Part shown: positions 1-37,335 of the stretch, piece by piece
How the letters are laid out: every line of letters begins with the position of its first letter
How positions within the stretch are numbered: the first letter of the stretch is position 1
UHGV virus genome: UHGV-0209072
Strand: one strand, 5' to 3'
Origin: a virus
DNA: 37,335 bases
The notes under the pieces: generated by a model
Database searches by the model: none
The model's input: only the letters and a program-made list of their open reading frames with translations
What the model was told of the DNA's origin: nothing
Translations under genes and position numbers: made by a program

Positions 1-9
1 TTGATAATA

Positions 10-444
10 ATGGGTTTAGTACAAAGAATAAAATTGTTATCTGATGAAAAAAAGATGTCGTTTGCTGAGTTAGAACGAAAACTAGGTTTTGCCAATAGCT
101 CAATCAGAAAATGGGATGAACGGACTCCAGGTATCGATAAGATTCAAAAAGTAGCCGATTATTTCGATGTGTCGACAGACTATCTTCTAGGGCGTACCGA
201 AAAACGTCGTTATTATGATTTAACAGAGAAGGACGAACGTGATATACAAAAAGAATTAGAAAAAATTATTGAAGACATGGGTAATTCAGAAGCTATTGCT
301 TTCTCAAAAGACACAGAAGAACTATCTCCAGAAGCACGCGCTGCTATTATTTCTTCTATAGAGGAATCTTTACGTATTGGCAAAGCTCTTGCGAAGAAAA
401 AGTTCACTCCGAAAAAATATCGTGATGATTCCACGGTAGATTAG
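10..444 (+). CDS. XRE-family HTH repressor (CI/ImmR-like)
   Basis: N-terminal HTH_XRE signature IKLLSDEKKMSFAELERKLGFANSSIRKWDE. Followed immediately by an ImmA-type protease, a typical ImmR/ImmA pair. The ATG at 10 is 9 nt after GAAAGG at the window end; the ORF track starts at the TTG at position 1. Confidence 0.8.
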   Translation: MGLVQRIKLLSDEKKMSFAELERKLGFANSSIRKWDERTPGIDKIQKVADYFDVSTDYLLGRTEKRRYYDLTEKDERDIQKELEKIIEDMGNSEAIAFSKDTEELSPEARAAIISSIEESLRIGKALAKKKFTPKKYRDDSTVD

Positions 445-457
445 GAGGTGTCTTCTC

Positions 458-886
458 ATGCTTTTATCTGATGTACCCTATGCTATTGAAGAATTAAAAC
501 AGAAATATGGAACCAATGATCCGTTTGAAATAGCCGAGAAAAAAGGAATCATTATTCTCTATGGCTATTTTGGGAATGAAGTGTATGGGTTTTATAATAA
601 ATTCCGTAGACAAAAGTTTATTCATTTAGATGCTGAATTAGATGATAATGAACAAAATTTTGTCTGCGGCCATGAGTTATTTCATGCTGTCTTTCATCCA
701 GATGAAAACACGGCAAAAATGACAGCAAACAGTTTTTGCTCGACTTCAAAAATAGAAGCACAAGCAAATTGTGGTTCTACTTATCTTCGAATTGATGGCA
801 CCCATATGAATGAGTTGTATATTCCGACTAAACAAGACATACTAAACTTTTATGGTCTCCCTCCAGAAATGGAAAGGTACTTATAA
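458..886 (+). CDS. ImmA/IrrE-family zinc metalloprotease (anti-repressor protease)
   Basis: HExxH motif (CGHELFHAV). Its position directly downstream of the XRE repressor, with its own RBS (AGGAGG before the ATG at 458), is the canonical COG2856 arrangement. Confidence 0.75.
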   Translation: MLLSDVPYAIEELKQKYGTNDPFEIAEKKGIIILYGYFGNEVYGFYNKFRRQKFIHLDAELDDNEQNFVCGHELFHAVFHPDENTAKMTANSFCSTSKIEAQANCGSTYLRIDGTHMNELYIPTKQDILNFYGLPPEMERYL

Positions 887-932
887 TTTTTTGAATGTAG
901 ACGAACATGAGTTTTTGAAAGGGGTTTTATAC

Positions 933-2078
933 ATGGCAATGATAAAACAGTATCAAAAGAAAAACGGGGAGAAAGCATGGTATTTTAAGACGTACCTTGG
1001 AATTGATCCATTAACTGGAAAAAAGAGGTATACAACTAAGAGAGGTTTTCGAACGCAGAAAGAGGCAAAAATTGCCCTTGCGAGACTAGAAGTTCTAGCT
1101 ACAGATAAAGAGTTATTGAAAGAGACTAGTTATACTTTTGCGCAGGTAAAAGATATGTGGATGGAACAATACAAACCTACGGTAAGAGAAAGCACCTATT
1201 TACGTGTTAAGTTTTTATTTGATAAAAACATTTCAGTTTATTTCGGAAATAAAAAAATCCAAAGCTATAACATAGCTTACTGCCAAGAAACTATTAATAA
1301 ATGGAAAGAGCAATATTCTACCTACAAAGCTTTAAAGAGTTATACATCTGCAGTTTTTGATTATGCGAAAAAGATGAAGCTTATTAAAGATAATCCCATG
1401 AAAGAAGTGACTTTTTCAAAAGGTGATCGAAAACGTAAAAAAGATAAAATAAAGTACTTCGAAAAAGAAGAATTACAAAATTTTCTTAAATGCTGCCAAA
1501 AAGACAAATTTCCTTTAACTTATCCTTTATTCAGGATTCTAGCTTTTACTGGAATGCGAAAAGGAGAAGCTTTAGCTTTAACTTGGGATGATGTGGATTT
1601 TTTTAATAAAACGATTGAGATTAATAAAACAGTCGTAAGAAATTCAGATAATAAATTAGTCACCACGCCCCCTAAAACAGATACATCTAACCGAAAAATT
1701 TCACTGGATGATGAAACGCTTAATACTTTGAGGGATTGGCAAACTCAACAAAAAAGATATTTACTTATACATGGTCAACATGTTAAAACAAAGGAACAAA
1801 TAATTTTTTCTTCTAAAAATAATAACTACATCGATATAACCCGACCAAATACCGTTTTGTCTCGTATCTGTAAAGAATATGATTTTAACGACATTACAAT
1901 ACACGGATTTCGGCATACACATTGTAGTTTATTATTTGAAGCTGGCTTATCTGTTAAAGAAGTACAGGAAAGACTAGGACATTCAGATATTCACACAACA
2001 ATGAATATTTACACACATGTAACTAAAAAACAAAAAGAAAGGTCTGCCGATAAATTTGCAGCCTATTTAAATTTTTGA
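933..2078 (+). CDS. int: Tyrosine site-specific integrase
   Basis: N-terminal arm-binding-like domain (MAMIKQYQKKNGEKAWYFKTYLGID...). C-terminal catalytic residues R..HGFRHTH..Y (IYTHV). RBS AAAGGGG sits 8 nt before the ATG at 933; the ORF track starts upstream at 852 in an overlap with the previous gene. Confidence 0.9.
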   Translation: MAMIKQYQKKNGEKAWYFKTYLGIDPLTGKKRYTTKRGFRTQKEAKIALARLEVLATDKELLKETSYTFAQVKDMWMEQYKPTVRESTYLRVKFLFDKNISVYFGNKKIQSYNIAYCQETINKWKEQYSTYKALKSYTSAVFDYAKKMKLIKDNPMKEVTFSKGDRKRKKDKIKYFEKEELQNFLKCCQKDKFPLTYPLFRILAFTGMRKGEALALTWDDVDFFNKTIEINKTVVRNSDNKLVTTPPKTDTSNRKISLDDETLNTLRDWQTQQKRYLLIHGQHVKTKEQIIFSSKNNNYIDITRPNTVLSRICKEYDFNDITIHGFRHTHCSLLFEAGLSVKEVQERLGHSDIHTTMNIYTHVTKKQKERSADKFAAYLNF

Positions 2079-2105
2079 AAAGTATGGTCAAAAGTATGGT
2101 CAATA
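2079..2105. repeat. Tandem direct repeat AAAGTATGGTCA x2, putative integrase arm-type site (attP P-arm)
   Basis: aaagtatggtcaaaagtatggtca sits immediately after the int stop. The same 11-mer pair recurs at 2279-2303. Confidence 0.5.
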
Positions 2106-2278
2106 TAATTAAAAAAGACTAAAAACCTTTAGCATCAAGGTTTTCAGCCTATTAAAAATCGATATAATTATTTTACTGTTATGATTTTTGTACTTTTTGA
2201 CGAACTCTAATTCTTTCTAGACGCTTTAATACCGGTATTTCTTTAGTTTATTTTTTCTGACAAGTTCCACTTTTTCAT

Positions 2279-2303
2279 AAAAAGTATGGTCAAAGTATGG
2301 TCG
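2279..2303. repeat. Second tandem copy of AAGTATGGTC(A/G), putative arm-type site
   Basis: aaaagtatggtcaaagtatggtcg lies about 200 bp from the first pair and brackets an AT-rich segment. Confidence 0.5.
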
Positions 2304-2385
2304 TTTTATTAAAATAATACTTTTCTTTATAAAATCTTTATTAAGTGATAGAATTGACTTAAATTAATAAGCAGGAGTGTATGTT

Positions 2386-2757
2386 ATGGATTGGAAAGAA
2401 GTTGGAAAAAAAGCGTTAGATGTTAGTAAAAAGGCTACTGAGAAAAGTATTGATTCGTTCCAAGAATGGAAAAATGATCCAGAAAGAATCAAAAAAGCTG
2501 AAGAAAGAAAAAAAACAATCGATAAGAAACAAGATAAAAAAGCACCCATGTTTCATAACGGGGTTCACTGTCCTAAATGTCGTAGTATGAATGTAGAATT
2601 TATGCAAAATAACCGTAAAAGTTTTTCTGTAGGTAAAGCTGCAGGTGGTGCAATTTTAACAGGTGGCGTGGGTACATTGGCTGGATTCGCTGGAAAAAAA
2701 GGGAAAAATCAATGGCACTGCAAAAATTGTGGAAACACATTTACTTCAAAAAAATAG
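2386..2757 (+). CDS. Zn-ribbon protein with a Gly-zipper-like hydrophobic insert (moron)
   Basis: Two CxxC pairs (CPKC ... CKNC) flank GKAAGGAILTGGVGTLAGFAG, with an N-terminal Lys/Glu-rich helix. RBS AGGAG lies 8 nt before the ATG at 2386; the ORF track starts at 2377. Confidence 0.6.
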   Translation: MDWKEVGKKALDVSKKATEKSIDSFQEWKNDPERIKKAEERKKTIDKKQDKKAPMFHNGVHCPKCRSMNVEFMQNNRKSFSVGKAAGGAILTGGVGTLAGFAGKKGKNQWHCKNCGNTFTSKK

Positions 2758-2767
2758 GAGCACTGCA

Positions 2768-2920
2768 ATGGCTAAAATAAAACATAGAATAACAAAAAGA
2801 AAAGAGCAAATTAGATGCATTTTCCACGACAGAAAACCAATTCAAAAACGAATTGCACTGTGGATAGTACTTTCAATCTTAATATTAGATATAGTATTTC
2901 GTTTCGGCGTTTTCAAATAG
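2768..2920 (+). CDS. Small membrane peptide (about 50 aa), hypothetical
   Basis: Strong RBS TAGGAG 7 nt before the ATG at 2768. Basic N-terminus followed by a hydrophobic helix (IALWIVLSILILDIVF). Followed immediately by a terminator. The track ORF 2663..2920 has a longer, unsupported start. Confidence 0.4.
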   Translation: MAKIKHRITKRKEQIRCIFHDRKPIQKRIALWIVLSILILDIVFRFGVFK

Positions 2921-2931
2921 TTGTGTTTTTA

Positions 2932-2960
2932 ATCCAACCTAAAAAGGTTGGATTTTTTTA
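2932..2960 (+). terminator. Rho-independent terminator
   Basis: The hairpin AATCCAACC-taaaaa-GGTTGGATT is followed by TTTTTTT. Confidence 0.65.
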
Positions 2961-3034
2961 TGGACCATACAGGACTCGAACCTGTGACCGAACGGTTATG
3001 AGCCGTTTGCTCTAACCAACTGAGCTAATGGTCC
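2961..3034 (-). tRNA. tRNA with CAU anticodon (Met elongator or Ile2/lysidine type)
   Basis: The reverse complement folds into a perfect cloverleaf: acceptor GGACCAU/AUGGUCC, D-arm GCUC-AGUUGGUUA-GAGC, anticodon arm AACGG-CUCAUAA-CCGUU, T-arm ACAGG-UUCGAGU-CCUGU, discriminator A. CCA is not encoded. Confidence 0.9.
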
Positions 3035-3039
3035 TGAAA

Positions 3040-3068
3040 AGAGCCGCCTTGGGAACGGCGACTCGAGA
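3040..3068 (-). terminator. Probable terminator of the late/lysis operon
   Basis: On the - strand, the hairpin GAGTCGCC-gttcccaa-GGCGGCTC is followed by TTTTC. Confidence 0.45.
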
Positions 3069-3108
3069 GAAATTTAAATAAGTGTATCCTTATTTTATAT
3101 TAAAGCTA

Positions 3109-4410
3109 TTAATAATTCAATGTTTGACCAGGATAAATCAAGTTAGGGTTAGCTAATCCGTTTAATGCAGCCAAGGCTTGATAAGTAGTGCCGAGTTTGG
3201 CTGCAATGCTAGATAAATTATCCCCATATTGGACTGTGTAAACATTACTTGTTGCCGATCCATTTACCTTCAAAACTTGACCAGGATAAATAAGATTTGG
3301 ATTAGCCAATCCATTTAATGCCGCCAACGTTTGATAGTCTGTTCCGTATTGATAAGCAATACTTGATAATGTTTCGCCGTATTGTACCACATGAATCGCT
3401 TCTGGTTGTTTATCAGGGACGACTGTTGCGTCTGGCAATAGTTCAATATCACCTTTACTAATCCATGACAAGATACCTTCAAGCAATACTCTGCTTCCAG
3501 TTACTTCTTGCACTTTATAGCTGTTTCCTTTTACCCATTGTGGAATGGCTTCACCAGTTGCCCAAGCATCAACATTAAATTTCACTTTGACTGTATCGCC
3601 AACTTTAACATCGGAACTTGGCGTATTTTCTACTTCTTTACCTTCCTCAATAGCTGGTGTGTTTGTTGCTGGTTGGTTATTCTTTGTATAACCATTATCA
3701 GTAATACCTGTTAAATCTACGTTACCATCTAAACCACCTGCAATATAAGCGGATGTGAATTGCCAAATGCCAATACCATCCATGCTTGGGAAATAAGCAT
3801 ACAATGGATATGGTGACACACCATCGATAGGATACGCAGCAATCCATAAAGAGTTAGGAAACTCTTTGATGATTTGTTGATAGTTTACATGATTTAGTGT
3901 AAATGGCTTATAGCTGTAATACATTGGAGTATAGCCAGCCTGTTTGATTCTGCGCATACCGTACAAAATTGTCTCTGTATTTGCTGCTTTTTCGGCATCT
4001 GAACTTACATATCCTCCATATCCATCTGGAACACTAGCCAACGCTCCATGTTCAAAATCTAATGCAACGATGGAATTTTTAGGCGTTTGAATACGTGGCA
4101 AGAAATAATCCATCGTTGTTTTCGCAATGTCCATGTTTCCCCAAGTGTCATACCAAATATAGGTATGCGCACGTTTACCTTGGGCAATAGCACTTGCTAC
4201 TTGCGTTTTATATGTGTATTGTTCATAAATACCGCTAGCATTGTAGCCACCAATCTGGGCAATAGCGAATTTATCATGTGCATAGCCAAAACGACCTTGT
4301 TCGCCTTGATAAATCGCCCAGTCCACACCTTGGTCACCTTTTGCAGCAAATACATTTAAAGGCATAAAAAATAGAGCGACAAGCGCTCCAACTAAAATTT
4401 TCTTTTTCAT
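3109..4410 (-). CDS. Endolysin: Sec signal peptide + GH25 muramidase + SH3-like module + 2 LysM repeats
   Basis: N-terminus [22 protein letters not shown]|AKG looks like a cleavable signal peptide. A GH25-like motif GVDWAIYQG is present. Two C-terminal LysM repeats ([29 protein letters not shown]... and [28 protein letters not shown]...) are also present. Confidence 0.85.
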
Positions 4411-4644
4411 TTATTTGTCTCCTTTTCTATCTGATAATCCAGGCGTTGTATGGTCTGTCACAATTCCTAAAATAGTTAATACAACAAACACTGCATTGAC
4501 AACATCTAACAGCTGCTGATTAATCACATCAATTTGAAATTTATACCCAAAAGGGACTGCAACTACTTGAACAAGTAGCAAAACTGCAGGAATAAGAGAC
4601 AACCAGAATTGTTTATTTTTTATTCTTGATTTCCAATCAATCAT
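4411..4644 (-). CDS. Holin
   Basis: Small protein with hydrophobic segments (LSLIPAVLLLVQVVAVPFGY; VVNAVFVVLTILGIV) and a charged C-terminus. RBS GGAGG precedes the ATG at 4644. The track ORF extends to 4713 and overlaps the upstream gene. Confidence 0.7.
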   Translation of the reverse strand: MIDWKSRIKNKQFWLSLIPAVLLLVQVVAVPFGYKFQIDVINQQLLDVVNAVFVVLTILGIVTDHTTPGLSDRKGDK

Positions 4645-4858
4645 TTTTATTTCCTCCAATTCCTCGAAAGAGGGTTTTATTTTGTTCTTCCAATCGACTA
4701 ATGCGCACTTCATGGTTATTTAATCGGTCAACAGCCTGTTTTAGTTCTTTCATGCTATCTTCTAATTGAGAGAAGACATGATAGAATTTCATTAATGCGA
4801 AGATAATTCCGCTTAAAAATGTAATCACCGCTAACCATTGTTCTAGTGTTAAGTTCAT
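4637..4858 (-). CDS. xhlA: XhlA-like haemolysin/holin-associated membrane protein
   Basis: 73 aa with an N-terminal TM segment (LAVITFLSGIIFALM) and a C-terminal coiled coil. Its position directly upstream of the holin and lysin matches PBSX/SPbeta-type lysis cassettes. Confidence 0.55.
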   Translation of the reverse strand: MNLTLEQWLAVITFLSGIIFALMKFYHVFSQLEDSMKELKQAVDRLNNHEVRISRLEEQNKTLFRGIGGNKND

Positions 4859-4937
4859 CCTGCACCTACTTTCTACTTACAATAAAACCGCTTAGCTTTC
4901 GCTAAACGGTTTATCTTTAGTTTATTCCATCATTATT

Positions 4938-6428
4938 TTATGTTTCCGGGAAAGCATCTGCAGTGTACCAACTACCACAAACATAATGATTCCCTTCTCT
5001 GTCACTACCAAACCTAATTCCCTTCACTCCTTCCTCATATAATGCTCCATAATTACCTTGAGGATAGGTATATTGCACAGTTGTTAATGCGGTATTCCAA
5101 TATCCTGCTCTCATTTCTTGATCAATCATAAATCCTTTAGGAATTTTAAAAATTTGGACCATGTTTGGATTTAATTTTTCTACATCCACCACATTAACTC
5201 GCAAATAAGCATCGACCTTATTTCCCTTACGAACTAAAAGAATATTGGTTTCTGCTCCAAAAGCACTTCTGTATGCAGCTTCTACTTCATCCAGTCCTGC
5301 TTTTTTGTAAATAAACGTTTCATCTTTTAAAGCAACTTCTTTTCCATTTACTAAAGGAATTTCAGAAAACTCTTTAATCCCACCTATACGCTGGGGTTCA
5401 GTTAAATTAACAACACTATCTGTAGTAGCCAAAACTTTGAACGGACTATTTTGAGAAGAATTAGGAGAAGTCGTTCTAAATGCAATTAAAGGTGTTGTTA
5501 ACGAATTTATTCTAATTTCTTGATACATAGCTCCCGCGGTGCCTGCAATGGCATGTTGATAAACATATAGAGCAGAATATTTAAATTCAGGTGGCAAATC
5601 TGCTTTGTCAGTCATTGTTCCCGCAACTGTAGCATCTAGATAATAAAAACCAGCATAACCTGATAATTCTTTAAATGAAGTTACTCCCTTTGGCAAAGGT
5701 AGACCTGAACCATCATCATTAGTTAACTTTTTATTTTGAATGTCAAGGTTTTCCGTTTTACTTAAAAATCTATTATCAGCTTCCTGTTTCGTATAGAAGT
5801 TTCCCTCTTTAAACTTTTCAAGTGCTGCATCAACTTCATCTGTTACTGACTTCCCAATGGCTGAAATGCGACCTTCTGCATCCACCAATATATCTGTTAT
5901 TTGTTTTTTTAGCGTATTTAAATCTACCTTGATCGCTTCAATACGTTTTTCAACATCATCATAATCAGTATTCATTTTATTTAGTGCAGCTTGATAAGCT
6001 TCATTTAAAGCTTTAACTAATTTGTTGTATTCAGTAATTATAGTTTTTGCTTCTTCTGCATCAATGTCAGCATTTCCATAAACCGTAATCTCAAAATCAT
6101 CAGTAGATTCTCTCTTGTCATTCTTCATGAAAGAAAAATATGCTAGTTCATATGAACCAGCTACAGCAAATGCCATATTGGGGAAAGTATAGGTAAATTC
6201 CCCGTTTTTTCCATTTGTGATCTCTATTCCATCAGAATCAAAAACTTTTGTTCTTTCTTCATGAGTTACGCCTTCAAAAGTAGCTACCCAGTCAGTCAAG
6301 TCAAAGGGAGCTCCATCTTTAAATATTTGAACCCTCATTGAAAAACTTTCTCCGTCTCCGACTCGACCATAAACAATTGGTCGCCCGATAGAATTTTTTG
6401 AAAGATCAAATCTTAATAAATCGCTCAT
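4938..6428 (-). CDS. Tail fibre / upper baseplate protein (BppU-like N-terminal domain), putative receptor-binding protein
   Basis: N-terminus MSDLLRFDLSKNSIGRPIVYGRVGDGESFSMRVQIF... resembles the BppU N-domain. A central coiled coil is present. It is the last tail gene before the lysis cassette. Confidence 0.55.
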   Translation of the reverse strand: MSDLLRFDLSKNSIGRPIVYGRVGDGESFSMRVQIFKDGAPFDLTDWVATFEGVTHEERTKVFDSDGIEITNGKNGEFTYTFPNMAFAVAGSYELAYFSFMKNDKRESTDDFEITVYGNADIDAEEAKTIITEYNKLVKALNEAYQAALNKMNTDYDDVEKRIEAIKVDLNTLKKQITDILVDAEGRISAIGKSVTDEVDAALEKFKEGNFYTKQEADNRFLSKTENLDIQNKKLTNDDGSGLPLPKGVTSFKELSGYAGFYYLDATVAGTMTDKADLPPEFKYSALYVYQHAIAGTAGAMYQEIRINSLTTPLIAFRTTSPNSSQNSPFKVLATTDSVVNLTEPQRIGGIKEFSEIPLVNGKEVALKDETFIYKKAGLDEVEAAYRSAFGAETNILLVRKGNKVDAYLRVNVVDVEKLNPNMVQIFKIPKGFMIDQEMRAGYWNTALTTVQYTYPQGNYGALYEEGVKGIRFGSDREGNHYVCGSWYTADAFPET

Positions 6429-8548
6429 GTTTCATAACCCTCCTCTTTTTGTTGTGTCAGTCTAACCTCTTCATAACCTTTTCGATACGCAACAAGGTTC
6501 CAACTAAATTCTATTAGCGCTGGGTCGCTTTTGACTACAAAATATTTTTCTTTAGTTTCTTCTACCCATATATTTCCTTTACTATAAGGAGTTAACATAA
6601 CATGATAATTTTCACTTTCAGTATTCACCGTTTCTAAAAAAATAGGTTCAATATCTATTTTTATTTCACCATCAGAATCTGTAATTGCTTTACCATAGTC
6701 AGCAAAATAATATTCTGGCGTTTCGTAGGCGTTTAACAGTCGATGACCGTATGACAGTGTATCCACAAGAGAGTTTTTGGAACCAGTAACACTAAGATTT
6801 CCTGTGAAGCTTGTAGAAGTAGCGGATATACTAATCCTTCCTCCAGATGATCCTAATACTTTAGTATCATTATTCCCTATACTAAAACCATTGCTACTCA
6901 CATTTAAACTAGGACTATTACTAGCTGTAGAAGAATAACCAAAGCTCCCAGGTGCAAAATTCAAACTATGACCATTACCAACAACATAAAAGTTATCTAA
7001 GTTTGCAGATCCTGACATATTATTTGTTGCGCCAAAAAATGTTAGAAATGCCTTATTAAGCTTTTTATTAAATATCGTAAAAGAACCTTCGTCTGAAACA
7101 TCTAATCTAACATTTCCTTCTTTTTGATTAATTAAAGTAGTGTAAAATTTAAATATTTCTTTTCCATCACTATTTCGCGTCCAAGTTATTGCCCCATTGT
7201 CCTCTTTTAAAGAAAAGTCTTTTCCGATGGATGTAATAACTGAACCTGAAATTGTTACACCTTCAATAGCTATCGCTTTTAAAATTCCAGTATTTATAGC
7301 AGAGGCGTTTATTCCGTTAGCAGTTATTGCATTCTCGAAGCTTTTCCCCCCATCCGTTGAAATTCCGATACCCGCAGAGTTTAATATAACTATTTTATTT
7401 GAGTCATTCTTATCAATGGCAAGAATACCTGTCTTGGCATATTTCACTTCCGTTTGTGAATTGATTAAATCGGAAGTTGCTTGCTGGATTGCTGCTGTTA
7501 ACCATTCATTTGGAATAGGCTTTATTCCGTTAGATATATCTGACCATGATTGAGCGTTACTAGCATCAGCTTGGTTCTTCTTATCAACTAAGTTTAGTGA
7601 ATTACATGTTATATTATTTTCAATTAAATCCCCAGTAACATTAAAATTCTCAGTTACTCCAACAATTCTTATTTTTTGTTGAAAACCTAACTGTTCATTA
7701 ACAGCCATAATGTAATCTCCTGGTTCAGGCAACCCATATTGATACCCGACTTTTCTCAAATCTTCTACGGTTAAATTAACAGAGATACTATAAGAAGATT
7801 CAACAATTTCCTTTAAATGTTCAAGAAAACTATCTTCTTTAGTATAGCGTTCGTCAACAATTGGGTCCGCCTCAAGCTTCCCATAAATTTCCGCTAATGG
7901 GCTGGTATATTCAACTATTAATCTTCCTTTAGTAACATCATTTGGGTCTTTGTACGCCCCAAATCCTTTCGCATACGTAACAAAATCACTTATATTGTGC
8001 TCTAACCCTAACTCTTGCATATTAAAACCTTTACGAACAATCGTTGATAAATCACTGCCTATCTTGTCAACGATGTAAAGGTTATTACCAATAATTTGAA
8101 ACTCAGTGTTAGTACTATTTATAAAGTCATTAAATAACGCTAATCTATTTTTCATTCCAAAATTTTCTTTTTCGAATGCTGGTATAGTAGCAGCTAGTGA
8201 ATAAGTAAAACCACTGTTTTTAAAAATAAAATCTAGATAAGCTTTTGCAGTATTTGAACCGTTTAAAGTATCATACACGCATGATTTACCCATTCTAAAG
8301 AAAAATTCATGTATGGCATCAAATTCAACAGTAATATTATTTCCATAATCAGTTGGCATGGCATAAGTTAAATAGTATTTTTCATTTTCAAATTCTACTT
8401 GCCAACCTCTGTCTATTCTGTGAAGGACATCATTATTAGTATATATAGTACCGCTAATTGATTTTTCACCATTTAGGCTTCTAACGAAAGATATATCTGC
8501 CAATGCAATAAAAGTATTTCCATCTGTATCTATGAATTGAACCATCAC
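6425..8548 (-). CDS. Tail-associated lysin / tail endopeptidase (Tal, gp37-like minor structural protein)
   Basis: 707 aa placed immediately after Dit. The N-terminal sequence (MMVQFIDTDGNTFIALADISF...) is typical of the siphophage prophage-tail-endopeptidase family. Confidence 0.7.
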   Translation of the reverse strand: MMVQFIDTDGNTFIALADISFVRSLNGEKSISGTIYTNNDVLHRIDRGWQVEFENEKYYLTYAMPTDYGNNITVEFDAIHEFFFRMGKSCVYDTLNGSNTAKAYLDFIFKNSGFTYSLAATIPAFEKENFGMKNRLALFNDFINSTNTEFQIIGNNLYIVDKIGSDLSTIVRKGFNMQELGLEHNISDFVTYAKGFGAYKDPNDVTKGRLIVEYTSPLAEIYGKLEADPIVDERYTKEDSFLEHLKEIVESSYSISVNLTVEDLRKVGYQYGLPEPGDYIMAVNEQLGFQQKIRIVGVTENFNVTGDLIENNITCNSLNLVDKKNQADASNAQSWSDISNGIKPIPNEWLTAAIQQATSDLINSQTEVKYAKTGILAIDKNDSNKIVILNSAGIGISTDGGKSFENAITANGINASAINTGILKAIAIEGVTISGSVITSIGKDFSLKEDNGAITWTRNSDGKEIFKFYTTLINQKEGNVRLDVSDEGSFTIFNKKLNKAFLTFFGATNNMSGSANLDNFYVVGNGHSLNFAPGSFGYSSTASNSPSLNVSSNGFSIGNNDTKVLGSSGGRISISATSTSFTGNLSVTGSKNSLVDTLSYGHRLLNAYETPEYYFADYGKAITDSDGEIKIDIEPIFLETVNTESENYHVMLTPYSKGNIWVEETKEKYFVVKSDPALIEFSWNLVAYRKGYEEVRLTQQKEEGYET

Positions 8549-8558
8549 TACTTACTCC

Positions 8559-9413
8559 TTATCTATATAAGTCAACTTTATTCAATATATTTATTTCTAC
8601 TTCACCAATGTTAAAAGATGTAGAAAACGGTATAAAACCAACCTCATTTGGCTTTAAAATAAAATATTCAATATTTGTCTGATCATTAATATTTAAACCA
8701 TTAAGAGTGAAAGATGTTCCTTCTAACAAAAATTTATCGCCGGATAAAATATTTCTTTTACCAACATACTTAAACTCTCGTTCATCAATAGATAATTTAA
8801 ATTCAGCCCCTAAATTTTTTTTTGCAATAATTTGCACTTTCCATGGCCATTCTAATTGACTGCAAGGAACAGTACCGCGATATTCAATCATTTTAGAATT
8901 TGTTATTTCTATATCATCAGGGATGGTAATTCCAAATGGTAAATCTACCGTCTTAAATGTTAGTGATACTTCGTATAGAAGGCCTACATCACTAAAGCCT
9001 TGAAAATCATAATTGATTTCTCCGTCTAATAACACTTTATATCTATAATGATATTGACGTTGCTTATCAACTCTCAACATATCGAAACCTTGCTTTTCTC
9101 CAGGTCGCTCATAACCATATAAGCTTTGATTAGTATACATTTTAGTTATATAAAATGGTTCTGTGTCTGCAAAAGTACCATTCAATTTATCTTTCATGTA
9201 CTCATCTTGAAGTTCATTTTCTACATAATAATAACCACTCACAGTGATTTTTTTCTCACTATGAGTGGCTCCCAAAAATAGACTTCGGTTAGTTCCGTCT
9301 ATTTTTTTAGTATTAATTTCAACAATAGAATTAGTGGAATTAATATCTATCACAAGGACACCTAGGGAGGACATCCTTGTAGATAAGTTTTCCTTTTCTA
9401 TTTTTAAGTCCAT
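8559..9413 (-). CDS. Distal tail protein (Dit, Sipho_tail family)
   Basis: 284 aa placed directly downstream of the TMP; conserved TMP-Dit-Tal order. Confidence 0.7.
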   Translation of the reverse strand: MDLKIEKENLSTRMSSLGVLVIDINSTNSIVEINTKKIDGTNRSLFLGATHSEKKITVSGYYYVENELQDEYMKDKLNGTFADTEPFYITKMYTNQSLYGYERPGEKQGFDMLRVDKQRQYHYRYKVLLDGEINYDFQGFSDVGLLYEVSLTFKTVDLPFGITIPDDIEITNSKMIEYRGTVPCSQLEWPWKVQIIAKKNLGAEFKLSIDEREFKYVGKRNILSGDKFLLEGTSFTLNGLNINDQTNIEYFILKPNEVGFIPFSTSFNIGEVEINILNKVDLYR

Positions 9414-9424
9414 AGTGTCCTCCT

Positions 9425-12400
9425 CTATTTCTTGTTAACCAAATTAACTTTATTTTGATTTCTTGCTTCTTTTTGTTTAACAATTGTGTATATTTTATCT
9501 CCAACAAGTTCGGTATGAACTTCAAATACTGGTTCTTGTAATTGACTAGTTTTAACTTCTTCGCTTAATTCATTCATAGATGAAGAAAGCTTATTAGAGA
9601 CATTTCTAGTATCCGCCGTTAAAACAGAATTTGCTTCATATTCTTGTGATTTTATTGATGTTGCATATGCTAACGCTTGTCTATCAACTTGCTTTTGCAT
9701 TCTTGACATGCCGTTAACTAAACCCATCCCAACAAATCCCCCAATTTTATCGGTAACACGTGATGGCGAATGAATATCCAGTGCTTTCCTCATAGTACGG
9801 GCTACGTTACTAGCTATATTACTAGCAGTTGCGTAAATAGAACCCGCAGAATTTGCTAAACCATTTCTCAAACCTATACCTGCATTATAACCGATATTAG
9901 AAAGCGTTGAAGTCAATCCACTAAAAATGGAGTTTATTCGACTCGTGGAAGAAATCATTATGCTTGTCATTGAATTCATGCTATTCATAACGGCACTATT
10001 CATTCTATTCATACCATTTTGAACATTATTTGCCATTGAATTGAATGCTTGAGTATTTGCAGAATTTATCCTACTGAATCCCCCGTTAATAGTACTAACA
10101 ACACTATTCATTGTACCTGTCACATTTGACTTCATTGAGTTCATGGACTTCGTTACATTGTTTGACATCTGTGAAATGTCTTGCGAAGATTTATTATTAA
10201 TATTTTGTGTATTATTTGATACATTTTGAAACATTTGGTTAGAGGCACTAGAAGCTTGTTGGGTAGCTTGATTCATATTAGTGCCAACAGCATTCGCAGT
10301 ACCAGAGGTAGCCTGATTAACATTAGATAAAATACTATTATAGTCACTAGAGACACCATTTAGTGCACTATTAGACTCTTTTGTTGCAGCATTTGCTGCT
10401 TTAGTTGAATTTGAACTTACTACACTATTAAGGTTATTCATCGTTCCTGATACATTTGTAGCTAGTAGATTATAGTTTGAAGACGTACCATCTTTAGCTG
10501 CATTAGAAGCATTAATTGCATTGTTTGAGGCTTGTGTACTCAAATTACCTACATTTAAATTCATGTTGTTCATTGAATTAGCAACATTTGAACTTGCTTG
10601 TCCATAAGATGAACTCAAATTTGTAGCAGTAGTAGTAGCATCATTTGATACTTTTGAGCTTGTTTCAGATGACTTACCCGTTATTGTGTTCCATAAATTT
10701 GAAAACCCATTTTTAATACCATCCCAAGCTCCTTTTAAAACATTAGGAATAGCCTCTAAAATAGCACCAGCAAGAGCTTTAATAATATCCCACCCAGCAG
10801 CAATAATTTGTGGTAGCATCTGGATTACCGTGCCAATCAACGTCATAATGATTTGTATTCCCGAAGAAACGATGTTTGGCAAATTCTCAACAATACCATT
10901 AACCAAGGCCATAATAATTTGCATTGCTGCGTCTAGAATCATAGGTAAGTTTTCTACAATAAAATTACATAATGAATTTATAATTTGGACTGCTCCATCT
11001 AAAAGCTTAGGTATATTATCCATTAAACCTTGGATTAATGTTAGAATCGCGTTTAATGCGACAGGTAAAATTTGTGGCAATAATTGAGTAAGACCATCAA
11101 TTAAATTCTGAAGAATCTGAATACCCGTATCTATAATTTGAGGTAGATTTTCCATTACAGAATTAACAAACGAATCCAAGATTTTTTTCACTGATTCAAC
11201 TATTTTTGGTATATTTTGAATGATTCCTTTAACTATATTCAGCAAAAGTTCCATTCCCATTTTTAATAATTCAGGCAATGCACTTGCTATGGAGCTCAAA
11301 AATGAAGTAATAACTTCTAACGCTGAATTTATAAGAGACGGTGCATTTTGCCCCACACCTTGTACAAGACTTCCAATAATTTTCATACCTGAATCTATGA
11401 TTATTGGAATCATTGTAGATATAGCACTAGCTAGTTTAGCAATTAATTCAGTGCCACTTTGCATAAGTTGTGGCAATTGTGAGGTAATACCATTAACAAG
11501 ATTAGTTATAATTTCTGGGCCTTTTGTAGTTACCGTCTTTAATAATTTGTCAATTTGTGCTCCAAATTGATTATTGATTAGTCCCAATCCAGCTATAACT
11601 AATCCTAATATAGCTGCAGGTCCTATAGCTGATAAAGCTACTTGCATGATAGTTCCCATTGCAGAAGTCATGCCACCTAAGGCTCCCATACCAACAGAAC
11701 TTGCCATGGATAAGCTACTTCCTATTTTAGGAATTAAACCTATCAAACCTGTTAATCCAGAACTAAACATTTTGAACGGTCCGCTTATCATACCTCCTAA
11801 TATTCCTGAAAATGCTGAAAATCCGCTTGAAAGAGATGCAATTGCAGGAACTGCTTTACTGACTACTAGCGCGCTTCCCAATACAGCAGCTATAGGTAAT
11901 AGTCCTTGAATAGCACCTTTTAAAGCATCAATACTTTTTTTAGACAAATCAGTGCCATTGATAAAATGGTTTAAAACATTTGTAGCAACATCTACTGCTG
12001 CAGATATTTTATCCATATTAAAATCACCAATTTTATCTGTTAATTTGCTGACTGCTTCTATCCCTACTTGAGACAGTTGATCAAAAGCCGGTTGTAATTT
12101 ATTGGTGATTGTTTCCTTTAAGCCATCCATTGCTTGACCGACAGTTTTATATTCGGTAGCCATTTTTGAAAACGTTTCGTTTGTACCAGTTTTAGTTATT
12201 GCATCAAAGAAATCTTGAGTAGCAATTTTCCCATCTTGAACCGCAGTCACCATTTCAGAGGTTGACATGCCCATAGTTTTAGCAACAGCTGCAATACCCG
12301 CAGGAGTTTGTTCTAACATCAATTTAAAATCTTGCCATTGAACCATCGGTTTAGCAGCCATTTGTGTAGCTTGTTGACTTAGCGTTGTCATCGCTTGTGT

Positions 12401-13339
12401 CGGATTTTCAGCTGCCGCAGCTAATCCACCAAAACCCATAACCAATTTGTCAGTATTTTTTATTCCTACAGCTGCTAATTGACTATATGTAGTAGCCATT
12501 TCAGAAGCAGAATAAATTGTTTTAGTGGCAAAATCCTGTAGCTCTTTTTTTACAGATGCTATTTCATCTTTTCCTTTACCAATATTTTCCATATTAGCAT
12601 TGAAAGTTTTCCATGTAGCTGAGCCTTGGTTCAAGTCACCTATAATTTCTTTAAATCCGCTAGAAAGTGCTGATATGCCTTTTTGAGCTACCGCGTATGC
12701 TGCACCAATACCTATGATTTTTTTTACTAAATCATCTGTTGCTGATCCTGCTTTATTGGTTCCTGAAACCATCTTATTTAGTGCGTTAGACGCTTTTGAT
12801 CCAGCACTATTAAACGCTCCAGTTAATTTCGAACCTATATTAGTTCCCAAAGTAGTAATTTTTGAACTTATTTCACTAGCACTTGATCCAACAGCTTTAA
12901 ATGCACTTTTAAAAGGCTGTGGTATTTTAGAAGCAACTGTCGAAAATGCTTTACCAATTATTGATGTTTGTTGTGATAGTCCAGCTCCCATTTCTTTAGC
13001 TGAACTTACAACCGCATTCTTGGCAGCTGACATCCCTTTTTTAATTGGTTGTGGTATTTTTTCGCCGATTCCAGCAATTACACGTTGAATACCGCCGCCA
13101 GCTTTTTCAAATAATGCAACAGTTTGCGGTAAAACTTTAGAAACGCTATTTAGCATCGGATCAGCTAACTTACTCATAATTTGACCGACTTTTTGAGTAG
13201 TACTCATAGATCCGCTTTGTAATATGTTAGCAACATCATTCATAGTTTTATTCGCTATAGATGAAACTTTATTCATTGCAGCATTATATTGCGACAAATC
13301 AGCACCGATAACAGCGTTAATAGCACCTTCAAAAGCCAT
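9425..13339 (-). CDS. Tape measure protein
   Basis: 1304 aa. The N-terminal half is helical and Ala/Gly/Ser-rich. Periodic repeats of about 11-33 residues (LPQILPVALNAILTLIQGLMDNIPKLLDG...) occur. A C-terminal low-complexity N/S/T-rich block (MNNMNLNVGNLSTQASNN...) is present. Located just downstream of the chaperone genes. Confidence 0.9.
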   Translation of the reverse strand: MAFEGAINAVIGADLSQYNAAMNKVSSIANKTMNDVANILQSGSMSTTQKVGQIMSKLADPMLNSVSKVLPQTVALFEKAGGGIQRVIAGIGEKIPQPIKKGMSAAKNAVVSSAKEMGAGLSQQTSIIGKAFSTVASKIPQPFKSAFKAVGSSASEISSKITTLGTNIGSKLTGAFNSAGSKASNALNKMVSGTNKAGSATDDLVKKIIGIGAAYAVAQKGISALSSGFKEIIGDLNQGSATWKTFNANMENIGKGKDEIASVKKELQDFATKTIYSASEMATTYSQLAAVGIKNTDKLVMGFGGLAAAAENPTQAMTTLSQQATQMAAKPMVQWQDFKLMLEQTPAGIAAVAKTMGMSTSEMVTAVQDGKIATQDFFDAITKTGTNETFSKMATEYKTVGQAMDGLKETITNKLQPAFDQLSQVGIEAVSKLTDKIGDFNMDKISAAVDVATNVLNHFINGTDLSKKSIDALKGAIQGLLPIAAVLGSALVVSKAVPAIASLSSGFSAFSGILGGMISGPFKMFSSGLTGLIGLIPKIGSSLSMASSVGMGALGGMTSAMGTIMQVALSAIGPAAILGLVIAGLGLINNQFGAQIDKLLKTVTTKGPEIITNLVNGITSQLPQLMQSGTELIAKLASAISTMIPIIIDSGMKIIGSLVQGVGQNAPSLINSALEVITSFLSSIASALPELLKMGMELLLNIVKGIIQNIPKIVESVKKILDSFVNSVMENLPQIIDTGIQILQNLIDGLTQLLPQILPVALNAILTLIQGLMDNIPKLLDGAVQIINSLCNFIVENLPMILDAAMQIIMALVNGIVENLPNIVSSGIQIIMTLIGTVIQMLPQIIAAGWDIIKALAGAILEAIPNVLKGAWDGIKNGFSNLWNTITGKSSETSSKVSNDATTTATNLSSSYGQASSNVANSMNNMNLNVGNLSTQASNNAINASNAAKDGTSSNYNLLATNVSGTMNNLNSVVSSNSTKAANAATKESNSALNGVSSDYNSILSNVNQATSGTANAVGTNMNQATQQASSASNQMFQNVSNNTQNINNKSSQDISQMSNNVTKSMNSMKSNVTGTMNSVVSTINGGFSRINSANTQAFNSMANNVQNGMNRMNSAVMNSMNSMTSIMISSTSRINSIFSGLTSTLSNIGYNAGIGLRNGLANSAGSIYATASNIASNVARTMRKALDIHSPSRVTDKIGGFVGMGLVNGMSRMQKQVDRQALAYATSIKSQEYEANSVLTADTRNVSNKLSSSMNELSEEVKTSQLQEPVFEVHTELVGDKIYTIVKQKEARNQNKVNLVNKK

Positions 13340-13343
13340 TTAC

Positions 13344-13658
13344 TCACCTCCACTTTTTATTTTTGAAATAGTTCATCACTTCTTTTGCCTTTTCCACACG
13401 ATTGTATGTTTCTTCCTTTTCGTTTGTCGTAGCAAAAATAGATTTTATTTTGCGTTCAATTTTTTCTTTATCAAATACTTTTTTTATTTTTGGCTTCTTT
13501 GCATTCAAAACATATCTTAAAGTAAACGCATAATGGGCTTTTTGTTCTTGTTCATCTACACTTTTCAAAGCTAATCCTTCTAAAATCGCTTCTAACTCCC
13601 ACTTATAACAAGACATAATTAATGGAATATCCACTAATCCTTGCCTAGCACAATTCAC
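13344..13658 (-). CDS. Tail assembly chaperone, gpT-like -1 frame extension (likely expressed as a G-T fusion)
   Basis: The ORF begins (GTG) 1 nt inside the stop codon of the upstream acidic chaperone, in the -1 frame. That frame stays open for more than 15 codons upstream into gpG. Confidence 0.55.
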   Translation of the reverse strand: MNCARQGLVDIPLIMSCYKWELEAILEGLALKSVDEQEQKAHYAFTLRYVLNAKKPKIKKVFDKEKIERKIKSIFATTNEKEETYNRVEKAKEVMNYFKNKKWR

Positions 13659-14134
13659 TATGAGATTTCTTTCTTGATTCGATCTGCTAAATCTTTGACC
13701 GCTTTTGCTTGTTGCTCTGGATTTTGAATCTCTTCGGTCGGTTGTTGGCTCTTCAAGTAATCTGCTGCTTTCTCTAGATTGTTGATATATTTCTTCAATT
13801 TCTTCACGAAAAAACCAGAATCCAACATTTCTTGTTTAAGTGTTTCAAATACCATGCTGTATCCTTCTTCTTCATCTTCAAAAGTTTCCACAAAATCCTG
13901 AACAGACTTCGCAATGTCTTCATCTGTTACTTTATCTTTTGAAGCCAGCTTGATAATATCAAAAAGCGCATCATCATCTTCTTCTAGAACTTTTACAAAA
14001 AGAACACCTGCGCCATCATTTTGTGAGTTACCTTGAGCATCTTTTGTACCTAGCTTTTTATTAGCTTTAAATAACATTCCATAATTAAACTTAATTTCTA
14101 ATTGTTTCTCTTTTAATTTAACTGCAAATGACAT
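13658..14134 (-). CDS. Tail assembly chaperone (gpG-like, acidic)
   Basis: 158 aa and highly acidic (EDDDALFDII..FEDEEEGY). It sits between the MTP region and the TMP. Confidence 0.6.
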   Translation of the reverse strand: MSFAVKLKEKQLEIKFNYGMLFKANKKLGTKDAQGNSQNDGAGVLFVKVLEEDDDALFDIIKLASKDKVTDEDIAKSVQDFVETFEDEEEGYSMVFETLKQEMLDSGFFVKKLKKYINNLEKAADYLKSQQPTEEIQNPEQQAKAVKDLADRIKKEIS

Positions 14135-15021
14135 ATATTATTTCCTCCTGTTTTAGCCATTTTTATAGCTTCTATATATTTTATAGTTGCTTTATCTTTA
14201 GCCATATTATCTAACCTATCTTCAAAAGGACTAGTATTAACATATTTTCCTTTAAAAAATAAATCTTTATCTTTTTCAGTTACACCTGCATTGTGTAATA
14301 TTTTTGTTTCGTACCATTTATTGACTGGATCAGTTGGCCAGCAAAAATTTAATTCTTCATCGATTTTCGGGCCTATGTTAAAAACTAACATATTCCATAA
14401 TTGAGCCCACATTTCCGCAGTCCAAATTTGAATATTACTGTCTTGGTAATTTAAATACTTGAATAAACGTATTGAATCACAATAAACCTTTTCCCAATAT
14501 TCTTTTTTCGGATTGGTTATAACCCATTGAGCCCCACCTGAATTACTATTAATTGTTTCAAGTGATTCAAGATTGACACCAACTATACCGGACATCTCCT
14601 GCAATATTTTGTCTCCATTTTTGCAGCTACGTATATAATCAATATTTAAATAGCCATTACAATCTGAACAGTACCAAACATCCTCTTTCAAATTAAACTT
14701 GTTGAAATCAATCAGTTCTCTAAAAATCACATCTGAGTCCATATAGAAGTATGTTTCTTTTTCTCTACTAGGGTCTTCTTTTAAATATTGCCACCACAAA
14801 TAAGGCTTAATCGAAGGGATATAGCTTTTATCCCTTCGATTATCCTCATAAGTATGCACTGTTACACCATACTCTTCTTTAAAATACACAGGAATTGATG
14901 TATCATGTTTCGAAAAAAGCAATACGATGTCTTCAATTCCTACTTTTTTTAAATTAGTAAGACACACTTCTAATTCCCATTTAAATCTTTGAATCGCAGG
15001 CTGACATAATAGGTATTTCAT
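14113..15021 (-). CDS. Putative GT-A-fold glycosyltransferase (DXD motif) inserted in the tail module
   Basis: 302 aa with no place in the canonical MTP-G-GT-TMP order. YFYMDSDVIF (DSD) lies at about residue 95, after a predicted Rossmann-like N-terminal segment, as in nucleotide-sugar GT-A enzymes. Rich in W/Y/C. The assignment is by motif and position only. Confidence 0.4.
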   Translation of the reverse strand: MKYLLCQPAIQRFKWELEVCLTNLKKVGIEDIVLLFSKHDTSIPVYFKEEYGVTVHTYEDNRRDKSYIPSIKPYLWWQYLKEDPSREKETYFYMDSDVIFRELIDFNKFNLKEDVWYCSDCNGYLNIDYIRSCKNGDKILQEMSGIVGVNLESLETINSNSGGAQWVITNPKKEYWEKVYCDSIRLFKYLNYQDSNIQIWTAEMWAQLWNMLVFNIGPKIDEELNFCWPTDPVNKWYETKILHNAGVTEKDKDLFFKGKYVNTSPFEDRLDNMAKDKATIKYIEAIKMAKTGGNNICHLQLN

Positions 15022-15026
15022 TTTAA

Positions 15027-15656
15027 TTACCTTTGAGTTGTCGTTGTGGTTGTTGTAGGTCTTGTAGTGGTTGTTGTTGTTCCATTATCAATATTGCTAT
15101 AATCACCAGTAGTTTCTCCTGGGCGTTGGAATTGATACAAACTTTCGACCATTGCAACGTCTTCATCTGACAAAGGAAATGTTCCGTCTTGCAATTTCCC
15201 TACAATATTTAATGTGTAGCTAATTTCAACTAAATCTTCTCCTTCAGCATATTCTAATTCGTCAGGGATACCATAACCAAATTTAGCTGGATAAGCTTTA
15301 GTTCCGGCTCCTTCTTCCGTTGCAAGAGTATCGTCAACAACAACTCGCCATACTTTAACAGAATGTCCATTCTTTTTGGCTTCTTCAATAACATCAATTG
15401 ATTCATCATCGGGAGCAAAGTATTGTGTCAATTCAATACTATGTTCATCAGTTGACTTTAAAATTATACGCCCCATTTTTGTTTGTTCATCGATGTTGTC
15501 ACCGCCAATAGTTGTAGTACCATCTGTTTGAAATGCAGGCAAGAGAGCTGGAGATCCAATTGGTACTTGTGTGCTTTGAATAAAGTACCAAACACGGTTT
15601 CCTCTAATAGGTGTTCCTTGGAATTTTTTAATTCCGTTATTTACTGTTTTTGGCAT
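15027..15656 (-). CDS. Major tail protein with a C-terminal poly-Thr tag
   Basis: 209 aa with a TP901-1/phi13-like MTP N-terminus. Ends NGTTTTTTRPTTTTTTTQR. Confidence 0.8.
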   Translation of the reverse strand: MPKTVNNGIKKFQGTPIRGNRVWYFIQSTQVPIGSPALLPAFQTDGTTTIGGDNIDEQTKMGRIILKSTDEHSIELTQYFAPDDESIDVIEEAKKNGHSVKVWRVVVDDTLATEEGAGTKAYPAKFGYGIPDELEYAEGEDLVEISYTLNIVGKLQDGTFPLSDEDVAMVESLYQFQRPGETTGDYSNIDNGTTTTTTRPTTTTTTTQR

Positions 15657-15667
15657 ATGAATTCCTC

Positions 15668-16039
15668 CTAAAAAATATAATCAGATATTTTAAACACGAC
15701 ATGATAAACTTCTCTACCAATAGTGTTATCAGGTCTAATATTTGTACTAATTTTCTTTGTTCGTAGAGCAGATTTGGTTTGATATATTACATCTTCGACT
15801 TTTGCTCTACTATTTACTGGATAAAATAAATCTATTTGTAAATCAGTGTTCACTATTGCAGCACCAAATTTTGCACTTTTTGTATCATCGTCAAAGTGAT
15901 TGCCAATAACATAAAAAGGCTCAATAATTTCTGGCCCTGGAAGTTTATAGTAAATAGGGATTCCCGTTTTATTTAATTTTTCAGAAATCTCTTTTAAAAA
16001 TTTAGTATTTGGGGCATGTTCCACTTCATTTACCTCCAA
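15668..16039 (-). CDS. Tail completion / neck protein
   Basis: 123 aa, placed immediately upstream of the MTP. Confidence 0.45.
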   Translation of the reverse strand: MEVNEVEHAPNTKFLKEISEKLNKTGIPIYYKLPGPEIIEPFYVIGNHFDDDTKSAKFGAAIVNTDLQIDLFYPVNSRAKVEDVIYQTKSALRTKKISTNIRPDNTIGREVYHVVFKISDYIF

Positions 16040-16373
16040 CTATCTTTTGTAAATTCTTCATTAATGTTGGATATTCTTCTTTAACAGCAGGATACAAGAA
16101 AGGTTGAGCAGCCATGAAACGTGTTCCTTCTTCGATGAAAATTGAATAGTTAGCAGGCGAGTCTATACTTACACACATTCTGTACATCATATATGAATAT
16201 ATATTGTTTCTTAACCATCCAGTATCTACCGGTGCTAATTGTTTAGCCCTTTTCTCAACTCTAAATCCTGATTTTTGCAATTCTTTATGAATAGACTGTT
16301 CTGTTTTTTCTTTTTGCTTCTTAACACCCCGAACAAATGCCTTCAGTCCAACAATTTGAATAACTTTGCTCAT
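16026..16373 (-). CDS. HK97 gp10-family head-tail joining/tail component
   Basis: QLAPVDTGWLRNNIYS motif (pvDTG.LR) is typical of the HK97 gp10 family. Confidence 0.6.
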   Translation of the reverse strand: MSKVIQIVGLKAFVRGVKKQKEKTEQSIHKELQKSGFRVEKRAKQLAPVDTGWLRNNIYSYMMYRMCVSIDSPANYSIFIEEGTRFMAAQPFLYPAVKEEYPTLMKNLQKIVGGK

Positions 16374-16648
16374 GTTAATATTACAACTGTTGAATTGCGA
16401 TGAAACTTAACATCAAAAATATTTTTAGAAATACCGTCTATATTAATTTCATCAAAGAAGAAATATCCCTGTAAATGAACTTTAAGTGCATTCTTATTGT
16501 ATTTTCCAAAGAAAGCTATTTGTTCATCAAAAGAAATATTATGGATACTACAAGGTACTGTTCTAACTTCTTTTGAAATGGCTTCTTCTCCTAAATACCC
16601 TTCAGTAGTAATATTCTTAACTATTTTACAACGATGGTTATAAATCAT
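16370..16648 (-). CDS. Head closure / head-tail adaptor protein
   Basis: 92 aa, in position between the gp6-like connector and the gp10-like protein. Confidence 0.45.
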   Translation of the reverse strand: MIYNHRCKIVKNITTEGYLGEEAISKEVRTVPCSIHNISFDEQIAFFGKYNKNALKVHLQGYFFFDEINIDGISKNIFDVKFHRNSTVVILT

Positions 16649-17028
16649 GGTAAAAACCTCGCAATTCCTTTACCAGCTCTAATTTCAGGCTTGGTATACT
16701 CGTCTAAAATGTTCAAATATTCATCCAAATAACTCTTTTCCCAAGTAAAAGAACGACCTTCTTCGCTGTCAGAACTTGTCCCTTCACTATTTCTTTTGTT
16801 GAAACGTTTAATTGATACATCTCTCAATATATAGTTCAAACTATCAGGTACAGCATCGTACTTATCTGTTCCATTTTTTTGAGCATATTGATTCAAGACA
16901 GATAAAATACGTTCTTCACTGTCTTGAATCACTAATGTTAACAATTCATCTTGGAGTTCGTCAGAAATGCCTAACAAAACTTTGATTTCCTTCAGACGAT
17001 CACCGTATTCTTTTTCTGTCTTTCCCAT
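16645..17028 (-). CDS. gp6-like head-tail connector (DNA-packaging) protein
   Basis: 127 aa directly downstream of MCP. The N-terminus (RLKEIKVLLGISDELQDELLTLVIQDSEERI) is typical of the family. Confidence 0.55.
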   Translation of the reverse strand: MGKTEKEYGDRLKEIKVLLGISDELQDELLTLVIQDSEERILSVLNQYAQKNGTDKYDAVPDSLNYILRDVSIKRFNKRNSEGTSSDSEEGRSFTWEKSYLDEYLNILDEYTKPEIRAGKGIARFLP

Positions 17029-17042
17029 ATCAGAAACCTACT

Positions 17043-18020
17043 TTACCCTTGTGTCGTAGTAGTCGTTGTTGTTGGTTTTGTCGTTGTCGTTGTTGTTTCA
17101 CCACTAATTGTTGCTTCTACTACACCTTCTGGAATTTCAGGGAATAATGTTAAAGCATTCATAAACAATGATTCAAATGTTGCATTTCGTAGAGTACGTC
17201 CACGAGTCGCTGAAATAAAACCAGTTTCATCAACAAAGTCCACAAAAATATCACCTAAATCAGATGCCTTCATATCCAAGTATGCTAATACGATATTGTC
17301 AACGGCGGTAGAATAAACCTTTCCTTCTGGGATTGCGTTTAATACAATAACGTTTGTTGCACCTAGAAAGTTTTTCAATAAGGTCATACCAAATACATTA
17401 GATGCATCTGCTAAGACTTTTGTATCCCCTAAGTAGGTTGCTACATCCATAGGATTTACAAAGGAAACAAATTGAGCGCCATCAAACTCTTCGAATGTAC
17501 TTAGTTTCCCCCATGATTGTGCTAACGCTTTTTGTAACCCTTCAGCTGGAATTTTAGTAGGAGCTGTCCCTAAAAAATTAACAAATTGCGTTTTAATTCC
17601 ACCTTGAATTTGGCGCAATAATTTTTCGTCAGATTGATCAATCGCAATAGATGCTCCATGACGAGCAATTGCTTCAGCAGTTACTGCACGGCGCCATTTA
17701 TTAAATGTTACTGTAAATGATTTTCCTTTAGCTCGAGTTACTTTGGATAAAGGAATATCATCGCCTTCCGCAACATTTCCATCTTTTAATGACGTTGTCC
17801 ATTTGTACATTTGAATTTTCATATCTTTAGATAAAGGTTCTAACCGTGTTACACCTAATAACTCTAATAATTCTTTGATGCCTTTCTCAAAACGATTCAC
17901 AAAATCAATGGATTTAATTTCTCCTAAATCGTCCATTTTTGTAAGGTCTGGTTCTGCCGCAAATAGTTGCAAATCCATTTTTAATAAACGTTCTTTATTA
18001 GTTTTTGACATATTTTTCAT
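17043..18020 (-). CDS. Major capsid protein with a Prp-type N-terminal leader and a C-terminal poly-Thr tag
   Basis: 325 aa, in position after the scaffold. The N-terminus is MKNMSKTNKERLLKMDLQLFAA|EPD. The C-terminus is GETTTTTTKPTTTTTTTQG. Confidence 0.8.
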   Translation of the reverse strand: MKNMSKTNKERLLKMDLQLFAAEPDLTKMDDLGEIKSIDFVNRFEKGIKELLELLGVTRLEPLSKDMKIQMYKWTTSLKDGNVAEGDDIPLSKVTRAKGKSFTVTFNKWRRAVTAEAIARHGASIAIDQSDEKLLRQIQGGIKTQFVNFLGTAPTKIPAEGLQKALAQSWGKLSTFEEFDGAQFVSFVNPMDVATYLGDTKVLADASNVFGMTLLKNFLGATNVIVLNAIPEGKVYSTAVDNIVLAYLDMKASDLGDIFVDFVDETGFISATRGRTLRNATFESLFMNALTLFPEIPEGVVEATISGETTTTTTKPTTTTTTTQG

Positions 18021-18032
18021 AAGTTATTCCTC

Positions 18033-18692
18033 CTAGAATAAATCTCTATTTTGAGCAATCATTCTTTGACGCTCTTTAGAGTCTTTAATTTGCATAATTT
18101 CAGCTTTAGTCATTTGACCACCGTTATTGCCTACTCGTGTCTTATTTTTGCTAGCAAGGCGCTCGTTCACCTTTGCTTCTACAGCTTTATCCCATTCATC
18201 ACGAAATGCCTTTACATCTTCCAGAATTTCTTCAGCTGTTTCTCCGGTAATTCTATGGGCAAAATCAGAAGGCATACCTTCGGCTTTTAACTGATTTCCT
18301 TTTTCAACGAACAGTTGCTGTTTTTGGAACTCAGCCTTTTGTTTTTCAAACTCTTCTTTTTCTTTATCAAGAATAGCTTGTTGTCGCTCTTTTTCTGAAA
18401 GTTTCGCTAAACGAGCGGCTTCATTCTTTTGTTCTTCTAAATCTTTTTGCCAACGTGATTTTTTACTTTTGATAATCTCATCAACATCTTTATCGTCTTT
18501 TAATCCGAACTTTTCTTTAATTGAAGTCAGCTGTTCTTCATCTAGTTCATCGAGATTCAATGATTTTTGTTCATCTTCATTTTGTTGCTGATGATTATCT
18601 CCTCCACCTGAACTATTTCCATTATCTGCAGCAAAAAATTGTAATTGCATTGGTAATAAATTACATGTTTTCATTTGACTTTCTCCTTCCAT
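18033..18692 (-). CDS. Scaffolding protein with a Prp-type leader
   Basis: Charged coiled-coil protein rich in E/K/Q. The N-terminus is ...MKTCNLLPMQLQFFAA|DNG. Confidence 0.7.
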   Translation of the reverse strand: MEGESQMKTCNLLPMQLQFFAADNGNSSGGGDNHQQQNEDEQKSLNLDELDEEQLTSIKEKFGLKDDKDVDEIIKSKKSRWQKDLEEQKNEAARLAKLSEKERQQAILDKEKEEFEKQKAEFQKQQLFVEKGNQLKAEGMPSDFAHRITGETAEEILEDVKAFRDEWDKAVEAKVNERLASKNKTRVGNNGGQMTKAEIMQIKDSKERQRMIAQNRDLF

Positions 18693-18770
18693 AGCTTTTA
18701 TTGAGAATCAATGCTTGCTCATTTCCGTAGCTTTTTTTGTCATCCACGCCTGGACAAAATAAAAAGCCGT

Positions 18771-19118
18771 TTAAAACGACTCAACTTCTAATTCTTTGTA
18801 AATGTTTAATAATTTAGGAAACTGAATAGCAATCCAATCAACGATTTCTTCATTTCTTGGCCATTCTGCGTTATTGTCTAATCCCGATTCAAATAAAATA
18901 GCATGGATAATTTCATGGCGTATGGTTCTAGCTTCATATATATCAATTTCTTGAAAATTATCTGGATCTCCGTTATCTAACTGATTAATAAAAATTTCTT
19001 TGGTCGTAAAATCAGTGACACCGTCTGCACCGCGCATAAAAGGCTTGTCTGCTTCTGTTGTCTCTTTATAAATTGTGTATTCTACGCCTAATACATTAAC
19101 TTTTGCTTTTTCTTTCAT
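18771..19118 (-). CDS. Small HExxH protein (putative minimal zinc metallopeptidase) in the head module
   Basis: 115 aa with TIRHEIIHAILFESG. Confidence 0.4.
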   Translation of the reverse strand: MKEKAKVNVLGVEYTIYKETTEADKPFMRGADGVTDFTTKEIFINQLDNGDPDNFQEIDIYEARTIRHEIIHAILFESGLDNNAEWPRNEEIVDWIAIQFPKLLNIYKELEVESF

Positions 19119-19302
19119 TACTATTTTCCTTTCTCAAATGCTCTTCATAATCAGAGTCAAGGTAATCATATGGATCTGGTGGTACTTCTTTTTGTTCGTA
19201 ATGAATTCCTGTCTTAATCAGCATAATCGTTATTGCTAGTGAAAACCCTAAGAAAGGCATGCCAATAATTAAAGCAATAAATCTTAGCAACATTTTAAAC
19301 AT
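19096..19302 (-). CDS. Small membrane protein, hypothetical
   Basis: 68 aa with an N-terminal TM segment (LLRFIALIIGMPFLGFSLAITIMLI) and an acidic tail. Confidence 0.4.
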   Translation of the reverse strand: MFKMLLRFIALIIGMPFLGFSLAITIMLIKTGIHYEQKEVPPDPYDYLDSDYEEHLRKENSNERKSKS

Positions 19303-20197
19303 CCCTCAATTCTTTTTTACTTGGAATGATCGTACTTCGACAGTTCACGTGCATCGGTGGTGCATTTAGACCAGGTTGAAAATCTGCTAATTTAAAGACG
19401 TCACCGTTTAGACCTTTGCATATTTCGGTAGTGCGATTGTCAATATGAGCAAGGTATTCATATTCAGTGAAACCAGCATCTATATAGCGTTTTGCCGTAG
19501 CATTATTGATAATATTCGTTCCATCTGTACGAATGATTGCTTCAGCTCTTGAACGCGCTACATTGTATTTTTTTCTTAACTCCCTTGCCATTTCAGCAGG
19601 GCCCAATCCTCTTACAAATCCTTTAACTAAAGTATTCCTCAAGTCATTAGCTAAATCATCTACATTTCCCCAAATACTTTGCGAATAGTTTTTTCCATTG
19701 AATGGTGTATTCACTAATTGTTCTAAGGTAGGTAGATTTAAAGTACTCGCAGAATTTCCACCAGATATTTTTCTATATGCGTACTTCGCGACTTCTTTCA
19801 AATAGTCATTAAATGATTGTTCAAGATCACCGCGCATCACACCTAATTGATAAAGCAAGTCTAGCTGTAACGCCTCTAATCGAGTGACTTTTCCAGCTCT
19901 ATATTGTTCATTTAAGCGTTTCAATAATTCCGGGTCTTTTTTAGCCGCTTTGAAATATTTCTTGGCATTCTCTCTATAATCACTTAAGTCCTCCCTCATG
20001 AGCCGTTTTTTTGCTTCTTGCATAGAGATTCTATTTTCTTTAGCATACTGAGTATAAAATTTATATATCTCTTTCTGGATGTTCTGGCGATTTTCTGTGT
20101 ATATAGATTGTAATTCATCGAAGAAATCTAAATCCGTTTTATCAACGTAAGCCATGATTTCATCCATACGCTTTATCCAATATTGCTGTGAAGTCAT
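19295..20197 (-). CDS. Minor head / head morphogenesis protein (SPP1 gp7 / Mu F-like)
   Basis: 300 aa placed immediately after the portal. Confidence 0.7.
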   Translation of the reverse strand: MTSQQYWIKRMDEIMAYVDKTDLDFFDELQSIYTENRQNIQKEIYKFYTQYAKENRISMQEAKKRLMREDLSDYRENAKKYFKAAKKDPELLKRLNEQYRAGKVTRLEALQLDLLYQLGVMRGDLEQSFNDYLKEVAKYAYRKISGGNSASTLNLPTLEQLVNTPFNGKNYSQSIWGNVDDLANDLRNTLVKGFVRGLGPAEMARELRKKYNVARSRAEAIIRTDGTNIINNATAKRYIDAGFTEYEYLAHIDNRTTEICKGLNGDVFKLADFQPGLNAPPMHVNCRSTIIPSKKELRDV

Positions 20198-20209
20198 TCA
20201 ATCAGCCCC

Positions 20210-20434
20210 TTAATTTGAAACGCCAGTCAGAATGCCAATAGTGAATCTTAAAGCCTGATTTTCATTAAACCCCTCATCTAAACATTTATCAAAAAGATAT
20301 TTTCCCTGCTTAGCAATAAATTCTAAACTTCTTTGCGTTTCGAAAAATGTAGCTTCAAGTGTTTGATTATTCTCATTCATCTTCATTAATTCCTTTAGCT
20401 GCTTCTCGTTCATCGTCGTCATTCCCCATTTCAT
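20210..20434 (-). CDS. Hypothetical protein
   Basis: 74-aa ORF between the portal and the minor head gene. Confidence 0.35.
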   Translation of the reverse strand: MKWGMTTMNEKQLKELMKMNENNQTLEATFFETQRSLEFIAKQGKYLFDKCLDEGFNENQALRFTIGILTGVSN

Positions 20435-21956
20435 TCTTATTCACTTCAGGCCTTCGTGGTTCTGGCTTATCATTTGTTTCTTCCTTAATACGTTTTAGTT
20501 CGACATCGGGATTGACACCCGTTACTGTAGACAATATTTCAAATAGTGTTTCATCTGAAACTTGTCCAACTAATTGACTAGCTAATGAAACAATCTCGTT
20601 ATCTGATTTAGGAACATTCGCAGTAAATATAATATTCGTATTATTAATATCATTGTAAGCTGTTGAATCGTTCCCTTTTATTTGCCAAATATTAATAGCT
20701 AGGCGCAATCGTCTCATCAAACCTTTTTCAAATAAGCGCTGTTGCATAACCCGCCGATTATCCGCAGCCATTAACTTGTATTTCATACTCTCACCTGATT
20801 GTGTACCACTGAAATTGGCATCCAATGTATCTGGTGTAAAAGTAAATCGTAAAATATCATTAACCAATCTTTTCTTATAAGTCTCTGCACCTTCTGAGTC
20901 ATATTCTTTTATGAGATATTTTGCATCAGGTTCTGATCCGTTTGGATTTGGATTATCATCTAAAATCATTATTCGTGCTTTTTTGAAAGCTAAAGAAACA
21001 GCTAACCGTGAATTAGGAACAATATTACCATCTTCATCTAAGTCATTTTGAGCAGTCCCTGTGTATGGATTTCCTTTGATAAGCAAAATAGCGTCCATTG
21101 TGTCCTGCTGATAATTAGCTAACTCAGATTGAGACAAATCATAAGCATCAATTGAATCTAAAACAGGTTCGTATGCACCTGTACGGTCTTCATTATTTGC
21201 GAATTCATTAATAGGTACGCCATTAAACGCATAATCTTCAAAGTCTAATAATGTCAATCCCTTTTTATTCTGGTTGTCATTGACATAGATGTATAACATG
21301 TCAGATGTATAAACGTTTATAAAATCCTTACGCACCCCATCGCCATAATCTATTGAATAATAATAAACACCAAATAAAGAATTACTGTCAGTCGTATCAT
21401 CATATACAATGAATGTCTGCTCTGGGTTTAATTTAACTAGTTTTACAAACGCTTGTTCATCTTGTAAAGCAATTGTTTCCAACTCGTAGGCTCTGCCATA
21501 GATTGACAAATCGGTTTTGATAAGTACGTTGTGATAGGCTTCGTTGTTTTGCTTATTGAAGTCATCGATTTTTTCTTGCAGTTCATCATTTTCATTTTTG
21601 TACTGGACCGGCTGTCCCAACATATAGCCTTGCTCAAAAATAGTGATATATCTAGCAAAATCACTTGCTATTCTATTGTCGGCAGCGTATTCATCAGTTT
21701 TTGGAGGACGATATTTGATGTTATTATCTGCTAAGTAATAGCGTTTAAGCTCTTTTAAACGTGGCACTTGTTCAGCAAGATGTCGATTAACAAATCTTTT
21801 TAGTTGAGTAATCCATGTTTCACTATCAAATTCTAGGCTTTCAAAATCTTCCTGTGCCATTCTAAAAACCGCATTCGCATTTTTATGATACCTGTGATTT
21901 CTTAAAAACGTTACTTCATTCTTTTTATTCACTTTTTCATCCCTTTCTTTATCCAA
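20373..21956 (-). CDS. Portal protein
   Basis: 527 aa directly downstream of terL, overlapping it by 8 nt. Acidic C-terminus. Confidence 0.85.
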   Translation of the reverse strand: MDKERDEKVNKKNEVTFLRNHRYHKNANAVFRMAQEDFESLEFDSETWITQLKRFVNRHLAEQVPRLKELKRYYLADNNIKYRPPKTDEYAADNRIASDFARYITIFEQGYMLGQPVQYKNENDELQEKIDDFNKQNNEAYHNVLIKTDLSIYGRAYELETIALQDEQAFVKLVKLNPEQTFIVYDDTTDSNSLFGVYYYSIDYGDGVRKDFINVYTSDMLYIYVNDNQNKKGLTLLDFEDYAFNGVPINEFANNEDRTGAYEPVLDSIDAYDLSQSELANYQQDTMDAILLIKGNPYTGTAQNDLDEDGNIVPNSRLAVSLAFKKARIMILDDNPNPNGSEPDAKYLIKEYDSEGAETYKKRLVNDILRFTFTPDTLDANFSGTQSGESMKYKLMAADNRRVMQQRLFEKGLMRRLRLAINIWQIKGNDSTAYNDINNTNIIFTANVPKSDNEIVSLASQLVGQVSDETLFEILSTVTGVNPDVELKRIKEETNDKPEPRRPEVNKNEMGNDDDEREAAKGINEDE

Positions 21957-23241
21957 AGAAGAACTTGGCAGCGTCCATACGTTCCTCTAATGATTGTGGA
22001 TTCTTCAAGCTTAAGGTCCTAAGGAGACTGGCCGCGCTGTCTGGTGCATCGTCATGTTCTGCATTTTCTGTATAGTCCAAAATTTCGGCAATGTACTCTT
22101 TATCTGTATCTTCTAACCAAATAATCAAGTGCCAGTACTTACGCAAATAAGTAGATATTTTAATAAATTTATTCATAGATTCATGATATTCAGTAACAAA
22201 CTGACCGCACTCACGTAAATTCTTAGCTAAGTACCCTTTGTCTCCGTTCGTTTCTGTGTGGAAAGTTCCTGCCTGGTAGTGTTGATGCAATCGCAAAATT
22301 TCAGGCAAGCAATCATCCACATGTTTCTGCCACTTCCTACCATATCCAATAATTGTTCCATCTTTTTGTTCTTTGAAGATGGTTAAGGCTGTGCTGTCAT
22401 CGCCACCATAAGCCGCGTCGATGTGTGCTACACCGTTATAAATAAGATTAATACTGTCGGTATAGGTTGGTGCAGTAAATAGCGATTCACTGTCAGCAAT
22501 ATGTTTTAGCTCATAGTTTGCCGCAAATAATGATGGTGTCATTGCTTGTTGCAATGCCTGACGTTGTTCTTTGTCAATTAATCCTGTTTCGTAACAATCG
22601 AATTTCTTGACGTTAGGCATTTTAGAGATTGCGTCTTCTTTGTGCCATGGTGTACCTGTGTTAATAAAACGACCACCGCGATTTTTAACGTTCTGCAATT
22701 CTTGATACTGAAGTTTCGTTCTCTCTCGTTCAGCTCGACTGACTCGGTCTTTAATGTTAACAATGTCATCAGTAATAACGATGTCCGCATGTTTACCAGT
22801 CAGAGAAGCGTATATTCCCATACCGAGTAATTGAGAGGTTCCTCGGCTAGATGTTTTTAAGTTGGTATCTATTTCCGTGGTGGTCTCTTTCAAAAGCACT
22901 AATTCAACGCCATATAATGCAAATACAAGCGTTTTAAAGTATTTGCTAGATAAAACCTTAGCCACTTGTAAAATAATCTCTACGACGTCAGTATCAGTCT
23001 TACGTAAGAAGATAATGTTTTTATTTGGAAAAAGAACCATCAACAATGCAATTGCAATCGCCAAGGTAGTTGTTTTAAATGAGCCACGATGAGCCAATAA
23101 CGTTTGATCGTCTTTCTCAAACAAAAAAGACTTTAACCAATCATTGTGCAATTCTCCTAAATCGTTAAACCCCACTAAATTTCCAAAAATTACCGGGTTC
23201 GTTTTGATTAGGTTCAAATATTTTCGCTTTTTAGGGCTCAT
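21949..23241 (-). CDS. terL: Terminase large subunit
   Basis: 430 aa with a Walker-A-like motif (AHRGSFKTT) in the ATPase N-domain. A C-terminal nuclease-domain acidic residue pattern is present. Follows terS with a 4-nt overlap. Confidence 0.85.
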   Translation of the reverse strand: MSPKKRKYLNLIKTNPVIFGNLVGFNDLGELHNDWLKSFLFEKDDQTLLAHRGSFKTTTLAIAIALLMVLFPNKNIIFLRKTDTDVVEIILQVAKVLSSKYFKTLVFALYGVELVLLKETTTEIDTNLKTSSRGTSQLLGMGIYASLTGKHADIVITDDIVNIKDRVSRAERERTKLQYQELQNVKNRGGRFINTGTPWHKEDAISKMPNVKKFDCYETGLIDKEQRQALQQAMTPSLFAANYELKHIADSESLFTAPTYTDSINLIYNGVAHIDAAYGGDDSTALTIFKEQKDGTIIGYGRKWQKHVDDCLPEILRLHQHYQAGTFHTETNGDKGYLAKNLRECGQFVTEYHESMNKFIKISTYLRKYWHLIIWLEDTDKEYIAEILDYTENAEHDDAPDSAASLLRTLSLKNPQSLEERMDAAKFFFG

Positions 23242-23687
23242 GTAGAATCATCCTCGAAAAACTGCTCGATTTCGACTGCTGCATCGGAAATATTAAGCGA
23301 TCCTGAAACCTCGGTTTCTCTTCGATCTCTCCACTCATCAGGCTTTCTGTTCTTAAGCCAGAAAATTGCGGATGTAGGGTTGGGCGCCACTTGTTTCGTT
23401 ACTTTTTTGGTTACTTCCATGCCCGCTTCTGTTAATTCTTTTGTAACTTCGGTGTATTCATAACCCACCGCACTTTTAAACAGTGCATTTTCAACTTGAC
23501 GATCTACAACTTCTTTTCCTCTTTTGAGGGCGGAAGAAATGGAAGAAAACCTCTTTTTCCAATCGGTAAATGTCCGTTCGGATACTCCAACATTTTGTGC
23601 GATTTGCTTATCGACGAGGCCATCTCGTGCCCACCCTTCGATTTTAATTAACCCTTCGTCAGTCAGCCACTCTGTGTACTTTGCCAT
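23238..23687 (-). CDS. terS: Terminase small subunit
   Basis: 149 aa with an N-terminal HTH (QIAQNVGVSERTFTDWKKRF). RBS AGGAGG. Immediately upstream of terL. Confidence 0.7.
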   Translation of the reverse strand: MAKYTEWLTDEGLIKIEGWARDGLVDKQIAQNVGVSERTFTDWKKRFSSISSALKRGKEVVDRQVENALFKSAVGYEYTEVTKELTEAGMEVTKKVTKQVAPNPTSAIFWLKNRKPDEWRDRRETEVSGSLNISDAAVEIEQFFEDDST

Positions 23688-23807
23688 GACCTCACCTCCT
23701 ATGTAATTTTATGTATAAAAAGAGACACCCAGCAAGTGGATGCCTCTCGTGAAGGATAGAAACATCTATTGACGTTTCCTAATTTATTTAAGTAGCTATG
23801 CTACCTA

Positions 23808-23880
23808 TTGGCGTGACAGGATTCGAACCCGCATCTTATCTCACACGTAATCAGTTGCATTACCACAATGCTACACGCCA
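23808..23880 (-). ncRNA. tRNA-like element (degenerate tRNA / tRNA pseudogene remnant)
   Basis: On the - strand: a 7-bp acceptor stem (UGGCGUG/CACGCCA), D-arm GCAU-UGUGGUA-AUGC, and a canonical T-loop GGUUCGAAUCC. No anticodon stem can be paired. Confidence 0.35.
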
Positions 23881-24480
23881 AACCAGAAGGAGCGACCTTC
23901 TAGCAATTGCTAATAAATCAAATTAACCTTTACACACTCTCGTCAGAATGTTTTCCCTTCAGGATGTAGCTTTCGCAGACTTTCACGGCTAAAATGATTA
24001 TGTCACTGGCAAGGATTTGCACCTTGTAAGGTCTATATTCCACCACAGTGACCAATCAATCAAACACCAGCAAAAACAATTGATTAAGTTTATCCTAAAC
24101 GTACCTAGCTGCTACTCTATGAGTTTAGGAATTGCTCTCGTGCGTAAGCAGCTGCCGCAGAGATCTGGTTAATGTTCTTATCGTCATATGATGGGATAGA
24201 GCAATATACCTAACCTCGACTAGTATGAATCAGGTAGTTACTACTGCATCCCTAGCAACTATTTGTGTCCCTTGCAAACTTGTAGAAAAAAGAGGAGGTT
24301 ATTCACCTCACTTCATTTTATTGAGAACGTAAGTCTGCAAGTGACCATCGAAAGTCAAAGTGAACGATGACTAAACGAGAAAGTGTGTAATGTGTCCATT
24401 TCTTTGACTTTCGATATTACTATATTAGCATTCAAATTCGTATAAAAACCGCCAACTTTACGCCAAAAAACCGCCAAAAA

Positions 24481-24897
24481 TTATTTATATGCAATTATTT
24501 TGCCATTGCGGTAAGCTTCCGCGAATTCAATCAAAGCTTCTGATTTCATGCGTTGAATACTTCTTTCGGAATAGCCAACTTCTCTAGCAATCTTGTAATT
24601 AGAGTAATGATCCTGCACGCAAAAACTGTAGTGAAGAATTTGACGACTTATAATGCTTAGTGACATCAAAGCCGTTAGGATTGCGTCACGCTCTACTTCG
24701 ACATCAATCATCTGGATCAACGCATCTTCTGCTTTGTTGCCATGCTTTATACCTTTTGGCATGTCTGTAATGATTGGTGATCGAACATCTACTAAGGAAC
24801 GACCAGCTATTCGGTCCAAACGTCTAAAATTTTTCAACACGGCTCTCGCATTGGCTCTAGTCTGACTGAAATCAACTTCTTTTAACAATTGAATCAA
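24481..24897 (-). CDS. arpU: ArpU-family late transcriptional regulator
   Basis: 138 aa placed between the early/replication genes and the packaging genes. A sigma-70 region-4-like C-terminus is present. Starts with TTG, with an AAAAGGAG RBS. Confidence 0.65.
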   Translation of the reverse strand: MIQLLKEVDFSQTRANARAVLKNFRRLDRIAGRSLVDVRSPIITDMPKGIKHGNKAEDALIQMIDVEVERDAILTALMSLSIISRQILHYSFCVQDHYSNYKIAREVGYSERSIQRMKSEALIEFAEAYRNGKIIAYK

Positions 24898-25104
24898 GTT
24901 AAATCGCTCCTTTTATGTTATAATATCAATGTGGTTGGTCGGAGCGATTCCGACTTTTTTTATTTTTTAGAATTTTGAGTGCCGTTAGCAATTGCTTTTT
25001 CTTTTTAATTTTTGATTTTTTCTTACCCATGTTGCACCTCATTTCTCTAAATTAATATCTTATCGTTTCTATTTTGTGTTATAGTCACTTTAGGAGGCGA
25101 TATC

Positions 25105-25365
25105 ATGAAAATCCCTGTAAATTTTAATGAAGTGATGACACTTGCTGTTTCAGATGTTTTAGATGATTTAGACTTCCCAATCTGTGAAATCGAACTGACT
25201 GATAATCCAAAAGATTGCCTTAATGAACTTCGTAGATCACTAGACAATTACAGTGATGAATTTAACGCTCTCTTAAAAACACAATTCATAGCTAGAACTA
25301 CTCAATCTTTTGCTAACCAGCTTGCCGAACATGGTATTTCTATCATCCCTAAAGACTCTGAATGA
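25105..25365 (+). CDS. Small acidic protein on the opposite strand (moron)
   Basis: 86 aa with a net charge of about -8. Strong RBS TAGGAGG. Own promoter-like TGtTATAGT element upstream. Followed by a hairpin terminator. Confidence 0.55.
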   Translation: MKIPVNFNEVMTLAVSDVLDDLDFPICEIELTDNPKDCLNELRRSLDNYSDEFNALLKTQFIARTTQSFANQLAEHGISIIPKDSE

Positions 25366-25380
25366 GTCTTTTTTATTTTT
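25347..25380. terminator. Bidirectional rho-independent terminator
   Basis: GACTCtgaatGAGTC followed by TTTTTTATTTTT; convergent genes lie on both sides. Confidence 0.6.
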
Positions 25381-25564
25381 CTATCGTTATCGGTCTACCA
25401 TACTTTAAAATTTTCCAAGAGCCAGCATCATGTGACATTGATTGGCCCATTTCATAGTGATGCTTATCAAATTCAGCTTCTTTTTTTGAAAGATATGGCT
25501 CTGAATACTCAACATACACGCCATCGACTTGCCTTCCTATTATATAAACTTCTGGATAACTCAT
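25373..25564 (-). CDS. Hypothetical protein
   Basis: RBS GGAGG 9 nt before the internal ATG at 25564. The track ORF extends to 25612. Confidence 0.4.
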   Translation of the reverse strand: MSYPEVYIIGRQVDGVYVEYSEPYLSKKEAEFDKHHYEMGQSMSHDAGSWKILKYGRPITIEK

Positions 25565-25746
25565 ACACTGGAACCTCCTAAATATAGCCCTAATCCAAAA
25601 ATAAAAGAGCATGAAAGGAAATAAACGAGGTCACTGCTTGTTATGTCATTGCCATACACGAAATAGCTCACGGTTGCTTTGGCTACAAGAATCATTATTG
25701 CAATGCCACTAACTTTATTTATTACTCTTTTCCAGTTGCGTTTCAT
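25561..25746 (-). CDS. Small membrane protein
   Basis: 61 aa with two hydrophobic segments. ATGA overlap with the downstream gene. Confidence 0.4.
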   Translation of the reverse strand: MKRNWKRVINKVSGIAIMILVAKATVSYFVYGNDITSSDLVYFLSCSFIFGLGLYLGGSSV

Positions 25747-26451
25747 TTATTCACCATCCACTTTCACAGCAAACAGCCAGTAACGTTCATCAATTGCTTT
25801 GATTTCTTGTTCTGTATGTTTCAGTCTTCCGATGCATAACCCTTTATTGCCTTGTGTATATACAGCTCCATCGGTATCAGTCCAAAGATAACAAAACTCT
25901 GTGTCACCGATTTTTGGTAAAGCAACATAAAATAGAGGTTCTTCATTTTCATTCCTTAACTCTTCAATTGATATGCATTCTGAGCAATCGATACTATTCA
26001 TTTTTTTAACTTCTGTATTTATACCAATGAGATTAGCAACTTCCAACGCTTCTTCTTCCTTTTTAAAAACAATAATTTTCTCGTCGCATCTAAAATAATC
26101 TGTAACACCTCTGACCGCCCAATACAACTGCTCTTTCTCGACTTCATATCCCTCTAACCACGCACGAGCATACGTCTCTTCATTGTCCTTTATCCAACTA
26201 TTAACCTTACCGTATTCAGCGCCATATAGGTCCCACGGTTTGAATGAAGCGCTTAGACTATCACCTTTCTTTTTGGCATACTCAATCCATTCCGCAACAA
26301 ACTTCGGCACCACGACTTTTTTCGGTTCGTCTAGCTGTTTTGCTAAGCTAATTGCTCTTTCGTTGGCATAGTCAGCACCTCTCAAATAATCAAGGCTGTC
26401 TGTAGAAACTTCTATGCATTCTAACTCTTCAATCAATTCTTGTTTATTCAT
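25747..26451 (-). CDS. Hypothetical early protein
   Basis: RBS AGGAGGG 8 nt before the ATG at 26451. The track start at 26478 is less likely. Confidence 0.45.
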   Translation of the reverse strand: MNKQELIEELECIEVSTDSLDYLRGADYANERAISLAKQLDEPKKVVVPKFVAEWIEYAKKKGDSLSASFKPWDLYGAEYGKVNSWIKDNEETYARAWLEGYEVEKEQLYWAVRGVTDYFRCDEKIIVFKKEEEALEVANLIGINTEVKKMNSIDCSECISIEELRNENEEPLFYVALPKIGDTEFCYLWTDTDGAVYTQGNKGLCIGRLKHTEQEIKAIDERYWLFAVKVDGE

Positions 26452-26464
26452 CGCTGTTTCCCTC

Positions 26465-26650
26465 CTATGGATATGCATTTATTGCTTTGCCATAACAAGT
26501 AGAATCACATGCTTGATAAGTTAATTGCCACTTATCATTCATATCAATTTTTTTACCGCATTCTACACACCTGACATTCCCATCTTCGCTATATCCGTTT
26601 TTAATTAGCCACTTTTTGAATTGCTTATTTTTTTGGCGTTTATTCAACAA
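26465..26650 (-). CDS. Small Cys-rich (zinc-finger-like) protein
   Basis: CVECGKK...C..C pattern in 61 aa. Confidence 0.4.
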   Translation of the reverse strand: MLNKRQKNKQFKKWLIKNGYSEDGNVRCVECGKKIDMNDKWQLTYQACDSTCYGKAINAYP

Positions 26651-26862
26651 GATTCCTCCACTTCGTTAAATCCGCAAACTAATGAGTTCATGTTCCAAAT
26701 GCCGCCGCCTTCAAGAGCAACTTTTCTTTTGTCTTTCTCAGGAAATTCAAGAATCAACCCATTCACTAATACTGTTTTTACTACTAAAAATTTGTCTGTG
26801 TATTGTGGAACTCCTTCACCGATATACTTTACTTTGTCTCCTGGTTGAATACTCATACTCAT
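26644..26862 (-). CDS. Hypothetical protein
   Basis: 72-aa ORF within an operon of 4-nt and 8-nt overlaps. Confidence 0.35.
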   Translation of the reverse strand: MSMSIQPGDKVKYIGEGVPQYTDKFLVVKTVLVNGLILEFPEKDKRKVALEGGGIWNMNSLVCGFNEVEESC

Positions 26863-26873
26863 TCCGATACCTC

Positions 26874-27152
26874 CTAAAGCAAACCGCTGTCAATCAGCAA
26901 TACTTCGCCTTTTTCTTCAAGATTTTCTAACTGATTGAAAGCTTCTTCTGCGCCAGTCTTGTCACCCTCTTCTGTATGACTTTTAGCAAGCATTTTGAAC
27001 GCTTCGTATTTATCAATTGTTTTCATATCATCCAAAAACTCTTTTTCGTCCTCTACATCGCAAACAATATTCTTGTAAAGTTTTAAACATTGTTTTTCAT
27101 CCTCAGCAACGATTAATGCAAAATAAGGTTCTTTAATTTCGTAAAATTTCAT
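26874..27152 (-). CDS. Hypothetical protein
   Basis: 92-aa acidic ORF. Confidence 0.35.
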   Translation of the reverse strand: MKFYEIKEPYFALIVAEDEKQCLKLYKNIVCDVEDEKEFLDDMKTIDKYEAFKMLAKSHTEEGDKTGAEEAFNQLENLEEKGEVLLIDSGLL

Positions 27153-27482
27153 TTATTTTACCTCCTGTTCCAAGGCCCACTGGCTAAATGCTTGGATAAC
27201 TTGTGCCAACTCTTTGTTTTTCAATTTCATGAATGCTATATTTTCTTTTCGGTGCGGCTCTCCATTAACATGTAAGAACCTAGAATTATATATTGTGTTG
27301 TAAAAATCGGAATCGTCTAGCATGTCATTTTTCAACCAATCCAGCACAATCTGCTGACTTTCGTTGAGCTGCGCCTGTACACTTTCATCTGCCTCAAATG
27401 CTTCACTTTCCAATCTTTCCCAATCGCTACTATGCATCTCAATGAATTCAATATCTGATAACCAAACGGCTTTTTTACTCAT
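27153..27482 (-). CDS. Hypothetical protein
   Basis: 109-aa ORF. ATGA overlap with the upstream YopX gene. Confidence 0.35.
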   Translation of the reverse strand: MSKKAVWLSDIEFIEMHSSDWERLESEAFEADESVQAQLNESQQIVLDWLKNDMLDDSDFYNTIYNSRFLHVNGEPHRKENIAFMKLKNKELAQVIQAFSQWALEQEVK

Positions 27483-27958
27483 TCTGCGACCTCCAATAGT
27501 TCTGGGTTCTCGTAGACATTTCCGATAACTAATAGTTCAAAAAGTGGGTATGTCGTATTTGGATCTCCTGAAAACGCCCCTAAAAAAGTGTCATAGTAAT
27601 CTACACCCTCACTTTTAAACACGAATGAACAGTCTTCCCAAATAACATCAGTAATGTATTCTGAAATACCTTCATTTGTTACTTCTATTATTTTCAAAAT
27701 ATCCCCCTCAAAAATTTCAACGCCGTTCTTGTCTTTTACACCTGTTGATTGCATGAGGATATAAGGGAATTCATCCCATTTCAAAGTTGTATCATAACTT
27801 CCTATCTCTATTTCAGACGTACCAGGACTGCCTTTAATCTGAAAATCCGTAATTATGGCCATCATGCTATTCGAGTCATCAAACAAAGGTGTAACATTTT
27901 CTAGCATTTCTTTCTCGTAGGTATCCCACACTCTAAACTTTGGAGTCATCTTCTTCAC
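27479..27958 (-). CDS. YopX-family protein
   Basis: The C-terminal IGNVYENPELLE signature is characteristic of SPbeta YopX-like proteins. Confidence 0.65.
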   Translation of the reverse strand: MKKMTPKFRVWDTYEKEMLENVTPLFDDSNSMMAIITDFQIKGSPGTSEIEIGSYDTTLKWDEFPYILMQSTGVKDKNGVEIFEGDILKIIEVTNEGISEYITDVIWEDCSFVFKSEGVDYYDTFLGAFSGDPNTTYPLFELLVIGNVYENPELLEVAE

Positions 27959-27971
27959 TCGCTTTCTTAAA

Positions 27972-28412
27972 TTACAACATCAAATCACCAAGAAAAGCTT
28001 TTTTCATTTCCTTATAGATGGTTAGTTCATTTTCTGCCGTCGCTATTTCATCCGTGATATGATCCATCATCCGAACAAAGGCTTTTTGGGTTTCTCGATT
28101 GAATAACTCTATTGGAAAATTACCAATTTCCTTTTCTTGTATATTGATACCTGTTGCATACTTTGCAATAAATTTGTCTACATTTCTTTGTAGAATTAAA
28201 TTAAAATACTTAGGCTCAATTCCATTTTGAGGAATGATCACAACTTCCTTTGTTGGTACTTCCCTAGGATATTCTAGAAAGTCTATTTGGCCTTTCGTAG
28301 CCGATATTTGAATGGTTGATGTTCCAGCAGGATAAATGTATCCCGCTTTTGCCCTTCCAAATTCTGCCACATCTTCTAATTTGACACATTCAAAGTTATC
28401 AAAATCAATCAT
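27972..28412 (-). CDS. hsdS: Half-size type I specificity subunit (single target-recognition domain HsdS)
   Basis: 146 aa: one target-recognition-domain-sized region plus a conserved C-terminal helical repeat (ATAENELTIYKEMKKAFLGDLML). ATGA translational coupling with hsdM. Confidence 0.55.
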   Translation of the reverse strand: MIDFDNFECVKLEDVAEFGRAKAGYIYPAGTSTIQISATKGQIDFLEYPREVPTKEVVIIPQNGIEPKYFNLILQRNVDKFIAKYATGINIQEKEIGNFPIELFNRETQKAFVRMMDHITDEIATAENELTIYKEMKKAFLGDLML

Positions 28413-29725
28413 AATAGGCTCAATTGCTCCCCTTCCGCCGGTTCTGCTCTCTTTATTGGTCGTTTTGGCTTTTTACTGTCCTTATACCCAACGTGTTCCG
28501 AAAAGAATGAAGCAAACTCTTTTATTTGTCTATCAGCTTCTGGCGTAGTTCCGACTAAATCATTCATCATTTTGGCTAGCTCGATATTATTTTTTGCAAT
28601 CTCTTGCTCTGTTTGTTTCATTTCTGCCATTATTTCAGATAATGGCTTTACAGGTTCTGGTTCAAAAGTATCAATATAACGTGGTATGTTTAGATTAAAG
28701 TCATTTTCTTTCAATTCTTCGATAGTAACTACACTGCTAAACTTATCAACTGCTTTTCTTGATTGGAACACTTCTAAAATTTTAGCAACATGTTCGTCTT
28801 CTAAAACATTCCAAGCCTTTTCCTTTTTAAATTCCTTGCTGGCATCAATGAATAAAATATTTTTATTCAATCGGTTCTTTCTTAAAACTAGAAGAACCGT
28901 TGGAATATCAGTATTCATAAATGCTTTTGCAGGTAGTCCAATAACTGCATCTAGCAGATTCTTTTCAATAAGTTTCTTGCGAATCTTTTCTTCTGCAGCA
29001 CCTCGAAACAAAACGCCGTGCGGTAAAATAATAGACATCACACCATTTTCTTTTAGTTGATGGATACCTTGTAATAAAAAGGCGTAGTCTGCTTTTGATT
29101 TTGGTGCTAATACATCAAAATCCGAAAAACGCTCTTGCTCTAAATACTCTTTTAATGGATTCCAAGGGAGCGAGTAAGGTGGATTCATGATGACCGTTTC
29201 CGATTTAGTCGCTGATACTTCATCAACAATTTCAATAGAGCTAAACTCAGTTGATTTTGTTAATTTGTATATTGCTTTAAACTCACGACTTAATGAATCA
29301 CCATGTAGAACTACGGCATTTATATTTCTGATTGCTAAATTAAACAAGAGAAATGGCAATGCACGATCTGAAAACTCCTCACAATAAAACTGTGCATCAG
29401 GATTTTCTGCATATCGTTTAATTGTTAAACCGCCAGTTCCTGCACAGATGTCTGCATTGGAACGAGTCGCCCCAAGAACTCCACTGGCAACCCGAATGAT
29501 TCCGTCTGGTGTAAAATCTTGTTTCTTTCCTTTTCGATCTGAATGTTCCGCTTGAAAATATTCTGTGAACCAATCAAATGATAGGTCTTGTTCTTCTTTA
29601 AAAAAGTTGGTAAATAGTAGTTCTCGTTCGCTTGGACTACTTAATATTTCAATCAATTTATAGGAAGCATGAAAGCTTTCATCAACACCTAGCAGTTCAT
29701 TTATTTTTTCTGTTGTTAATTTCAT
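28409..29725 (-). CDS. hsdM: N6-adenine DNA methyltransferase, type I HsdM-like
   Basis: AdoMet motif DICAGTGG, catalytic NPPYS, LPHGVLFRG and C-terminal NIPRYIDT are typical of HsdM. No hsdR is present. Confidence 0.75.
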   Translation of the reverse strand: MKLTTEKINELLGVDESFHASYKLIEILSSPSERELLFTNFFKEEQDLSFDWFTEYFQAEHSDRKGKKQDFTPDGIIRVASGVLGATRSNADICAGTGGLTIKRYAENPDAQFYCEEFSDRALPFLLFNLAIRNINAVVLHGDSLSREFKAIYKLTKSTEFSSIEIVDEVSATKSETVIMNPPYSLPWNPLKEYLEQERFSDFDVLAPKSKADYAFLLQGIHQLKENGVMSIILPHGVLFRGAAEEKIRKKLIEKNLLDAVIGLPAKAFMNTDIPTVLLVLRKNRLNKNILFIDASKEFKKEKAWNVLEDEHVAKILEVFQSRKAVDKFSSVVTIEELKENDFNLNIPRYIDTFEPEPVKPLSEIMAEMKQTEQEIAKNNIELAKMMNDLVGTTPEADRQIKEFASFFSEHVGYKDSKKPKRPIKRAEPAEGEQLSLL

Positions 29726-29778
29726 AATTCCAAAGGAGCAAAAAGCTTTTTATGCGGCCGCAAATCTCCCACTCCTTT

Positions 29779-30522
29779 CTATTTATTTTTCTCTAAAACT
29801 TTTTTAAATATGTCATCGACTAATTTTTCTGGAATATTTGATCGTTCATTATAGCTTTTGGAAAAATTGCCCCAGGCAATTTCTTGTTTAATAACTTTAT
29901 TTTTCAATCCCAAATGAATATTACTGGCAAATTTCGTGGGCTTCTGTAATGGATAATCATAATTGTTATACCTGGTTAAATTTTTAAATGGTAGTTTAAA
30001 ATTCAAGACATCTTCAATATATTCCCAAATTTTACCATTAGCCGGGTTCTCAATAATGAAATATCTGGGTTGGTACTTTTTTATAATTTTTATAGTATTA
30101 AAAACCGTTAACTCACCATTCACTCTTTTTAAAAATTGTCGTTCATAAACATAATTAGTATCTTCGTAATCTTTTGTGGTTCTTATAGTAAACGGGCTTG
30201 GTAATATCTGTGGTGCAAATAAATTATCTGTTACATCTTCTCTTTTCCAACAAGCATTACCATTTTTCATTGCACTAGCTACTGACCAGCTTTCGCACGG
30301 TGGGCTTGCAATGATTAAATCTGGCTTAGGTAATTTGTCTAAAACTTTGAATAATTTATTATCATTAAACATATAAGAATAGTCCGCTAAATTCAGATGA
30401 ATAAAATGGTCATTCTTGTTTTCAATATCCAAACCTATGCTGTATATTTCTATATCTTCAAACTTTTGTGCAGAACGTTTATAACACCCGTTCCCACTAT
30501 CAAATAATGCCCATACTATCAT
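29779..30522 (-). CDS. Small DNA (cytosine-5) methyltransferase
   Basis: Motif I-like ALFDSGNG, motif IV PPCESWS (PC catalytic Cys) and motif VI ENPANG. At 247 aa it is short for a C5 methyltransferase. Confidence 0.5.
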   Translation of the reverse strand: MIVWALFDSGNGCYKRSAQKFEDIEIYSIGLDIENKNDHFIHLNLADYSYMFNDNKLFKVLDKLPKPDLIIASPPCESWSVASAMKNGNACWKREDVTDNLFAPQILPSPFTIRTTKDYEDTNYVYERQFLKRVNGELTVFNTIKIIKKYQPRYFIIENPANGKIWEYIEDVLNFKLPFKNLTRYNNYDYPLQKPTKFASNIHLGLKNKVIKQEIAWGNFSKSYNERSNIPEKLVDDIFKKVLEKNK

Positions 30523-30577
30523 AATTTCAAAGGAGTAAAGAATTCTTTGTGGTCGACCAAACCTCCACTCCTTTCGC

Positions 30578-30718
30578 TTATTTCTTCTTTATTTCAGCTA
30601 ACTTTTTCGCAACACTTTGCCCACTTTTGTTGCATAGCGGACAAGAAGTTGCTTTTGAATGGCCGAATCTATCTTTTTCCCAGACAATCATCTGTCCCTT
30701 GCATTTTGGACATGTCAT
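30578..30718 (-). CDS. Zn-ribbon micro-protein (about 46 aa), below the ORF-track cutoff
   Basis: Reverse translation gives MTCPKCKGQMIVWEKDRFGHSKATSCPLCNKSG..., with RBS AGGGAAAAG. Coordinates are approximate (+/-2 nt). Confidence 0.35.
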   Translation of the reverse strand: MTCPKCKGQMIVWEKDRFGHSKATSCPLCNKSGQSVAKKLAEIKKK

Positions 30719-30804
30719 CGCTTTTCCCTCGCTTACTGTATGTGCCATTTGTAATAGCTTTTTCTTTTAATCTACGTTTTTTCTTTTTGATTTTAGATTT
30801 AGTT

Positions 30805-31566
30805 TTACCCATTCACTTTGACCGCCTTTGTCAAATCAAATCCTAAAGCATTTGGATATCCTTCCACTTCTTCTGGTTTTACATGGTAAACATCTGTTTC
30901 GATATTAAAGCCTCCAACTTCGGCAGCTTTTTTTAACACATGACCATTCCAGCTTTTTCGATAGCCTGTTTTTTTATTCACTTTAGGACTTACACAACTT
31001 CTAGCGCCTTCTTCAGTGGCTTCGCACGGTAAAACAAATAACGCTTTGTTCTGTTCGTCTAAATACAGTTGGACCCATTCTGGTTTGTTCAATCGTTGAA
31101 CTACTGGACCACTTAAAGCCAGACCGCTTTTTGAGATCGTTAAACATTCCTCTGCTTTTACTCCAAAATTTCCTGAAATAAGTAACGTTGCTGTATTTAA
31201 ATTAAATTTCATGTGTTTTGTCTCCTCTACTTTGTTATTTTCTTTTCGCTTAATTATGTTTTCTATGCCATTTGCCTTTCGCCAGTTTTGAAATGTGGTT
31301 GTTCCAAGTCCGAGAGCTTTCTTAATATCGTTTACTTGATAACCTAAGTCTAATAAGTGCTGATATTCTTCTTTCGTCAGCTTGTCAGGCTCTAATTTTG
31401 GTAATGGTCGCTTATCGTTTATAAGGTTAGAATTCAGTCGTTTTGATAATCTCTGGACCTCTTCCACGATTTCTGGATTATTCATCCATGATTCATCATC
31501 ACCAGTCAAAAAAAGAATTCTCTGGCGAATGGCTCTTTTTGTTTCTCTGAGTTTGTTTTTCGTCAT
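30805..31566 (-). CDS. Hypothetical early protein with a possible HTH
   Basis: 253-aa ORF operonic with rusA (ATGA overlap). Confidence 0.4.
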   Translation of the reverse strand: MTKNKLRETKRAIRQRILFLTGDDESWMNNPEIVEEVQRLSKRLNSNLINDKRPLPKLEPDKLTKEEYQHLLDLGYQVNDIKKALGLGTTTFQNWRKANGIENIIKRKENNKVEETKHMKFNLNTATLLISGNFGVKAEECLTISKSGLALSGPVVQRLNKPEWVQLYLDEQNKALFVLPCEATEEGARSCVSPKVNKKTGYRKSWNGHVLKKAAEVGGFNIETDVYHVKPEEVEGYPNALGFDLTKAVKVNG

Positions 31567-31997
31567 TCCTTTTCCTCCAAACTCATAATTTCAATTTCTG
31601 TTCGTGGTCGCATGCTATACAGCTTTTGGCAAACCATCACAGCAATTTGACCATCGTTTTTGTATAAAATACCTTCAGCAGCATCTGTCACTGCTTTAAA
31701 ATAGTTGTCCAAATCGGGCTTTTTGTCGCAATATTTCCGCTCTAATTCCACTTCTAAGCGTTTCTGTTTATTGCTTAGAGCTGATTTAGGCGGATGGATG
31801 TAAAACGTCACATGAGCGGAAATTGGCCCTTTTTCAATCAACTTTGCTCTTGATTTACGAAGATAATTTTTTACTTGATTTTTGTATTCTTTCATCGCTC
31901 GATCTTCGTAGGTTTGAACATAATTTCCACGCCTTGCGAATCTTGGGCGACTTTGTGGCTTAGGTTCAACCGGTAGAATAATTCGCATCTCTTCCAC
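31563..31997 (-). CDS. rusA: RusA-family Holliday junction resolvase
   Basis: EPKPQSRPRF ... KKPDLDNYFKAVTDA, with conserved Asp residues of the RusA fold. 144 aa. Confidence 0.65.
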   Translation of the reverse strand: MEEMRIILPVEPKPQSRPRFARRGNYVQTYEDRAMKEYKNQVKNYLRKSRAKLIEKGPISAHVTFYIHPPKSALSNKQKRLEVELERKYCDKKPDLDNYFKAVTDAAEGILYKNDGQIAVMVCQKLYSMRPRTEIEIMSLEEKE

Positions 31998-32005
31998 CTC
32001 GAACC

Positions 32006-32305
32006 TTACAAATCGGATTCTTTGACGAATACTCCGTTTACCATTTCCCCTTGGCGATTTTTGATTTCGCTATATGCTTGATTTAAGCATTCGTGTAAGT
32101 CCATGTTATTTTGCATAGCGAGAATAATTAACGTCACAACCACATCCCCAATACCATCTCTTAGGTCGTTTTCGTTGTTTCTTGCCAATGCAGCCCCAAC
32201 TTCTCCGACTTCCTCAATCACTTTTAACATTTGCTTTTCAGGCTCTGCTTTATCTAAACGCTTTTCTTTCGCCCATTCTTCCACTAATTTAACTAATTCA
32301 TTCAT
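32006..32305 (-). CDS. mazG: MazG-like nucleotide pyrophosphohydrolase
   Basis: The EEVGEVGAAL ... DGIGDVVVTLIILA all-alpha NTP-PPase signature in 99 aa. Confidence 0.6.
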   Translation of the reverse strand: MNELVKLVEEWAKEKRLDKAEPEKQMLKVIEEVGEVGAALARNNENDLRDGIGDVVVTLIILAMQNNMDLHECLNQAYSEIKNRQGEMVNGVFVKESDL

Positions 32306-32608
32306 CTAAAATTCCTCCCCGAAATCTAATTCACGTTTTAGCTTGCTGTGAATCGATTCTAGCTCTTTTTTGTATTCTTTGACTGTTTGTATTGTTTTAC
32401 CACTAGAAAGCACATAATCGCGTTCTATTGCGACGAGAGCCTTACTTAAATTGCCATAATAACCAATCAAAGCGAGAGACTCTTTTTCTGTAGCGTCTTT
32501 ATCAGTCAAAATGGTTAACTCTCCGTGTTCGTTTCGCCTCGCTTTATTTACGATTACTTGCTTATCATCGCTAGTAATTCGATAATCAAGTACCTTCATT
32601 TCAATCAT
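32306..32608 (-). CDS. Hypothetical protein
   Basis: 100-aa ORF tightly packed in the operon. Confidence 0.35.
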   Translation of the reverse strand: MIEMKVLDYRITSDDKQVIVNKARRNEHGELTILTDKDATEKESLALIGYYGNLSKALVAIERDYVLSSGKTIQTVKEYKKELESIHSKLKRELDFGEEF

Positions 32609-32611
32609 GAT

Positions 32612-33469
32612 TTACTCTCCTCCCGACAATTCTTGTATTTGTCTTTTTAGAGCTGCTTGCTCTTCTGGTGATAATTTTTCCTCTTCTTGTTTTGGTTCAT
32701 TTACCCAATCTGGTAATTGTTCTTGTCTAACTGGAGGATTCGTATATCTTGCTTGCGTTGTCGTTTCAGACAAGTCGTATTCATCGTTAAAACGTTCATC
32801 ACGTATCCAGCGGAACAATTCTTGTGGATGATACCAGTCGTTTAATTTGATATACTTAAGATAAGCTTTGTATCCTGTTTTAAACCGTTCGAAGTCTTCA
32901 TCTGACTTAATTTTCTTTAAGAATTGCTCTTTGGCTTTTTTCTTATTGGTTTTCTTCGGATATGTTTTCCAAACTTTTTCAAATAATTCAGACATGGTTG
33001 AACTTTGTTCAACACTATATATATTCTTTGTATTATTCTTTGTATTATTAATTAATGTATTATTCTCTGTGAAGTTTTCTTCACTAGGGGTAGTGAAATT
33101 TTCTTCATCCCCCTCCTGATGATTTTTTCCATAGGTGATGAAATTTTCTTCACTAGGGGTGTAAAATTCTGTATCAGTTGGATACGGTAAGATATAGATA
33201 TGTCTCCGATCTACCATTTTGCTGTTTGGCTTATAAAAAATTTGCATTTTTATATAGTTTCTTTCTTCTAACTGTTTCAGCCATGAAATAATTGTTCGCT
33301 TGCTAACGTTATACAGATTTGCAAAATATTGATTCGTTGCCCAACAATAGCCTCTTTCATTTGCTAATGCCGTTAGCTCTCCATACAATAATTTTGCATT
33401 CCCATTTAAGTGGTTATCATAGCGAACAATCGCTGGGATAATGGCGTAATATCCTCTATGTTCATTCAC
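32612..33469 (-). CDS. Replisome organiser / replication initiator (HTH, DnaD-like N-domain) containing internal iterons
   Basis: N-terminus YYAIIPAIVRYDNHLNGNAKLLYGELTALANERGYCWATNQYFANLYNVSKRTI is the phage replisome-organiser N-domain. The central repeated peptide TPSEENF is encoded by direct DNA repeats. Confidence 0.65.
   Translation of the reverse strand: MNEHRGYYAIIPAIVRYDNHLNGNAKLLYGELTALANERGYCWATNQYFANLYNVSKRTIISWLKQLEERNYIKMQIFYKPNSKMVDRRHIYILPYPTDTEFYTPSEENFITYGKNHQEGDEENFTTPSEENFTENNTLINNTKNNTKNIYSVEQSSTMSELFEKVWKTYPKKTNKKKAKEQFLKKIKSDEDFERFKTGYKAYLKYIKLNDWYHPQELFRWIRDERFNDEYDLSETTTQARYTNPPVRQEQLPDWVNEPKQEEEKLSPEEQAALKRQIQELSGGE
33060..33170. repeat. Three direct repeats of about GAAATTTTCTTCA(CTAGGGGT), putative origin iterons inside the rep gene
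   Basis: gtgaagttttcttcactaggggtagt / gtgaaattttcttcatcccc / gatgaaattttcttcactaggggtgt. Confidence 0.5.
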
Positions 33470-33669
33470 TAGTTATCCTCCTCATCAACAACGACCGTAT
33501 AAACATATTTATGCTTAATTTCTCCGTTAACGACTTTTTTTATTGTTTGTGCTTCAATAGCTATTCCTTTACCATTTCTTGAACCGATATAGACAAATGC
33601 TAATAGTTCAAAAAATAGTTCTTGACTCGATGTTAATTGCCTGTATTTTTCAAGTAATTCCTCTACCAA
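33469..33669 (-). CDS. Hypothetical protein
   Basis: 66-aa ORF. Confidence 0.3.
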   Translation of the reverse strand: MVEELLEKYRQLTSSQELFFELLAFVYIGSRNGKGIAIEAQTIKKVVNGEIKHKYVYTVVVDEEDN

Positions 33670-33673
33670 ACTG

Positions 33674-34315
33674 TTAACCTCCGATATTCAACTTCTTACG
33701 TTCTTCAACGTTTAGTTTTACTGGTTTAATTTGATACTTGTTTAAAAAGTTCTTAGTACCTATCTGATGTTCTTCTTGATGATGTTGACGACAACCAGCG
33801 TAAAAAGTAAATGTTTCGTGATTAATCTTTTGACGATTTCGCCCCATACCGACTACCTCGATATGACAAACATCGGCATGTTTCCCACAAATACAACACT
33901 TACGGTATTTAAGGCAGTAATAAAACCATTTGTTATTTTCTAGCAAGTATTGGTATCTCTTTTCTAGTGGCACATCATTTTTCAAAATAAATTCGATTAA
34001 AAAACTAATCCATTCTGTTGCTTCATGTCGTGTAGCCTTACTGTGTTCAAAATACACACCGCTTTTAGCTTCGTAGTAATATTTTAAAACCCCTTCTATC
34101 CATTTAGGCTCGTCATAACTCCAACGAGCGATGTCGGCTATTAAAACATGAGAAAGTGCATTTTGTTTTTGAGACATTTGCCGATTATCTAACAGTTCAA
34201 CTTTTGCCAAATTGTCATCATTGTTAGCTAAGAGATCGAGGAAATTTGAGTTAATTTCTTCCTCGAACTCGATAGCTAATTTATTTCCTTTATGTTTTAT
34301 GATTTTTCCAATCAT
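33674..34315 (-). CDS. Protein with a C-terminal HNH-like Cys/His nuclease motif
   Basis: CCICGKHADVCHIEV...KINHE...CRQHH matches an HNH pattern. Confidence 0.45.
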   Translation of the reverse strand: MIGKIIKHKGNKLAIEFEEEINSNFLDLLANNDDNLAKVELLDNRQMSQKQNALSHVLIADIARWSYDEPKWIEGVLKYYYEAKSGVYFEHSKATRHEATEWISFLIEFILKNDVPLEKRYQYLLENNKWFYYCLKYRKCCICGKHADVCHIEVVGMGRNRQKINHETFTFYAGCRQHHQEEHQIGTKNFLNKYQIKPVKLNVEERKKLNIGG

Positions 34316-34962
34316 TCCATCACATCATTAAAAAATTGTTCATTTTCTAGCTTATGAATATTTCTATTGGTTAATTCCATTAGCTTATGATGTATTTCTG
34401 TGTCTAAATCTTCTATCTTTCCATCAAATTTTATAATCGTCAGAAATTGAGCTTCGACACTTTTTTCTGAAACTTTTTTTAACGCAGCTATTTTTTGGAA
34501 ATTTGCTTTCAACTGTTCCAATTGTTTTTTAGTAATCTTCTTTACATTTTTTTCTTGTTTCTTGTATTCATCTGTATCCGCATCTTTTGTATCATCAATT
34601 AGATATAATCCATTTAGCGCATACTTCCGTGCATACGAAGAAGCAGTTCCAGTGATTTGGCTATCATCCATCCCTTTCTTGGTAAATGATTCTCTAGCGT
34701 ACGCGGTGAAACTTTCTTTTATAATGCCATCGGTTATAGTCGCAGTTGCCTTAATGTAATGCCAATCTCCGATTAGCAAAGGTTCATCTGATAGTGTCAA
34801 AAGTAATCCTTGCTCTGCATTTAGTGGCTTCACAGCATTTAGAATATCTTCTGCTGATCGATACTTATATTTTCCAAACGAGTTGTATTGCCCTTTAGGA
34901 GCTTTTAATGCTGTTTGCACAGCAATTAGTTTTTCTACAAATGTTTTTTTATCTTCTGACAT
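34312..34962 (-). CDS. erf: ERF-family single-strand annealing protein
   Basis: N-terminal LIAVQTALKAPKGQYNSFGKYKYRSAEDILNAVKP matches the ERF superfamily signature. Confidence 0.7.
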   Translation of the reverse strand: MSEDKKTFVEKLIAVQTALKAPKGQYNSFGKYKYRSAEDILNAVKPLNAEQGLLLTLSDEPLLIGDWHYIKATATITDGIIKESFTAYARESFTKKGMDDSQITGTASSYARKYALNGLYLIDDTKDADTDEYKKQEKNVKKITKKQLEQLKANFQKIAALKKVSEKSVEAQFLTIIKFDGKIEDLDTEIHHKLMELTNRNIHKLENEQFFNDVME

Positions 34963-35281
34963 GTTCTCTCTCCTCTTTATAACAAACTGACCAACGACAA
35001 GGGTTTAATCGAATATAGTCTCCTGCATCAAAAAAGGTAACTTTAATGGGAATACAATCTTTATACTCATCAAGAATAAGTTCCATGTAATCTTCTGATT
35101 TCGTAATCTTTTCAATTGTTTTCCCTGAAATAGTATCCCTAAGCGTTACTTCCAATACTTCGTCATAGATTGTCAATACATTGTCTTTCCAATCTCTAAT
35201 TTCTTCATTATCCTCTTCGCTAAGTGTTTCAGGCGATTCTGTTAAATATCTATCTAGTGCATTTGCTTCTCTACGATTCAT
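34949..35281 (-). CDS. Hypothetical protein
   Basis: 110-aa acidic ORF with RBS AAGAGG. Confidence 0.4.
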   Translation of the reverse strand: MNRREANALDRYLTESPETLSEEDNEEIRDWKDNVLTIYDEVLEVTLRDTISGKTIEKITKSEDYMELILDEYKDCIPIKVTFFDAGDYIRLNPCRWSVCYKEEREHVRR

Positions 35282-35477
35282 TCACAAAACCTCTTTTCTG
35301 TGTTACAATTTTTCTAGTATAATTTTTGTGTGCGACTAATTGCTTGGCGGCATAGTCGCTTTTTTCATCATGCAATCCCTCTGCGCTCTTTTTGTTGCGC
35401 AATGTATAGTTGACTTTTTTGTTGCTTGTACCATAAATCAGCAAGTTTTTTCGTTTGTTCTAATTTGTCTTTTCTTG

Positions 35478-35651
35478 TCATTTCTTAACCTCTCTATCTT
35501 CAAGTGCCAGATCATAAAACAGTGTCCAAATGATGAATAAGCCGATATATATATTTTGGATAATCGGATTAAAATTTCCGCCTACTATCAGTCCCAATCC
35601 GAATACGATTAGTAGTACTGCAATTCTTCTTAAGTTATAAATTTTTCTCAT
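35478..35651 (-). CDS. Small two-helix membrane protein (57 aa), below the track cutoff
   Basis: RBS GGAG 7 nt before the ATG. Sequence MRKIYNLRRIAVLLIVFGLGLIVGG...IYIGLFIIWTLFY. Confidence 0.35.
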   Translation of the reverse strand: MRKIYNLRRIAVLLIVFGLGLIVGGNFNPIIQNIYIGLFIIWTLFYDLALEDREVKK

Positions 35652-35662
35652 TTCATTTCTCC

Positions 35663-35866
35663 TTAAATATGCATTCTATTTTGAATCTCTAAGTATCTTA
35701 AAAATTCTAGTTCTTTTTCAATTTGATATGCTTTTCCTTCGGTCAGTTGTTCTGATTGTCTAAGCGCTGCTCTATCATCTTGTAGCTGTTTACGCTCTTT
35801 TTTGATTTGGTTGAGTATCCAGCTTTCTTGTTCAGTTGTATAAGCCATAATATTCTCCTTACGCAA
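35663..35866 (-). CDS. Small coiled-coil protein
   Basis: 67-aa ORF downstream of the Rha gene (8-nt overlap). Confidence 0.35.
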   Translation of the reverse strand: MRKENIMAYTTEQESWILNQIKKERKQLQDDRAALRQSEQLTEGKAYQIEKELEFLRYLEIQNRMHI

Positions 35867-36569
35867 TGTCGTTTAAGTCAAAACTCATTTGTCTTACAAC
35901 TGTTTTTGTGGCTGTAGACGGCTCCCAGTCATTGATATACTCAATTACCATTGGATAATGTTTTTCTCTTAATTGTGATCGGGTACCCACACCTGTGATT
36001 TGCTTAATGCCTGAATTAATATCTTTGTATAGCTTGCCGCGCTGTTCCTTTGTGATTTTTCCAAATCCTCTTGCTACTTCTGCAACTCTCTGATGAACTC
36101 TACGTGATAAGTAGCTATAATCATCTGCACCGATTTTTTGATTGTCTTTTAAGTCGGCTACTTCTTTTTCAATTACATCTACACGCTCATTTGTTTCTTC
36201 ATTTGCTGATAAAGCAAGCATCGCTAGTTTTCTTTGTGAGGTTGGAAGTTTAGGCTGTTGAATTTCTTTTTCCATTTGATTAAAAGCCTCAATATATTTC
36301 AGTTTGAACTGCAATGCCTTTTGACCAGTAAACCCCATTGCTAACAAAGTGAAGCCGTCGCGATTCATAATAACTTGGCGATAAGATTGTTTGTTTTGTG
36401 GATGAATGTAGGTATCTTCGTAAAATAGGTCGGCATAATTTTGTGCCACCCCCTCTTTTAATTCATCAATGGCTTTTAGAACAACTTTGTGTTCTTTTCC
36501 GAAAGTTTCTGCAACTTGTAAACTACTTGTGACCGCTTGTTGGTCTTTCATAATTACTAAGTTGTTCAT
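35859..36569 (-). CDS. Rha-family phage regulatory protein / antirepressor
   Basis: The MNRDGFTLLAMGFTGQKALQFKLKYIEAFNQME core is typical of the phage Rha domain, together with a C-terminal ORF6C-like region. Confidence 0.7.
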   Translation of the reverse strand: MNNLVIMKDQQAVTSSLQVAETFGKEHKVVLKAIDELKEGVAQNYADLFYEDTYIHPQNKQSYRQVIMNRDGFTLLAMGFTGQKALQFKLKYIEAFNQMEKEIQQPKLPTSQRKLAMLALSANEETNERVDVIEKEVADLKDNQKIGADDYSYLSRRVHQRVAEVARGFGKITKEQRGKLYKDINSGIKQITGVGTRSQLREKHYPMVIEYINDWEPSTATKTVVRQMSFDLNDIA

Positions 36570-36583
36570 TTTATTTTCCTCCT

Positions 36584-36868
36584 TTAAATCTCAAAAGTTT
36601 CTTTTAAAAATCGTTGTAACTCAGATCGTTCTATTCGTATATCCTGACCGCTCCATTGCTGCACTTTTAAGCCTTTTGAAATCCAACTGCTTAATTTTTC
36701 ATCGCCGATTTCTAAAATCTTCTTTACCTGAGATTTGTTTGGATAAGGCGGCAATTCAATAATCTTGGTCAACAAATTTAAACGTTTTTCAACCTCTTTT
36801 AAAACGACAAAGGTAATATTATTAGCTAATTCATCTTGAATTACCTCATCAGGTATATTCAGCTGCAT
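36584..36868 (-). CDS. DUF771-like small DNA-binding protein (possible excisionase)
   Basis: 94 aa, immediately downstream of cro in the early leftward operon. Assigned by position and size only. Confidence 0.35.
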   Translation of the reverse strand: MQLNIPDEVIQDELANNITFVVLKEVEKRLNLLTKIIELPPYPNKSQVKKILEIGDEKLSSWISKGLKVQQWSGQDIRIERSELQRFLKETFEI

Positions 36869-36871
36869 ATA

Positions 36872-37063
36872 CTACACCTCCTGTTTTGTCTCTAATTTAA
36901 TATCAAGAAGCTCTTCAATTTGTTTTAAACGTTCAACTGGCTTACGATTTTCTAATAAAATATCTTGAAGATATGCCATCGAAATATCCATTTGACGTGC
37001 CAGTTCTCGTTGACTCCAATCTTTATCAATCAGAGCGTGTGCGACTTGTTTCTTTAATGACAT
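36872..37063 (-). CDS. cro: Cro-like XRE-family HTH regulator
   Basis: 63 aa with HTH WSQRELARQMDISMAYLQDI. Transcribed divergently from the repressor across the window junction. Confidence 0.75.
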   Translation of the reverse strand: MSLKKQVAHALIDKDWSQRELARQMDISMAYLQDILLENRKPVERLKQIEELLDIKLETKQEV

Positions 37064-37139
37064 TTGTGGTTCCCTCCTATCGATTGAATATTTTCTCCAC
37101 TTATATTCTTTTTACACTTGACACAAAAAGGAATATAAG

Positions 37140-37262
37140 CTAACATGTAAGCATAAGAAATACAGCACACAAAAAGCGAGCTTTACTGATGTCCGGGAAG
37201 ACTATTTAGTTTATGCTTACGATTTTTGTATGCCATAAATATCTTGCTTACATGAATACTAT
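37140..37262. promoter_or_regulatory. Genetic-switch operator/promoter region (three copies of a TGCTTAC(A/G) half-site)
   Basis: ACATGTAAGCA (37144-37155, inverted), TATGCTTACGA (37212-37222) and TTGCTTACATGA (37245-37257) lie between the divergent cro and repressor genes. Putative -35/-10 elements are on both strands. Confidence 0.5.
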
Positions 37263-37335
37263 AACGGAATAAATTCCTTATGTCAACTAATTTTTAGTTT
37301 TTTTTCCTTATTTTATTTTGTAAAGCTGTGAAAGG

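Follow-up and report, generated by a model that had tools for sequence, protein, structure and literature searches.

The gene at positions 14113..15021 (minus strand) of the window (the whole 37,335-nucleotide stretch of DNA that was analysed) and the poly-threonine tags that terminate the capsid and tail-tube proteins most likely constitute a compact cassette of acceptor tag and transferase, predicted to O-glycosylate the virion. The analysis establishes the fold of the gene product, its conserved catalytic-type residues, the position of the gene in the operon, and a strict pattern in which gene and tags occur together and next to each other. In the proposed system, a soluble, cytoplasmic glycosyltransferase (GT) would be produced late in infection alongside the structural proteins and would take its donor, a nucleotide-sugar, from the host. 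The threonines of the short, disordered tags on the C-termini of capsid and tail tube would be O-glycosylated, and the finished virion would bear sugars over its head as well as its tail. The tag and its transferase would make a portable two-part cassette, moved between unrelated families of structural proteins. Possible benefits are protection against antibodies or proteases, altered adsorption or sticking to cell-wall polysaccharide or mucus, and solubility.

The source of the window is a temperate phage of Enterococcus faecalis whose genome is complete and includes an integrase and a repressor. Its identity is 100% to phage 1_EfsPF36 and 93% to the phiFL phages. The GT gene starts with ATG, encodes 302 residues (phrog_4417; no Pfam family), and is packed into the late structural operon. 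As the first-pass annotation proposed, it has the gene of the major tail protein on one side and those of the tail assembly chaperones on the other. Upstream is the major tail (tube) protein gene (15027..15656, minus strand; PF06199, E 2.8e-9; phrog_238, E 3e-55), a presumed acceptor whose product is 40% identical to SPP1 gp17.1 and whose stop codon is followed by the GT gene after a gap of 5 nt. Downstream is the gene of tail assembly chaperone G (13658..14134, minus strand; PF12363; phrog_183), the start of which overlaps the 3' end of the GT gene by 22 nt. It is followed by a frameshift-type T-frame open reading frame (ORF) (13344..13658, minus strand) and the tape measure gene (9425..13339); phrog_2567 is a further match within the chaperone block (13344..14134). 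The second presumed acceptor, the major capsid protein, is encoded at 17043..18020 (minus strand; phrog_544, E 6e-70). A scan of the GT gene for a promoter or terminator of its own found no signals above chance expectation. A perfect 14-bp hairpin within the gene was dismissed, as relatives do not keep it.

In the annotation of the complete phage genome, we found no other candidate substrate pathway for the GT. In particular, it is hardly credible that the enzyme glycosylates the phage DNA, producing a hypermodified base that evades restriction. GTs acting on hydroxymethylated bases are a familiar feature of phages, and a preprint describes diverse virus-encoded DNA glycosyltransferases, but the complete genome carries two DNA methyltransferases instead of a hydroxymethylase, TET-like enzyme, or nucleotide-modifying pathway, and the GT gene is located in the structural operon beside tagged proteins, not among replication genes. 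The phage genome contains a single GT gene and no sugar-nucleotide genes. Therefore, any glycan may be just one monosaccharide per threonine, or host enzymes may extend it.

The capsid protein ends in ...GETTTTTTKPTTTTTTTQG and the tail-tube protein in ...NGTTTTTTRPTTTTTTTQR. Among the minus-strand ORFs of at least 60 residues in the window, these two are the only ones with a run of at least four threonines near the C-terminus, in line with the earlier remark that both proteins end in poly-threonine. The tag of the tail-tube protein (TTTTTTRPTTTTTTTQR) is encoded at 15030..15080 and that of the capsid protein (TTTTTTKPTTTTTTTQG) at 17046..17096, both on the minus strand. Homologues of the tail-tube protein from phages without the GT have no tag and end in ...PGETTGDY.NI; streptococcal capsids of 61-62% identity also have none and end just past ...EIPEGVVEATI. 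The two tags have a common design, T6-[K/R]-P-T7-Q-x, of about 17 residues. At the nucleotide level they are identical at 52 of 76 positions, with differing synonymous codons. Judged by the sequence, selection acts on the tag peptide, since the same peptide design is written in different codons.

The link between transferase and tags, first proposed from this locus, is strongly backed by a survey of other phages. We fetched 86 GT-bearing loci, representing 15 lineages below 90% identity, and scored an ORF as tagged when a run of at least five threonines occurred within its last 30 residues. Every one of the 86 loci contains a tagged ORF, on a capsid, tail-tube, or decoration protein, and in 83 of them a tagged ORF is immediately upstream of the GT gene. 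The tag carriers belong to unrelated families: capsids of phrog_544, 10, and 29, tail tubes of phrog_238 and 117, and small proteins of Ig-like or decoration types (phrog_14018, 341, and 909). GT and tags are also found together in distant cultured phages, namely Lactococcus phages 1706 and bIL285, Enterococcus phage VPE25, Staphylococcus phage SA2, Clostridium phage phiCTP1, and the Lactobacillus myophage Bacchae. The constant feature across phages is adjacency of the GT gene to a tagged gene, not a position between tail tube and chaperone. The slot in the tail operon regarded as odd in the first-pass annotation is thus seen here, but is not fixed; elsewhere, the GT gene comes after that of the capsid or of a small protein of decoration type.

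As controls, we used seven phages without the GT: Streptococcus Javan47, 315.6, and Javan311, Lactobacillus Bassarid, SPP1, Pediococcus cIP1, and E. faecalis phiEf11. All seven are untagged, and their protein cores stop exactly at the point where the tag would start. In Javan47, 315.6, and Javan311, the capsid is 61-62% and the tail tube 56-60% identical to that of the window phage. The association of GT and tags, GT loci against controls, has a Fisher p of 6e-6. Among phage records with a homologue of the tail-tube protein, the GT was found in 0 of 42 from Streptococcus and 0 of 14 from Bacillus. In the converse test, viral loci were selected for (ACN)x8; the GT family occurs in 6 of the 120 sampled, compared with about 0.02% of contigs overall, and a poly-threonine ORF abuts the GT gene in five of these six. 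In the same sample, 11 of 12 loci with a C-terminal poly-threonine ORF have no GT of this family nearby, in short loci that were screened for this family only. Therefore, poly-threonine tails exist without this GT too.

From this association we infer that the tags are the substrate of the GT, with an O-glycosidic linkage to threonine. The enzyme could instead modify a host molecule (wall teichoic acid, Epa polysaccharide, a lipid carrier, or a host protein) and change the cell surface for superinfection exclusion, lysogenic conversion, or easier release, the tags being unrelated hydrophilic linkers. The acceptor is not specified by the fold alone, the window phage is temperate, and modification of teichoic acids by GT-A enzymes encoded in prophages has precedents, for example TarP of S. 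aureus. However, the GT gene is inside the late structural operon, without a promoter or terminator of its own, rather than in a lysogeny or moron slot, and the GT is also present in strictly virulent phages (VPE25, 1706, and Herelleviridae phages of Lactobacillus). Moreover, a search for transmembrane segments in the GT protein found none, and modification of a host molecule would leave the adjacency in 83 of 86 loci and the untagged homologues of GT-less phages unexplained. We consider it improbable.

The tag-modifying enzyme itself is, according to the structure model, most likely a metal-dependent GT-A glycosyltransferase. The predicted fold is one Rossmann-like α/β/α domain with GT-A topology, as had been expected from the sequence, and it rules out a structural tail component, the case that the first-pass annotation had named against its own proposal. 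The DxD motif noticed earlier in YFYMDSDVIF at about residue 95 is D95-S96-D97 (14731..14739, minus strand), presumed to be the binding site of Mn2+ and the nucleotide-sugar on the basis of conservation and the model; it follows the β-strand of residues 90-93. A DSD at a strand end was among the checks named in the first-pass annotation, and each computational one of these turned out favourably. By the same evidence, H243 of the HNAG motif (14293..14295, minus strand), at the end of the strand of residues 241-243, is a candidate third metal ligand. The spacing between the DxD motif and H243 presumably resembles that of D103, D105, and H244 in LgtC.

All 39 close relatives that were aligned keep D95, D97, and H243 unchanged. 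Across 70 diverse representatives of 30-49% identity, D97 and H243 still do not vary, the conservation of D95 is 90% or higher, and several pocket-type motifs (GGAQW, WTAEMW) stay nearly invariant at identities as low as 30%. This is the pattern of an active enzyme. In addition, long members of the family are fused to a second GT domain (Glyco_transf_7C), a weak GT25-like stretch, a methyltransferase, or a radical-SAM/SPASM domain, which are typical of glycan-building enzymes. Both observations speak against a protein that has kept the GT-A fold but is non-catalytic, serving as an assembly chaperone or a lectin-like factor that binds the poly-threonine tails during head and tail assembly. Such a role would agree with the location among assembly genes next to a tail chaperone, with the co-occurrence of GT and tags, and with the lack of a sequence match to curated GT families; nevertheless, with catalytic-type residues conserved to 30% identity and further catalytic domains fused to some members, it is very unlikely.

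The glycosyltransferase reading is therefore preferred, at the level of the GT-A fold: the labels GT2, GT8, and GT32, which the first-pass annotation had listed for comparison, cannot be assigned because no curated GT family matches by sequence. Searches of the window protein against Pfam, NCBIfam, and the PDB (phmmer and profile) returned nothing meaningful, with no GT among the PDB matches. Pfam Glyco_transf_8 (PF01501, CAZy GT8) hits neither the window protein nor, with E allowed up to 1, any of the 70 members scanned. The commonest weak match is to the hydroxyproline O-arabinosyltransferase family (HPAT; PF23452; model length 307), found in 4 of 70 members with a co-linear alignment and a best E of 1.3e-4; all these matches are below the gathering score of 23.9 bits (one inspected has 10.5 bits), and the window protein has none. 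The Pfam scan of the 70 members gave sub-threshold matches to DUF6492 as well. GT-A enzymes of the retaining GT8 type (LgtC, glycogenin, GlyE, and the xylosyltransferase domain of LARGE1), of GT77 (Skp1 AgtA), and of GT24 (UGGT) are only 9-13% identical in sequence to this GT. At 50% identity the family falls into 869 clusters, and it is present in 77 cultured-phage records and about 560 IMG/VR loci; the records examined name the homologue hypothetical or uninformatively, without exception. It has been missed so far because no Pfam or NCBIfam model matches it.

The closest parallel is found in the mycobacteriophages Che8, Corndog, and Myrna, where phage-encoded GTs are linked to modification of capsid and tail tube, according to the summary of Freeman et al. 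2023 (Cell Host Microbe 31:1216) in PMC12363180. The logic would be shared, with synthesis of the enzyme in the cytoplasm of the infected cell and display of the sugars on the outside of the virion. The acceptor sites reportedly are in C-terminal extensions of both capsid and tail tube, and the glycans are said to be O-linked; C-terminal extensions on both proteins, added to conserved cores, are present in our phage too. The systems differ in their hosts (Firmicutes here, Actinobacteria there) and in the enzymes, which are a single GT of an unannotated family (phrog_4417, no Pfam) here and two or more recognisable GTs with accessory enzymes in mycobacteriophages. Here the GT gene abuts a presumed acceptor gene, whereas Che8 gp110, judging from gene numbering, is at the far end of the genome. 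Unlike the mycobacteriophage system, the presumed acceptor here is a short, stereotyped poly-threonine tag of about 17 residues. None of the best 50 viral fold matches (BFVD) is a mycobacteriophage protein.

Further glycosylation systems were compared with the cassette. HPATs (CAZy GT95) O-glycosylate hydroxyl side chains in disordered stretches of peptide, but differ from this GT in acceptor residue, donor, and organisms. In the glycosylation of serine-rich-repeat adhesins of Gram-positive bacteria, a GT-B pair (GtfA/B) initiates and GT-A enzymes (GlyE and others) extend; in contrast, a single GT-A enzyme would initiate on threonine here, and the acceptors would be virion subunits with very short tags. 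The chlorovirus PBCV-1, a eukaryotic giant virus, makes atypical N-linked capsid glycans with several viral enzymes, A64R among them; unlike the cassette, its capsid glycosylation has no terminal acceptor tag.

In the literature searched, virion glycosylation is reported only for actinobacteriophages, where it dulls antibody recognition, a property of relevance for phage therapy. This agrees with the earlier claim that it is unreported in Firmicutes siphophages. Searching for sugar-modified virions in phages of Gram-positive hosts, for poly-threonine tags, for proteomics of phage 1706, and among the papers that cite Freeman et al. 2023 gave no report for a Firmicutes phage. In the literature searched, neither chemical evidence of a virion-protein glycan nor proteomic or glycostain data turned up for a GT-carrying phage. 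Virion proteomics of phiEf11 (a tail protein at 28 kDa against 21.5 predicted, and two capsid bands) was considered and is not evidence for glycosylation, because that phage has a different structural module without GT or tags; it is instead a GT-negative, tag-negative control.

Known here from its genes, the cassette is most likely a form of the virion glycosylation seen in actinobacteriophages, and new in Firmicutes phages. That the GT always accompanies poly-threonine tails points to sugar-coated particles in many phages of Gram-positive bacteria. The tag with its dedicated transferase probably is a self-contained cassette that moves horizontally and represents a new GT family, with virion O-glycosylation widespread in Firmicutes phages and some environmental phages. 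If so, glycan coats would be common in phages of Enterococcus, Staphylococcus, Listeria, Lactococcus, Lactobacillus, Clostridium, and Bacillaceae, including therapeutic candidates of Enterococcus and Staphylococcus and dairy phages of Lactococcus and Lactobacillus, and phages in experimental use, such as VPE25, may be glycosylated. Immunogenicity, pharmacokinetics, adherence to mucus and cell wall, and how cryo-EM and proteomics data are read would be affected, and database entries for phrog_4417 and the tagged proteins that accompany it could be given an annotation. Because a tag of about 17 residues is found on proteins of unrelated families, it could be used for programmable glyco-tagging; a new GT family whose acceptor tag is so short and can be transplanted would be a useful tool for glyco-engineering.

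In the record of Lactococcus phage 1706, the neighbours of the GT homologue are labelled as structural proteins and the homologue itself is not. In the deposited sequence of phiFL2A, the GT gene is frameshifted and the tags are kept; the frameshift may be a sequencing error.

The window holds the complete genome of a temperate Enterococcus faecalis siphophage, which matches phage 1_EfsPF36 at 100% identity across the 4.8 kb tested. Its identity to the Phifelvirus members phiFL1A/B/C and phiFL2A/B is ~93%. The genome carries a repressor, an integrase and lysis genes together with tail, head, packaging and replication modules. As noticed in the first-pass annotation, a 302-aa ORF (14113..15021, minus strand; GT, for candidate glycosyltransferase) sits between the major tail protein gene (15027..15656, minus strand; PF06199, phrog_238) upstream and a tail assembly chaperone gene (13658..14134, minus strand; PF12363, phrog_183) downstream. 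The chaperone gene is followed by a frameshift-type ORF and then the gene for the 1304-aa tape measure protein. GT begins 5 nt past the tail-tube stop codon and shares its last 22 nt with the start of the chaperone gene. A promoter scan of the GT gene gives no more promoter-like sites than shuffled sequence does, and a terminator scan finds no terminator in its flanks. Such a genomic position is wrong for an enzyme that glycosylates DNA, and the phage genome contains no acceptor-base pathway, making DNA an extremely improbable substrate.

The GT region (14001..15000) has the lowest G+C content among the structural genes (0.307 versus ~0.34), which fits a module acquired separately. Inside the ORF, at 14808..14842 (codons 60-72), is a perfect inverted repeat of 14 bp (RNA fold, -18.7 kcal/mol). 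The equivalent segment of relatives folds weakly (-2.7 to -10.3), and the repeat is therefore probably incidental.

Sequence methods find no match of the GT protein in Pfam, NCBIfam or PDB; its sole match is phrog_4417, of unknown function. A 90% clustered database yields more than 1,000 family matches, from Enterococcus, Listeria, lactobacilli and many Bacillaceae, whose names are all either hypothetical or uninformative; in an exhaustive search the family forms 869 clusters at 50% identity. It occurs in 77 cultured-phage records, among them Enterococcus VPE25, VFW and 9183, Lactococcus 1706 and bIL285, Clostridium phiCTP1, ~90-kb Staphylococcus siphophages and ~140-kb Lactobacillus myophages.

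The model of GT matches the structures of Skp1 alpha-galactosyltransferase (15.5), LgtC (15.4), GlyE of the serine-rich-repeat adhesin pathway (15.4), Glycogenin (15.2), LARGE1 (15.1), WbbM (15.0), UGGT (14.8) and the PBCV-1 capsid-glycosylating A64R (11.3), in agreement with Foldseek searches against PDB and a viral library. The first-pass annotation had proposed a GT-A enzyme and named fold prediction as a possible refutation; because the prediction gives a GT-A fold, it supports the proposal. A structural tail component as the identity of GT is ruled out by the fold. The DSD motif noticed near residue 95 (residues 95-97) is indeed present, and in the predicted structure it follows beta-strand 90-93. 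D97 and H243 are invariant both among 39 close relatives and among 70 representatives at 30-49% identity; D95 is invariant in the former and conserved in at least 90% of the latter. In GT8-type enzymes, the metal-binding triad consists of the DxD motif and a downstream His. Residues D95, D97 and H243 are candidate catalytic residues of GT. Long family members are fusions of the GT domain with another GT domain, a methyltransferase or radical-SAM/SPASM domains. GT might instead be a non-catalytic chaperone, but this reading is at odds with the invariant DxD and His and with the catalytic fusions, and is highly unlikely.

By modeled fold and motifs, GT belongs to the GT-A superfamily. As for its family, the assignment holds for structure, in which the unannotated phrog_4417 family is of GT8 type as modeled, and fails for sequence, in which a membership test places GT in neither GT8 nor HPAT. 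Similarity to peptide O-arabinosyltransferases is sub-threshold. Four fusion homologues (P0165, P0179, P0200 and P0256, 580-780 aa) have as partners Glyco_transf_7C, a weak GT25-like stretch, Methyltransf_24, or radical-SAM plus SPASM, a hint that other phages may make more elaborate glycans or have additional tag chemistry.

The presumed acceptors are poly-Thr tags. The capsid protein (17043..18020, minus strand; phrog_544) ends in TTTTTTKPTTTTTTTQG and the tail-tube protein in TTTTTTRPTTTTTTTQR; these are the poly-Thr tags pointed out in the first-pass annotation, whose observation holds in every detail. No other minus-strand ORF in the window with a length of 60 aa or more has a comparable tail. 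Both tags follow a common peptide design, yet their synonymous codons differ (52 of 76 nt identical), indicating selection on the peptide rather than recent DNA duplication. The tail-tube protein is homologous to SPP1 gp17.1 (40% identity). In SPP1, its C-terminal extension is presented on the outside of the tube. The tags are probably exposed outside head and tail.

To compare loci, we define a tag as a run of at least five Thr within the last 30 residues of an ORF. All 86 GT-positive loci (80 viral-contig loci and six cultured-phage regions; 15 GT lineages <90% identical after de-replication) contain at least one tagged ORF, and in 83 of them a tagged ORF lies directly upstream of GT, whereas tags occur in only 135 of the 1,848 remaining ORFs. 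GT has no single fixed position: it comes after the tail-tube gene in the window and in the phiFL phages, 1706, SA2 and phiCTP1, after the capsid gene in prophages of the E. faecium and L. casei types and in bIL285, and after a gene for a small tagged protein (119-140 aa) in other loci. The tagged capsid (phrog_544, phrog_10, phrog_29), tail-tube (phrog_238, phrog_117) and small Ig-like or decoration-type (phrog_14018/341, phrog_909) proteins belong to mutually unrelated families. In phage 1706, TTTTTTTTTHHD ends both capsid and tail-tube proteins alike.

Streptococcus phages Javan47, 315.6 and Javan311 have neither GT nor tag. Their capsid and tail-tube proteins are 61-62% and 56-60% identical to those of the window and end a few residues past ...EIPEGVVEATI and ...PGETTGDY.NI, at exactly the points where the poly-Thr of the window starts. 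GT and tags are likewise absent from Lactobacillus Bassarid, Bacillus SPP1, Pediococcus cIP1 and E. faecalis phiEf11. The proposed pairing of acceptor tag and transferase is thereby borne out at the level of genes (tags in 15 of 15 GT lineages versus 0 of 7 GT-negative control phages; Fisher p = 6e-6), glycosylation itself being predicted. The Streptococcus (42) and Bacillus (14) phage records that contain a tail-tube homologue are all absent from the 77 GT-positive records. Conversely, GT occurs in 6 of 120 viral loci with eight consecutive ACN codons, taken among the matches listed, versus ~0.02% of contigs overall, and a poly-Thr ORF abuts GT in five of the six, very divergent environmental phages included. 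In this sample of listed loci, 11 of 12 loci with poly-Thr tails, many on short contigs, have no GT family member nearby.

GT could alternatively modify the host surface in lysogenic conversion. However, the late-operon position and the adjacency to tags do not fit, GT also occurs in virulent phages, and no membrane-like segment is found in the protein; we consider this role improbable.

The fold, conserved catalytic-type residues, operon context and gene-tag co-occurrence and adjacency are directly supported, and we infer acceptor, linkage, donor and benefit. GT, synthesised late alongside the structural proteins, would use a host nucleotide-sugar donor with Mn2+/Mg2+ to O-link sugar onto Thr residues of the disordered tags. 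We regard this mechanism as likely, and the interpretation of the first-pass annotation is supported, with glycosylation predicted from sequence and models. Since the phage genome encodes one GT and no sugar-nucleotide genes, the simplest product would be a single sugar on each Thr, which host enzymes might extend.

Compared with the phiFL phages, the window shows 99.5% identity in the tail-tube core (residues 1-192) but only 80% in GT, and its two tags have other lengths and repeat numbers. The tag/GT segment is thus a mosaic unit, and the sharp junction at the tag suggests that tag and GT are exchanged together. In the phiFL2A deposit (locus L001, 3977..4723; NC_013643, about 23415..24321), the GT homologue is frameshifted in an unannotated gap between gp48 and gp49, either by a possible sequencing error or as a recent pseudogene; phiFL2A keeps both tags, and phiFL1A/B and phiFL2B have an intact homologue.

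The closest known system is the virion glycosylation of mycobacteriophages Che8, Corndog and Myrna (Freeman et al. 2023, as relayed in PMC12363180). Among literature citing Freeman et al. 2023, we find no extension to Firmicutes phages, and a passage of a 2026 paper still calls virion glycosylation a feature of some actinobacteriophages. The system predicted here from genes and models follows the same working logic, but differs in host phylum, in its unannotated, structurally GT8-type family, in its single enzyme, in the adjacency of the gene to the presumed acceptor gene, and in its short, stereotyped poly-Thr tag. It would be a widespread Firmicutes-phage counterpart.

Tag carriers vary among phages. 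In VPE25, the tail-tube protein is tagged and the capsid protein untagged, and a protease/scaffold-like protein upstream of the capsid gene (locus L083, 6119..7297) has an internal ETTTTTTKKP. In Staphylococcus phage SA2, a long Ser/Thr-rich stretch, …TTTTTSTSSTTSTTTTSTTT…, is encoded by an ORF (locus L085, 11667..11930) that overlaps the tail-tube gene at its 3' end and may yield a longer tagged tail-tube isoform by frameshifting. In Lactobacillus myophage Bacchae (locus L084, 14057..16161), the small proteins gp068, gp069 and gp071 around GT have Thr-rich tails, a (TTTSTTTVKP)n repeat makes up nearly half of gp069, and the cluster lies amid replication and transcription genes, not in the structural module. 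In two divergent environmental contigs (L181, 996..5975; L193, 3114..8114), the ORF directly upstream of GT is ~1,660 aa long with a poly-Thr run ~90 residues before the C-terminus. The presumed acceptor can be other than a capsid or tube subunit, and its tag need not be strictly terminal.

In phiEf11, the major tail protein (locus L094, 9121..9714) runs at 28-30 kDa versus 21.5 kDa predicted, and the capsid gives two bands (PMC5221750); as phiEf11 has neither GT nor poly-Thr tags, tag glycosylation does not explain this anomaly.

Elsewhere in the window, two adjacent DNA methyltransferase genes in the early region (28409..29725 and 29779..30522, minus strand) presumably serve anti-restriction. 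A lone 126-aa ORF (2377..2757, plus strand; phrog_6837, unknown, with weak zinc-finger-type relatives) lies between the integrase and lysis genes, where a lysogenic-conversion or moron gene is usually found.

What the first reader, a model, noticed from the sequence alone, without database searches (positions are those of the whole stretch)
23688..24480. Roughly 780-bp non-coding island between arpU and terS with a tRNA-like remnant, a tight hairpin and a long-range 14-bp inverted repeat
Phage genomes are densely coding, yet this stretch has no ORF of 60 aa or longer on either strand. It contains a - strand tRNA-like sequence (23808-23880). That element has a 7-bp acceptor stem, a D-arm and a canonical GGTTCGAATCC T-loop, but no pairable anticodon stem. 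A GAAGG-agcga-CCTTC hairpin lies at 23886-23902. A perfect inverted repeat ATCGAAAGTCAAAG / CTTTGACTTTCGAT lies at 24347-24360 and 24402-24415, with a 41-nt spacer. Candidate roles are an ArpU-dependent late promoter plus pac/cos recognition structure, a processed sRNA or tRNA-like decoy, or a decayed tRNA/attachment relic.
Basis: seen in the sequence. Interest (0 to 1): 0.55.

Follow-up and report, generated by a model that had tools for sequence, protein, structure and literature searches.

The report
Non-coding late-operon leader with tRNA-likes
The 0.8-kb gap between the late-gene regulator and the DNA-packaging genes of this Enterococcus faecalis prophage is most likely the transcribed leader of the late operon: it holds the regulator's binding boxes and promoter, two leader hairpins, a very conserved non-coding cassette sitting where sister phages carry the cage-forming ROOL RNA, and two tRNA-like elements that probably act as RNA-cutting signals.

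Summary
Window 23707-24480 is the longest stretch with no ORF of 60 aa or more (774 nt; the next is 285).

All genes here are on the - strand. Reading 5'->3' on that strand, the island holds:
- three TTGGCGK ArpU boxes and an extended -10;
- a ~210-nt non-coding cassette whose centre is ~99% identical in 97 E. faecalis phage loci and matches no Rfam family;
- a decayed tRNA-Leu-like minihelix;
- a tRNA-Arg(ACG)-like element with a defective anticodon arm;
- three hairpins, then terS.

In sister phages the same slot holds a full-length ROOL RNA.

In phiFL2A (98% identical here) the published terS "start site", a G 118 bp upstream of the ATG, lies 3 nt after this tRNA's discriminator base. It is therefore more likely a processing end than a promoter.

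A pac/cos role is unlikely, because the cassette precedes at least three kinds of packaging module. The cassette's own function and fold remain unproven: there is too little sequence diversity for covariation, and its folding z-score is weak.

The parts
24449..24477 (-). Three 7-nt direct repeats (TTGGCGG, TTGGCGT, TTGGCGG; 11-nt spacing) directly after the arpU stop: the ArpU binding boxes.
   Evidence: Found at 24471-24477, 24460-24466 and 24449-24455. All three read TTGGCGG in phiFL2A. The paper describes three 7-nt repeats immediately distal to arpU that are needed for ArpU binding and terS expression. Equating them with TTGGCGG is my inference, because the paper's supplement is not held.
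24419..24430 (-). Candidate late promoter -10: extended -10 TGCTAATAT (24430..24422), overlapping TATAGT (24424..24419). Predicted start is about 24415-24411.
   Evidence: The consensus scan lists TTTATA-16-TATAGT on the - strand. TGnTAnTAT is kept in the second leader type as TGTTACTAT. The last ArpU box overlaps the -35 position. The start site is inferred, not mapped.
24347..24415 (-). Leader stem-loop 1.
   Evidence: Perfect 14-bp inverted repeat. In a 10-sequence alignment of two leader types, 14 pairs are 87.9% paired against 39-58% when slid, and 4 pairs change on both sides. phiFL2B keeps the basal 8-10 bp despite a 30-nt deletion.
24267..24345 (-). Leader stem-loop 2: long imperfect stem (24345..24331 with 24281..24267). 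Its tip is the terminator-like hairpin GAGGU-GAAUA-ACCUC (24309..24295), followed by CUCUUUUUU.
   Evidence: Inverted repeat I3, 15 nt, 87% complementary. Terminator-like site. The leader 24415..24267 folds with z = -5.05 and -5.25. This ~216-nt leader is shared even by phages that lack the cassette, such as phiFL1A and phiEf11.
24186..24266 (-). Cassette, 5' variable domain. It exists as two alleles about 20% apart.
   Evidence: Within allele 2 the helix UUAYGC/GCRUAR shows U-A, U.G and C-G states (L095, L129, L111), and CCUG/CAGG changes to CCUU/AAGG. The two helices are mutually exclusive, so the fold is not settled.
24053..24185 (-). Cassette, ultraconserved centre. It contains two hairpins whose loops carry GCAGCUGCUUACG and GCAGCUAGGUACG, and a 9-bp 3' hairpin (AAUCAAUUG...UGAUUGAUU) that ends directly at the next tRNA-like element.
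   Evidence: Mean 98.8% identity (minimum 94%) over 97 loci, against 88.9% for the arpU 3' half and 92.6% for the leader. Single-base indels in several variants exclude coding. No Rfam family matches at E<=10. Direct repeat D2. The centre is always followed by GTCACTGTG.
24001..24052 (-). Decayed tRNA-Leu-like minihelix: 7-bp acceptor stem GUCACUG/CAGUGAC, a D-arm remnant, no anticodon arm, T-arm CAAGG-UGCAAAU-CCUUG, discriminator A.
   Evidence: Read from the sequence. Relatives keep a canonical D-arm (GCGGAAUAGGUAGACGC) and, in L024, a canonical T-arm (CAAGGUUCGAAUCCUUG). They carry unrelated inserts of roughly 100-250 nt where the anticodon arm should be. The acceptor stem covaries in L061 (AUUGCUG/CAGCGAU). 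ARAGORN finds it only at a lowered threshold.
23882..24000 (-). Spacer with small hairpins.
   Evidence: The hairpin is conserved while the upstream spacer is replaced in phiFL3A/B. The spacer is absent in variants where the cassette is fused directly to the tRNA, such as L030 and L048.
23808..23880 (-). tRNA-Arg(ACG)-like element with intact acceptor, D and T arms but a defective anticodon arm. No CCA is encoded.
   Evidence: ARAGORN. Rfam 42.8 bits with the anticodon arm skipped. It belongs to a family sharing one acceptor and T-arm scaffold, with Arg-like (ACG, UCG, UUG), Lys(UUU) and Glu(UUC) versions. A further decayed version in ROOL-bearing loci (e.g. L061) is not reported as a tRNA by ARAGORN or by Rfam at its gathering score.
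23791..23805 (-). Probable processed 5' end of terS mRNA (G 23805), which is the first base of the hairpin GGUAGC-AUA-GCUACU.
   Evidence: phiFL2A 5'-RACE placed the end at a G 118 bp upstream of the terS ATG. That is L001:3177, 3 nt after discriminator A3174, equivalent to window 23805. The hairpin is part of the MFE structure. No sigma-70-like promoter is found upstream of it.
23717..23779 (-). Two further 5'-UTR hairpins (23779..23758 and 23746..23722). The second is followed by U5 (23721..23717) and looks like an intrinsic terminator about 30 nt before the terS start.
   Evidence: tail 23805..23688 has MFE -36.3 kcal/mol and z = -4.64. One search gives z = -5.63 for 23806..23688. SD GGAGG at 23699..23695, ATG at 23687.

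Best explanation
The island is the transcribed and processed 5' leader of the ArpU-dependent late (packaging) operon. It doubles as a cargo bay for non-coding RNAs.

**Proposed sequence of events.**
1. ArpU binds the three TTGGCGK boxes and activates an extended -10 promoter. Transcription starts at about 24415-24411 (inferred).
2. The transcript opens with two stable stem-loops. I infer that they protect the 5' end.
3. Next comes a ~210-nt cassette with an ultraconserved centre. It occupies exactly the position where sister phages carry ROOL RNA.
4. The cassette ends in a 3' hairpin that directly abuts a decayed tRNA-Leu-like minihelix. After a ~120-nt spacer there is a CCA-less tRNA-Arg-like element.
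5. I propose that these tRNA-like elements are cut by RNase P on their 5' side and RNase Z on their 3' side. This would release a hairpin-capped ncRNA (leader plus cassette, about 360 nt) and leave terS mRNA with a 5' end at G23805, at the foot of a hairpin. The logic is that of mitochondrial tRNA punctuation or MALAT1/mascRNA.

**What is shown and what is inferred.**
- Shown elsewhere by experiment (phiFL2A): ArpU binds the repeat region, terS expression depends on the repeats, and the terS mRNA 5' end lies at -118.
- Shown here: the anatomy, the conservation pattern, leader-stem covariation, ROOL in the same slot in sister phages, and independence from terminase type.
- Inferred: the true start site, cleavage by RNase P and RNase Z, stability of the released RNA, and any function of the cassette. 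My best guess is a late-expressed stable ncRNA serving the same unknown need as ROOL.
For: **Boxes and promoter.**
- Three boxes at 11-nt spacing lie directly after the arpU stop.
- The C-terminal 45 residues of ArpU, including the part the paper links to repeat recognition, are identical to phiFL2A.
- The published EMSA and reporter data cover this region, which is 97.7% identical to phiFL2A.
- Chimeras placing foreign repeat blocks in front of the phiFL2A intergenic region were activated only by the cognate regulator. This puts the regulated promoter next to the boxes.

**The -118 end is not a promoter.**
- It lies about 650 nt from the boxes.
- No promoter-like hexamers precede it.
- It falls 3 nt after the discriminator of a CCA-less tRNA and on the first base of a hairpin.
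- The RACE kit used does not separate primary from processed ends.

**Leader stem-loop 1** is kept through changes on both sides.

**The cassette.**
- It is non-coding (indels).
- It is the most conserved segment of the locus.
- It is all-or-none across loci.
- It is always directly followed by a tRNA-like 5' end.
- It is found behind ArpU- and RinA-family regulators and ahead of HTH-terS, Terminase_2 terS or HNH modules.

**ROOL in the same slot.** A full-length ROOL (263 bits) sits between the same leader end (CTACAGGTTTG) and the same Leu-like element in L061, L064, L065 and L066. ROOL and GOLLD are known to sit in prophages next to tRNAs, and co-transcription has been suggested.
Against: - No transcript data exist for this prophage. 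The start site, the cleavages and the stability of the released RNA are all inferred.
- The cassette alone folds no better than shuffles (z = -0.8). The striking z = -6.5 for the whole gap comes from the leader and the tail.
- The centre is too conserved to test any helix, and the two candidate helices in the variable domain exclude each other.
- The cassette is confined to E. faecalis phages. Recent spread by recombination could account for part of its conservation.
- Terminator-like hairpins lie inside the proposed transcript, at 24309..24295 and 23746..23722. The paper saw no read-through from an upstream Pcad promoter, so read-through from the ArpU promoter needs an explanation I cannot supply.
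- The paper's staphylococcal example also has boxes just after the regulator gene and a mapped start only 28 nt before terS. Ltr proteins may therefore act at a distance.
- The RACE end could also be a reverse-transcriptase stop at the tRNA structure. That would still not be a promoter, but it would not be a cleavage either.
Confidence: 0.6

Rival explanations
1. The published reading holds. The ArpU-regulated terS promoter starts transcription at the G 118 bp upstream of terS, with ArpU acting from 650 bp away by looping or some other mechanism. The upstream part (leader, cassette, tRNA) is then a separate ncRNA/tRNA transcription unit or is silent.
For: 5'-RACE gave a single end at -118. The paper's staphylococcal phage also has boxes far from the mapped start. 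Terminator-like hairpins lie between the boxes and terS.
Against: No -10 or -35 match precedes 23805 (the sequence at -12..-7 is GTCACG). The end coincides to within 3 nt with a tRNA 3' end and with the foot of a hairpin. An extended -10 sits at the normal distance from the last ArpU box and is kept in a second leader type. The RACE method cannot tell primary from processed ends.
Confidence: 0.15
2. The only functional RNA is the tRNA. It would be a working or nuclease-resistant tRNA supplied late in infection, for codon supply or to counter host anticodon nucleases. The cassette and the Leu-like element would be decaying remnants of an old tRNA array, carried along by recombination.
For: The slot almost always holds one tRNA, and its identity is swapped between phages: Arg, Lys, Glu, Gln, Asn, Asp, Trp. 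Several are good tRNAs (58-70 bits). The Leu-like element is clearly a decayed tRNA. From general knowledge, Lys/Glu/Gln, Arg and Asn/Asp tRNAs are the usual targets of anticodon nucleases.
Against: The window's element has U14, A27.A43, G30.G40 and U37, and its anticodon arm is rejected by the covariance model. That makes a poor decoder. A decaying remnant would not be the most conserved segment of the locus (98.8%), nor be kept intact in front of three different tRNAs and behind two regulator families. The cassette shows no tRNA-like features.
Confidence: 0.15
3. The conserved block or the inverted repeat is a DNA-level packaging signal (pac or cos) recognised by the terminase encoded just downstream.
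For: It lies immediately upstream of terS, where pac and cos sites often are. It contains palindromic motifs such as GCAGCTGC.
Against: The same block precedes an HTH-type terS (window), Terminase_2-type terS (L103, L104) and an HNH gene (L121). It is absent from phiFL1A and phiEf11, which share only the first 216 nt of the gap (ArpU boxes and leader). The inverted repeat's arms change together while keeping complementarity, with 41-55 nt between them, which suits an RNA stem rather than a protein operator.
Confidence: 0.04
4. The gap encodes one or more small proteins of fewer than 60 aa.
For: Mechanical ORFs of 20-51 aa exist on both strands, for example 24017..24172 (+), 51 aa.
Against: None has a start codon with a properly spaced Shine-Dalgarno sequence (read). 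Relatives carry 1-2-nt indels, a 30-nt deletion, large inserts of roughly 150-250 nt and segment replacements inside every candidate.
Confidence: 0.03

Closest known systems
ROOL RNA (Rfam RF03087), including the E. faecalis ROOL whose octameric cage has been solved by cryo-EM
   Same: Sister phages carry a full-length ROOL in the same slot: after the ArpU leader, before the same tRNA-Leu-like element, and co-oriented with the late genes. Both are prophage-borne, non-coding and adjacent to tRNAs.
   Different: There is no covariance-model hit at E<=10 and no blastn similarity. The window cassette is about 210 nt (about 360 nt with its leader) against 579 nt. It has no covariation-supported fold and no evidence of self-assembly. 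It is a positional analogue, not a member.
GOLLD RNA
   Same: A large phage or prophage ncRNA found next to or around tRNAs, with expression that rises during lysis.
   Different: No Rfam hit. The window cassette is much smaller.
ArpU/RinA (Ltr) dependent late promoter of phiFL2A (Quiles-Puchalt et al. 2013, PMC3753634)
   Same: Same phage group. The region is 97.7% identical, the repeats and the ArpU C-terminus are the same, and the regulator-repeats-terS layout is the same.
   Different: The paper places the start site at -118 and does not mention the tRNA, the cassette or the leader hairpins. My reading moves the promoter next to the boxes and treats -118 as a processing end.
tRNA punctuation and tRNA-like 3'-end formation (mitochondrial polycistrons; MALAT1/mascRNA), from general knowledge
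   Same: tRNA-shaped elements that need not decode, placed between an ncRNA and the next RNA so that RNase P and RNase Z define the ends.
   Different: Those are eukaryotic or organellar systems. Cleavage has not been shown here. The Rfam mascRNA hit to the L024 relative is noise (12.6 bits, E = 9).
Lambda pR'-6S RNA-tR' with Q antitermination; HK022 put RNA (general knowledge)
   Same: A late promoter is followed within about 110 nt by a terminator-like hairpin. Further terminator-like structures precede the first late gene. Read-through is seen only when the late regulator is present.
   Different: ArpU has been described only as an activator that binds upstream repeats. No pause site or antitermination assay exists, and the leader hairpin is a weak terminator (5 bp).

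Membership tests
tRNA (Rfam RF00005) | Covariance-model score at or above the gathering threshold (29 bits) | tested here: met
   42.8 bits at 23880..23808 (-). ARAGORN calls tRNA-Arg(ACG).
tRNA (Rfam RF00005) | 7-bp acceptor stem, 4-bp D stem, 5-bp T stem with a GTTCGAATC loop | tested here: met
   Acceptor UGGCGUG/CACGCCA, D stem GCAU/AUGC, T arm GCGGG-UUCGAAU-CCUGU with two G.U pairs. The D loop has U instead of A at position 14.
tRNA (Rfam RF00005) | 5-bp anticodon stem with a 7-nt loop (U33, purine 37) | tested here: not met
   ACUGA/UGAGA gives 3 of 5 pairs, and position 37 is U. Infernal replaces the whole arm by a local insert. The commonest relative repairs one mismatch (U30.G40).
tRNA (Rfam RF00005) | Aminoacylation and use in translation | not testable with these tools
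   Needs acylation-sensitive tRNA sequencing or Northern blots.
ROOL RNA (RF03087) | Covariance-model match (gathering score 99.1 bits) to the ~580-nt multi-junction fold | tested here: not met
   No hit even at E<=10 on 23600-24600. The same library gives 263 bits for L061.
ROOL RNA (RF03087) | Prophage location next to tRNA genes | tested here: met
   This is context only and does not define membership.
GOLLD RNA | Covariance-model match to the conserved 3' domain | tested here: not met
   No hit at E<=10.
Ltr (ArpU-type) late promoter region | ArpU-family regulator gene immediately upstream | tested here: met
   TIGR01637, 130 bits. 85% identical to phiFL2A ArpU.
Ltr (ArpU-type) late promoter region | Direct 7-nt repeats immediately distal to the regulator's stop codon | tested here: met
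   Three TTGGCGK repeats at 24477..24449, matching the description in PMC3753634.
Ltr (ArpU-type) late promoter region | ArpU binding and ArpU-dependent terS transcription | not testable with these tools
   Shown for phiFL2A in the literature, not for this prophage.
pac/cos packaging site | Sequence linked to one cognate terminase type | tested here: not met
   The same cassette lies upstream of three unrelated packaging modules.
pac/cos packaging site | Virion DNA ends map to the site | not testable with these tools
   Needs end mapping of virion DNA.
Group I intron or tmRNA (considered for the Leu-like element with inserts in relatives) | Rfam match to an intron core or tmRNA, or an ARAGORN tmRNA call | tested here: not met
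   No such Rfam match to L024. ARAGORN's tmRNA search of the window gap and of VEsP-1 found nothing.

The most novel reading that the evidence does not exclude
The ~210-nt ultraconserved cassette would be a new class of phage ncRNA that fills the same biological role as ROOL. It might assemble through its palindromic loops (GCAGCUGC and UAGCAGCUA). It would be made as part of the late-operon leader and released by tRNA-like punctuation. ArpU-started transcription would be terminator-resistant in a Q-like manner, which would explain why it crosses the terminator-like hairpins that stop read-through from an upstream promoter.
Probability: 0.15. Interest if true: 0.8.

Novelty: new variant of a known kind. 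Interest (0 to 1): 0.58.

Why it matters
ROOL and GOLLD are striking cage-forming phage RNAs with no known function.

- **A defined expression context.** In E. faecalis temperate phages ROOL sits in a fixed slot: the leader of the ArpU or RinA late operon, directly before a tRNA-like element. That gives it a known regulator, timing and probable processing route.
- **A natural swap experiment.** The same slot holds ROOL, the window's unrelated cassette, or nothing, in otherwise near-isogenic phages. phiFL2A already has a deletion and complementation system.
- **A revised late-promoter map.** The mapped late 'start site' of phiFL2A appears to be a tRNA-processing end. This changes the picture of the late promoter in a model for phage-mediated gene transfer.
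- **An open mechanistic question.** It is not clear how late transcription passes the terminator-like hairpins in the leader.

Tried and rejected
**Rfam searches.**
- Whole window at gathering thresholds, and the gap at E<=10: only the tRNA matched.
- No ROOL, GOLLD, riboswitch, ribozyme, T-box or known enterococcal sRNA was found.

**Search for remote homologues of the cassette.**
- blastn against 50,697 phage records found Enterococcus phages only.
- A pattern scan of GTDB species representatives gave 0 hits.
- IMG/VR gave 46 contigs and JGI metagenomes gave 14. All are the same E. faecalis phage variants.
- nhmmer against all fetched loci found no weak hits beyond the shared leader end.
- ArpU-anchored loci in other species (E. 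casseliflavus, E. pallens, E. songbeiensis) lack the cassette.
- As a result, covariation could not be tested for the conserved centre.

**Folding.**
- RNAalifold and single-sequence MFE folds of the cassette disagree between alleles.
- Only local hairpins are consistent between them.
- The closing helix AAGUUUG/UAAACUU competes with leader stem 2.

**Other ideas checked.**
- *Similarity of the cassette to ROOL:* none.
- *Antisense targets of the cassette elsewhere in the window:* three 12-mers against 0.5 expected, none convincing.
- *Small ORFs:* rejected because of indels in relatives.
- *pac/cos:* rejected because the cassette is linked to several terminase types.
- *Group I intron or tmRNA in the Leu-like element of relatives:* no support.

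**Literature.**
- No paper in the library contains the cassette or box sequences.
- The phiFL genome paper and the supplement of PMC3753634 are not held.
Full report
**1. Setting.** Every gene around the finding is on the - strand. An ArpU-family regulator lies at 24897..24481 (TIGR01637, 130 bits). The gap follows. Then comes the terS orthologue at 23687..23238 and terL at 23241..21949. The window is an Enterococcus faecalis temperate phage of the phiFL (Phifelvirus) group. The gap is 97.7% identical to phiFL2A and 85-95% identical to phiFL2B, VEsP-1, IME197 and phiFL3A/B. phiFL1A-C and phiEf11 share only its first 216 nt.

**2.
- Window 23707-24480 is the longest stretch with no ORF of 60 aa or more on either strand: 774 nt, against 285 nt for the next.
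- ARAGORN calls a tRNA-Arg(ACG) at 23881..23807. Rfam's tRNA model gives 42.8 bits, above the gathering score of 29, but it treats the whole anticodon arm as a local insert. By eye that stem has 3 of 5 pairs.
- The small hairpin and the perfect 14-bp inverted repeat are at the stated coordinates.

**3. Anatomy on the transcribed (- strand), 5'->3'.**
- **(a) ArpU boxes.** Three 7-nt direct repeats TTGGCGG / TTGGCGT / TTGGCGG lie at 24477..24449 with 11-nt spacing, starting 4 nt after the arpU stop.
- **(b) Promoter.** An extended -10, TGCTAATAT (24430..24422), overlaps the scan's TATAGT. The last box sits over the -35 position. A second leader type keeps TGTTACTAT at the same place.
- **(c) Leader stem-loop 1, 24415..24347.** It begins at the predicted start site.
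- **(d) Leader stem-loop 2, 24345..24267.** Its tip is a weak terminator-like hairpin followed by a U-run. The leader folds far better than shuffles (z = -5.1 and -5.3).
- **(e) Cassette, 24266..24053.** It has a variable 5' domain and an ultraconserved centre, and ends in a 9-bp hairpin.
- **(f) tRNA-Leu-like minihelix, 24052..24001.** It has a 7-bp acceptor stem, a D-arm remnant, no anticodon arm and a T-arm.
- **(g) Spacer, 24000..23882.**
- **(h) tRNA-Arg-like element, 23880..23808.** No CCA is encoded.
- **(i) Tail.** Three hairpins (z = -4.6 and -5.6). The last looks like an intrinsic terminator (stem 23746..23722, then U5). The terS Shine-Dalgarno and ATG follow.

**4. What experiments on phiFL2A already say.** Quiles-Puchalt et al. 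2013 (PMC3753634) reported the following.
- phiFL2A ArpU is required for late-gene expression and for making phage particles.
- ArpU binds a ~100-bp fragment holding three 7-nt direct repeats 'immediately distal' to arpU.
- Replacing the repeats abolishes ArpU-dependent terS-blaZ expression.
- Foreign repeat blocks fused to the rest of the phiFL2A intergenic region transfer control to the cognate regulator.
- 5'-RACE, with a kit that does not distinguish primary from processed ends, gave one end at a G 118 bp upstream of the terS ATG.
- No read-through from an upstream Pcad promoter was seen, from which the authors inferred a terminator in the intergenic region.

The paper never mentions a tRNA. 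In phiFL2A that G is L001:3177. It is 3 nt after the discriminator A of the tRNA-like element and is the first base of the hairpin GGUAGC-AUA-GCUACU. The window equivalent is G23805.

No promoter-like hexamers precede it, and it lies about 650 nt from the ArpU boxes. From general knowledge of Firmicutes, CCA-less tRNA precursors are cut by RNase Z at the discriminator, and the 5'-monophosphate product is trimmed by RNase J1 until a structure stops it. That would give exactly this end. A reverse-transcriptase stop at the tRNA is an alternative, and it too is not a promoter. My conclusion (inference, about 0.75) is that late transcription starts next to the boxes and runs through the whole island.

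**5. The inverted repeat is an RNA stem.** I aligned window-type leaders with a second leader type found in tRNA-Trp- and ROOL-bearing phages.
- Of 14 pairs, 87.9% of cells are paired, against 39-58% when the partner is slid by 1-3 columns.
- Four pairs change on both sides, for example U-A/C-G to A-U/U-A.
- This is essentially one divergence event between two lineages, so the support is real but thin.
- phiFL2B keeps the basal 8-10 bp after a 30-nt deletion.
- A stable stem-loop at the very 5' end is a classical RNA stabiliser in Gram-positive bacteria (general knowledge).

**6. The slot is a cargo bay.** In 80 IMG/VR contigs retrieved through ArpU alone, the DNA downstream of arpU is a mosaic non-coding island. 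The gap to the next ORF of 80 aa or more is typically 200-2000 nt.
- It nearly always holds one tRNA, and the identity is swapped between phages: Arg ACG/UCG, Asn, Glu, Lys, Trp, Gln, Asp.
- 31 contigs carry the window's cassette, 4 carry ROOL, 2 carry the Listeria-type sRNA rli28, and 43 carry none of these.
- ROOL in L061 is full length (263 bits against a gathering score of 99.1). It lies between the same leader end (…UUUUUUCUACAGGUUUG) and the same Leu-like element as the window's cassette. The two are therefore positional alternatives.
- E. faecalis ROOL is a known RNA that forms an octameric cage. ROOL and GOLLD are known to sit in prophages next to tRNAs, and their function is unknown.

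**7. What can be said about the cassette.**
- *It is non-coding.* Relatives carry 1-2-nt indels at several positions.
- *Its centre is the most conserved part of the locus.* Block 24185..24053 averages 98.8% identity over 97 loci (minimum 94%). The figures for the 3' half of arpU and for the leader are 88.9% and 92.6%.
- *It is all-or-none.* nhmmer finds no weak copies.
- *It is always directly followed by the 5' strand of a tRNA-like acceptor stem* (33 of 33 distinct contexts with a recognisable 3' hairpin).
- *It is independent of both regulator and packaging type.* It occurs behind three divergent ArpU types and a RinA-family regulator (TIGR01636). It occurs ahead of an HTH-type terS, Terminase_2-type terS and an HNH gene. 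This argues against a pac/cos site.
- *It matches no Rfam family at E<=10* and shares no similarity with ROOL.

The limits are as follows.
- The cassette alone folds no better than shuffles (z = -0.8). Cassette plus Leu-like element plus spacer gives z = -2.7 on the - strand and -0.6 on the + strand.
- For comparison, the genuine ROOL of L061 gives -3.4 overall, and its thirds range from +0.3 to -3.2. A weak z is therefore not disqualifying, but it is not support either.
- The whole-gap z of -6.5 comes from the leader and the tail.
- The variable 5' domain has two alleles. One helix shows the series U-A, U.G, C-G and another shows G-C to U-A, but the two helices exclude each other.
- No homologue exists outside E. 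faecalis phages in any collection searched, so covariation cannot be tested in the centre.
- The two central hairpin loops carry a repeated motif, GCAGCUGCUUACG and GCAGCUAGGUACG, with self-complementary cores. That is suggestive of loop-loop pairing, but the match is at chance level statistically.

**8. The tRNA-like elements.**
- *One evolving scaffold.* The Arg-like element belongs to a family with the same acceptor stem and T-arm. Its versions read as Arg ACG, UCG or UUG (all with the odd arm), as proper Lys(UUU) and Glu(UUC) tRNAs (about 58 bits), and as a further decayed form in ROOL-bearing loci (e.g. L061) that ARAGORN and Rfam at its gathering score do not report as a tRNA.
- *The window's copy is a poor decoder.* It has U14, A27.A43, G30.G40 and U37. 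Its acceptor and T half, which is the substrate for RNase P, RNase Z and the CCA-adding enzyme, is intact.
- *The Leu-like element is a more decayed relic.* Relatives keep a canonical tRNA-Leu-type D-arm and carry unrelated inserts of roughly 100-250 nt in place of the anticodon arm. Neither Rfam nor ARAGORN identifies these inserts as an intron or a tmRNA.
An RNA released by RNase P would need such a 3' cap.

**9. Mechanism I commit to (confidence about 0.6).** The island is an ArpU-activated late leader. It carries an ncRNA cargo and is cut at tRNA-like punctuation. This yields a hairpin-capped ncRNA and a terS mRNA that begins at a hairpin.

The rivals are the published promoter at -118 (0.15), 'only the tRNA matters and the rest is a relic' (0.15), a pac/cos site (0.04) and small ORFs (0.03).

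One point remains unexplained. Terminator-like hairpins lie inside the proposed transcript, and the paper saw no read-through from Pcad. Either they are leaky and the ArpU promoter is strong, or ArpU-started polymerase is terminator-resistant.

**10. Novelty.**
- The boxes, the promoter region and the presence of phage tRNAs are known kinds of feature.
- ROOL in E. faecalis is known.
- As far as I could find, three things are not described: the tRNA-like punctuation of the phiFL2A-type late leader, the coincidence of the mapped start site with the tRNA 3' end, the fixed ROOL slot behind ArpU, and the unrelated ultraconserved cassette that alternates with ROOL.
- I rate the feature a new variant of a known kind, namely phage tRNA-associated ncRNA cargo. 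Interest is moderate to high. It is limited by the absence of transcript data and of a supported fold.

Noticed in passing
L061:3810-4388 (also L064, L065, L066): A full-length ROOL RNA (RF03087, 263 bits) lies directly downstream of the ArpU leader and upstream of a tRNA-Leu-like element. This is the same slot as the window's cassette, and it gives ROOL a defined late-operon context in E. faecalis phages.
   Followed up: partly
L024:~3830-4100; L002:~2935-3140; L027 and L061:4395-4690: In relatives the tRNA-Leu-like element has canonical acceptor and D arms (and a canonical T loop in L024), but carries mutually unrelated inserts of roughly 100-250 nt where the anticodon arm should be. Rfam gives no group I intron or tmRNA match for L024, and ARAGORN gives no tmRNA call for VEsP-1 (L002). 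What these inserts are is unexplained.
   Followed up: partly
loci L009-L088, about 200-900 nt downstream of arpU: The single tRNA in this slot changes identity between otherwise similar phages (Arg, Lys, Glu, Gln, Asn, Asp, Trp). The Lys(UUU) and Glu(UUC) versions differ by two substitutions on one scaffold. From memory, this set resembles the usual targets of anticodon nucleases, which hints at an anti-defence role.
   Followed up: no
window 23717-23746 and 24295-24309 (- strand): Terminator-like hairpins lie inside the leader, one of them about 30 nt before the terS start. phiFL3A/B and IME197 have a perfect terminator after the tRNA (GACTGCAC...GTGCAGTC followed by a T-run). How ArpU-dependent transcription reaches terS through these hairpins is unexplained. 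Antitermination is possible.
   Followed up: partly
L084:4320-4499, L087:4159-4338, L091:10778-10957 (-); RatA at L084:4543-4629 (-) and L091:10643-10730: Some sister phages carry a Listeria-type rli28 sRNA (143-148 bits) and a RatA-like antitoxin RNA in the same non-coding island.
   Followed up: no
window 2961-3034 (- strand): A high-scoring tRNA-Met (73 bits) lies about 75 nt downstream of the endolysin-like gene (3109..4410) near one end of the prophage. It may be phage-borne or part of the attachment site.
   Followed up: no
window 24100-24112 and 24143-24155; L108 (reverse strand) about 4960-5000: The two central hairpin loops of the cassette share the motif GCAGCU-NNN-UACG and have self-complementary cores (GCAGCUGC, UAGCAGCUA). 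Loci of the RinA type have their own direct repeats (GGGAATTT, twice) just after the regulator gene, followed by TGGTAAATT.
   Followed up: no
L014, L018, L032, L049, L068 and others: about 75-380 and 450-1050 nt downstream of arpU: Phages of the tRNA-Trp type have about 300 nt before and about 600 nt after the tRNA with no long ORF (none of 80 aa or more) and no Rfam match. These stretches may hold further unclassified RNAs.
   Followed up: no
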